From Adineta vaga (Eukaryota; Animalia; Rotifera), in contig CP075492.1 in the NCBI GenBank assembly GCA_021613535.1, positions 10,416,001 through 10,480,000 of the forward strand: 64,000 bases of DNA, written 5' to 3'. Shown here in pieces: positions 1 to 64,000 of the stretch. A program made the translations under genes and the position numbers. The notes beneath the pieces are model-generated. The model had not been told where the DNA came from and searched no databases. It saw only the letters and a program-made list of their open reading frames with translations. Each line of letters begins with the position of its first letter. Within the stretch, counting starts at the first letter, position 1.

Positions 1-135
1 GAGTTTAATTAATTCAACGTCATCTTCATATTCTTCCAATGTCAATGCATCAGTAAAACCATTATCTAATTTAATAGAATTCGCAATTGAAATACTTGAT
101 AAAATGACATAGAATAATATCGAACGAGAAATCAT
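1..135 (-). CDS. 5' end of a secreted protein (runs off window)
   Basis: ATG at 135; open frame MISRSILFYVILSSISIANSIKLDNGFTDALTLEEYEDDVELIKL with a hydrophobic signal-peptide-like N-terminus followed by an acidic segment; family not identifiable. Confidence 0.55.
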   Translation of the reverse strand, partial: MISRSILFYVILSSISIANSIKLDNGFTDALTLEEYEDDVELIKL

Positions 136-383
136 TATCAAATATGAACATCACAAATAAAACGGAAGTAAAAATGATTATCGGAATGAAAATTATCTAG
201 AATATGCAAAACAAACAATCAATCATTCTTATATCATAATTAAAAAAAAGAAACACAAATCGAAATTTTAATTTTGTTAACAATAACAATAAGATTATGT
301 CAAAAACACTGCAAACAATTTATACTAAGTATAAATGCTGTAAAAAATACGATTAATAAGAAAAAGCACTTGAATAAATTGAT

Positions 384-3335
384 TTAAGGATCAATAAATG
401 ATACCATGATATATCGTTTTCCTTTTGTTACTGGTAAACCTTCATGTAAATGTGTTAAACGACCTGGTTGCATCAATGCCCAACCACGACGTGTCGATAA
501 TACTGAACAATTTTGTCGAACAAATCGACAACCACCACCCTATAACAAAATTGTATAACTTTTCAAATGAAAATATTCCATAGCTTACTTCAAAATCTTT
601 TCCAGGATCATTCAAAGCAAGATTAACCGTATATGTCGATGCATCATGATGTGCTCGTAAACTTCTTTGACGATCGGGCATGTAACGAACGACAAAATTA
701 AGCACTGCTTTTGGTGGCTATAAACAATCAGATTGATTCGGATTTCGAATAAACAAAAAAAAAAGAACTTACATCACTATAATAACCAGTAAAGACTTTT
801 TGTTGAATTGGTTGAACAATATCTCTCAAAATGAATAGCCAATGTTCTTGAAAATCAACTTGTGTCATGTGTATATCATCTGTTGGAACATTTTCATAAC
901 CACCATTTAATCGCGCATCCTAAATGAACAAATTTTGAATAGTTTGTTTAGTTTTTTCTATCGATTCAATTTTACTGAATGTGTTGCTCCAGACCATTGA
1001 TTGAATGTTTCCATTAAATTGATTAAACTTTCAGTAAATTCTTCGGAAAGAAATGGAAACCAATAGACATCAGGACATGGCTAAAAATGAGAACAAAATC
1101 ATTTGTTGAAAAATAATAAATGATTTACCTGTTCAATAACTGTATCAGCTTCAAGTGATTTATGATAGGCAGGATGAAGATAACGAGCTTTCCAATCCTA
1201 CAAAATTAAAAGATTTCAACTAAACATAATTCAAAAGAAAATATTTACTTTGACATTATTGAATATTTCATAGAGTTCAGGTTGTGTTAATGAGATATTA
1301 AAATTTTCTGGATCGATTAAATGTCCATAATTCATATCATTATCAATATACATGAAATATCCCTTTAAAAATTAAAAAACAATCTTAATGAAGACTTTTT
1401 TACTTTAACTCACAGCATCTCGTATTGATTGACAAAATTTCACATCTGGATCAACTTTTGATTCGATATAACTTGGAGTAAAACGTTGAAGAAACTTTCC
1501 ATTAATTAAATAAACATGAGCAACATGAGGAACATTGAAAAGACCCCTAAACAAACAATACATATTCAATTACATAGACGAAAAGAATTTCGTACATTTT
1601 CTTATAATTAACAAAATCCATATAATCTGGTGATCGTTGATAAAATCCATCATCGGAAATATCTCCCCAAAAATTGCTCCATGTTTGCCCAGGTCGAAGT
1701 AACATCGGTGCGACAACCGTTCGATTTCGTACGATTAATTCAATTAATGTATCAGGATGATCAATATGTGCAATTGAATCAAGCACGAAAAGATAATCAC
1801 ATTTATCTTCTTGACATTCGCGACTAAAAAGAAAAATCTCGAAATTTCAATTCTTTTCAATTTCAATCCACATACATAGCTTGTTGTCGAGCTTCACCTT
1901 CACTCATATCATCATCGACATTCAAATATTTGACGAACTTATATTCCTCTTCTTTGAATTTTTTTAAATAGTGCTCCGTAATATTTTTATGATACTCAAC
2001 CTAAATAAAAAAAATGAAGGATGTCTTTTAAGAATTTAACTTAATCTGTAAGAAAATGACCTGATTGTGAATTAAAATACCCATACGTTGTTTAGGATAA
2101 GTAATTTTCATGATTTTTTCAAAATATTCACGAAGAAATGGTGTTGGATATTCAATAAATATTGACAAATAAACTATTGGCCATTGTAAAAGCTGAATGT
2201 AAAAAAAGCGTAACAGTGAAAATCAATTCTCAAAAGATTTCATTCTTACTTCTTTATTTTCTGTGAGATCATATTGATTTTCTTTGTTTTGTAAACATCC
2301 AGTAGTTGGTGACCATGTTCGAGCAATATAATTACTCAAATAATTCAAACTTTTCTAAAAAAATAAAACAAACGAAATTGATTATCAAGATGTTGAATTA
2401 TTTACTTTTCCTGAGCCAAATCCTTGAATAACAGTAGGAATTGCATCTGTCCAAGTATTATGAATATAAATTTCATCATTTTGTACTGGTAATTCGATTT
2501 CATCCATAGCATCATTTAAATTCATAAAAATTTCAGCACGCTTATCAAGTACGATTGACCATTTTTTCTGAAAAATAAAACCGATTCAAAATGCAATGAA
2601 TAAAATCAATGAATAATATCGTACTCGAATCGTTTCATCGAGAAAAAGTTTAGTAAAGAACGATTGTTCATCTTTAATTTTTTCGTCACTCGAAATCATG
2701 TCATAAATATCCGATGCATAACCCATAAAACCATTCGAATTTAAGAAACGTTTTTCATGTTCTCCAACTAATGGATAATCATACTAAAAAGAAAACATAT
2801 CGTTAGGGAAAGTTATTATTCATAATTCATTCATTCTGACTTGTAATTTTTCATCAGGCCAACATGTATCCTCTGCACTGAAGACAATTCGAGCAGGTTT
2901 CAATGTTTGAAATTTATTTAGTAAAAATTCTGGTCCTTGATTAAAGATGACATTGTATGCATCAGTAACGAGAAGGATTTTGTTTTTATCATTTTTATAA
3001 CGAATCAAATTTTCTCGAAGAATCTTCATACGTTGAAATCCATCATTAGTTTGTTTTTTATCAAGGTCATAAATCTAAATTAATTAATTAAATGTTAAAT
3101 CAATATTTGCTTGTATCAAAATATTACCTCATGTTTATAGCCATAAATATTCAATGATCGAATAAAACGATGATAATTATCGGTGTGATTGTTCGCAACC
3201 GCAACAACAAGTAGATCATCTACAGAAGATAATATTTTTCTTTGAAATCAATGAATATTTTTAAGTACCTTTATTGATCGTTTGAGTTGAACAAATCAAG
3301 TTAATACTAACAATCAAAATTAATAGTTGTAACAT
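384..3335 (-). CDS. PLOD: Procollagen-lysine 2-oxoglutarate 5-dioxygenase (lysyl hydroxylase), multi-exon
   Basis: Signal peptide [16 protein letters not shown]; motifs [49 protein letters not shown]-stop at 384-386; many short GT-AG introns. Confidence 0.95.
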
Positions 3336-3766
3336 CTTCTTTTTAGTGCATAACAAAAGTGATCGGTTATTGGGACAATGCCGAGTATAGTGCCTGGATG
3401 AAGATGATGATACTGATAGTGGAATGGACTGACCTATTTTTAGTAACACTTCCTCTGGCGCTACAGTCTATTTCTATTTATTTTTAAGAAAAATTATTTT
3501 TTATTTTATCAAATTAATCGTTAATAACATTTCTTGAAAAATTTCATCTTAGAAAGATTAATTCGATACAAAATGTTCAAGTGCATTGATGTGTTATTAC
3601 ATAATCACTATAGAGAATACTTCATTCATTTTCTTTTCGTTGTTATTCATTCATTGATGAACGTAAAAATTATAGAAAAATTTTTATTCCCAATCTATTT
3701 TATTTGTTTCTAGATCGACACTGAATTAGTGATCGTTTTCTTCTTTAGAAAAATATTGATTAAAAA

Positions 3767-6598
3767 ATGTCAACAAATAATGGAAATATTCAACAAGATA
3801 CATTATCTTCATTGACCTCCCAAGAATCTGTTGACAGTCAAAATGAAAAACCCTATACTGATCAAGGAATAAATGAAAAAATTGTACAAAAAATTCGTTC
3901 TCTTATTGAAATAGGTAAATTAACTTCGAGCGATATAGATAATCGTGTATGTGAACAATTACGTTCGATTCCTGATGATGCTACAGCAATTGATACATTA
4001 TTTAATGAATTTAACAATTCCGATTTAACCGGTGTAGTAAATAAAGGTGCATTTTTATGTAATTTTATTAAACAATGGAAAATCGATAACCCACAACAAG
4101 CAAGATCGATTGGAGATGATTCACAATCAGGACAAGGTTTGGGTGAAAATGTACGCACACATAAACCTGGTCCCGATGAAGCAAAACTAAAAGTAAGCGA
4201 GAAGAATTAAACAAAATAAATCAATAAATTGTTATTTTATTTCATTTAGCAAATTCTTGAGCGAACAGGATACAAAACTGAAGTTACTGCCGGTCAAAGG
4301 AAATATGGTGGACCGCCACCTGACGGACCTGAACGATCAGCATATCATAGTGAAGTAAGTAACACATTTATTCTCATCATGTAGATGCTTTTTAATACAG
4401 CCAAATGCTATTTTAGGCATCAGTTGATTTGCTTTTTTTTCTATAATTTAACTAATAGGAAAGGCACAATCAATAGTAATTTTGTATTGTTGTACGCAGA
4501 TGTTTATAAATTCTGTTTTTTTTCCTTCATAGGTCTTTATTGGTAAACTTCCTCGTGAAATATTTGAAGATGAATTAATTCCACTGTGTGAAAAAGCTGG
4601 CAAAATTTGGGATTTACGTTTAATGATTGATCCTGCATCAGGTTTCAATAAAGGTTATTGTTTTGTTACTTATTGTTCACCTGGGGAATCAAACAAAGCA
4701 TGTGAATTGGTAAGTTGAATTGTTCAAATATATATTTCTTCTATTTAAAACTTATTTATTTTCAAGCTTGATGGTCATGAAATTCGTCCAGGAAAACCAA
4801 TCAAAGCAAATACTAGTGTTGCTAATCTGCGCTTATTTATCGGCAATATTCCAAAGACTAAGTCCAAAGAAGAAATCAAAGATGAACTATCAAAAGCTGT
4901 AGAAGGCGTCGCAGATGTTATTATATATACTCCCGCTGATGAGGCTGATAAAAAGAAAAATCGTGGTTTTTGTTTCGTTGATTTTGATACACATAAAAAT
5001 GCATCAGCTGCAAAAAGAAAGTTATCCAATGGTCGTGCTCGAGTATGTCGTACTTTAAAAGAAGATTTTTTTATCATATAGATACATAATGAGAAATTTT
5101 AGGTCTTCAATCGTGATATTGCTGTTGACTGGGCAGATCCGGATGAAGATCCCGATGAAGATACTATGTCTCAAGTAAAAGTTCTATATGTTCGAAATTT
5201 AACATCTGAAGTAACAGAAAATGATGTGAAAGATTTCTTTTTACCATATGGAAATATTGAACGTGTACGCAAAGTTCGAGTAAGCTATTGATCTTTATAT
5301 TTTGTACATCCATTTTCAATGAATAATAAATAGGATTATGCATTTGTTCATTTTGATAAACGAGAAGATGCTTTAAATGCTATGCGTGCACTCAATGGAA
5401 AGGTAAAAGAAACGCAAAAAGGTGTTTAAAATGATGAACTAATGTATGTTTTTCTTTGTTAGACTCTTGGTCGCAATTCGATTGAAGTTAATTTAGCTAA
5501 ACCTTTAAGTGATAAACGAAAACAAGCACAAGCGAAACGTGAACAACGAAAACCTTTTGACACACAAGATAGCTCTGGTGATTATCCATCTGGCAGATCA
5601 TCATCTGGAAATTACAGAGGATTGAGTCAGAATAATCCTTCACGCGGTGGTGGTGGTGGTGGTAATGGACGATTCAATGACTCTTATAGTACGCATTTTG
5701 TGGTTGTGAATGTATATATTCGTTGAAAATATAACTTTGCTATTTTAGACGGAAATAATTTTGGTGCTTTCGGTGGAGATAATTTAATGGGAGGTGGTAG
5801 TGGTGGTCCACCATTACCACCACGAGGTGGACCTTCTCAACGAGGTAGTCGAGGTGGTGTAAGTACTCATTTGAAGATAAAGTCATGGAGAAATGGAAAA
5901 TTGAATCTTTTTATCTTTAGCGATCTGGTGGCGAGCGAGGTGGCTTTTCAGGTAATCGAGGAGGAGGAGGAGGAGGTGGATATAGTTCAGGTAATCGAGG
6001 TGGAAGTGGAAATTTCAATCAAAGTAATCGTGGAGGATATAATAATAATAATAATTATCGAGGCAACAACTATGGCGGACCATCACAAAATGTAAGAAAC
6101 AAAAAAAAACGAATGATTCATCATCTACCTTTCGTATTTTTCAGCATAACTCTGGCAGTTATAACAATAACAGTGGTTTTAATCAAATGGGAAATAGTGG
6201 TTTTAATAACCAAGGTTTGTTTTTATCGATGCTAAGAACAGTTCATAATTGATTTTTATTTAGGAGGTTTTGGAGCCTTCAGTGGACCACCGTCGAACAA
6301 TAATCAATCATTTGGTCGATCATCCAATCAAATGGGCATGAGCAATAGTGGCTTTGGCATGAATTCAATGCAACAAAACCAACCATATGGAGGTATGAAA
6401 CGACCACCGAACCAGATGAACGATGGGAATATGTCGAAACGATCCCGCCCTGATACAGGATCGTGGGGAGCCATGGGTGGCGATGGAAGCGATAATTCCA
6501 ATAGTGGTCCACAACAGCAACAGAATGCCGGTGGAAATTGGTATCAAGATCAGGGCTACAACAACTCCCAGCAACAGTCCAGCTATAGCTGGAACTGA
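3767..6598 (+). CDS. SYNCRIP: hnRNP Q/R (SYNCRIP-like) RNA-binding protein, multi-exon
   Basis: N-terminal NURR-like segment (SDLTGVVNKGAFLC, GPDEAKLK, GQRKYGGPP), three RRMs (FIGKLP...KGYCFVTY; LFIGNIP...KNRGFCFVDF; VLYVRNL...DYAFVHF), RGG tract and Q/N/G-rich tail. Confidence 0.93.
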
Positions 6599-7285
6599 GT
6601 TTTGCCTATAGATGCTCCAGTGTGTGTGAGAGGTGAACTTTTCGAAAAGACAGTGGGTGAAAAAATGAATTCTCTCTCTCCTATCTCTCTCGCTTGCTCT
6701 CCTATTGCCCGAAACTTGAAAAATCCGACTTCATACATACGTACACGTACACAAACAATACCTAAATATCTTCTTTTTTTCTTGTTTTTCTTTTTGTTTT
6801 CTCATCAATGTTGATAAAAATTATTTACCAAAAACACCAAGGAAAAAAATCAGCCACTAAAGAAGGAAAAAAATTAGTGTTTTTTGTATAGTAAAAAAAA
6901 ACAAAGGACTTTTTCTTAATTCATTTGTTTATGTCTGTGTCATTGAACCTTTCTCTGTTCTGTGCTTTTTGATTTTTGGACCAAAATTGTTTTTCGTCGT
7001 TTCTCTATCGCCTCATAAAAAACACGAAAATTGTTTTTGACAAATTACAACTAACCAATGTTTTTTAAAATTTTTTAATTTTCGAATTTTCAAAAAAAAT
7101 CGGCGAGAGAGATTGAAAAAAAAGACATTACTGGTTATGGAATCTGTAAAATCATTTCGACGATTGATGCGAAACAGAAAGTTAAAAATACAACTTTGTA
7201 TCTACCTCCATTTATTTATATAAAGAAATTTAAATCACATAGGAAGATAGGAATAGATAAGACTGCATTAGTCATTTTATTTCAG

Positions 7286-7554
7286 GCTATATTGTTTTCC
7301 ATCATTCACCGTATGCAATTGGACCTGTTTTGGCTTGTTATACGACAAATCCAACTGCACAAATGACACCATCATATCTTCATCCAACATTGTCAGATAT
7401 TCCAAAACGACTTCAATTTGAACCAAATCTTAATGAAATCGAGGATAAAAGTAATAGAATTCCTAACATGTCACTTGATTGTGATGGTACATCATTTTTA
7501 GATCGAAGACAGATCATAATTTGCAATAATGAAGCAGTTTGGTCAGAACAATAA
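7286..7554 (+). CDS. Candidate alternative last exon of the hnRNP Q/R gene
   Basis: ttatttcAG acceptor at 7284-7285, phase 1, matching the donor after 6214; open for about 89 codons to TAA at 7552-7554. Confidence 0.5.
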
Positions 7555-8842
7555 ATGATCTTTTCAAATGTACATAAAAAGAAAGAGCCATTGAATAACA
7601 TTCTTACTATATGTCTCGGTGCTTTGCCTTTTTCTTCGTTAGTATTTATACAACACAAGCAATCAATTGTTGTATTATTATTATTATGATATAAGCATTC
7701 TTATGTTGCTGATATGTCAGATACTTTTGTATCGATATTTTTCTAATCTACAGCTTTTGTTTTCTTGCATTTTTTAACTTTGTTTTGTTTTATCTTTTTC
7801 TTTTTTTTTATGTTAACGATGCGTCTTTAATATATATATCTGCACTTGTTTTTATTGAAAAATGTCTTCTTTTTTTCTTCGATTGATCGTATTACTCAAT
7901 TTAGACAGTCGCTATTTCGATTTGAATGAGATATGTCTCGAATCATCCAAGCGAAATGAATATTATATAAGAGTAATGTTGATGAACTGAAAGATGAGAA
8001 GTAGTATTACAATGAAGAATTTGTAGCTAGACCAAGACAAATGTCACTTAATTGTTCGATACACACGTGAACATCAGAACATGATAAATTGTAACACATC
8101 GTCAAAAAGAATTTTGTAGTTTCCGGTTTTTGGTTACGTCAGGAAATTAATTTTTCTAGGAAATGTCTATGAACACCAAATCTATATTACTCGAGGTGAA
8201 TTAGAACAGGAAATATATTGTCATGACTCGTTGTTATTAGAAAACTAGCATAATAAAAAAATATGTTATTCGAAATGAATATATTCGAACTAATCTTGGA
8301 TTTTCTTGACAAAGTAATTCGAAAATTTCATATTTCAAAGTATTGTCAAAAACAAAAACACTCTTATGAAACCTTTTAAACTTAATCTTTTGCAAAACAA
8401 AAAATAACGAATAACTGAATTTCAGAATTTAACGCCTTCTTTTTCTTTCATTCTGACAATGAAATGCATCCATTTCATCAACATCCGTTATTACTATAAC
8501 TTTATCAGTAGATTTCTTTTCACTTAAATTCTAATTGTAGCATATATCCATTATACTCTCGAAAAAAAGTCTTTTTTTATCGACATTATTAATAGAACGG
8601 AAATCGAATATTACACGCCGTTTATTCACCATGTGATCTCTTTCATCGATTTACCTTTTGTTTTGTTCATACATTCTGTGAAATGAAATGAAATAAAAAA
8701 AAATGTACTGTTCTCTTTACAACATACATGTAAAAAGAAAAGAAGAAAGAAGAAAATCATAGCATCGACTTTCTTTTTACAATAGTGTTGATGAAAAATT
8801 GAATCTAAACATACGAATCGGTTGACTTTACAGATCAATATC

Positions 8843-10548
8843 ATGGTGCATTCAAAACGAGATATTCTAGAACAGTATAGTAGATTTCTTGAACGTAATA
8901 TTATCTTAACTGATGATTTGATTCGATGGATAAGAGAAGAAAAAATGCTTCCAAATCATGTCTTTGTTGATATTCAAGTATGCATTTGCTCTTTTCATCG
9001 TTCTAATTCATATGTTTTGTTTACTCAACTAGGCTTTAACTTCATCGGTAGAAAAAAATAAAGCATTTTTATCGAATATTTTCGATTATGGTGATGCAGG
9101 TTTTACAAAACTAGTTGAAGGTTTAATTGCAAATGGTCAACCATTTATTGGTGAACTTCTAGAGAATGAAGGTTACCTAAACATATTGGAATAAATTTAA
9201 AGAAAAAACAAACAAATTTTTTATTTGTAGATAAAAAAGCATCAGAATCAACAGATGATGTATCTGAAAAAGTAGTTATCAATGATGAAATGTTAAAAAA
9301 ATGTCCAGGTGTGGATAAATTACGTGCGGATACGAGAGATAAATTGAAAACATATTTACAAGAACAAGTAATTCATTGTGATTCAATTTAATAATTTATA
9401 TTTGTCTTAAGTTATTACGAGCTTATATACGTGATACATGGAGAAATCAAAATAAAGGCAAATCAGTCGAAGTCATCAATCTTAAACGACAACATTATGA
9501 AACTCAACGAAGATTATCGATTTCAGTCGAAGGGTAAATACTTTTGCTATGTAACTTTGTAAAATAGAATTTCATGTCTTTGTAGAGATAAACAAATAAT
9601 CATCAATTTAAGAGATGCTCTTCGTGATGAACAAAATGCTCGTCAAGAAAAAGTAAAATTATATTGAATCAACAAATAATCATAACAATCTTTTAGGAAG
9701 ATGAAGTCAAAGATCTTCGAAATGAATTAGCACGACTCAAACTAGACATCGAACAGAAATGGTCTAGTCAAATTAAAATGGTAACAACATGTGTTATAGA
9801 AATCATAAAATGTTTTTTGTTTTTCATTCAGGTTGATGCAAACAATCGTACTGTTTTCAAAATACAAGATAAAATGGTCATACTCGCTGATTGGCTTGTC
9901 TCATTAGGTATACAAAGATATATTCTTGAGAAATAATTCTTTCATCCTTTTAGATACCATACTCGAGACGAATATATTACAAAGTGGAATTGATTCGGAT
10001 ACATTGGATCAATTCGAAAGTAAACTTAGACGATATGAATTAGAAATCAAATCACTCCGCGATCGAGGAATTGGTAGAAATATTATCAATCTAAAAAGAA
10101 AGAATAATGTACTTTATTTGTTCTGTTTTCGATAGGTACTGATCAATTGAAAGAAGAATTATATGATGCGATATATACTAGTCGTTATTTACAGATTGAA
10201 GATCGTAAAAATAAAACATTCTATGATCTTTTAATACGTCTTTATGGATTAAGTCAAGTAACTGAACTAGCAACAATTTGTGCGAAAGATGCTTTACAAT
10301 TAAAACAAGATCGTGAATATGCCAATGATATCAAGTTGCGTGACGACAAAATTAATCGACTTACTTCTCTAAATGACGAATTAACTGCGGAAAATAAACA
10401 TCTCAAAACGACAATTGAAGCAAAAGAGAAGGTGCCGTGGCATCCTACAAATACATCCATTCCAGTTGAACGACGTGATCCAGGTAGACCACGAGAAGTA
10501 CTTAAACCAGCGAATGTTCAACCTGGAACAAAACCTGGAAATAGCTGA
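8843..10548 (+). CDS. CARD/death-fold-like N-terminus plus coiled-coil protein, multi-exon
   Basis: Spliced N-terminus MVHSKRDILEQYSRFLERNIILTDDLIRWIREEKMLPNHVFVDIQ...KNKAFLSNIFDYGDAGFTKLVEGLIANGQPFIGELLE has CARD-like spacing; E/K/R/Q-rich heptad exons follow; consistent short introns. Confidence 0.7.
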
Positions 10549-11403
10549 TAGCTTTATCATTATTCGATCGATTCCGGTGTTGAACGTTCTTTTTTTCTCT
10601 CACTATGAAACATAAACAAAATAATAAATTCATGTTTTTTTTTACATTTCTGTGTTTAATCATGATTGGTGTATGGAGGAGTAGAAATCTAGATTATTCT
10701 CTTCTGAATGCACTGAACGAATGTGCTGTGTATAGACTAATCAGTTGTCATTGAATATCCAATGAAATATTTATTAATAAATAAGCAAACTTTCGTTCAT
10801 TATTAGTAGTAGTAAATAATAGATTGTACGTGTTCGCTTATCGGAATATTCCATCGATCAAAATCTTAATTAGTTCTTTGCATATATGAGTCAGAATAAA
10901 CTTGTTATATTTTGATAAAGAGAGAGGGAGGAAAAAGAAGAGAAGAGAGAGGGAAAAAGAGAAGACAAAGATGTTTCCTAGAACAGGAAAATCATTAATA
11001 AAAGACGAAGAAATAAGTGGGTAGAGAAAAAGGAAGAAAATAATGAAGAATATATTTTTTATTGAGGAAACCTCGGTAAACAATAACAATTATATATCTA
11101 CGTGTGTTTGGAAACAATAAGAAACGCAGACAATATACGAAACAATTCAAGTGCATTTCTTCTCCATCAACCCAGGTAATGATAAATGACAATCTTTAGA
11201 AACTAAAATAGTAGGAGAAGATTTTTAATAGAAATAAACTTCACGTTTCATGATAATAGATGAGACAAGACATTGACATTGATCTAATTTTTAGATACTT
11301 TTTTTCTCTCTCTTGTATCAATGATAGTTAGAAGAAAAAAAAATAATCAGGACTTTTCCTTTTCTTCTTTTTACATAAGCCTACAACATACAATCCAACG
11401 ATC

Positions 11404-11758
11404 ATGAATTCAACAACTATTTTTGCCGGTGTTTTTAGTTGTCTTTTACTTATGGTGATCAGAGAAGTTTTCTTTTCTTTTCTCTTACTAATCTATTTCT
11501 CTATATGTTTTCCAGTTAGCTCTTACTCATTCATTTGCATTACCAGGCCAAACAATCGATGGTCAACAACATCAATTACTCCTTGAACGACCATCGGTTA
11601 TTTTACCGAAAAAATTTTTTTCAATTTATCAAGACGATAGTGCCAGCAATGAAGATTCTAGTGCACATGAATTTGAAAAACGTCGGTTCAATGCTTGGGC
11701 TGGTAAACGAAGTACACTTGGCAAACGACGTTTTAATGCGTGGGCTGGTCGACGATAG
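11404..11758 (+). CDS. Leucokinin/kinin-like neuropeptide precursor (2 exons)
   Basis: Exon 1 11404-11454, exon 2 from 11516; signal peptide, then ...EKR-RFNAWA-GKR-STL-GKR-RFNAWA-GRR-stop; FxxWA-amide fits the kinin FxxW(G/S/A)amide consensus. Confidence 0.8.
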
Positions 11759-12617
11759 ATGTTTGTCATCTAAATACATTTGCTTTCTTTCTCTCTCTCT
11801 CATTTCTGATCAATAAAATCAAACTAACCTCACATCTGATTCAAGCCATATAAAACTATAAATGAAATAAATATTGTTGCTATTGTTGTTGAAATTGCAT
11901 CTATTAATTCATCATCAACAACAACTATAGTTAAATGATGACTGCGAAATCGTGACATATAATCAAATTCAATTATTTAACAAAACAGAAAAGTACAAGA
12001 GAAAATACTACCATCAATTTCAAAGTCAACGATATTAAACATATTAATTTTCTAGGCAATTCAAAGCGAATTAAGAAACATGATGATTGATGATTCTACT
12101 CATAGTAGCGCGAATCCTATTGGTTAGCTTGTTTTCAATTAGTTTACTCTCTTTCTGAGATCATTGTAGAGCAATATGATGACATTAATAGCCATATATC
12201 ATTCTTATTATTATTATAATACATAAAGTTGTTGATGATTTTGAAGAAATTCAATTGACAACTGATGTATTTTATTCACTTGTTCGTATTCCAATAATGC
12301 ATTTTATTATCAAACAATATTCACTGCAATATCTATTTTCTGTCTAGAAATTGTCCTGAACATTATGATTTACCACTGATTAATTTTCACAAATTCAACA
12401 GACACATTATTTTCTTTTGTTAATTTTTCAAAATAATGAAATAATTTAATTAAAGATCATTTGATTCTTCGTATTCTAATGAAAAAAAGTGATAGATATC
12501 AGTACTGATATGAAGAACACGTTAAAATTTTTATCTTTATGCAAAGATGAGAACTTGAGTTGGTGACTACGGATCTATGTATCTCTGTTTCACCTATATC
12601 AGATCCATACTTGCACA

Positions 12618-12862
12618 TAGGGATGCAACAAATCCTTATGAAAATTTGGGTTTGGATTCATATTTCACTTTTGTAGTCTAAAAGTGCGATAAAACTATGT
12701 GATTGAGTCGCCAGAAATCTACGTGCCTCTGGAAACATTTTAATCCCTTCGTCAACACACTATAAGTGCTGTAAACTTCTTATGCACACTTGATATGGAG
12801 CTTTAAACCCAAATCCAAATCTGTTAAAACAAATCCAAGGCTTTAGGTTTGTTGCACGCCTA
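12618..12862. mobile_element. hAT-like MITE (245 bp)
   Basis: Imperfect TIRs TAGGGATGCAACAAA / TTTGTTGCACGCCTA; flanking 8-mers cttgcaca and cttccaca (7/8 identical) as TSD; internal aaatcc repeats. Confidence 0.75.
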
Positions 12863-13432
12863 CTTCCACATCATTTCACATTTCGGTAACTCACTGGTAT
12901 AAGTGATTTCTATTTATAATAGTAAATTTTAGAGACTTGAATTTTGTTATTGATAAGCTGCGTTTGTTGTAATGGATACTAAATGGAATTCTGTAACTTT
13001 CGTTATTCCAATATAAAAATGACAGATTTTGATAAAGGAAAATCTCTCTTATAAATGAGAATGATATATAGATTTTGCGAATCCTGAAATATCCAATTTG
13101 GCATGAAAATTAAGCTGTATAGTAGGATGGAAATTCAAGAAAATGTGTTTTCTTCTCCAATTGTACCATCTGCGCCTTCTTTTCTTCCATGAATACCAGA
13201 TAAAAATATTTTTCTCGCCTACTTTAATGATATTATGTATAATCGTAGTTAATTTCTCATTTAGTCAATATTCATCTTATGATATTGGTCTGTTTCATAC
13301 ACTATTTTAAGATGATATATTTTTTAGTTTCTTCTTCGCCTTGCATACATGTCATGTTCATCTCATTAGAGTGGATGATACTGTGCATGTTATGTTTTGT
13401 AAAATAATGAGTAAACTTTCTTTGTAAGCACT

Positions 13433-13700
13433 CCCGGGACGATGTTTCCCGGCTGCGGATCCGCACGGAACCTGCCGGAAATCATGCCTTTCTGAGGATA
13501 TTCCGGACAGTTCCAGCTGGTTCCAACCGGAAAATACAGGACAATGAAAGCAGTATTTCGATCGAAATTTCTCGGACTGTTCCGGCGAATTCCATTTGTT
13601 TTCCGACTCGAACTTACTGAAAGTTAGTCAGAAGCGAGCGGAAAAATCCGGTTCGGAATCCTGGTTCCGACGGGATCCGGCTCGGATTTTTCGACCTGGG
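13433..13700. mobile_element. GC-rich foldback/MITE-like element
   Basis: Sharp GC increase, many ttccgg/ccggaa units; ends CCCGGGACGA and TCGACCTGGG are 8/10 inverted; no clear TSD. Confidence 0.6.
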
Positions 13701-14385
13701 AACGATCACATTGATCAATCAATAGATTATGTGACAAACAATCTGCTCGTAGATGATCTGGTTGACATATGCAAAGATAATCAGCATCATACAAACAATA
13801 GAGTTCATGATCACGATGATAAACAAAATGATATTTTAAGACCATTGGGATATGATTACTTTTATCTAAATTATCAACGAATTTACTTGCATTGAAAAGT
13901 GTTATTGCATGTACACATTGTTTTTGTATAGATGTTATGAGATTGATGGAATTATTTACGATTAGATAAAGAATAAAATATTTCAATGTGGCAATATCAT
14001 TACATGTTTTGAGAATACCAAAAATAGATGCTTTGATAAGATCATGTTTGTAAAGAATTGTATGAGGAAATCCTCGAATCAGTTGTTGAGATTGAATGAA
14101 TAATTTAAGAGGAAAAGAAAGAATATCATAAAATTGAATAACAGATGCAACAGCTTCATCAGTCGTGTTTATATCAATTCGAATACCAATCTTTTCATGT
14201 TGACATTGATATCCATAATATTCTTTATCATATATACAATAAAAGCTTTCAGCGCAATCCCTTACGGGATTAAAAATGTGAAACACGATAAATTTGTTTC
14301 TACTATTGCAACAGAGATCTCTGATCGACAATAGATCCGCGTTTGTATTATTGCCAAAATCTGAATTATCGGTAATAATTTTCAT
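13701..14385 (-). pseudogene. Truncated fragment of a Cys-rich (EGF-like) extracellular protein, resembling rotifer-expanded LDL/EGF-GPCR ectodomains
   Basis: Open frame with C-x-C EGF-like motifs (FYCIYDKEYYGYQCQ; LYCLYDADYLCICQPDHLRADC); cut by the GC-rich element; no signal peptide or TM segment. Confidence 0.55.
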
Positions 14386-14402
14386 AGATAAATGAATAGA
14401 GG

Positions 14403-14518
14403 GTGTTAGTGAATGAGGGTGAGTGTGGGTAAGCTTGAAGAGTAAATAAGCTACGCTCAACCGCGTCCGCACCCTCAACATGTGCTCCACCCACCCACAC
14501 CCACCATCAAGATGACAC
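14403..14518. repeat. Short degenerate inverted repeat with TGAGGG/TGTGGG-like units
   Basis: ggtgagtgtgggt (14418-14430) is 12/13 complementary to acccacacccacc (14493-14505); gtgtta/tgacac at the edges. Confidence 0.45.
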
Positions 14519-14884
14519 TTGGAAAGAAAAGATGCAAAAAAAGTATAGTTTCTTTGGATCGCCAGTATATATGAATAGGAATAACGAAAAAAATCTGACT
14601 TATATATACAGAAATATATCTCAATTGTTAGACATCACATATACAATTATAATAATACAAACTGTATTTGAACTTGTTTACATGAACAACAAGCCACAGA
14701 TATTTATTGACAAGACAATAACAGGTTATTGTTCGAAAAAGTCATATTTATCCTAAACACTAATGATACTCTAAAAATGTATTGTATTTAGATTCTATTT
14801 CTTCTCTTAGACATGGATTTGATATGACTGAAACTAATATCAACGTCAAAATATGATTTACCTCGAACATTGGTTTGAGTTTTA

Positions 14885-14886
<2 letters not shown>

Positions 14887-14916
<30 letters not shown>
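14887..14916. repeat. (CA)15 microsatellite
   Basis: Perfect CA run. Confidence 0.95.
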
Positions 14917-14918
<2 letters not shown>

Positions 14919-15424
14919 GTCTGAATACAAATAACTTTGTCATTTTATTTATAATTAATTATTATTTTAAAAAAACCACTCCCTTCTCTTCTCATGTTTT
15001 TGTATCGCTGTTATACGTTATTTTGGAAGGTTAATAAAATTGAAATGCACTAGATACGAATGTATACAAAGCAAAGGAAAAACATCAAGGCACAATTACT
15101 GAGAAATAACTAAACAAAAAAATGCCCACACAGACAGACAGATAGACAAACGCACGCATACATATGTGAACTCGAAATGATCAGTAGTGATAAAAGACAC
15201 ACTACTAACATATATTTCTGTATATAAGAAGACTAAGAATGATAAAAAAGATCTTTGTACAAGAACGAAACAAAAAAATAACTTGTTTTTATAGCCAGAA
15301 AGGAAGAGAGAGAGAGAATGAGAGACACAAACAAACAAAGGATTAGGTCACCGTTGTTGAGCAGATCGATAGAAAAAAGAGAATGTGCATACATGCATGA
15401 TAAAGTAAAAAATGATGAGATTCA

Positions 15425-18400
15425 TCAATAACATCCTTCATTCCATGACGATGTTGGCGACACAGTATCCGGAATTTGTGGTCGTGTGATGGATGCAGGA
15501 GCTCGAACGTTTCGAGTTGTCATCATACTATCTGATGATTGAGACGAAGGAATTGTATTTGACGCTGTCGTCCTAAAATAAAGGCAATTAAGAACGAAAT
15601 CCAATTAAATCAAAAGAGCCGTGCAATTAGTAATTCTAAGTTAGTTAGCTTTTGATATACTCATGTCTATTCAAAATCCATTGATTGTTGTCCGTCGGGA
15701 TGAAAGAGAATGATGGCTGAAAACAACCATCCATCAGAATATAAAGCAAGCAAAGCAAAAACTATCTTTCAGACATCTTTACATACCGTGTTGGTGTTGG
15801 AATACTAGGTCTTCCTTGTTTACCAATTGTTGGTATTCCACTTTTTCGACCTTGACTCAATGTTGATGAGCTACGTGGTATGGAAGTTTGACCATTTGTT
15901 GACGGTGTCATATCGATTGATGAAGATGGTGATGGAGGAATTTGTGTACGTGGTTTATTGCTTACATCATTGAGTAGACTATTTCCATTTGGTGAAAATT
16001 GTTTAGCAGTAAATGTTGAACCTAAATCATTTGTTGGCTTTTTAACATTTTTTTGAGACGATACGGGTGGTGTTGGTGGTGGTGTTGCTGGCACTTTTGG
16101 ATTGTTATTATAAGATGTTTGAGAACCACGGTAACTATGTAATGGTCGAGATACAGGTGGACGTGCTCGGTTAGTTGTATTTGCTGAATTGGGTAATGTT
16201 ACACTCGTACGATTTGTTCCTGGTGGTGTTGGTTTGGTATCCGTTGCATCAGGTAAATCATAACTATTAGATACATTTGTACTAATTGTTTGTGTATTTG
16301 ATCGACGATGATTGTTTGGTTTAGTACCATTTCTATATTATAAGTTGGAAAAAAAAAGAAGAATATCAATATTGATATAATCATATATTGTTTATAGATA
16401 CATACCTTGGTGTTAATGATTTGGGTGCAACAGGAGGTTTATTCCCAGCAGGTTGATCTTAAAGAAAACAAAAATGAAACGAGAATAAGTATGATCAAAT
16501 ACAAATACTATAACTGTTAGTCAATATTCAAATACACACATACACATACATATGAATGAAGCTAAAAGCGTATGATTGCATACTGTTTTCAATTGGCTCG
16601 AACATATTCTGTTTTTCTCATGATCACTATAGACTACGTAATAATGACTTCATATTCTAAGATAAGTCGAAAAGAAAAGGTGTGATAAGACCTTCTGCAG
16701 GTAAGCAGTTGAAATAAAAAGACTAGTAACATTTTATTTGACTACACTTCTTCAATTCACTACAGAATATGGAAAAGAAAAAACGAATAAGAAATCTATT
16801 CAAAAAGAAGAAAAGTATGTTATTCAAAGTATCAGATAAATCATAGATCAACTCAGTTTCTTTTTCTTTCTTCTAAATTTAGATAAACCTCAACCTCAAT
16901 ATGATCCAGTAAAGCAAACCGAACAATCAACAAAATGTTCTTTTGCATTTGACAATTTAGCTTATGGTTCTCCTATTAATCTAAAATCATAAGATTTCCT
17001 TTTTTTTGTTCTAAATTATTAATATACGAGAGAAAAATTCGCTGCACAAACTATAAACTCACTTGTTAAAGTTACACTCGTTGCACTATTGGTGGATGCA
17101 AGAGAAACATTAGAACCACCTATAAGCATACAAAGCAAAGAAGCAAATTATTGAAGCAGGTATAGAAGAGCATACAAGACAAACATATTAGTAGAGCATT
17201 CTAGGTGCAGAGTAGTAAAAAAAAGAGAAGAAGAATACATATTAGTATTCTATCAAGAACCTGATGCACTATTGGCAAGGGTATCATCGGCATTATTAGG
17301 CAACACAAGAGATTGTAAAGGATTATCTGATGAAATGAAGGATGTTTCCATACAAGTATCAAGTGCAGATGGTGTTACACGTCCACTCCATTGACCTGTT
17401 CGTATCGCTGGTGATTGTGATCGTGGTGATACCGATGGTAAAACATGAGAATATTGAGATTCTGTCACCACAAATGAATTCTTTCGTAATGGTATACGTC
17501 GAGGTGTCATATAACCACTGTTACTAACAGGACTTGTATTACGTGTTGCACCAAATACTGATGAAGGTGATGCATCACGTGAATCTGTACTTATTAAAGT
17601 ATTGGAACTGCCTCCTGAAAATGTATATATTAACAACGAAAACCACAATAACAAAGGTGCAAAATATAAAAAGCAAACATCGAACATTAGACAATATTCC
17701 TTTTTGACACTAACTGTACATTTTTTAGATCAAATGAGCGAATAACATGCATCTATTTGTCTACAGATTAACATACCGAAACGTTTTGATAATGGACCTT
17801 GTCGTTCTGCTAATCGTAATTCTATAATAAGGAAAAAATATATAATGTCTATAGTGTCAACAAAATAATAACTCGAATGACTTACTTTCAAGTTGTACTT
17901 TTGCTATAACTAAACAGAAAAGAATTATATGCTTTGTAGTCGTTTTTAAGATTCATTACCTTCAAGATCAGTGTAATCTAATGGTTCTCTTTCACGTTCT
18001 CGAGAAGCTTCTCTAGAGCGTACATTTATACTAGCACTTGTCGCTGCTATTGTATGTCGAAGTGGTGATGAACTAGCAGGAGATGTTGGTCGAGTATTTC
18101 CATTACCATTCAATAGTGGAGTACCTGACCGTAATGGAGAAATCATTCGACCATTGCCAACAGGTTCTATAAAAAACAAATACATGATAGATTAATATTG
18201 GATTCAATAAATATCATCACACCATTAGAAAAAGAACAAAAGGAGCATAACCAACGCATAAAAAACTCTTTCTAGCATGCTCGTCTAATACTTGAAGAAA
18301 AATCCGTTCGATTCGTGCTCAAATCATGCTAAACGCCTTACTACGCGATGGTAATATCTGATCATTATTATCAAGACTATCCAATGATGAACAACGACGT

Positions 18401-19757
18401 GTTAATTTTTCAATCAGTTGACGTTCCTTGACAATGGTTTGCAATAGATGTGTATCATTAGTCGAACAATCATAAAATTGTTCTTTATCATCATCCGATG
18501 ATTCATCATTTAATGAATCATAGAGACAAAGATCAAACTTTTCATGATTATCTTTTTCAATACTATCCAAACTTAATGTTGATAAACGTAATATTTTCGA
18601 CGAGGATGGTAAAGTCAAAAATTCCGTTAAATAAAGTGCATTTTCAAGTAAATCAGATGAAGCAATTTTCGAATGAAGAATAAAAGTTTGTATACCTGGA
18701 TTAACTTGTTGTTCAGTCGAACTACGTTTGACACTATCAGATCTTTGATTACCAGCAAAATTATGACATGATATACTTCGAATTGTGCGTGCTAAAAAAA
18801 GACAAAATAGCATTCATTTGTTTATGTTAGTTAGTTAATTATGAATGTATGCAGAATAATATATGGATTAGTAAGGACATCAGATAATTTTTGATTGGAA
18901 CTAACTGATATGGACCGTAATATTTCACTTAGAAGATTTCGTCATCAAATACTCGAAGACATTTACTTTGAAACTGAACAATAGAAAACGATAAAAGCTA
19001 TGAAGTGTTTAGTTGTCCTTATATTCAAGGATAAGTTCTTCATGTTCTTTCGTTGTATTCAATTGACGAAAAAATAATAAGATGAACTATTTTATCCTTG
19101 AACAAGTATATGTTCGTGATCAATAGAACTTACCATGTGACATATCATCAAGTTTACAAAGAAGTCTATGTTTAGTAGCATTAATATCGTTTTCTTTGAA
19201 TTCTTTATGTACCCAAGAGAAAATATTCTCTGATGTAGGAGTTGGTCGATTACCATTGTTCGGTATTTGAAATAGCCTAAAAGGGAAAACAAGATGTTAC
19301 GATTAGAGAAGAAAAAAAAGAATTCATTTTACCAAGCATCATCAGCTTCACTTTGTTCATCAATTATATTCACAGGTTCAATTTTATCAAATGATATTCC
19401 ATCAACGGAAGCGTCATATTGTGCTTTACGTGATCGTCGTTTTTTCTGTGCATTAATTGTATTTTTCTTTTCAAGACTACGTAAAGATGTATCTGCTTGA
19501 AGGCCATTGGTACTATTTACTAATACCGATTCATCTTGTCCAGGAACCGAACAAAAACTTTCCGTCATCGATTCACACATACCCACACCATCGAGTATAA
19601 AACTTGTTGGTCTTCCACCACCGGAATCGGATATTCCCGATGTTGTTAAATCCGGAAAGTGTAGATTATTTATTGTTGATGTTGTCAGTAGCGCTGATGG
19701 ATCGAATGAGATACTTTGATTCATATCAGTAATTGGCGAAAGAAATCTTTCGGTCAT
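15425..19757 (-). CDS. SLAIN: SLAIN motif-containing microtubule plus-end tracking protein, alternatively spliced
   Basis: Spliced motifs DDAWLFQ...FSWVHKEF...TKHRLLCKLD and DYTDLEVIAKVQLEKLR (SLAIN DVQxxARxQEESLR-like), SxIP motifs (TSIP, SGIP, PSIP, TQIP), C-terminus SSWNEGCY-stop resembling the SLAIN W.DGCY tail. Confidence 0.8.
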
Positions 19758-20097
19758 TGTTTCAATTGTATGTTATATATGTATTTACGTATATCTATCT
19801 ATCACTTGAGAAAAGGAAATACTAATCCTTCATCTGTCTGTCTCTGTCTTGCGAATGTCACAAATATTTTCGACCAATCAGACGATCTTTCAAATGATCA
19901 GTGACATCTAGAGTAATAGAATGAGACAAATAAATTAGATTTGTTATGAAAATACTTCATAGAAATCGGCAAAATATTTTTTAATCAATAAAAGAAAAGA
20001 AATTCATTCGATTGGTTGAATTGATGAGTCACGTTACTAACAATCAGGCAGTCAAATAAATTTAATCATCAATACAAAGAAGAAAAGAAGAAAAAAA

Positions 20098-23000
20098 ATG
20101 CAAACTGCAGAAAGTGTATGTTTATGGAATTACCAATTTAAAAACAGTTCTCCCCCGTCACCGATTAGCAATATGTCATCTAAGAAAACTTCTCTAGAAA
20201 AACCGCCTTATTTAGCATGTACAGAACGTTATTCATGTCAAAATGAAATGTCATCAAAAGCCATATTTTACTGTATACAATGTAAAAATTTACAATGTCT
20301 ATTATGTGAAAAAGAAATTCATGATCACATCAATAATCATGAACATGAACGATTGAATTTAGAGGCAATTGAAGATGAAATTTGTTCCATTGATCGACGA
20401 CATCAAGCTGTCTTTTATTGTACGACATGTGTCGCAAGTTTTTGTTATAATTGTTATGAAAATCAACATCAACATTCAGATGGACGACAACATAAACCAC
20501 TAAAATATCGTGATGGACAAAAATTAACAACAAAAGCAAACAAGTATGACACACCTTTTTGTATGTACACTAGTAATAAAACTTCGATTTTTAGTGAACA
20601 ATATCGAACAGAAACTCAGCCGATTAAAATTATTCCATCATCGAATGTAAATACTAAAACAATGAAACCATCAGCAACTTCGTTTGAAGATGTTCAAGTT
20701 GATGATAGTGATGATAATCATACATCACCACCGAATCGAAAACAATATTCAAATCAAACTCCAAAACGACATAATTTCAATCAAGAAATGTTACTGGAAT
20801 CGATGCTTGATGAAGAAAAAAATGATCAACCGGATAATCATTTATCCAGTAAAACTACAAATCGACTTTCACATCAATCAGCATCTGATGCTAATCGAGG
20901 ATTTTTATTACTTGATGCAAATGAACATCTAACTGTAAATACAGAATCGGAATTTTTACGTCGTCTGAAATGTGACAGAGATCTCAGTGTCAAATGTGTA
21001 TCTATTATTGGTAATACTGGTGATGGAAAATCTTATACTCTTAATCAAGTATTTTTCAATGGTAAAGACGTGTTTAAGACATCATCGACAGCTGATTCAT
21101 GTACAATGGGTGTTTGGTCAGCTCTTGATGATAATCATCGAACACTTGTTCTCGATACGGAAGGTCGTTTGGGTCTTTCTGAAAATGATAATACACGCAA
21201 TAGATTATTACTTAAAATACTTTGCATAAGTGATATTATTGTTTATCGTACACGAGCATCAAAATTACCGAATGATATGTTTCAATTTTTATCGGATGCT
21301 TCCAGTGCATTTTTGAAATATTTTCGAAAAGAATTAGAAAATGTTATGAGAAATTGTAAAGCAGATGGACCAATGTCAACAATGGGACCAACATTGATTG
21401 TTTTTCATGAAACACAACATACTGGAATTCTAAGAGGTTCGATTATCAATTAGTTAAAAGATCGAAAAAAAAATAATCATTTCGAATATATTTAGATCAT
21501 CATCAAGGTCAAATAACAGCTGTTGAACAATTGAAACAACGCTTTGAGACAATGAATTTATCTTACGATGCATATAGGTTTGTTAATCATTTCTTCTGTT
21601 CATATCCTATGATTCTTTCATTCTATGTAGTTCAATCGAGTATGTTGGTATTCAAACTATGGGCACTGAACCAACTGATTTTACAGAAATCAAAGCAACT
21701 ATTGCTGCTATATTGAATAATAATAATATACGTTCTCGACGAAGTTTGTCTGTGATTTTCAAAGCACTAAAAGTAAGAAGAAATCTTGAAAAGATAAATG
21801 CTGAAATTTGTCCTTTTTTCTAGGCATTAAATGAAAAATTTAACCATACTATACCGCCATCGATACCATCGACATTACCAGATGATTTTTTCGCTTGTTG
21901 TGCTAAATGTCTTTCGTGTGGGTATGTATTGTTATTATTTTCCTTTCGTTGATTTTATTCTTATCATGACGAATGATTATTTTAGAATGAAATGTACAAT
22001 GGCAGCAAATCATCATAAAGATCATATTCCACATGAATGTGAAACACGATGTACATATAATAAAGAATTAGATAATGAAGTTTGGAAATGTTTGCAATGC
22101 CATCGAGATGGACGTGATATGATTGTTTATGGAAAATTGATTACAAAAAATGATGGTCTCGTTCAAGGATTATTGAAATATGTTTGGTCGGGATGTGTTA
22201 TTGAATGTCTATATCATGGTGAAATTTATCGTTCACGAAAACATTGGTATGGAAATAATGAACCTAAAGATGTAACACGAGTAGAAATTATTCATGTTTG
22301 GCCTGATGATGATAACAGTCGATTAGCTAGCGATGTCACACCAAGAAAATTTATGGAATTAATCGTTTACGCGAGCAGGTATGAATAGATTCCATGTGAA
22401 ATCAGTGAGATATCGTTTTTCTTTCCAGTTATTTATCAGCACCAACAAAAATGATATCGGAATTGGTGGCCGATCAAGTAGCACCATCATATTGGGTTCC
22501 AAATAAAGATGTTATTGTAAGTTTCTAATCTTTTTTTCGACTTTTTTTTATACTTCGAAATTATGACGTCGTTTGTCAAGAGTGATAAGATTACCTTGAA
22601 TTTTACTTGAGAGATAAAGTATTATTATACAATCATCGAGGTGATTATTATGTTGAAGAAAAATGAAAGCTGTTTTTAGGCATGTGCATCATGTAAACTT
22701 CTTTTTGGTACTGAATATTCTAAACATCATTGTCGAGGTAAATTTCTTCTCTCTGAAATGATTCGAATTTACTAAAACAGTATTCGTTCTTCTAGCATGC
22801 GGTCATGTGTTTTGTGATACATGTACAACCAATCGTCGTGTTGTGCCATGGATTGATACTGAAAAGACAGTTCGTGTATGTAATAATTGTAATGATAATC
22901 CAAAATCTCGTGCACCACCAACACCATCATCTACAATCTCTTCATCATCACTATCATCTGAAATGACTAAACAATATCAGCAGAAAATAGCAACGGAGAA

Positions 23001-23554
23001 TAGTGGTAGTAGTGGAGATTCAGCAAGTACAATATCATCCGGTGAACATCTTAACGATCTATGTTTATCTCCAACTGACATCTTTGATATTGATCAACCA
23101 GGTGCAGGTCCTATTCTAGTTGATATTCCAACGACAAGACGTGTTTATGAAACAGTGAAAAGTGGTCTAGAAAAAATTGGAGTGAATTATCCAATTGGTA
23201 AGAGCACTTTGTTTTTCTTACAAAAAGAAATCTTTAAATTCTATTTTGTTCACGTAGAATTAATCAAAGAAAGTACTCGGCCAAGCTATTGGAAGCCGGA
23301 TAGTGAATGTCACGCATGCTATATTTGTAAACGACCATTTAATAGTACAACAACTCGATTACACCATTGGTAAGCATTTTAGGTCTGAAAACTGAATATT
23401 AAAACGAATGTTTTTATGTTTATTTAGTCGAAGTTGTGGAGATGGTGTTTGTGAAAATTGTTCTCCGAATCAACGATCTGTACCAGAAAGAGATTGGTTG
23501 ACACCTGTTCGTGTATGTAAATTATGCGAGAAAGTCATGAATGAAATGAAATAA
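20098..23554 (+). CDS. ZFYVE1: Zinc finger FYVE domain protein 1 / DFCP1
   Basis: N-terminal B-box-like Cys/His clusters, P-loop IIGNTGDGKS, LDTEG, FHET, WSGCVIEC..HGEIYRSR, two FYVE domains (KHHCRACG, LHHCRSCG). Start could be 20098 or 20173. Confidence 0.93.
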
Positions 23555-24039
23555 AAAAGAAATTGAACGCTTGATTTCTCTATTTTTTTATGTCTTTGTA
23601 TTCATAATTTCGAACGTGTTTATTTTTTCTTGCCTTGTAACTTCTTATTTCTTTCTCTCTTTTATTACTATATTCTACATCGATAGTTGAAAATACATAC
23701 TCACATGTCTTTTCTATTTGTGTGTTGGCAAATTATTGCACTCTTGTTAATAATTCTCAAGAGAAAACAAACCGTGTTTATATATGTATGAAACAGAGTA
23801 TGTGTGTTTACGATGAATGTGTTTTTTTTCATATTGAAATGAACGATTGCCTCTTTCTTTCTCAATATTATACTCTACTCTGCTGGGATCATGTATTTAT
23901 ACGTTTATGTGCAATAATAAAAATCTTCCTATTCTCTCCTTCTCTTTTCACAATATAACCTTGTAAATGAAATCATTTTATAATCGAGAATGTGTTTTCT
24001 TTCTTTTTCTTACTCTAAAATAGAAAAATAATTTTTCAG

Positions 24040-27000
24040 ATGTTTATGTACAATGGTTATTCTTCATATGATGCAGAGATTCAACGGCACATTGTTTGTA
24101 ATTCATCCTTATCATCGATGGTACCACAACCAGTCGCAGAAGAAATTGCTCTCCCATTTTTAACACATATTTATGAATCAGTTATAAGTAATCGACCATT
24201 TTCAATAACGATCGATAAAGATCTCAAATGGGCACTTGAAGTTTTTGCATTTGGTTTTACATGTGAACAAAGTTCAATCTATCAATTATGTGCAAATATT
24301 TATGTTGAATGGCTGAAAGTATTCGAAAGTACATCGATGAATTCAAATTCAATTCCATCAATTTTACGAGAAAAAACAGAATTTTATTGGTCACAAATGT
24401 TTTGGCATTTATATCATCTTTTTGTTACTCATAATGGTAGGAAATTACACGTATAAAAAAAATTTCTCTTTCACACTCTTATTTTCTCTAGAAAAACCAG
24501 CTGATTTATTAACAAAAAGTATGTACACTCATAAAGTCCTTCGTCAATTACAAACAATGATTAGTCAAACGGAATTAAGTGTTGATCTATGGCATATTCT
24601 TTTACAAGTATTTCTAGCAATTGGTGATGCTGTATTATCACCATCGTATCGAAGTATGCTTTGTTTTCTTAATAGCAAATATATTTCTAATAATCTTATC
24701 AATAGCAAATGAAGAAGGTGGTGCAGTTATGAGTCATCGTCTTGTTCCATCAATTTATCAAGTATTTATGGTTGCTGTTGATAAAGTACACATTCCACCG
24801 GGATTATGGAGAACATTTCGAGACTATGCTGTTACATGGCGTCATCGACCTGCAGTAGTTTATGGTAAATGTGCAATTTTATTCTATTCTTTATCTCTAA
24901 TGTTCAATAAATTGATTATGCGAATATAATTTAGATTGGGCTCAACTCACCTGTGTCCTTGCATCAGCTGTTGTGCATAAATTATGGTGGTCCGATTTAG
25001 TTCCACTTCAATATGTTTGTAAGTAATTGATATGCATTGTAATTCATTTTTTCTGTTCTCTTTCGAATTTAGGTAGTGAAACTGATCAAGGTGAATATGT
25101 GCAAAAAATAATCGATTCTCTTTCATTGAGTCGATTGGTTATAACATGGATTCAATTTCTCACTATTTTACAAAATCCATCTGAATGCGGTGATGTTTCG
25201 GTAGATTGAAAAAAGACATTCATATCTGATAAGATAAAAATGAAATCGATTCTCTTAGGTTTTTCTTCGTATGCCAAAATATACTGGACAATTTCAAATC
25301 ACTTCAACTACAAAACTTAAAGATTTACCATCCTTACAAGAATTACCACGAATATTTGTTAATGTTACAAAAGCAATTGCCATGTTCGTTGACATATGGC
25401 TAGGAAAAGATGTTGATTCTACTAGTCTATATAGTCCTAAACCTTCAACTAATCCGACACAATTAACAATGGCTGAAAGTATAGCATCAAATAATAATTT
25501 AACATCTCCAACACGTCCATTTACTCAATCTGTTCGTGGTAATCCAGTAAATTCACAACAACAACAACAACCATTAACATCAGGAACATTAAAAGCTACG
25601 AAATCACAAGCTGATAGTCGACGAGGTATGCTTTTCTGAACATATTTACATATGACTTATCCTATCTTATTTCAGTCAGTGCTAAGAAAACAGGTATAAT
25701 ATTTTAAAAAAATGAAATAAATACATAAATATCTAGTTTGAATTTGTATGTAATTAAAAATGACATTTTATTTCCTTACTGCTTCATTAAAATTCATGTT
25801 AATCAGTTCCATTCTTCTTCTTTTCTTTTTGTTCATTCATATTCATCGATCTTTTTCTTTAGTAAGTGTTCCTCATTCTCAAACAGTTTCACCAAACAAT
25901 ACCAATTCACCATCAACAACCTCTCAACAAACTCGTTCCGAACAAATCCATAAACTTTTACGAACAAATCGTCCAACTGTCAATAGTTTAATGCATCTCT
26001 ACGGACCATGGATATTAGATGCTTGTTTACTACAAATCAAAGATCGTTATACACGATCATCAACAATTGTAAATATGAATGATTGTAAGTTTTGTTTTGA
26101 TATATTCTCTCAATACCATAATCATTCAAATAACTTTTAGCTACCCGAATGATTGAAATAGATAAAACATTAGATATACAGGTATGTTGTTTATGGATTT
26201 CATCATTTGAATTAAAATATCTTTCTATAGAATGAACGTTTAATGGATGAAGCTTTTGCGAAATCATTTGCAACTATATGCACAATATTTAGTAGTGCAC
26301 AATGTGATGAATATATTCATCCGGAATATTTAAGTCGCTTTTATTATGTTCTACAACAAGGTTTACGATTTTATCATGGTGATGAAGTAAGATGAAAACA
26401 AACTTGTTTCATTTTCTATCAACTACCTTCTTTTAGCAACGTTCTTTTACAATAATGGAATCAATTCTCTTACATAGTGCTGATTTATTTCGTATAAATT
26501 TACGTGGAATTAATATTCTATTACCACTTTATTTGGATGCAATTGAATATTATTTACAAAATGATTTTCAAGCATCAATGAATTATCAATCCAGCATGAA
26601 AGGAACAACTAATTTACCACCAAGCTCTGAACGTTTTACACGTATTCGTTCGAAATGTATACAAATTCTTATGTCAATTGTTAGTCTACCATATCAATAT
26701 GAATATCTTCAACAACATTCATTTGAAGATTATTTGGAAAAATCACATGATGTACAAACAACAATGAAAACATTTTCGCAGTATCGTTTGAAAATCTTCC
26801 CATTATTATTAATTGCTTTACAATCTGAACAAGATACGACTAATGCGCAATTATTATTCGGTAAAAATACCCAATTTTGATTGAAAGATTAAATTGAATC
26901 TCTCGATTTCTTTTAAATATGTGTAGGTACAATTCGTTTAGCATGTTCATTAGCAGCTCATTATGATCGACAACAAGAATCATTGGATGAGAAAAGTCAA

Positions 27001-30000
27001 AAAGGTAAGATTGTATTTCACTATAGTTCTAATAAGTGAACAAACGATGAACATAGATCGAACATCGGATGATCTAAGTGATGCAGTTATCTTAATCTGT
27101 GAAAAAGGTACAAATGATTCTCAATTATTTCTTGCTGCACTTGATACACTTATGTCGATTGTTACTGATCCAATATGTCAATTACGTACGTACATCAATC
27201 AATAAAGTAATCAGATATCAAATGAATCGTTTGGGTTTTTTTTGTCGTTTAGCAATTGAAGTTTGGAAAAAAGTTCTGAAACGTTTATGTACTTTTATTG
27301 ATACACAATTACATCTTGGTCATACGCATCATACACGTGAAATGCATTCAACATGTGTAGCTACTTATAATACATTAGTAACATTAATTATTGAACGACC
27401 AACATTACTTGATGATCCAGAAAATCTATTTGAATTATGTGAAATTATTGAATTAGGTATATCAGGTGAAAAAGCTCAAGTAAGAAATGATTTATTGATT
27501 CTTTTATCTTTCAAATGAATCTTGGTTTTCTTTCTTTAGTCATCAGAAAAAATTGTTTATAAAAAATACAAAGAACAACATCCCGCATCCCAACGTGTTG
27601 CTGAAGCTGCTGAATATTTAATGTGTGTTCTATTTGAACACAAAGTAAGATGAATTCATCGAAATATTGACAATAAATTATTCCGCGTGTAGACCATAAA
27701 TCGTATAACAAATATTTCTCAGCGTTCAGTAACAGGAGCATGTTTCCATGCTGAAATAACTGGTGATATATTAAATGAAGAGGTTTTTAATACACACTTT
27801 TAAAAAAAACAACGTGCTGCTCTAGTTTTTCAATCCGATTTCTTAGTATACACATTGATTGATTTGATTACGCTTTTATTTTTTGATAAATAATCGCTTT
27901 TTTACATAGTAATTCTCTTCGAAAGATTAAACATTTGGTTTATTTTTTAGGCGGTTTTACATTTGAAGAATGATATATGTAGAAATTGGTTGGATGAAAC
28001 GACATTCACCAATTTAATGACATCAACACGTTTTAAATATTTTGCTGTTAATGATAATACATTATTTGCAATTAGTGAACTACCAATTAATATGAATAAT
28101 GGTTAGAGACGAAAGTTATAGATAGTTTTCTACATAATCATTTGAAATTGAATAGGTATGCCAGCAATAATTCTTCTTTGTCGAGGATTATTTGGTAAAA
28201 ATGTTTGGACATTAAATTTTCGTCATATTCCAATGTCAAATGCATCAATACAAAGAAATCGAGTAAATATTGGTTAGGTTTTACTTCATTGGAAAAAAAA
28301 TTCTTTTCGAATTATTAGTCACATGAACGAACACTCAATGAAACTGACAAAAGTATAACATCATCAACGACGACTTCTTCGAATGATCATAAGGATAAAC
28401 ATCATCTATCACACAGTTCACGAAATGAACGTGCAAAAAGGTAATTTTTCTAATCCTATCTTCAGTATCTCAATTTGAAAGTAAATCCAAAACCAATCAC
28501 CCTTTTCTAGCGATTCTTCTCGTCATAGCAGGTTGGTAACACTACCATACTAACCTCATTAATCTCTCTCTCTTTCTTTAACATACATTAAAACCTTTTC
28601 TTTTTATCTAATTCCTTTCAGTTATTATCATCCACCGTAAGTAATAAATAAATAAATAAATAAATAAATAAAAAGAATAAATAAACTAACTAACTGCTTT
28701 ATTCGTTGTTTGGTGAACTGGGTCTCTCTATTACCTTGAAAACTAATCTTCTTCGGATAACAACTGAATTGAATCTTTGTTGCATTGGATTTATTTTGTA
28801 TTATATTTAGTGAATTGAGTATTCCAACATTGAATTCAATTGTTAAACGCGATGAAGAAAAATTAAATGTGTTTCGAACATTAAAAACTAAACAGATTAA
28901 AATTGAAGAAAATGCTGTACAACGTGCTCAGTTTGCCGATGAAAAACCAACACCAGAATGCAAACCACCAGAGTAGAATTTTCTTGATATTTGTTCTTCT
29001 CAAGTTTTTTATCATAAATTTGATTTAGATGTCAAAAACATTTCGATAGTATTCGATTATTTCTATCACATTATGGATTTTGTTCATTAGATGCAATGAA
29101 TCATCTACTCAGTGGAAAACAATGGGTAAACAAAACGCCTTTTCTTAAACTTTTCTTTTTTTTCGAAATCTCATTATAGAATCAATCAAATACACTCGAT
29201 CAACTTCAACCAAGAATTAAATTACTTGATTCCAATGCATCATCATTTATGGATGATATTAAAACGTTAGATAAAATATCACCTACACTCTATTGTACAG
29301 GACAAATCTTTTATTTAAAACGTAATCAAAATACAATTAGTGAATCATTTTTAAATACAGTAAAAGCTTTCTTTTGCTTTTTTTTCATCAATAACGTTAT
29401 GCGTCTTTTCCTTCACGTTAGAAAACACCAGAACAATTGAATCCTGCATTTTTAACATTAGTTTCACAATTTGGATCTGTTGTTGAAATCAAACGACATT
29501 GTGGTTGGACAGGAAATGTTGAAACAAGTTGGAAAACAGTTTCTGTTGCTCAATCAAACAAAAGTCCAAAATCGAAAACATTGTACGAAGTCGATGGTGA
29601 TGATAGCATTTTGTATTGGGTTGATTTAACAACTGAAATGGCGTTTTATTTACCTCATCAATTTCCTGGTGAGTAATTGCATAGATCAATGTTAATAAGT
29701 ATTATCTCTTGATTTTAGCTGATAATCAAGGATCAGAAATGCGAATATTAATTGTTTGGTTCGAAGAATTTCGTGATGATCTTGATTCAATATTGCCTGG
29801 TTGGTATCTGAAATTAAAGAATATAACTTTCGATTTCTGAATTTTTTTAGCTTCCGAATCACAATCAAAACACCGCGATATATCTATCATTGGTATTCAT
29901 CCATTAAAGAATCGTTTACTTCGTATTTCACTTAATTCGAATGCTCAGCGGTAAATTTCTAACATCTTTTTCTTCTTCTTCTTCTTCTCATTCTCTCTTC

Positions 30001-30381
30001 GATATAGAATGCAATCAGCATGTGCTAGTATTCCATTAATTGATGGTATGGTCATCCCACTGGATATTTTGCCATTCTTTCTTCGACAAGCTGTACATAA
30101 TTTAAGCCGTCGTAAACGATTAGAAGACAGTCAAATGTTCGTGAAATCAACTAAAATTGCGTTAATATCTATCTTTCTTTTTTAATTTCAGTTCACAAAC
30201 GGCTTATTCAATTCGTAAAAATCGTCTCACTAAAATCATTGACAAATATCAAAATCGAACACATCAACATTTGGATGATTTCTTTCAAAATATCTTCTTT
30301 TCATCATCGCTACCAAAACAACAACCGACTGTCCCTCCTTCAACACCACGTACAAATTCAATGATCGTTGTGCAATCGTAG
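24040..30381 (+). CDS. RALGAPB: Ral GTPase-activating protein subunit beta, multi-exon
   Basis: LKWALEVFAFG, CANIYVEWL, LLQVFLAIGDAVL, PPGLWRTFRD...WRHRP, RPTVNSLMHLYGPW, HTREMHSTCVA, EIIELGISG, RLFLSHYG, HCGWTGNVETSWK; stop TAG 30379-30381. Confidence 0.92.
28643..28673. repeat. (AAAT)n intronic microsatellite
   Basis: Tandem aata/aaat run just after the 15-nt microexon donor. Confidence 0.85.
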
Positions 30382-31183
30382 AATGTCAGATGCTTATCAT
30401 GCATGGAAACTCGGTGGATGCACGCGTGTCTTTTTTTCTTTTCGGGCAAATAAACAGTGATTTGTGTGTTTGTGAATGCTTGTTTTGACGTAATTTAGAA
30501 ATTTCATTGCGTTTTTGCTCGTTTTTTCAATAAATATTATTAATAATAAGAAAAAAAAACAATTTGAAATATGAGATTATCATAGAAGTAATCTATTTGA
30601 TAAAGTTCAAACAGCATCAAATTGAAAATGGCATCATCCATGAAAACGCTTTTTTCTTTCCTAGTAGTATATATATGTACACACATACATCAATAAAAAT
30701 GATTCGAAATGTCAGGATGTATTCGTGAGCATAGAACAAAACATTTTGTTTTAGCTGTTGATTGGATTTCATTGTTCCGCAATTGAACACAAGTTCATCA
30801 AATGATAAAATGTAATAGATATACCTTTCTATGAAGTGTATATAAATAGGTATGTTGTTAGTCGAATCAACAGTATATTTGTTGAAATGTACGAATGTTT
30901 GTAAAGTAGAGGAGAGAGCTCTTCTTGATAATTAGATTTTATTATTAAGATAAATTGTCATGGGGATTGCTCTCTTCTCTCTTTCTTTCCTATCGTCGGA
31001 AAATAACAGGTAATTATGATTTGCTTTTTATTTATTCTCGAAAAGCTGAATAATATAGGAAGAACGATTTTATGATCAGCAGATTATATTCGGAACGCTG
31101 TCATGGAATTGCTCTCCTCTTTTGACAGCATATTCATTCATTCATTCATTCAACGAGAACATTTGTAACATTAAATATTTATT

Positions 31184-31692
31184 TTAAATAATTGTCAATT
31201 TAAGACAAAAAATAAGTAGAAAACTTGCGAATAGAGATAATTGATTTCGTCCTGATGAATTACAATAATCTGTATTACAACAATCAACAAATGCTCCTTG
31301 ACCGAAGAAATTTGATGAAGTTGAAGTACAAGTTTCCGTGCAACCTTTGACAATACGTGTTTCTCGACCAAGTACTCGAATGATATTTTTCTTTTAGGAA
31401 AAAAATGAAATTATGTTTTTTTGGATGGTGAAAATATTTTCAAGAATAAATAACTTACTACACAAACAATTTGTGCAGCTGAACACGTAACAACAGAAGT
31501 TATTGATGAAGAATTATCATGTGGATCAGGACATGGATCACAACGCCAACATTGTAATTGACTAGAACCTAGAGATTGACATAAATGTGTGTCGATTATA
31601 AAAGTATTTGTAATTAAATACATACCAGAAGTAAAGAAGAAGCTGAATAAAAGAAAAGATATCGACAAAATGTGAAAGACTATTTTGGACAT
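31184..31692 (-). CDS. Ly6/three-finger (quiver/sleepless-like) GPI-anchored protein, 3 exons
   Basis: Signal peptide; LQCWRCDPC...TCSAAQIVCV|KN...VKGCTETC...DCCNTDYCN followed by a hydrophobic GPI-signal-like tail. Confidence 0.85.
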
Positions 31693-33539
31693 AATGATTA
31701 TTTCATGAGTTGAATGTCGAAAAAATTGTGAGTGATTTCGAATGTTGTTGGAGATTTAGGGGTAGATTGTTATTCTTTATTGCACATAAAAACAAGATTT
31801 CATGTTTACATTAGACAGTTGAAAAGAAAATGGAATTTTATGAAAGAAAAACAAGAATAATCATGATCAATTAATGTACCGAATTTTGTATTTTGTTTTT
31901 GCAGAGCATTTCATCAAAAAAGATCAGCAACAATGAGATCAATGAATTCAAATGAGATGAACTAACAGAAATAATCGTATCTTTTATATTTTGAATTTAT
32001 TTCAATTTTTATTATTTTTAGTTTTGGATTGATCGATAAGAAATATTAATTTTCTCAAGAAGAAAGAAGCAGATTCTAGAATCCGTTAGAAATTAATAGA
32101 ATTAATACATCCGTGCGAGTTTAGCTAGTTTTGAATGTAGTTTGACATTTGTTAATCAGAATCTTTAAAATTTGATTTCGTTTTTGAAATAGCATTTAAT
32201 GCATTGACGTAGAAAATGAATCAAAGAGTAAATCTCCAAGACTTTTTTCTTTTATGATTAAAAAAAATAAGAGAATTCATGCGTACTAGATGCATGCATA
32301 TGTTTCCGATTGAAGAAAAACCGTAATTATTCCTCATCAAAGGATGCCTACTTATAACTAAGCTCATATAAAAGATATATTTTACATATTTTCATCAAAA
32401 ACAAACTTCTATGTGATCATGATAAGCAGTACACAAAGACGTTTTAGTCTACCTCTATACTATTAGATTCAACAAATAATTTGATTTCAGAGAATAGATG
32501 AACCATCTATTGTCTGTGTTGGTAATGTATTTTTAATTTTATAAAGATGTAGCTCTCATCTATAAATGTCATCTTTGAATAGAATAGTATATCCACGAGA
32601 GATATTATTGTCGAGCAAAGCTATCTTAATAATTAAATTTTGTAGGCTGTGTCATGTCAAACCGAAATATATTTCAGGAATGGATTGAGCTTTAATTTCA
32701 TTGTAGGAAAAATTCAAATTTGTTTAGATAGATGTTTGCTTTTACGCTTTTTAAGATCAAAATTAATTTGGTATTCTCGGATAAACTCTATTTTCTTCGT
32801 TACATTCATAAGATGAATTTCTCATCTTCGAACTTAGTATAAGAATCTATTCATTCAGTAGAAAAGATAACAACCATCTATCGCATCTCTTTTTGATTGA
32901 ATTGACTTGTCATGCAAATAGGACTTCAATACGTCACATTTTCCTCTTTTTTTCTTCTCGTCATTTCCTTTTCTACAAAAATAGAAAACCGACTTACCGC
33001 AGTTTTCTCTTTATTAATGATCGACTTCTCTCAAACGGTAACAACTCGATCAATCGATTGACAAAAACGGAAATTTTTATCATTTTATTTGCGTTGCATT
33101 AAGACAAGAACATAAAAATAACAGTTGATTTCGCCTACACATACTTAATTTTTTTGTCATAGTTCATTTTCATTCAACTAGAGTCTTCATTCATGTAATA
33201 ACAACGACTAAGTGAAGTACTGCTTGTTTTTTTAGACATCTACATAACACATATCCAATAAATAAAGCAATGTATGTAGTCTATTCGTTTCAAAGACTAC
33301 TAAACAAGCTATTAGTTGAGTTTGTATTAAGATAACACATGGATATTATTTTCCACAATCAAATCATAGATGAAAGAAAACAAATTAAAATCAAATGTTA
33401 TCCGAAGTTTATCTTTCATCTCTAGAAGGAAAATTTTCTATGAATATTAAACTAATACAAACATTTTTCTTTGATTGCTTTTTTTTCTAGTAACAGATCA
33501 GTTTATTACTGAAAGAACAACATCGAGGTGTTCATTCTT

Positions 33540-34478
33540 ATGGAAAGCAATATCATATTCGATTGTATTATCTTGACTTTTCTTTCAATTGCTTTAATTC
33601 TTTCTTTGGGAATCCTAATTCTAATTTCTATCTATTTTTGTCCATTTACAACTAATATTCCAATTCTATTAACAATGAATACGTATTTAACATTAGTTTT
33701 AACTTCGATTGCTATGTTAATTATATATGTGTATAGTTTATCCGGTGATCTTCATTCATTTATTTCTAAAAATAATCATTGGTGTCAATTACGAACTTAT
33801 TTCGTTAACGTTTGTTTTTGCTCTCTGTATTATTCATGTGTTCTTCAATCAATCTTTCGTTTATTTCGAGTTATTTTTCATCAAATTAAATTATTACAAT
33901 CAACTCAATTTTTTCTATTAGCAATACTTTTTCAATGGGTCATTTCGTTTAGTCTTATCTCGTTGAATTTAATCAATCATGATTATCAACATCTCTTGTT
34001 TCTCAATCGATGTTGGATTTCATTTGAAAATACTCGTGGACTTTTATTAACGGCATTGATTATCTACGGTTGTCCTTTACTTACCATTGTTTCAATTTAT
34101 ACATATATTGTTCGATATATTCATTACAAAACTCAATTTCAACAAAAACGACGTACAAAAATTGAAAGGGATCTATTGATTTTAAAACGTATAACACTCT
34201 TTGTATTTGTTGTTACAACCATTGGTTTACCAACAATATTGATATTACTGATTTGGATTATTAGTGGAATATTAATACCAATGGCTTATTATATTCAAGG
34301 ATTGAGTATGTCAATTGGATTGTTTATTGCATCAATTTGTTTTGCATTTATTTCGCCTCAGATACAAAATCTATTTAATCAGAAAAAACAACAGAATGTA
34401 CGTTCGTCGATAATGAATAGAAATTATCAACCAACACATTTGAGATTAAGTCAAAAAGAAACAGATGAATCTATATGA
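33540..34478 (+). CDS. Intronless rhodopsin-like 7TM receptor (orphan)
   Basis: Seven hydrophobic segments, WCQLRTY before TM3, QSIFRLFRV in place of DRY, ECL2 Cys (RCWISF), ISPQI after TM7. Confidence 0.85.
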   Translation: MESNIIFDCIILTFLSIALILSLGILILISIYFCPFTTNIPILLTMNTYLTLVLTSIAMLIIYVYSLSGDLHSFISKNNHWCQLRTYFVNVCFCSLYYSCVLQSIFRLFRVIFHQIKLLQSTQFFLLAILFQWVISFSLISLNLINHDYQHLLFLNRCWISFENTRGLLLTALIIYGCPLLTIVSIYTYIVRYIHYKTQFQQKRRTKIERDLLILKRITLFVFVVTTIGLPTILILLIWIISGILIPMAYYIQGLSMSIGLFIASICFAFISPQIQNLFNQKKQQNVRSSIMNRNYQPTHLRLSQKETDESI

Positions 34479-34549
34479 AATAAATTTTTGTTTACTTTAT
34501 ATTTTAAGAATAAAAAAACTGTGATTGCAAAATCTATTGATAAAATTCG

Positions 34550-35544
34550 TTATTGTTCCATATCATCGAATGTAGATTGAAAATTAGTGAGATCATTTGT
34601 ACGTAATTGTCGATATTCGAATTGATAGATATAATGTTCACTATTCATCAATCGTCCGAAAGCGAATTCAGAAAATGATATTTGTAGATCTTTATTTTTA
34701 CTATTTCGTCGAATGGATTTTTCATCGCGTTTACCGAGAATTCTATCAAACATGGGAATATCCATATCAAGATGTTCGATTAAAATACAAGAGAATTTGT
34801 ATTTTTGAATCAAATGACAGAGTATTGTATGCCATTGAATTGTTAAAAGTTTATTTTCTTCAATTGACATGACAGATGAAGATGTTGTAGATGTAAAATA
34901 ATCATTAATTGGTATCTAAAACACATACAAACTGATCTTTATGAAATTATTTGAAGATTTACTTGAGTACTTGAATCAATAATTAAAATAAATTGTTGTG
35001 TAGGATTTTGTATGAAACATGATTGTTCAAGACGAACTAATGTACTGATTAGATCTGTAGATGTTTGACAATCATACCTTAAATTAGATGATTGATGAAT
35101 AGATTTTATGAAATAGAAAACTAATCACCATTGAACGTATTCACTATCAAAAGGACATTCTTTATATTCTGTATCAATGTATAGAAAAGTAATAGATTTA
35201 TCATAATTAACTTTCATTTGTAATGTTGGTACTTCAGATGTATGAGAATCTTTGTTTGCTTGTGGTGAACTAAAGATAATTTCTTCAGATTTTAATGGTA
35301 ATAATAATAATTCATTTTGATATTTCATATATTCAATTGAATCTGATATGAAATTATGAAGAAAAGTTTTTGTCATCATTCGATTTTGATCTAAGAATTC
35401 AGTTAAATAATTTTGATTTTGTAAATTCTTTGGAAAGAATAGTTGATGATATCGATTAAGACGATCGATGAGAAATTGATGTTTCGTTTCATCTTGAATA
35501 GTCAATCGTTGAAATAAATCCAAAGCTGTTTCATGTTGTATCAT
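34550..35544 (-). CDS. Highly divergent XRCC2-like RAD51 paralog, 3 exons
   Basis: Exons 35544-35129, 35077-about 34964, about 34915-34550; ETALDLFQRL N-terminus, FLYIDTEY, YDCQTSTDLISTLVRLEQS...FILIIDS, ILCHLIQKYKFSCIL match remembered XRCC2 segments. Confidence 0.65.
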
Positions 35545-35609
35545 ATAAAATGAGAGAAGAAAAAAAAATTGTTATTAGGAGTTGTACTATGTTTTGTTTT
35601 TTATTATTA

Positions 35610-38600
35610 TTATTTAATATCACAAAGTAACGCAACTCCACGTAAAATCCAATGTTCTGCTATGTCATTTGATGCTAATTTAAGCATCGTTATAAAATTT
35701 AGATCTGTACGCATTGGTTTCTTATAAACTGGACACATGTAAATATAGGGTGCAAGGGCTACTTGATCATTTCGTTTTCCTCGAAATGATAATTGATTTA
35801 ATTGAAGTTTTTTATTGGTAATCATTGTATTTGGTTGATTTGTTGTTATCGATGGATTAATAGCAAAGATGTGAATAACAGGCATTTGAATATAAACAAT
35901 TTTGTTTTGTGATTCATGTAAACGAGTGTTTTTTCGATCCCAACCAGCACCTTCGATATAAAGACCATAAACATACACACCCTAGGGATGAAGAAATGGA
36001 TTTGAAGATTCAATTTACGACAATTTGTTTACTTCTATTGGTGCTTCGCGAATATCATCTTTATATAAACGAAGTACAGTATTATCAATAGTTACGGTAT
36101 CTAATGACCAGCCTTTATGCATTCGTGTGACTTCTTGTCGCATAGCAGTGAGAAAGCCTGCAATCATAAATATGTTTTATTCTTCACTATTAAAATTTAT
36201 TTACCATTTGGATTAAAAAATCCAGTCATCCAAAAACATTTCGGTCGACCTAGCATCACAAAAGCAATTCATCATACTAATCCAATTACTTTTTTTCTAC
36301 AAACCATAATTTAACCAATTATTATACTGTATATATCGGTCGAGTAATTCTGAAAACCAGAAACCAAGTGTACTACTTTCCCATGAATATCTTGTCTAAA
36401 AAATCAATGCTAAAGCAGTATTCATGTACAATGCTTTAAAACTTACCCAATCACTTGGTACACGACCATCATAAATCGAATCGAGAATTTGTCGAAGTGA
36501 CTAGAATTATATCTCAATATTCTATTCATTTCACTTCTTATTCTTACATCGTTCAAAATTATTATTCCATCAATGGCTAATTGCAAATCATTTAATGAAT
36601 TTCGTACAGTACGTAAAACACGATCAATTCGATGAATTTCTTGTCGTAGAAAGATAATCATTGGATTTAATATTCCCATAGCACGTAATTTCTCTCGTAC
36701 TTCATGTTGAATAAAATTAGCTGGTAATTTTGATAACATATCACTGGCAATATTATGAACAATTTTATCACGTGTTTCACCACCTGTTGTTTGTGAACTT
36801 GTTTCTTTCGGTTGAATATTAACAATTTTTTCTAGCATATATTTTGCTCGATTGGTTGAATATGTTATATTAGCATTTGGATGAAGACCAAAGATTTGTG
36901 GTGAATCAATTAATGGTAGTTTATCAATATAATCGATATAGTCATCCAATCGTTTGATATTTGGAATGAAATAATTATCATAAAATTTAAAATTTGACAA
37001 AAGTAAGGAATCAGAAAACCATTTCTATAGGAAAGAAGTTCATTGATCTAGATTGAGAAAGACAAAATTGATAATTACTTTAGCATAGGTAATCATCAAA
37101 CGACGATCGCGATCATCAGTTATTCTACCACCATATTGAATTTCTGATATCATATATCGAATTGCTTTCCACGAAATACCCTTTAATAAGAATCAAATCA
37201 AATCAAATAATCAATCAGTAAAAATTCTATACGATTTTTGGATTAATATCATCCAAATGATTTTGAATATATTGTACTGATGCTTCCCAATCAGTTTGAT
37301 TAAATTCTACATTAAAAAACAAAGATCCAAAATAACAAATAATAAGCGTTATTTACCATAAGGAATATTCCACCCCAAAGGTCCAAATTTCCGACGTTCC
37401 TAAAGAATAATATGACTTATTACTTTTTTCATACAAAAAAATATATGTACCTGTACGATACTATGAAGAAATGAAGTTGCGTATAACATAGGACGCCAAT
37501 GTGTTGTTTCAAAATATTCTAATTTATCTTGAGTAATCAAACCATAAGTACGTTTTAGACCTGCTCGTACACCTTGTGGTGGTTCATTGGTAAATTTAAT
37601 TGAAGATTGAAGAATTTGAATTGGAAATTGAGGATGAGATTCCGTTGTTAACCAACTAAAGATCAAACATATTTTTGTTCTATGAAGAAAAAAAAACAAT
37701 TACATACGCACGAAATGATGGTTCTAACGTATCGATTGTACTTAAAGCTAAAATAGTCCTCACTATAGAGTTTCAAGCGACATGTTTTTCACTATACTCT
37801 CATAGAATTCTTCTAGACAATCCAATCCTAAATGTGCATTTTGTAATAAAAGCCATCCACCTGATGTAATCGTATGTTGTAGATATCGTCGAGCTAATAT
37901 TTCTTGTCCTTGTCCCATTGATACAATAAATAATTCCACATGTTTTTTCTTTGCTAATACTTGAATGTTCGATGTTGGATCAGCACCAGATGAAAGTAGA
38001 CCAAGTAATGGCGTTCTACAATCACTTTCTTCCCATATTAATTCTAGACTAAGTACTGGAATTTCGACATATTTCTGTCCAAGACTATCTTGTATATAAT
38101 TGCATGCTTCGGATATCGTTCGATCAGGTGATATACATCGAGCAAATAGAAATCGATGAAAAGTATTTAAATTTTCATATGTTTCGGGTAAGAGTGATAG
38201 ATCAGTGGATTCTTTTTCGAACCAATCTTTAAATGCACGTTCATTCTTTTGTAACTAGAAGAAGAAGAAAAGAAAAGAATGAAATTGAAATGATTCACCA
38301 CTTGTCTAGTTTACACGATCGATCACATCATGAAATTCTTTGGTACGACTTAATTCTAATAAATTTAACCATGATAAATCATTTAACCATCGAAATGGTT
38401 TTGATGGACATGTATTTAAATCTAATGAAGCACCGCCTTTAATTAAGACCTCAAATTCATCATAACGTATCTTTCCACGACGTAAATCAATTCGTAAGAT
38501 CATTAATAATGTAAACATTAAACGATCTTCTTCATATAAACCACGTGTTGTATAAAACCATGTTCGATACGTTAAATAATCATTAATATTTTGAATACGT

Positions 38601-41600
38601 TTTTGTATGGCAGCTATTTTTATTGATCTTCATCAAGTTAAAAGAAGAAAAAAAACCGAATCTTTTCGAAAAATGTTTAAGAAAGAGAGATACTTTAACA
38701 TTGAGTCATGAAAAAGACTAAGAAATTGTTGTAGAGATATTTGATACATACGATTGACGAGCTTTGAAAAGGAAAATGTAAAAAGATTGGTGGAAAAAGA
38801 AGAAAACTGATATATATATATATATATACTGCAATTTCTGAGATAAGAAAATAGATAATTGATCCTCGTATGGCTACAGGTCGATATTCTTCACGTGCTG
38901 CACTGATCTTTAATTTCGTTTCTTCAGCAATCAAAACTTTTTCTTTTACATCAATGGCTATACGTTTATTTGCATTGAGTACTTCGACAAGTGATGGATC
39001 ATCAAGTACAGAACCCTAAAAAGTACATTTGAAAAAAATTCTTTTTTCCCAAGAAATTATTCTTACTTCAATACTAGTTAATTTGAGTAAAAGATTTTCT
39101 TCTAATTCTTTTAACATTCGTTTATTTTTAGTTGTTTCACGAGCTAATGTTACTCGTTCACGTTCTAATTCCTAAAAGTTCTCCTTAAAATTCAATGCTC
39201 TGTTTTCAATGTGAAATGTCGAACATACAACACGTTCATTAGCAATAACAAGACTCAATAATTGATCTTCTAATCCACGTTGTGTAACAGTAAAATCAAT
39301 AATTGATACTCGAGCACAGATTTCAGGTGAATACGTTGGATTAGCTAATTTTGTTGTTATATATAAACGAAAAGTATGATTGACATCCTATGATAGAAAG
39401 TTCATTTCAGTTGATGAGTTTTATTCAAACGAACCACTTCACGATCACCAACTTTGACCTAGAATTGTTGAATACGTGATTTGATAAGAAAAAGAATCGA
39501 ATACGTACGCGTAAAGTTGAACCGATTTTGAGATAATTTTTTTCTAGAATATTATCAAGAATAGGATCGAATTCTTCATCAACATCTTCGATTAAGAATG
39601 GTCGACCAAATGATATTGAATCTTCTAATTGTTGACGAAATAATTTCGAATTTAGTGTTGTTATTAACAGATCATTTTCACGTTCCATATTTTTTATCCA
39701 TGATTTTCCTTGTAATTGACTATAAAAAGCATACATTTTTTTTCTTCAATCAAATAATTCAAATTTATTACGGATCAATCAAAAGTGGATAACGATAATT
39801 AGATGTTGCTATAATACCATTTTGATTGGAAAGGTCATCATTTGGTAAACCTTGTAAATTCCATTCACCAATCTAAATACTAACTTTGTGAATAACGATG
39901 CAATATATTATTCTCTTACTGTTGCTTCATCGTTCAATTGTTCAATGATATTAAAATTGTCTGAAAATGGTATAATTCTTTGTTGAATTTGTTTTTGCCA
40001 TTCATTTAACATGCGTTGTCGAAATTCTTGATTAAATGGACCACAATATGAGAGAAAAGCAGTAATCAATATTGCATTTCCAATCAATCTAATATATTCA
40101 TTCGAAATTATAATTCAATTCTAAATAATCTTACTTTTCAATACTCTGTTCAAATATTTTATTTTGTTCATTCCATCGAATTTTCTCTCCTGTTAAACCT
40201 GATATTAATGTATTTGCATCATTCCGTCGTTTCAGTAAAGCATCGTAATCAACTTGATATGTCTAGATTCAAGAGATTATTTATGAACGATTAAGTTTAT
40301 CAAAACAAGTCACTTTTTTAGTTTCCATAGCTGAATCGAAGTCATGTTGACATTTTGCTAGACCAATTTCAGTTCTTTCAAGTTCTCGTTCAGCTCGTGC
40401 TAATTTTCGTGAAGCTTTACGAAGAGAATTTTCTGCTTTTTGAACTTTATCCTGTTCAACAATACGGATAAAAATCTATCACAATAAGTACTTCTTCCTA
40501 CTTTGATAGGAATAACTTCTTTATTAATCGCGTGATAGGATTGAATTTTATCTATGAAAAATTTACAATAAAGATAATGCATAGAATATGAAAGGAAATC
40601 ACCAGTCCACGTTTTTAATGTTGCTAAATCTTTATAAGCTTTTCGAGCTTTTTCTGATAGATCTTTTATTTCAGAATAGGGTGCAAGTAATTCAATAATT
40701 TCATCATTCAATTCACGTATAGTTAATAATGTAGATAGTAAACCGGAATAATTTAAAAGTCGTAAAATTTCAGTTTTCGATGAAGCATAAAAAGGTTCAT
40801 CATGATTATTATCAATTCGAATTGGATCAAGACGTCTTTTCATCAATATCAATGCCATATCGAGAACAATCATAATAGCTTCAGGTGGTTTAGCTAATTT
40901 ACGAAGATTACTAATTGTATTACCTTTGATTTGCTAGAAAACAAATATAATACTCGAATCAACATCACTGTTCAACGTATATTTCATATTCATTACCGAA
41001 AGTTCTGGAATTTCGGTATTAACAACCTCTTATCAACTCTGTCAAAATTACGTACTTTTAACATCTTGTTCTTCATAACCTTATTTTTTGTTGTGTTCTT
41101 AGTTGTTGATTAAAAGATCACAGGACAAATACTGTTATCTTTCCTAACTGCGTTATTTCTCTTCTATATAAAGCTCGAATGAATAAATATAAAACATTCT
41201 ATTTGAAACTTTGGTATTTTTAGTCAAACAATGGTGAAACTTGTAACTGTACTTCTTGCAGCTTTATTGGTTGTTGCTTGTCAAAGTTCTATTATTGGCC
41301 GTACTGGTGCTTATAGAGATCGACCGGAATTATTAGGAAGTTCGGAAGTCAAAGCTTTAGTTAGTTATGCTGCTGAACAATTAGCATTAAAAGATAACAT
41401 TATTCTTGATGATATCAAAGTAACTGGTGTTCAAACTCAAGTCGTTGCTGGTATGAATTATAAAATCAATTTTACTGCTCAACCTGTCAATGGCGCTTCT
41501 GTACAAATGCAAAAATGTGAAGCAATTATTTATGTTCGATTTGATTCAACCAAAACTCTTACAAGTGCTCACTGTGCTTAAATATGAACACAAATTTTCC

Positions 41601-44600
41601 TTTCCGTTTTTTTTTCGAAAAATAAATACTTACCTTTACAGCTTCTTCAGCTTCTTTAAGAATAACTTCCGCAGCAGATAGTTCTTCCTCGGCAATAGCT
41701 TTTTCTTCATTCACTTGTTTAACAAGTATTTCAGCGGTTTCTTTCGATTCTTTAACTTCTTTAGTTTTAATTTCAGCTGCACTTCGTAAAATATCCATTT
41801 CAGCAACTTGCTGTGAAAGAAAATGATTGAAAGAAGAATTCGAAAAAATAGTCAAAGACATATCATACTTTCGCTGCTTCTGTATTAGCACTAGCCATAT
41901 GTTTCTCTTTGACAACTAATTCTTGTGTAATTTCCTGAACTTGCTCAGCAGCTTCAAACAATTTCTGAACACCGGTTTTCATTTTCTGTTTTTCTTTTTC
42001 AAAATATTCTCGTTGCTTTTGATAGTATAACTTAAATGCATTGATAAATCTAAACAAACATCGCAATTATATTGTGATGTATGAAAACAAAATTTCTTTT
42101 TACGAAAGAAATGATTTTGGTGTCACATAAGTTCGTCGACGAAATTTCTCATAATAATTTTCACACATTCGACTAACATCATCATGAATATCTGCCATTA
42201 ATTCAATAACATTCTTTTTAATTGTGTTTGAAGTAATGAGAGTATCAAAACGATTTAGATAAACATTCGAGACAGCAACCAATGCATCTAATGGCCAACG
42301 ATGAAACCAATCGATTGTACAACCAGAAACTAATGCAGGAAATTTCAATGCACGTTCACGAAATTTACGATTATCGGGAGAGAAACAGAGAACGATATGA
42401 AGATTCTTTCGTAATCTTTCACGATAATAATTTAGAAGATTTTCATTTGTTAATGCTCGTTTTGGATATTCTTTTTTCATTTTAACGGATAATTCAGAAA
42501 GTGTTTCATCCATTTCTTCACGTGTAATCAAACCTGAAACCTTGAAAATACGAAGAGAATTCTATGAGTTTTGCTTGAAAAATATTCGTTACTTCTCCAG
42601 AACTTAAAACGTTATTTAAATATTCAAGAAACTGATCATCTTTTATATCGTTATCTGTGAATATAAAAACAATGCCTTGACCAAGACGACCGGCATGTCG
42701 ATAAATATTTCGTAAATCATCCAAGAAATTGTTCAATGTATATGCTCTTCAATAAAAAAAGTATTCTTTTTGAAATTTTATTCGTTAATAATAAATCATT
42801 ACCTTGAAACACTGATTTGCAAATATTTGTATCCTGCAATATAAGCAGCCAGTTTTGTTAAAGATTGTTTTCCACTACCACCAACTCCAACCTGTGAAAA
42901 GCAAAACACGATTTCTTTACTATATGATCGAAATTTCTATCAAACCAATAGTAAATGTCCTTTTGGCATATTAATAACACGTGAAATCTAAAGATATATT
43001 GAACTATGCATTTATTCTTAAGAAAAATATCAACATATTCTTTACTCGAAGTAGATGAATCATAGCATCTTTAAAGAATACTAAATCCATATTACTACCA
43101 CGAATATCTTCATTCATTTTGTTCATATTGCTAGTTAATTTTGTTTCTAATGCTTCCCATGATATCAAAGGTTCATAAACTTTTGGTACTAAATCAGCAA
43201 GATCAATATCATCATCCATATCATCAGTGACTTCCAATTCTTCTCGAAGAAAACTATGAACATGTTAACTGAATATAGTTCAATGTTTCAATTCACAGAC
43301 AAATTACTTTGCAAAATAAACTTCGGCGTCTTCTTGACTAGAAAGTTCATAAATATCTCCAAATGTTTGTTTTGCAATTCGATATTGTTCTTTTCTAAAC
43401 CATTCCTTTTCCGTATGTAAAACCAATCGATCTGATAATACTCGTGTACATTCATGTTTCCATAATTGGAAATATTCTTCGAGATTATTTTGACATTGTT
43501 CTACTTCGATTTGTAAGATTCCTTCCCATATACGAGAAAGATCACGAAGATTGAATATATAATGAAATTTTGCAGGTGTCGGTAGAAATTTCCCTTTCAC
43601 AACTTGCCAAAGAAGTCGTGTTGCAAAAACAGATTTCTGTACGATTTGAATAAGATCAGTGGAAAAGTTTCTTTCGAGACAAAAATATTTTCCGATAGAA
43701 CTAAATATATGATCAACCGCATTATTTGATGGTAATGTACAATTTAAGATAAAAAAATGTCGTTTTAATCGTTCGGGTATATCATTTCGGCCACCACCTG
43801 GATGGCACATTGCTGCCAGAAATTGTAAATCAATAATATTGAGAAAATCACCTGGTTTTGTCAATGAATAAAAGCCTTTTTGTTCAATTAATTGTCGAAG
43901 AATTTCATTGGCTTCTTGATCACCCCAGGCATTTATCATTGGCATATTGATATCATCAATAAAAATGGTCATTTTACGTCCAAATGATGGACCAAATGTA
44001 TTTGCAACACGTTTATCTACGAAATTTTCAATTGTCTTCTGAATAAAACCACTTGTTGTTACCGATGAAAAATTAATTATTCGCGTTAAATGTTGTTCAC
44101 TATCGTAATGTTTTAAAAAACTTGTAATGATAACAGTTTTTGCAGTGCCAGGTTCACCGATTAATAGCACAGCTTTTTCTTGTTTAGACAGAATATTGAT
44201 TAGATAAGTTGTACGAACATTATCAATATTAGGAACAAGTATTGAAGCAAAAGCAATTCTTTCATCTTTTGGATATTCCCAAGATTCAACACGAGTTGAC
44301 CAATGTTCTAAAAACAAAACTCTATCCGTGTCATTTATTTTCGTTCACAAAACGTGATAGTTTATCAAGCGTACCCCATTGTCCACTATCATCGACTAAA
44401 TAATCAAAGAGTGAATCACCTTGATTCACATTCTTTGGAATATCACTATCACCTGAAGTAATAAAATATTGTTCTAATTTAGCTCGATCACTCAATTCTA
44501 ATAATGCACCCATACTAAAAACCCAACATTTCGATCAATTTCTAATCAGTATACAAAAACAGAATCTCTTACCTCCACATAATTGAAAAAATTGTCAATC

Positions 44601-47600
44601 TTTCTAAATAAATTTTGGAATAATCGAATTCTTTATTTAATAATCCATCAAGTAGATCAATAATCTATCAAACAAAATGTAACTGAAAATTTTACTGAGA
44701 AAAACGTATGAGAACCTGTTTGATATAATTACATTCATACACTTTCAATTTCGGTGTACATTTCGTAATTAATAATTTAAATATTTCATCGAAATGTTTT
44801 TCGAGAATTTCAAATATAATAGTACCAATGTTTTTCAATTGTTTATTTGCCCATGCTTGAAATATAGGTCTCCATGGAAGAACAGTTGATGACATAAATA
44901 TCATTCCACAACGTGAAACTGTTGCTGGTGATGCATTATCGATATTATGTACTTCGAAAATTAGTTTAACATTCGATGCCATAGGTATACGATCACCATT
45001 AGCAAGTGTTAATAATTTATTATCATCTAAAACGGAATTTAAATTTTCAATCCATATTGCATCAACGGGACCATCTAAAATGATCCACCATGCTTCTTCT
45101 ACATAGAAATATCATGATATGTTTATAATAAACATCGAAATCAATCACATACGAATGTCTGATTTTGATGAAACTTCATAAGCTTTTAATGTACGACGCC
45201 AAAGAGTTGAAAATATTCCATCTGTCCAATCATTTGTTGCAACATCAAGAATACCGAACATTTGAGAAGCTGTTATCGATTTATCAAGAAGAAGACGATC
45301 AAGAAACGTTTGTTGACTTTGAACAAGTTCATGGGTAACATGTTTTGCACGTTTAAGAAGACGTTCATGAGTAGTACGAAGTATTTCAATCGCTGTTTGT
45401 TCTTCTGATGGTATATCAATTGAATATCGTTTGAAAAGATTATATACTTCCTACAATCAAAAATCAAAAACATCAACTACAAATCTCATTGATTTTTACT
45501 TCTAATGGATCAATTGTATGATCAATAAGAACAAAATTGTCTTTTAAAGTATCTAATGTATTAATCACAAAACGAACATCATCAAGATCTCGTAATTGTC
45601 GATTTAAACGTGGTTCATTCTTTTTCAAAAAATCATTAATACTAATAAATTTCATTCGATAATGTATACGAATATATTTCGCAAATATTAATTCAAGTTG
45701 TCGAACTTCATCGACAAGTGTTCGTTTGAATTTCGTTGTTATATATCGAAATGGTTCGATATTTTTAAATTCAGAAATACGTTTAATTGTATCACGTGTA
45801 TCATCAAAATCAGCAAATAATGCTCGAATAGATGCATAACTTGGATTGGATAGAATGAATTTTTTTGCTTGATGAATTTTATTGATTTCCCAGAGATCTC
45901 GAAAGACATAATATTCTTCTAATTCTTTATCAAATCTATCAAAAAATGAAATGGAAAGAGTTCTAATAGAGAGAAAAAAAGATTACCGAATGCCATTTTC
46001 GAGAAAAAAATTACCAATTGTTTGATATAACTTCAACAATTCTTTATTATTGGCAATTAAATTATAATATGTTTTAACTAGAAGAATAAATCATACGATA
46101 TACAGTATGATCCTCTATTATTAAACACCCCTCCTTAATGAATAACTTGTTATACTGAACGTTTTCCCCAGATCCCAACGGCGTTCACATAAGAGAGGTT
46201 TTACTGTACATCTATTTGACCATCTTTACCTTGTTGTACTTGTTCGGAATCTTGCGCTTTAATGTCAATATCGAAGTTTACATTCGTTGGTGTTATTTCC
46301 AAGTAATTATGTATCAGTTTATAATCAATACTTCGCACTTCACCCCATTTTCGTACACCATAAAAAATATTTAGAACATAACTAATCAATTGATTCATAA
46401 GTTGTTGTATTTCATCAATACTTGGATTAAGAACGATGGAAGATGAATGTAATTCAACATTAGTTAGAATTAATGGATGTTGTATATGATCGATTCGATC
46501 AACATTGGCATCGATTGTATCCATTGGATAAAGACGAAGTTTTTTCAAGCGAGGTTTCATTTGAATTCTAAGGAGAGAGAAATGAAAATACACATGATTT
46601 TTCATCTTACAATGATGAATTTGCTCGATTTTTAATCATTTCAAATGTATTCTTTGCACATAATGTCAATGCTTCGATAAAACGAGTTTCAAATGAACTA
46701 AGAAATTCATTACCTATAAAAACATATACGTTCGTTTCTCACGAGAAGAATCTCCTATTTTACTAACATAATTCATTAAATCGTTCCCATTCGTTCGAAG
46801 GTTGAATCAAAAATTGAGTTGGATTTCTTGATCTTCTTTCTAATTTCGATGAATCTTGAACAAACATTTGTACTGCTAATCTTTCCATTGCTGACAGTTG
46901 CATGATATCTAGAACAAAGCCGTTGAATAACGTTGAAAATCTTATTCTTTAATCCATACCAATATCTGCAAGTTTTTGTTCGAACGGTTTCGAATGATAA
47001 CCAGCTTTATCGAAGAACATTTTGATTACATGCAAAACAGCGGATTCGATTTGCATTGAAATTGCATTGAGTTTTTCTGCTTTTGTAATAATTTGTTCAC
47101 GAATTTCTTGAACAAATTGTTTGAAATCAATTGAATCATCAGGAAATTCGAGAATTTCAAAACGAGATACTTCATGAATTGGTTCTTCAATACGATATAT
47201 TATTAGAGATGATATTTGACCAAGAAAATCCGACATTAAAATAATATTTTCCTCTGCAGGAAGAAATAATTCATCGAGATTTTTCGATAACCAATTAAGA
47301 CGATTTAAACCAATTGAGAGAGTGTTATCAACCTATATAATATCAATAGATGCAGACAAACTATTTGAAAAAGAATCTCTTACTTGTATCATTACTTTTT
47401 CGACCAATTCATAACTTGCTGGATGTGCTTTTGCTAATAATATCGAAAGATCTTTCAATAATTTCTAAAAATAACAAAAGAGCACACACACAAACGCATT
47501 CTTTACTTAATTCTAACTTAGCATACTTTTAATCGTTCATAGGATAATCGAATTCGATTTCTATCTAATAATAATTTATATCCTAAATCTGGCATTGTTA

Positions 47601-50557
47601 CTGAATATCGTGCTAATAATTCACAATCATGTAGAATAACATCAATCAACGGATCATAATTGATATACAATTGTCGTATAACATTTTGTCGAATAAGAAC
47701 TGGATTACACATGACATTTACCACATCAGGTAATGTATTATACCTAAAGTTCTCAATTCTATCCGATTTTTTCGAAATCTATCTAACATGAACTAACCAA
47801 TGACGATGATAGAGAAGTTCATAAATTGAAAAACCATTGATAATATTCATAAAATCTTTCGTAATAGTTTTCATTATAGAATGATCTTTCAATTCGGATC
47901 GTTTTAGAAATTCTACATAAGGATTTTCAATACGTTTATACATTCGTCTTGCCCATAAAATTCGACCTATAATCAAGTTTAATAGTGTTTTATTTTCATT
48001 TTCTTTTACCAATAATTGGCGAATGATCTCTTTCGATTGTCGGTGTTGTTCTACATTGATTATAAAGATGTTTCACTTTCTACAGAAAACAAACGTTTAA
48101 TCTTCGGAATATCAAAATCAAATTTTTCTCTTCACTTGAAGTTCTTCTTTTTCGTACCATTGAATAATATCAATTAAGAATTCATTTGAATCAAAAAATG
48201 GAATGTGTAAATTCTCATATCGAATTAAGAATTTCAAAGCATTGAAAGAATTATGTGATGGAGAATGAAGTATACGATGAAGATCTTTATGAAAGACTTG
48301 ATATAATTTTTGCTAAAACAAAGAATATTTCAAAACGAAGACCAATCATAATCGATTCGTACATCAATATCGGAAAGAATGTTATTTAATTGATTATAAA
48401 ATACATCAAATTGTTGATCATCTGAATCGAAAAAATCGAATTTGAATGTTAAAAATTCTGCACGAGTTTTATTGTAAATCAACGTAATCTGTTCAAGACC
48501 ATCGATTCGTGATTGAGATAATAATGAATAGATTTCAAATGATTCGATAATTTCACAAAGCTATCAACAAGAATCATTCGTGATATGAAGATTTGAATGA
48601 AATAAATTGTTACTTTATTCAAACGTTGATTGACAAAGGCTAATTTACCAAGTACATGACGTTCAGATAAATGATTAGAACTTTGATCAGTATAATGATT
48701 TTCAATTTTTTGTTTAGTTTTCAGAAATATCTCTCGATAGGAATGATATAAATCATTGATATTACGAATACGTTTCAACAATTCATTTGTTTCCAAAAGA
48801 CGAATATCGAATGTATGATTATTAGTTAGATAATCTTTGATACTTATAACTATTTGATTGGTTATCTAAGAGAGCATTCGTCAGTGAGTGAGTGAAGAGA
48901 AAGAGTAAATTCAATACTTACAGTCACAAGTAGAGCAGCAATTTTTTCCGGTTTAGAATAGAATTCTGAACATGAATTAATTAGAACGATAGTATTGAGA
49001 AGATTGGATAGACTTTCTTGAATTTCGTTCTAGAACAAACGGAACGATATCTCGGGATTTTTTCTATGTGATGAATTACCGGTTCATTTGAATAAAGTGG
49101 TCCAATATATTTCGTTAAAATCATCAAATATTTATAATGATCACGTGCTTCATTCATACTTTGTGTTAATTTTTTATCAATTTCTCTCCATTCCTGCAAC
49201 GAAAGATTATTTCATCGAACTTTTTCTTCAATAATTCATTCTTCTACAAACAATTGAACGTGGACTAGCAGCAATATTTAATAGATAAACCACAGCTCGA
49301 TTATAGGGTAGTCGAAGTTGATTCATTACGTAATGTAATTGAATAATTTGTTTTCTCCAATATTTCAATTCATTCAATGGACCAGCATTTACATTGATCT
49401 GTCGAATAGATATACTCTTTCGATAGAACTAGAGAAGTCAACATCGAATTCTATCAATCAAATATTGGCTTTCATACTTTATGAATTTCTTTTATCCATG
49501 CAAACATAGTTTCTTCCGCTTGTTGAACTAATTCAGTATCTTGTGCAAAACGTAATAATGAATTAGGATGAATAATTTCTTGTGTATCATGTCGTAAACG
49601 TATGGGTACGTTTTGTAATCGTATACTATCCATCAATGAATCATGAATTGTTCGAAAAAAATCAGCATTTTGTTTCATTTGATAGACTAATTGAAATTTT
49701 ATTCGATTCGTATTTTCATTGACAAGACTCAATCGATTCCATTCTTCTGCTTTCTTTATTGACGGTAGATAACTGAGTAATCCTACTTCAAGATTGATCA
49801 TTAAATCAAAATTTGGTAATTCGAAATTCATGGAAAAAATGATTAATTCCTACAGAAAATTGATGTTCTTCTATATAAATATTCATGAAAATCGCGTACA
49901 TTTTTATAATTTTTATCTGTTAATTTAATTGTATTTGGTTTGATAAAAATTACACCACCATCTTCGAATGGTTTATCTATTCCTATCTAATATGAAATTG
50001 ATTATAAAGGAAAGACTTCATCGATTAGATTAACATACTCCGATACATGTTTCTTCAACTTTCGTCGTTCGATTAAAATTTGATAAAGCTAATCAAGATT
50101 AACATCAGTATTAACATTTGAATTCAACAAAATATATTTACCTATATTTGATCCTTTACTAAGACGATTTCTTTCATAAAGATCACAATAAAATATCGGT
50201 AAAATATGTATATTTTCATCATTCAAAAATCGTTGTATAAGATTCCACTGAAATTCATAATCCAATCTCGATCATTTTTCATAGATATTCTCTACATACA
50301 TTTTGTGTTTCTTGACAGTAATCTGCAACTAAATTCGATTGAGAATTAAAAAAGAATGCTAAGATATCAAAAAGATATGTATGAACATTATTAATCGTTG
50401 TATTATTTAAAAGTTCTTTAATCGATATCTCCTCTTCATGATCTTCTCTTTCTTCAATAGTTGATCCGATAATAGGTTGTAATTGTTCATCAATCGATTG
50501 AACAAGAAGATTATTCATATCAATTTCCGATTGTTTAATATTGCTTTTAGTCGCCAT
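35610..50557 (-). CDS. Axonemal outer-arm dynein heavy chain (DNAH5/8-type) lacking linker, AAA1 and N-half of AAA2
   Basis: Tail motifs ([17 protein letters not shown]), [37 protein letters not shown]3 [11 protein letters not shown]4 [24 protein letters not shown]-terminal [14 protein letters not shown]-stop; no GPAGTGKT P1 loop found. Confidence 0.9.
41165..41173 (+). promoter_or_regulatory. TATA box of nested cystatin
   Basis: TATATAAAG 66 nt upstream of the cystatin ATG. Confidence 0.55.
41231..41581 (+). CDS. Secreted cystatin, intronless, nested antisense in a dynein intron
   Basis: Signal peptide, N-terminal Gly (TGA), QVVAG motif, NYKINF, two C-terminal Cys; AATAAA at 41621-41626. 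Confidence 0.9.
   Translation: MVKLVTVLLAALLVVACQSSIIGRTGAYRDRPELLGSSEVKALVSYAAEQLALKDNIILDDIKVTGVQTQVVAGMNYKINFTAQPVNGASVQMQKCEAIIYVRFDSTKTLTSAHCA
46103..46206. mobile_element. Tc1/mariner (pogo/Tigger-like) MITE remnant in a dynein intron
   Basis: TA|CAGTATGATCCTCT ... AGAGGTTTTACTG|TA: degenerate CAGT-start TIRs with TA flanks, inside enlarged intron 46078-46229. Confidence 0.65.
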
Positions 50558-50830
50558 GAATATCCTTGATTGCGCCCTTTTCTTCTCGATCAATAATCAT
50601 AAAACTATGCACAAAAAATTGAAAAAGTTACGCTTCAGTGCATCATCCATCCAACTTATCTAATTTTCTTTTCATCATGTGTTCTAATCAAATGATATAT
50701 CGCGTGTATTTTTGAGAAGGTGTGTGATAATCTTACAGATGTTTTCTTTTTGTTCTTTGCATTTGCGACATCGAAAACAATGAATATATCTATGTTGTTT
50801 TTTTCAAAAGCTTCTTTTTCTTCTTTATAG

Positions 50831-53612
50831 ATGGCCCATGAAATACTCAAAAAGCTTTGTTCAGGATTACCATTAAACCCTTTACCACCACCAAAAACAT
50901 CGCGTCATACCGATGTTCCACATGCACCGGATAGAAAACCAGCATTATCTAACGAAGAACGAAAAGTAATGTAGACAATTTTTCAAAGTTACTTAGGAAG
51001 AAAAAGAAGTATTTGATTTTAGTTAGCGATTAAAAATGCACTTCGTTATTTTCCATCGAATGTTCAATTAGAACTTGTTGATGAATTTAAATATGAAATG
51101 GATACATATGGACATATATACATGTATCGATTTCAACCAGATATTGAAATGCGTGCATATCCAATTGATGAATATCCATGTAAATGTAAAGCAGCCGCAG
51201 GAATTATGCTAATGATAATGAATAATTTGGATAAAAGAGTTGCTCAATTTCCTGATGAATTAGTTACATATGGTGGAAATGGACAAGTGTTCTCAAATTG
51301 GGCCCAAGTAAATAATCGGAGTAATCTGTTAACGCAATAAAGAAGATATTTGTTTAAAAATAATTTAGTTTTTAATGGTTATGAATTATTTGAGTATTAT
51401 GACAGATGAACAAGTTCTTGTTATGTATTCAGGACATCCTATGGGTTTATTTCCAACGCGAACTGAATTTTCACCACGAGTGGTCATTACAAATGGTTTA
51501 GTAAGTTGAATACATTCAAAAGCTAATCTAGAAAAATGTTTGTATCAATTTAGGTCATTCCAAATTATTCATCAAGCAGCGATTATGAACGTATGTTTGC
51601 ACTTGGTTGTACCATGTACGTTAAATCAAAAATTTGATAGAATGAAATGAAAAAATTGTATGAGTAGGTATGGTCAGATGACAGCTGGATCCTATTGTTA
51701 TATTGGACCACAGGGTATCGTACATGGCACGTTTGTATGTATCGAAAATTATGCTTTTGAAAAGAGAACTTGTTCTTTAAAATAATCTGTTTATATTAGA
51801 TTACAATTATGAATGCTGGTCGAAAGAAACTTGGTACAAATGATCTTCGTGGAAAAGTTTTTCTTTCATCAGGTAATTTTTGATAGAGAAAACTATCTGA
51901 ATCATAAATTGATGAATTATTAGGCATGGGTGGAATGTCTGGTGCTCAATCGAAGGCATGTCAACTTCTTGGATGTATTGGTGTGATTGCAGAGGTAAGT
52001 GAAGAAGCCGCGAAAAAACGACATAATCAAGGCTGGTGTCAAGAATTGATCTATGATCTCAATCAACTCATTGATCGAATCCGAGAATGTCGAGAAAAGA
52101 AAATTTCACGTGCAATTGGTTATGTTGGAAATGTAGTTGACGTATGGTGAGATAGTTAGTCTCATTTTAATCGAATCATCGAATATGTCATGAATTTATA
52201 TAGGGAACGTTTAGCAACTGAAAAAGAAACATTAGTTGATCTTGGTTCTGATCAAACATCATGTCACATTCCGTATCATGGAGGATATTACCCAGTTCAA
52301 GTAGATGATGAGAAATTATTGTCAATTCATTTATTAATTAAGATTTTAGTTGTCCTATGATGAAGCTCGACAATGTATGAAAGATAATCCAGAAAAATTT
52401 AAGGATCTTGTTCATGAAAGGTTGATTTGATTGTTTCGATCTGATTTTTGTTTACCTTGATATATATTTAGTATCCGACGTCAAATTGTCGCTATTGATA
52501 AATTATATGAACGCGGAATGTATTTTTTTGATTATGGAAATGCATTTTTACTTACAGCTAAGCGTGCAGGTGAAATTTAATTTTTTCGAAATCGTATGAA
52601 TAAAAAGTCTTCTGTATTAGGTGCTGCTGTTGGTGGTAATGATGATAAACGTTGTATTCGTTTCAAATATCCATCATACGTTCAAGATATAATGGGAGAT
52701 ATATTTTCACTTGGTTTTGGTCCATTTCGGTTCGAACTCATTTGTTATTATTCAATAATTATCTTTTATTTAGATGGGTGTGTGCATCTGGTTTAGAAAG
52801 TGATCTTCAACAAACAGACGCTATTGCTCGAAATGTTATTGAAAAACTTATGTCTACTGAAAATAGTAAGTGTTAGATGAGGTTAATCTATTGCATAGAA
52901 ATAACATTTTGTAGCTCCAAATAATGTACTTGAACAATATGAAAGTAACTTAAGATGGATTCGAGAAGCTTGTGATGCAAAATTGGTAGTTGGTTCACAA
53001 GCACGAATTCTTTATTCGGATCAAGTCGGTCGAATTAATATTGGTTTAGCATTTAATGAAGCTGTACGAAATGGTCAATTGAAAGGACCTATTATTCTTT
53101 CAAGAGATCATCATGATGTCTCTGGAACAGATTCACCTTTTCGTGAAACAGCAAACATTGAAGATGGATCTGCATTTTGTGCTGGTATATATATGACATC
53201 AAATTCAATTCTTTTCTAATTGAATTCTATTCAGATATGTCAGTACAAAATATTATTGGAGATTCATTTCGTGGTGCAACATGGGTATCATTACATAATG
53301 GTGGTGGTGTAGGTTTTGGTGAAGTAATGAATGGTAAAGAACACGACATTTCAATGTTGTCTTATCGAAAAAGTATAAATCTATTTTCATTTAGGTGGTT
53401 TTGGTATGTTTCTTGATGGAAGTGCAAAGGCTGATGAGAACATTCGACAAATGTTGTATTGGGATGTTATCAATGGTGTTAGTCGACGTACGTGGGCAGG
53501 AAATAAGAATGCACGACAAACAGTCGAACGCGCAATGTCGAAAGAATCTAAACTAAAAGTAACATTACCAAATGATGTAACAGAAGAATGTATGAAGAAG
53601 CTATCAATATGA
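50831..53612 (+). CDS. UROC1: Urocanate hydratase (eukaryotic type), multi-exon
   Basis: NALRYFP, GHIYMYRF, AQFPDELVTYGGNGQVFSNWAQ, YGQMTAGSYCYIGPQGIVHGT, GMGGMSGAQ, SDQTSCH, SRDHHDVSGTDSPFRET, HNGGGVG. Confidence 0.97.
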
Positions 53613-54273
53613 TGACGATTTAACAGACTTCGAATTCGATTTGAAAATAAAACCCATCTTTTATAATTACTAACATCTTTACTAAAATAATAATTAGCAT
53701 TACATTTAAATACATTTACTTTGAAATTATTTCAGCTGAAGTGCAGGATCATTGACTCTCATCATAGTCGGTACGCTCATATAATCTTGAATAGGAGACG
53801 AAATTCTCTACAACTGTTTTATATCTTGTCATATAGCTTACATCTTGATATCATTCTCCAAAATCGATGATATTTCTTAATTTATTTTTATACTTTTAAC
53901 AAGAACAGACATAAATTTGACGATGCATAACAGAAAAAGTTATTGATATGGAAGAGAGAAATGAATAAAACCCAATTTAACAAAAATTCAAGATCAAGTA
54001 TCTGGTATTAATCAATAGGACAAGTCAATGGAATCGATTTTTCTCGAACATGACAAATCATTCTGATGAAAGAACTACTCAAAGAAATATGCGATCAATA
54101 CTTTAAAAATAAGACATTCAACAGATGAATTGTCCGCCTTGAATCTTTAATTACAGTTCTTTCTTTTTCTCACTCTATATATTTGCTTGTTTCTCTCCCA
54201 TTTATGAAACCATTTGAATACATTTCAGATCACTTCTTATCCTCATTTCATAATAAAACAGAACCTATCTATC

Positions 54274-54639
54274 ATGTACCGTGTATCGCTCATTTTTTTA
54301 CCAATGATCTTGGCTATTTTAACAATGACTATGGCAAATCCATGTCCATGTGAATTGATTGTTAATGAATCATTATCAAATAATGGTCAAAATTTAAATA
54401 CGGATTCAGCAAACAATCAGCTAGTTGATATTGATACACTTGATGATTATCTTGATCAGTTGAATGAACAAACTCGTCCAGAAAGCTTATCCGATATTAC
54501 ATCATTGTATCCATTACTTCAACAAACAAAAAATTTAGATACAAATGCTCCACGTCTAAAACGACCAAGTTGGGCAGCAGTTGGAAAACGAGCAGCATCT
54601 CTTCATAACAAACGACCATCATGGGCTCAAGTTGGTTAA
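54274..54639 (+). CDS. Neuropeptide precursor with two PSWAxV-amide peptides
   Basis: Signal peptide MYRVSLIFLPMILAILTMTMA, acidic spacer, then KR-PSWAAV-G-KR-AASLHN-KR-PSWAQV-G-stop. Confidence 0.8.
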   Translation: MYRVSLIFLPMILAILTMTMANPCPCELIVNESLSNNGQNLNTDSANNQLVDIDTLDDYLDQLNEQTRPESLSDITSLYPLLQQTKNLDTNAPRLKRPSWAAVGKRAASLHNKRPSWAQVG

Positions 54640-55374
54640 ACAAAAACTGACACAGTGTTCTATTATTCCCTTTGAAAAAATAAAAACAGCTAGAAAATCA
54701 TACAGAATAAAACCATGTAACATTTTTGTTTGTTTAGCATGACAATTAAATAGATAAACAAGAATCATGTTTCATTATATATGACAAAATAAACAACAAT
54801 ATTCCTATCCAATATCTTGAATTGATCGTGTTCTTTTGGATAATCGAACTCATACATCAATCAGTTCATTTATCATTGAAAAGCGCATGAGGACAGAACA
54901 TGAATCATCAATTTATTCTTTTCTTCTATGTGTGTCTATGTCAAATCAGCAAAGTAAGATTAATAGAAAGAATGACTGGCAACTTTAGCAAGGTCAATAT
55001 GAATCAATATAAAAAAAATCCTCTCAAAGAAAAAAAATGAGAGAGAGAGAGAAGGACAGAATATATCGACATACCAAACAACAACAGCAAGCTTCTTTGA
55101 CATTATTATTTTGATCTTAGCATATACGTAAAAAGAAAGGAAATCTGATCACTTGTATTTCTCCTCCTACTCGTTGATCGACGTCAATCATTGACAAACA
55201 TGTATCATATCAAGTGATAAAAAGAATCAATTCTGTTTATGTCAAAAAAGAAAAGAAGAAAATATCGAAGACTAATAGGTGATAAGAATAAAAAGAGAAG
55301 AAAAAGAAAAAGACAAAATTGAAATTCTAAAACACAACACACACACATGTATGACTGTTCAAATAGGAGATATC

Positions 55375-56811
55375 TTATTGTCGTCGACTCTTTTTCTTAA
55401 GTACTTCAGTCGATTTACCATATGTTGCAATAACTGTTTCTTGAATTTCACATTCACCAAAAAGAATATAAAAATATCCATTATTACCCCAACCAGTACC
55501 CCAAGAATTGGCTACAATCCAATACTCTTCTTTATGTTGTGTATTTCGATCATAACTTGTACCCCAACCAAGTAAACGAACTGAATGATAAGCAGCCAAA
55601 TTGGCATAGCGAGGATTCTGTCGATCATAATTTGAACTACCGCAACGATAAATACCAGATTCATATAAGAAAAATTCCGGTGTAACACGCATTGTAGCTT
55701 GAACAGGACCACGAAAATGTATTTCATATTTAATTGAACGTGCTTCATCACGAACACGATAAGCTGGACCAAAATTAAAATGTTCACCACCTCCCGTATT
55801 GGATGGACATTGAATATTTGTTACTTTTCGATGTTGAGCAATACTTTGTAAATCAGTATCAGATAGATGAAGTTTACATTCACCAATATTACCCGTTTGA
55901 CCGCTTTCATAAGGATAACAATTTTCTGTAACAACACCACGATCTTTAATAAAACCCCATGCATAGGCAACTCGACCACCTTGACAATTATCTTTTGCAG
56001 CTTTATCTGTACATGAGAGAATATTTTGAACACTTAACGGAGCGTTTGGTGATTTAATATTTTGTACAAGCGATAAACGATCAGCAGCGACATCAACTGT
56101 GGATAATGCCCATGAAATACCACATTTACCTTGATCACGTATACCACGAATTTTACCAGAAAGTGATGCATTTGAACGAATATCATATGCCTCAACATCA
56201 TCCATACGATGATAATCTGTTGGATTATCGGGTGCATTATCAACCATTGTACGTAAACTTCGATCAGGTATTGTTCCCAAATAATGATTTAATGCATCTT
56301 TAACTTTTACACCATTAAATTTATCATATTTACGTACTTTATAACCTAAATGTGGTTGTCGATTGATATGTGAAATAAGTTCATCACTATTAATACATAA
56401 ATCTTCATCACATGATAATGTTGTTTGAAATCCCAATGTTACACAACGACATAAATTACAATCACGTAAAAATGATTCACCTAATGAATATTGTCGATTC
56501 GTGGATGGATCGTAACATGTACTGGGTGGTTGAGGTGCTGCTGTTGTTGATTGTGTCGTATTTTCACCTTTACAAAAGCTATCATGATCAGGACAACAAT
56601 CATGATTATCGATGCCACGAAAACAAAATGTATCGCAATAACACCGAGAATCATAATATGGCATAAAACAATCATCATCTCGACTAACACAACATTGTGG
56701 ATGCGGACGTATAGCACAATATGGTTTGATTTCTTCCCATTCAGCATAACGACCATCAGTTATATTCAATAATAAGATTAAAATATTTACGAAGAAAAAT
56801 AACCGTGCCAT
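55375..56811 (-). CDS. TINAG/TINAGL1-like inactive cathepsin B-family protein, intronless
   Basis: Signal peptide, somatomedin-B domain (CYCDTFC...DCCPD), vWC-like DCNLCRC, papain domain with QGKCGISWA (catalytic Cys to Ser), HSVRLLGWG, ANSWG. Confidence 0.9.
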   Translation of the reverse strand: MARLFFFVNILILLLNITDGRYAEWEEIKPYCAIRPHPQCCVSRDDDCFMPYYDSRCYCDTFCFRGIDNHDCCPDHDSFCKGENTTQSTTAAPQPPSTCYDPSTNRQYSLGESFLRDCNLCRCVTLGFQTTLSCDEDLCINSDELISHINRQPHLGYKVRKYDKFNGVKVKDALNHYLGTIPDRSLRTMVDNAPDNPTDYHRMDDVEAYDIRSNASLSGKIRGIRDQGKCGISWALSTVDVAADRLSLVQNIKSPNAPLSVQNILSCTDKAAKDNCQGGRVAYAWGFIKDRGVVTENCYPYESGQTGNIGECKLHLSDTDLQSIAQHRKVTNIQCPSNTGGGEHFNFGPAYRVRDEARSIKYEIHFRGPVQATMRVTPEFFLYESGIYRCGSSNYDRQNPRYANLAAYHSVRLLGWGTSYDRNTQHKEEYWIVANSWGTGWGNNGYFYILFGECEIQETVIATYGKSTEVLKKKSRRQ

Positions 56812-57000
56812 CTTTGAACAAGAAAATGCAGAGATTCCTGTTTAACACTGAAGACTATCCCGTTAGTCACCGTTACCAACACTATAATAAGAGAGAGAGA
56901 GAGAGAAGAAAACAACAACAGGATAATTTCTATGAGAAAAAGAGGGAAACTAGAAAATAAAAAAAAGAAATACCTACAAAAGATAGATGGAAGGAAGAGG

Positions 57001-57057
57001 AGGAGAGACAGAGCGAGAGGGGGAGAGAGAGAGAGAGAGCGAGAGAGCGAGAGGGAG
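57001..57057. repeat. GA-rich simple repeat upstream of TINAGL1-like gene
   Basis: Imperfect (GA)n tract; a second (GA) run at about 56890-56906. Confidence 0.8.
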
Positions 57058-58681
57058 ACGACACAAAAAACTACTATCGATGGTGATCGTTTTTTCGCAT
57101 GTGTCTCTGTCTGTGTATTGCCGACAACGCGGTGTATATATTTCAATAGTGTTCTACCCTGCAAACCGGCTCTGAAATTAATCTCTTTTTTGAAAAGGAA
57201 AAACATATTCAAATCAAGGTCGATGTCTGATTGTGTGAAGTAATAATGAAAAAGCATCTGTCAAAAACTTTGCTGTGTAATTATAAATTTTAAGAAAGAA
57301 AGAAAGAAAAACTTGCAAGTGTATTAAGTTCCTATCGTTTTTAAATCTGATTGATACATGAACAAATTATCACGAGTATACATTGAATAAATATCAAAGA
57401 GTGAAAGAATAGATCAACCGCAAGCGCGCAAATCTTTATGTATATAGAGTCATATTTATATGCAGGTGTTTCATTCAGAATTTTTCTTTTTCTCTTTCGC
57501 TTCTTCCTAAGCACCGATTAATTATCAACAACGATCATCATGGATTCGATTCTTTTCGTCATTTTAGTTTTACACACATGACAAACAAAAAGAAACGTTG
57601 TATTTTCTTCTTTTCTGTATGTGAAAATAATTGGTTGACGTTTATTTCAATTAATATTCTCCTATATACATAGGATATATTACAAAATGACGAAAGAGAA
57701 TGTAAAAGATCGAAAGAATATGATTTACATCTTGTTGTGTTTGTATGTAGTGTTGTTATTATGATGATTATATGCAATCTTAGAAGATGCATGAAGGAGA
57801 AGAGAGGGAAAAAAAAGAATGAAGCGAAAGCAACGATATTTTTGTATTCCAATAAACATACGCATTTGTTATTAATGTGTAACAAGTTCTTTCAATCGAA
57901 ATGTCATTAACTAATAAATAGAAAACAATCAGAGATTTTTCTATTTTTTTTTCATATATACAGATGTATGTTATATTGAAGGATGTTAACAAGTAGATAA
58001 GTATCTTCAACAGACATTCTGGCATTTTCTTCTTTGAGAAAAAATATTTTAGAATCGTCAAGGTTAAATATGTCATCTATCAATAGGGATAGATTTCAAT
58101 CGACATATGTGTCACCTTGGTAAGGTAAAATATTTAGATGGAAGTGATATATTGTCTGTTTCTTCCAGTGATGAAACTAGTCGATTGTTTATGTACGAAC
58201 TAACTGATAAGACAACGTCTCATAAATGAATTGATACTCTTAATGTAAATGAAAATCAGATGTGACAGGTTTTTTCTTGTCTTTCTTAAAGAGAGAGAGA
58301 GAAAATGTTGACTAAAGCTTTAAGGAGAAGACCTTAAGAATATTGACAATTTCAATCATACGTATCAACATATGGGAAAGAGACAAAGTGATAAATGATA
58401 ATGATTCTTTTCGTTTTTCTTTTCTGAAAGGAGTGAGTATTAGTTGATAAATGTTAACCATCACAATTTCAACACTCTTTCTATTTGTAATATCACCCAT
58501 GCTATTTGTCAATTAATAATATAGATATCAATATAATCTATGCATGTTCTCATTTTCTCAGCAGTACACTATCAAGGTTATCAAGATGATAAAGTGATTG
58601 AATGACAAACTTTCTAAGACTATACATAACAGCTGTGTTAAAGATAAGAAAAAGAAAAGAATAATCGTTTATTCTTGCTGA

Positions 58682-59593
58682 TTAATTAACAAGTTCAATT
58701 TTTCGTTCAATGATTAAATTAAATTTTTCTTTTAATAATTGTTTTAATTCACTTTCATCGGTTGATAATGGAGTTAATGTACGAATCATATGTCCATCCT
58801 TGTATATCCATTCACAATACTCTTTACCACTTATAGCATAAGCACCAACACCAATTGTCGGTTGACATGTATGCAGATGACAAACAGTATAATGATTCAA
58901 GAAAACATCCGGTGAATGAACGATATAAGGACATGTACTTTGAAAATCTTCAAGTTTTGTTGATTTTTCTGCGAAATTTATTCGAAAACGATAAGAATTA
59001 CGCCAACTAATACATTCAGGATCAATGTCAACAATTGAAGTTTGAAATGTTGATGATAGAGGAAATTGAACATCTTTTTTCAGATAACCCTGTTCAAGTT
59101 TATAGTATAATTGATCATTCATTTTTGTTAGCCGATAAAATCCATTTGTAGCATATTGAATACAATCTTTTCGAAAGAATAAGGGTGTTAGAGAATCCAT
59201 TGAAAAACCAACATCACATAAGAATTGTTCACCATTTTTCAATGTAACACATATTGCTAGATGACTATAATCATCAAAATAATCATCTTTATCGTTCCAA
59301 TAAACTCCACATGGAATTAATTGAACTTTATAATTGAAATTTTGAAGAATGAATGCAAACAGACCATTCATTTGGTAACATACACCACCTCGTTTTTGAC
59401 GGACAAGTCGTTCAAAAATATAATCTAGTTCGATATTTAATTCTTTAAGATCGATTAAATCAAATGTTTCAAATGGAATATGTGTTAAATGTCCAATATG
59501 TAATTGAATGAGATATTCTTCATCAGATATATTATTTGGACGATTGAGTTCAATTCGTTGTAAATACTCATCGACACGATTTTCATTTTCCAT
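58682..59593 (-). CDS. Arylamine N-acetyltransferase, intronless
   Basis: YLQRI, HLTHIPFE, RGGVCYQMNGLF (Cys), SHLAI (His), CDVGF (Asp) catalytic triad; ATG at 59593 directly after a tttcAG acceptor. Confidence 0.92.
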   Translation of the reverse strand: MENENRVDEYLQRIELNRPNNISDEEYLIQLHIGHLTHIPFETFDLIDLKELNIELDYIFERLVRQKRGGVCYQMNGLFAFILQNFNYKVQLIPCGVYWNDKDDYFDDYSHLAICVTLKNGEQFLCDVGFSMDSLTPLFFRKDCIQYATNGFYRLTKMNDQLYYKLEQGYLKKDVQFPLSSTFQTSIVDIDPECISWRNSYRFRINFAEKSTKLEDFQSTCPYIVHSPDVFLNHYTVCHLHTCQPTIGVGAYAISGKEYCEWIYKDGHMIRTLTPLSTDESELKQLLKEKFNLIIERKIELVN

Positions 59594-60020
59594 CTGAAAA
59601 GAAACATGGTCATTTTTTTTAAATTTCAGTAAGAATGTTTTATGAATCATAGAATTTGTTTTTGTTTTATATACACTATTACAAGTATCGATTATCACAT
59701 TAATACTGAATAACATTTGATTATTATCATAAACAAAGAACACGATTTGAATATTCAATGTAGCATTCTTTACTCTTCGAACTTTATAACTACCAATTTC
59801 TTCCTTATTAAAGTACATTTTTCTGTTTCTAGTCGAAAATAAAATAGATTTTGATATTCAAACAATCTGTTTCATTCAATAGAAAAATACGCAATACTCT
59901 GTCAATCAAGCAGTTTAACTTGTTTAAACATTCATTTTTATTCTTAAAATATATGCTTAAAGAACAAGTTCCCAAAACCCATGTTTTATATGTATATTTT
60001 TTCCGTTTAAAGAAGACTGT

Positions 60021-62912
60021 TTATTGTGTTTGATTCGTATCGGTTGCAAACGATGCAAATGACATGTTTTCTTTTGCATTTAAACCTAATTTTTTGATAA
60101 ACTCGATTTTTTCAGTTGATAATGATGCAGATGCGTTGCTTGCTGTTGATTGTTGAATAACATAATCTATGCAAAAGGGTATGTTTATTTATATTCAATC
60201 CTAAAAAAATCATTACCTTGCATTTCATGTAAATTTTGATTTATATTGGTTGGAAGAGCTTTTGATAAATATTTAATTAACGCTGGTACAGCTTTTCCTG
60301 GTGCATGAACAAATCGACCAGCATGCACGGCATAGAAGATAAGTGTTACCGATAAATGAAGGATCATAGCTGGATCTTGTTCATCCGTTAATTTTGCTTT
60401 GAGTTTCTCACGAATATCCAGAGCTATATCTCTACAATACAACCGAGTTAATATTGATCATCAAAAGTTCGAATTATACTTTTCATTTTTCTTATTTGGC
60501 CGTTTTAATGTCAGTTGAAGTAATTCATTTGCTGCATCTTCCAATCGAGTTAATGTTGTTTCCACGTTCTTCAAAAAATCAAAATTAGATTTATATAGAA
60601 AAACTCCTTTCTATTTACTTTGCCATTGAGAGATTCATTCACTTTGGATAGATAACTTCGATTTGGTTCGGACATTTTTTGAATGATTTTATTACGTTCC
60701 TTTGAGAAAAAATGGAAGACATGATCAAATATAAGATTTCGTAAAAATCATATTTACTTCAATGCTTAATTGTCCGGATTTTGAACTTGTTGATGGATCA
60801 ATTTCTCGAATAATATTATCGCACACATCAGAACAGAGTGAACGAATTAAATGTCGTTGTAAAGTTTCCGCTAAAAGTAAAATTGAAGTTAGTTGAACAA
60901 ATTGGAATTGTTTATAGAGAATTTACCAAGGCCAGTTTCATTTTCTGCGACTAACTGTTCAATTGCACGTGAAAAGATACAAATATTTCCATGAATTTGT
61001 TTAATCGAATCTTGAACATTCTTCATTTCATTCTTTCGTGTTGTATCACCACTTGCTTCAGATTCTTTTACAATAAAACTTTCTTTCACACGTTGAATAA
61101 ATAGATCAAGATATTGACGACTTTTTATACTGAAATAAAACAAAAACGAAAACATCTCTTCTTTTCTCAAATAAATGAAATTTACCTATAAAGATTATCT
61201 GTTAGTAAATCGATAATTTCATCTGGTAATTCTTCATTAATCGATCGAATTTGAGATTTAATTTCGTCTTTACCAACGAATGGAATTGTCTCTTGATTTG
61301 AATTTGTATCTTCGGCGACTTTCGATGCTCCTTTACGTTTACCAGTTGATGTCGTAGATTTTTTCGCTGCAGCAGCAGCAGCAACTTTTGCAGCGGGAGA
61401 GAGTGTAGCCAGTGTAATATTACCTTGAAGAACAGCTGCATACATTTGTGGTGTACAATGAGCAGATTCCTAGAACATAAAATGGATCGATCTATCTTCA
61501 TTCGCTGAAGTTATTCTTACCTTTTCTGCATATTCTTGACAAATTTGATCCAATTTCTTATCGATTTTGTCTTGTAATTCTTTGCCAATAACAAATGTAT
61601 TCGAAAGAAGTTCCCCACCCGATGTTTTAATCACTTCTTTAATTGATGCTTCTGATTTGAATAATTTGTCAATATCATTTTCAGTGAAACTATTCGGTAT
61701 TAGCGTTGTTAAATCCACATATTCATTCGAAACTAAACCTTGTTCAATATTCATTTCTAATTGTGGAAGAAACTTCGGTAAATCAATACAACCAGATATT
61801 AAATAAAGAATTTCACGACGATCTTTTAATACTAATTTCGTTTGTCCTTCAGGATCCGTGACACCAAGATTACGTACAAGTGAATATTCGATATAACCAT
61901 TTTGAGAAAAGAATGTTTCAATATATTTTGCTTGTGCATCTGTATAGACTTTTGGATAAAAAATAGAATTTTCCTTTGTCGTACCGATAAGATTTCCATT
62001 AATTCGATTTTCACGAATCAAATTTACGACAAGACCTAAAAATGAAACAATCTATTCATCGAAATCTTCACCAAAGATTAGTTCTTCTTTACCTTGAGTA
62101 AGATTTTCATTAACACGGGTAGTTTTTATCATTTCATTGATACGTACAGGTAAAAGTGCTCCTTGTAAATAACCGATAAGAATATTTTGTTGTAAACGAA
62201 CATAATTTTCAGTATATAAAGTTCCAGATTCATATTTAATACCATTTAATGCTGAACCAATGATTCGATTTGTAACAATTGAATTTAAATATTCTGTTGG
62301 TAAATCAAATTGACGAATCAATTCACTGAATGCAATTAAACCACGTTCAACTAACATATCATTGATTTCTTCCACTAAACGATTTGTATAATCACTTGAA
62401 ATAGGAAAAGAAAAAAAACATGAATAAATATCGTTTTAAAGAAGACATACGCAGATATAAATTGTCCCAATGTAAATTGTAAAGTAGGATCTTCTTTACA
62501 TACATCACCGACTTTACTTTCAATATAAGTTAAATCAATTCGAAGATGTTGTGCCAAATCAACAATATTAATTCGACCTAAATATCAATATGTATGATGA
62601 CAACGAGAGAATAGTAAAGGTATAAAGTACACACCTCCATTCGCATATATTTCATCAAGAATTTCACGAATAAGTCGTTGTTCAGTTATAATATCCTTTC
62701 CATCGGTAGTATAAATCACATTCAATAGACCTTCTTTTACTAATAGACCAATCAATTCCACACAATTTCTTTCGGAAAGTCTAAATATATCAATATTAAT
62801 AGATACAACAACATATTATTTAGTCTATATACTTATTGGCTGTTTCAGTTAATTGTAAATTAAGAAAATCAGTACGTAAACTACGAATTTCATCCCATGT
62901 CACATCGGCCAT
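60021..62912 (-). CDS. UFL1: E3 UFM1-protein ligase 1, multi-exon
   Basis: N-terminus WDEIRSLRTDFLNLQ...LSERNCVELI...VIYTTDGKDIIT, GGRINIVDL, FFSQNGYIEY, LQRHLIRS, DPAMILHL...HAPGK. Confidence 0.93.
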
Positions 62913-63368
62913 CGTTTATTATTTACGTATATATTGCAGAGTAGAAGAAATAAATAAGAATAAGAATAATAGTAATAATATTACAACGTAAGCTCAAATG
63001 ACGCATAGGCATATTTCAAACAACCAATCATCGTTTGTTACCATTGAAAACATCATCAGACAGAGTGCGCTTTAGTTATTTTGCAATTATTGAAAATGAA
63101 TCCTTCTTCTTTTTTTCTATATTCTATTTTATCTGTTGTATGTATTTCTTACGCAATAAGCTGATTGAAAGCCAAGGAAAAAACGAACACATACTTTTAC
63201 AAAAGAAAATTGAAAATATACAATTCTGAGATATTAAGATTGACTAATATTAGGATAGAAAAAGGTTACTCGACACGCAGTTTTCTAAAAACAAAAAACA
63301 AAGGATCAATCAATCACACTTCATAGTTAATCACGAGAAAACAATTAAAAAACAAATCGATCTCCTTT

Positions 63369-64000
63369 TTAAATATGATCAAATGCTGGCAAATAGCTTG
63401 ATGGTCGTTGTAAGGATGCTGAACGAATATTGCGATCAGTTTTCATTTCCATACGATCGTCGCGTTCAATGGATGGTGTTCGATACCATCTATTCGATGC
63501 AACAGGCGGTCGAGAATGATGTTTCGTACTTGTCATTGAACGATTGTTCACAATGTTATACTAGAAAATAGAAATGATTGATAAAAAAAAACAAGAAGAG
63601 ATTTTCGAATAGAGTTTTATTACCTTTGCTTGATAAACGAATACATTTGTACATAGACGAGTAACAGCATTCATTAAATCTCGTGCTTCACATATGACTG
63701 TATCAACCTAAAGAAGACAGAAGATCGTTTCATTTAAACAAATCATTGTTTATTGAAGTATTTCTACTTTAGCAAATGTGGAATTCTTTCCTATTACAGG
63801 AGTTTTTAATTTTAGTTTTAATTGATGACACATTAAAGGAATTTTTTCTAATTGAATTAACATTTCTTGTCGTATATTTTTATTTGGAATCTAAAATGAA
63901 AATAGTCAGATATTGATTTCGTTGATTGAAGAAATTACTTGATGAATAAATTCATGAATAATTGCAGATAAACGAGTGCCTTCTTCAACAAAATAATAGG
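63369..64000 (-). CDS. CTNNAL1: Alpha-catulin (vinculin family), 3' end only
   Basis: Spliced YYFVEEGTRL...FIHQ|IP...LEKIP..CHQLKLKIKTPVIGKNSTFAK|VDTVICEARDLMNAVTRL matches the alpha-catulin C-terminal domain. Confidence 0.8.

What the first reader, a model, noticed from the sequence alone, without database searches (positions are those of the whole stretch)
45153..45450. Axonemal dynein heavy chain with an in-frame deletion of linker, AAA1 and the AAA2 P-loop
Seen: one uninterrupted exon reads [86 protein letters not shown], with the junction near 45282/45283 and no intron or stop. Known: in DNAH5/8 the left part is the end of the tail, and the right part (NPKAITAPQMFG..DWTDG) lies in AAA2, roughly 900 aa further on (from memory). 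The linker (power-stroke lever) and AAA1 (main ATPase, GPAGTGKT) lie between them; only the AAA3 (about 44135-44158) and AAA4 (about 42865-42891) P-loops remain. The exons I checked elsewhere splice in frame. Inference: a motor-dead dynein that could act as a tether or brake, a recent deletion allele, or an assembly misjoin. An in-frame join has a 1-in-3 chance at random, and strong conservation of the AAA3-6 sequence favours a recent event.
Basis: partly seen in the sequence, partly recalled or inferred. Interest (0 to 1): 0.85.

Follow-up and report, generated by a model that had tools for sequence, protein, structure and literature searches.

The report
Old shared deletion in rotifer dynein
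A rotifer ciliary dynein motor gene has lost the 4-kb stretch that encodes its lever and main ATPase. The same breakpoint turns up in many divergent bdelloid rotifers, next to an intact version in at least one species, so it is an old, persistent gene form and neither a recent accident nor an assembly error.

Summary
Exon 45153-45450 (minus strand) joins DNAH5 residues about 1279-1332 directly to 2292-2328. No linker or AAA1 sequence lies in the window. The gene is otherwise a clean model of 53 exons and 3,671 codons.

The same junction occurs in independent metagenome contigs of at least eight divergent bdelloid lineages (synonymous divergence, dS, up to about 1.5).

Three things complicate the "motor-dead dynein" reading:
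- **Intact copies exist.** Intact orthologues ("I") with working AAA1/AAA2 motifs are present, and in one species the I and deleted ("D") forms share 100%-identical flanks in one assembly graph.
- **The junction frame is not conserved.** It is in frame here and in three other lineages, but carries +1 nt in three lineages and +16 nt with a stop in another.
- **Both halves stay constrained.** Both sides of the junction remain under strong purifying selection (omega 0.03-0.2) everywhere.

My best reading is an ancient deletion haplotype or copy of a redundant gamma-type outer-arm dynein paralogue. It coexists and exchanges sequence with the intact form, and it happens to be in frame in this genome.

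A truly functional AAA1-less dynein, a split gene, or programmed excision remain open.

The parts
45153..45450 (-). Junction exon (298 nt). Its first 56 codons are the end of the tail or neck and its last 43 codons are in AAA2.
45282..45283 (-). Deletion junction, ...CTT GAT | AAA TCG.... About 969 residues of a DNAH5-like reference are missing here.
35610..50557 (-). Whole predicted coding region: 53 modelled exons from 50416 to 35613, a probable ATG near 50557, and a TAA stop at 35612-35610.
45283..50557 (-). Tail (DHC_N1-type), 25-32% identical to the DNAH5-like reference.
   Evidence: collinear PF08385 hits
44375..45282 (-). Remnant of AAA2: the C-terminal part of the large domain and the lid. 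The Walker A motif is absent.
43308..44307 (-). AAA3 exon (PF12775 5e-65, AAA_lid_1). P-loop GEPGTAKT at 44158..44135.
42104..42891 (-). AAA4 (PF12780 3e-41). P-loop GVGGSGKQ at 42888..42865.
40483..42049 (-). Stalk coiled coil and microtubule-binding region, including a 700-nt intron (40934-41633). No Pfam hit. 33% identical to reference residues 3299-3425.
35613..40444 (-). AAA5, AAA6, lid and C-terminal domain (PF12781, PF03028, PF18198, PF18199).

Best explanation
The window carries the deleted form ('D') of a bdelloid-rotifer paralogue of the outer-arm gamma dynein heavy chain (DNAH5/8 type). One genomic deletion of about 4 kb, with both breakpoints inside exons and no obvious microhomology, removed the linker, AAA1 and the N-terminal half of AAA2.

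Shown:
- The deletion happened once, long ago, because the junction is identical to the nucleotide in many divergent lineages.
- The D form has persisted alongside the intact form ('I'), which is still a constrained, canonical motor gene.
- In at least one species both forms are present with identical flanks.
- The junction itself drifts between lineages (0, +1, +16 nt, and a secondary loss).

Inferred:
- The fused reading frame is not what selection keeps.
- The strong constraint on the exons on both sides comes mainly from continued exchange (recombination or gene conversion) with the intact allele or copy, or from time spent on it.
- The D form is tolerated because other gamma-type heavy chains exist (C6, C5, C2).

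In this genome the junction happens to be in frame. If the gene is expressed, it would give a heavy chain of about 3,700 aa. That protein would have the tail, AAA3 to AAA6, the stalk and the C-terminal domain. It would lack the lever and the main ATPase, so it could dock and perhaps bind microtubules but could not perform a power stroke.
For: - **Anatomy:** (junction; no AAA1 or linker in the window; open 3,671-codon model that lacks only reference residues 1325-2293).
- **Same junction elsewhere:** L019 and L025, L023, L030-32, L035-38, L115, and the in-frame ORFs P0153-P0155.
- **Intact orthologues:** L029/L033 hold DHC_N2 and AAA_6 between the two halves. Others are L026, L024, L028, L041 and L042. 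The I-specific segment has omega 0.118, with AAA1 Walker A/B and the AAA2 motif GPSGAGKT intact.
- **Coexistence:** L041 overlaps the D contigs L035 and L023 by exactly 127 nt at 100% identity on each side, the signature of a bubble branch in a de Bruijn assembly graph.
- **Constraint:** omega is 0.03-0.2 for tail and motor in all pairs, with dS 0.18-1.7.
- **Junction phase varies**.
- **No intact copy in this assembly:** the best match of I-specific DNA is 74%, to the paralogue on C2.
Against: - No read data for this genome, so I do not know whether an intact allele exists here.
- Four samples of the species that has both forms give D contigs running straight through the junction. A fixed 1:1 heterozygote would not easily do that.
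- If D lineages truly lack the intact form, exchange cannot explain their low omega, and the D form (or its two halves) must itself be functional.
- A neutral deletion should not survive loss of heterozygosity across such deep splits, so some selection or a separate locus is needed.
- The AU test does not reject a single clade of all D lineages (p 0.33).
- The same right breakpoint recurs in a different, smaller deletion (L039), which this model does not explain.
Confidence: 0.45

Rival explanations
1. A selected, functional motor-dead dynein. The D form is fixed in this and other species. Its product, which has the tail, AAA3-6 and the microtubule-binding stalk but no lever or AAA1, is incorporated into cilia as a passive tether, brake or regulator.
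For: The ORF is complete and has canonical introns. By a three-point estimate, omega is about 0.10 (motor) and about 0.23 (tail) on the window's own long terminal branch. Four distinct in-frame lineages exist. D contigs run through the junction in most samples, with no intact branch. No intact copy is present in the haploid assembly.
Against: At least four lineages carry the junction out of frame (+1, or +16 with a TAA stop) and yet are equally constrained. One lineage has lost the second half of the exon (L034). The microtubule-binding exon has no Pfam hit. Expression is untested.
Confidence: 0.25
2. A split gene. After the deletion, the tail (about 1,290 aa) and the motor remnant (from the conserved Met in ...SQMFG...) are used as two separate products. 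The frame across the junction is then irrelevant, and the in-frame state here is incidental.
For: Both halves are constrained independently of junction phase, even between two +1 lineages (L019 against L035/L023: omega 0.12 for the tail and 0.03 for the motor). All exons of the +1 contigs are intact.
Against: No promoter, trans-splice acceptor or start signal for the second half was found. L019 has no AG near the junction. Eukaryotic ribosomes rarely initiate at an internal Met so far downstream. No RNA data.
Confidence: 0.12
3. Programmed (developmental) excision. The intact gene is germ-line DNA and the D form is made from it by site-specific removal in somatic nuclei, so both forms occur in one animal with identical flanks.
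For: I and D have 100%-identical flanks in one assembly graph. The same right breakpoint is used with two different left partners (D, and L039). The junction is identical across deep lineages. The extra C of the +1 form equals the next native base of that species' intact copy.
Against: I found no report of DNA elimination in rotifers. The one paper that held both 'bdelloid' and 'programmed DNA elimination' in its title or abstract mentions elimination only for ciliates and nematodes. The junction variants look like fixed mutations within each lineage. Intact contigs also run through the boundaries without a D branch (L029, L026). No boundary motif was identified.
Confidence: 0.07
4. A recent private deletion or an assembly misjoin in this genome.
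For: None beyond the prior that a single odd join in one assembly is often an artefact.
Against: The identical junction occurs in more than 12 independent contigs from other lineages and samples.
Confidence: 0.02

Closest known systems
Outer-arm axonemal dynein gamma heavy chain (human DNAH5/DNAH8; Chlamydomonas gamma, PDB 7kzm_C)
   Same: These are the best PDB matches for the junction exon. The gene has a collinear DHC_N1 tail, AAA3, AAA4, AAA5, AAA6, lid and C-terminal domain.
   Different: It lacks the linker (PF08393), AAA1 (PF12774) and the AAA2 Walker A motif. The tail is only 25-32% identical and the motor 35-59% identical to the reference. That is more divergent than the paralogues on C6 and C5 of the same genome (50-70%).
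Intact orthologues of the same bdelloid gene (metagenome contigs L029/L033, L041, L026, L028)
   Same: They share the exon structure and have 72-98% amino-acid identity in the flanking exons, with identical sequence up to both breakpoints.
   Different: They carry 3.7-7.7 kb between the two halves. That stretch encodes the linker, AAA1 (Walker A/B intact) and AAA2 GPSGAGKT.
Functionally diverged former alleles in bdelloids
   Same: The idea is that two long-lived versions of one locus coexist in an asexual lineage.
   Different: Here the flanks of the two versions are identical rather than deeply diverged. Whether they are alleles at all is untested.
Pseudogene copies kept similar to their parent gene by gene conversion (for example human CYP21A1P/CYP21A2; from my own knowledge)
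   Same: A defective copy carries a diagnostic deletion, and its remaining exons stay close to the working gene.
   Different: No second locus was found in this assembly, and conversion was not demonstrated.

Membership tests
Axonemal dynein heavy chain, outer-arm gamma (DNAH5/8) type | N-terminal tail (DHC_N1) | tested here: met
   Collinear PF08385 hits on four tail exons, the best at 2.4e-7. tblastn to the DNAH5-like protein P0102 covers residues 162-1278.
Axonemal dynein heavy chain, outer-arm gamma (DNAH5/8) type | Linker (DHC_N2, PF08393) | tested here: not met
   No PF08393 hit in C3:10416001-10480000, although 70 hits were found elsewhere in the genome. Reference residues 1325-2293 are absent from the model.
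Axonemal dynein heavy chain, outer-arm gamma (DNAH5/8) type | AAA1 with Walker A/B (PF12774), the main ATPase | tested here: not met
   No PF12774 hit in the window. The only P-loops found are those of AAA3 and AAA4.
Axonemal dynein heavy chain, outer-arm gamma (DNAH5/8) type | AAA2 nucleotide pocket | tested here: not met
   Only the part from ...[10 protein letters not shown] onward remains. The GPSGAGKT motif seen in the intact orthologues is missing.
Axonemal dynein heavy chain, outer-arm gamma (DNAH5/8) type | AAA3 to AAA6, lid and C-terminal domain | tested here: met
   PF12775 5e-65, PF12780 3e-41, PF12781 2e-18, PF03028 1e-18, PF18198, PF18199.
Axonemal dynein heavy chain, outer-arm gamma (DNAH5/8) type | Stalk with microtubule-binding domain | tested here: inconclusive
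   The region aligns to reference residues 3299-3425 at 33%, but the exon has no Pfam hit. Binding cannot be tested with these tools.
Processed or decaying pseudogene | Stops, frameshifts, loss of introns, dN/dS near 1 | tested here: not met
   53 GT-AG introns are kept, there is no stop in 3,671 codons, and omega is about 0.1-0.2. Relatives, however, are frameshifted at the junction only.

The most novel reading that the evidence does not exclude
The intact and deleted forms are two long-lived, co-inherited versions of one locus. Either both are needed (balanced, functionally diverged former alleles, with the deleted one supplying a tail-only or motor-dead regulator), or the deleted form is regenerated from the intact one by site-specific DNA excision in somatic cells. 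Either reading would explain the nucleotide-identical junction across deep bdelloid lineages, the identical flanks within a species, and the reuse of the right breakpoint.
Probability: 0.15. Interest if true: 0.9.

Novelty: new variant of a known kind. Interest (0 to 1): 0.62.

Why it matters
A dynein heavy chain without the lever and the main ATPase is not itself a new idea. What is unusual is the population genetics.

One in-exon deletion junction is preserved to the nucleotide across rotifer lineages separated by saturating synonymous divergence. It sits next to an intact, constrained version of the same gene. Both sides remain under strong purifying selection although the junction frame drifts.

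In a group famous for asexuality, gene conversion and loss of heterozygosity, such persistence needs an explanation. Candidates are balanced alleles, exchange between copies, a use for the fragments, or regulated excision. The locus is small enough to test each of these by PCR and long reads.

It is also a warning for annotation. Haploid reference assemblies of bdelloids may show only one of two structurally different versions of a gene.

Tried and rejected
- **Hidden intron across the junction.** I looked for one that would restore the frame in the +1 relatives. No shared GT...AG pair exists, and L019 has no AG near the junction. Rejected.
- **Skipping the junction exon.** At 298 or 299 nt, skipping it breaks the frame in both forms. 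Rejected.
- **Breakpoints at ancestral intron positions (an RNA-mediated event).** The right breakpoint lies 20 nt inside an exon of the intact copies, and the left breakpoint is also exonic. Rejected.
- **Microhomology or direct repeats at the breakpoints.** None was convincing.
- **Micro-synteny between the window and the C6 or C5 paralogue regions.** No shared neighbours were found, so I do not call C6 the ohnologue.
- **A tree to prove that I and D interleave.** It is poorly resolved, and the AU test does not reject D monophyly. The pairwise dS pattern (L030-D against L026-I = 0.18) is suggestive only.
- **Rotaria sp. Silwood2 hit (P0013/L020).** It looked like a further D copy but is an I-type relic with in-frame stops.
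- **L034.** I first read it as an independent deletion. It is better explained as a secondary loss between the 16-nt filler seen in L115 and the end of the exon.
- **Read evidence.** I did not try further, so read laying was never used.
- **Literature.** Searches gave nothing on this gene, and nothing on DNA elimination in rotifers.

Full report
**1. Observation**

The gene lies on the minus strand. window:45153-45450:- reads [56 protein letters not shown]|[43 protein letters not shown] without a stop. It is bounded by a canonical acceptor and donor.

phmmer against PDB chains aligns residues 1-54 to human DNAH5 (8j07_n0) 1279-1332 and residues 55-91 to 2292-2328. The same split appears against 9fqr_I3 and Chlamydomonas gamma heavy chain 7kzm_C. 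About 960 residues are therefore skipped inside one exon, between window bases 45283 and 45282.

The window is G000:C3:10416001-10480000 of a 100.8-Mb, six-contig, 30% GC genome. By these features and the relatives found it is a bdelloid rotifer. I take it to be an Adineta vaga-type haploid assembly, which is my inference. Six-frame scans of the whole genome with PF12774 (AAA1) and PF08393 (linker) find many dyneins but nothing in this window.

**2. The gene in the window**

Guided by relatives, I built a model inside scripts only. It has 53 exons from 50416 to 35613, all GT-AG, with 3,671 codons and no stop. A probable ATG lies near 50557 and a TAA stop at 35612-35610.

Against a DNAH5-like full-length protein (P0102), the model lacks only residues about 1325-2293.

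Exon-by-exon Pfam searches, all by reference, gave these results:
- DHC_N1 pieces, collinear along the tail exons.
- AAA_7 (5e-65), with the AAA3 P-loop GEPGTAKT at 44158..44135.
- AAA_8 (3e-41), with the AAA4 P-loop GVGGSGKQ at 42888..42865.
- AAA_9, Dynein_heavy, AAA_lid_11 and Dynein_C.
- No Pfam hit for the microtubule-binding exon.

That step is left out.

The closest paralogues in the genome are intact and nearer to DNAH5 than the window gene is. They are C6:3576340-3592857, a gene on C5 and one on C2. No neighbour synteny with C6 or C5 was seen.

**3. The junction is old and shared**

I searched with the 99-aa exon against protein representatives, against 90% clusters and against JGI metagenome contigs. 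I then fetched the encoding contigs. This yielded three kinds of relative.

(a) 'D' contigs carry the same junction:
- L019 and L025 come from two samples. They have urocanase next door, as in the window.
- L023 and L035-37 come from four samples of a single species.
- The others are L038, L030-32 and L114/L115, plus the ORFs P0153 and P0155.

(b) 'I' contigs carry the intact gene:
- L029/L033 is a 28-kb contig in which the two halves lie 7.7 kb apart with DHC_N2 and AAA_6 between them.
- L041 and L042 have the halves 3.7 kb apart.
- L026 (= L040) and L024 cover the right boundary, with GPSGAGKT upstream.
- L028 covers the left boundary and runs on into the linker.

(c) Odd cases:
- L039 has intact AAA1 exons followed by a deletion of about 560 nt. 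Its right breakpoint is the same nucleotide as in D.
- L034 has lost the second half of the exon.
- The Rotaria sp. Silwood2 relic L020 is I-type with in-frame stops.

Alignments of the junction show:
- GAT|AAATCG in the window, L030, P0153-P0155.
- GAT C AAATCG (or AAAGCA) in L019, L023/L035 and L038.
- GAT ATGAGAGAATATTCGT AAATCG in L115, which creates an in-frame TAA.

The breakpoints are exonic and have no evident repeat.

**4. Coexistence**

L041 (I) overlaps L035 and L023 (D+1) by exactly 127 nt at 100% identity on each side, and it ends there. That is the signature of one branch of a bubble in a k=127 de Bruijn assembly graph, so both forms were present in that sample with identical flanks. 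The contigs of this species are 99.7-99.9% identical across six samples.

The extra C of its D form equals the first native base after GAT in its I form.

Four samples of the same species nevertheless give D contigs that run through the junction. Several I contigs of other lineages likewise run through their boundaries. A simple fixed 1:1 heterozygote in every animal is therefore not obviously right.

**5. Selection**

Nei-Gojobori estimates on exon-anchored codon alignments:

| Comparison | dS | omega (tail) | omega (motor) |
|---|---|---|---|
| window vs L019 | about 1.2 | 0.11-0.16 | 0.05-0.08 |
| window vs L030 | 0.57 | 0.20 | 0.12 |
| window vs L029 (I) | 0.6-0.8 | not estimated | 0.11-0.15 |
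| L019 vs L035/L023 (both +1) | 1.2-2.1 | 0.12 | about 0.03 |

L030 (D) against L026 (I) has dS of only 0.18.

A three-point estimate puts omega on the window's own terminal branch at about 0.10 (motor) and 0.23 (tail). Apart from the junction, every exon of the +1 contigs is intact.

The I-specific segment is itself constrained: omega is 0.118 between L041 and L033. Its AAA1 Walker A/B and the AAA2 P-loop are canonical.

An ML tree of the right flank is poorly resolved, and an AU test does not reject all D lineages forming one side of a branch (p 0.33). The case for coexistence therefore rests on the bubble contigs, not on the tree.

**6. Interpretation**

Shown:
- The deletion is real, has a single origin, is old, and is shared across lineages.
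- The intact form persists and is functional-looking.
- Both forms occur together in at least one species.
- The junction frame is not conserved.
- The remaining exons are strongly constrained everywhere.
- The copy in this genome is a complete in-frame ORF.

Inferred: selection does not act on the fused frame. The constraint comes either from exchange with the intact form (my preferred reading, 0.45) or from direct use of the product or its halves (0.25 and 0.12). Programmed excision would also fit the identical flanks and the reused right breakpoint. It has no precedent in rotifers that I could find (0.07).

A paper on A. vaga reports about 200 ancestral deletions in the laboratory clone, used as a baseline for radiation-induced hemizygous deletions (PMC13564844). 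Standing structural differences between the homologues are therefore plausible in this animal. An intact allele would appear as an insertion relative to this reference and would not show in such coverage scans.

**7. Limits**

I stopped there, so there is no read-level evidence on zygosity or expression for this genome.

The haploid assembly has no close copy of the I-specific DNA. The best match is 74%, to the paralogue on C2. That cannot exclude an intact second haplotype.

dS values above 1 are near saturation, and L019 has a different GC3 (0.36 against 0.10-0.17).

**8. Verdict**

'Misjoin' and 'recent' are refuted. 'Motor-dead dynein' remains possible but is not the best-supported reading. 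The finding is an ancient, trans-lineage deletion form of a redundant gamma-type dynein paralogue that coexists with its intact counterpart. How it persists is unresolved.

Noticed in passing
L039:1-300: In another bdelloid lineage the intact-type gene has a smaller deletion of about 560 nt (...VKRIRTKDPEDT|KSITASQ...). Its right breakpoint is the same nucleotide as in the common deletion. It is out of frame. The reuse of this breakpoint is unexplained.
   Followed up: partly
L115:1490-1515 and L034:1812-1895: The junction in L115 carries a 16-nt filler that resembles the 3' end of the same exon and creates TCG TAA A, an in-frame stop. L034 appears to have lost the sequence between the filler and the exon end.
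   Followed up: partly
L115:2380-4734 (minus strand); L035:4826-7393: A 784-aa TPR (NPHP3-like) gene sits right after the exon that corresponds to window 44664-44575. L035 has a 2.5-kb intron at the same place, whereas the window's intron there is about 58 nt. This may be a nested gene or an insertion.
   Followed up: no
window 40934-41633: An unusually long intron of about 700 nt lies in the stalk region of a gene whose other introns are about 45-70 nt. Its content was not examined.
   Followed up: no
window 44135-44158: The AAA3 Walker A motif reads GEPGTAKT, with Ala at the second conserved Gly of the GxxGxGKT pattern. I did not check whether this is usual for gamma-type heavy chains.
   Followed up: no
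window 51023-53609 (+): A urocanase gene lies head to head with the dynein. The same neighbour is present in L019, so this synteny is conserved across a deep bdelloid split.
   Followed up: partly
L020:5726-6200 (Rotaria sp. Silwood2, CAJNSZ010003672.1): Only a relic of this dynein remains: one tail exon plus the start of the linker, with in-frame stops. It lies between unrelated genes and is annotated as a 74-aa protein.
   Followed up: partly
I did not examine either.
   Followed up: no
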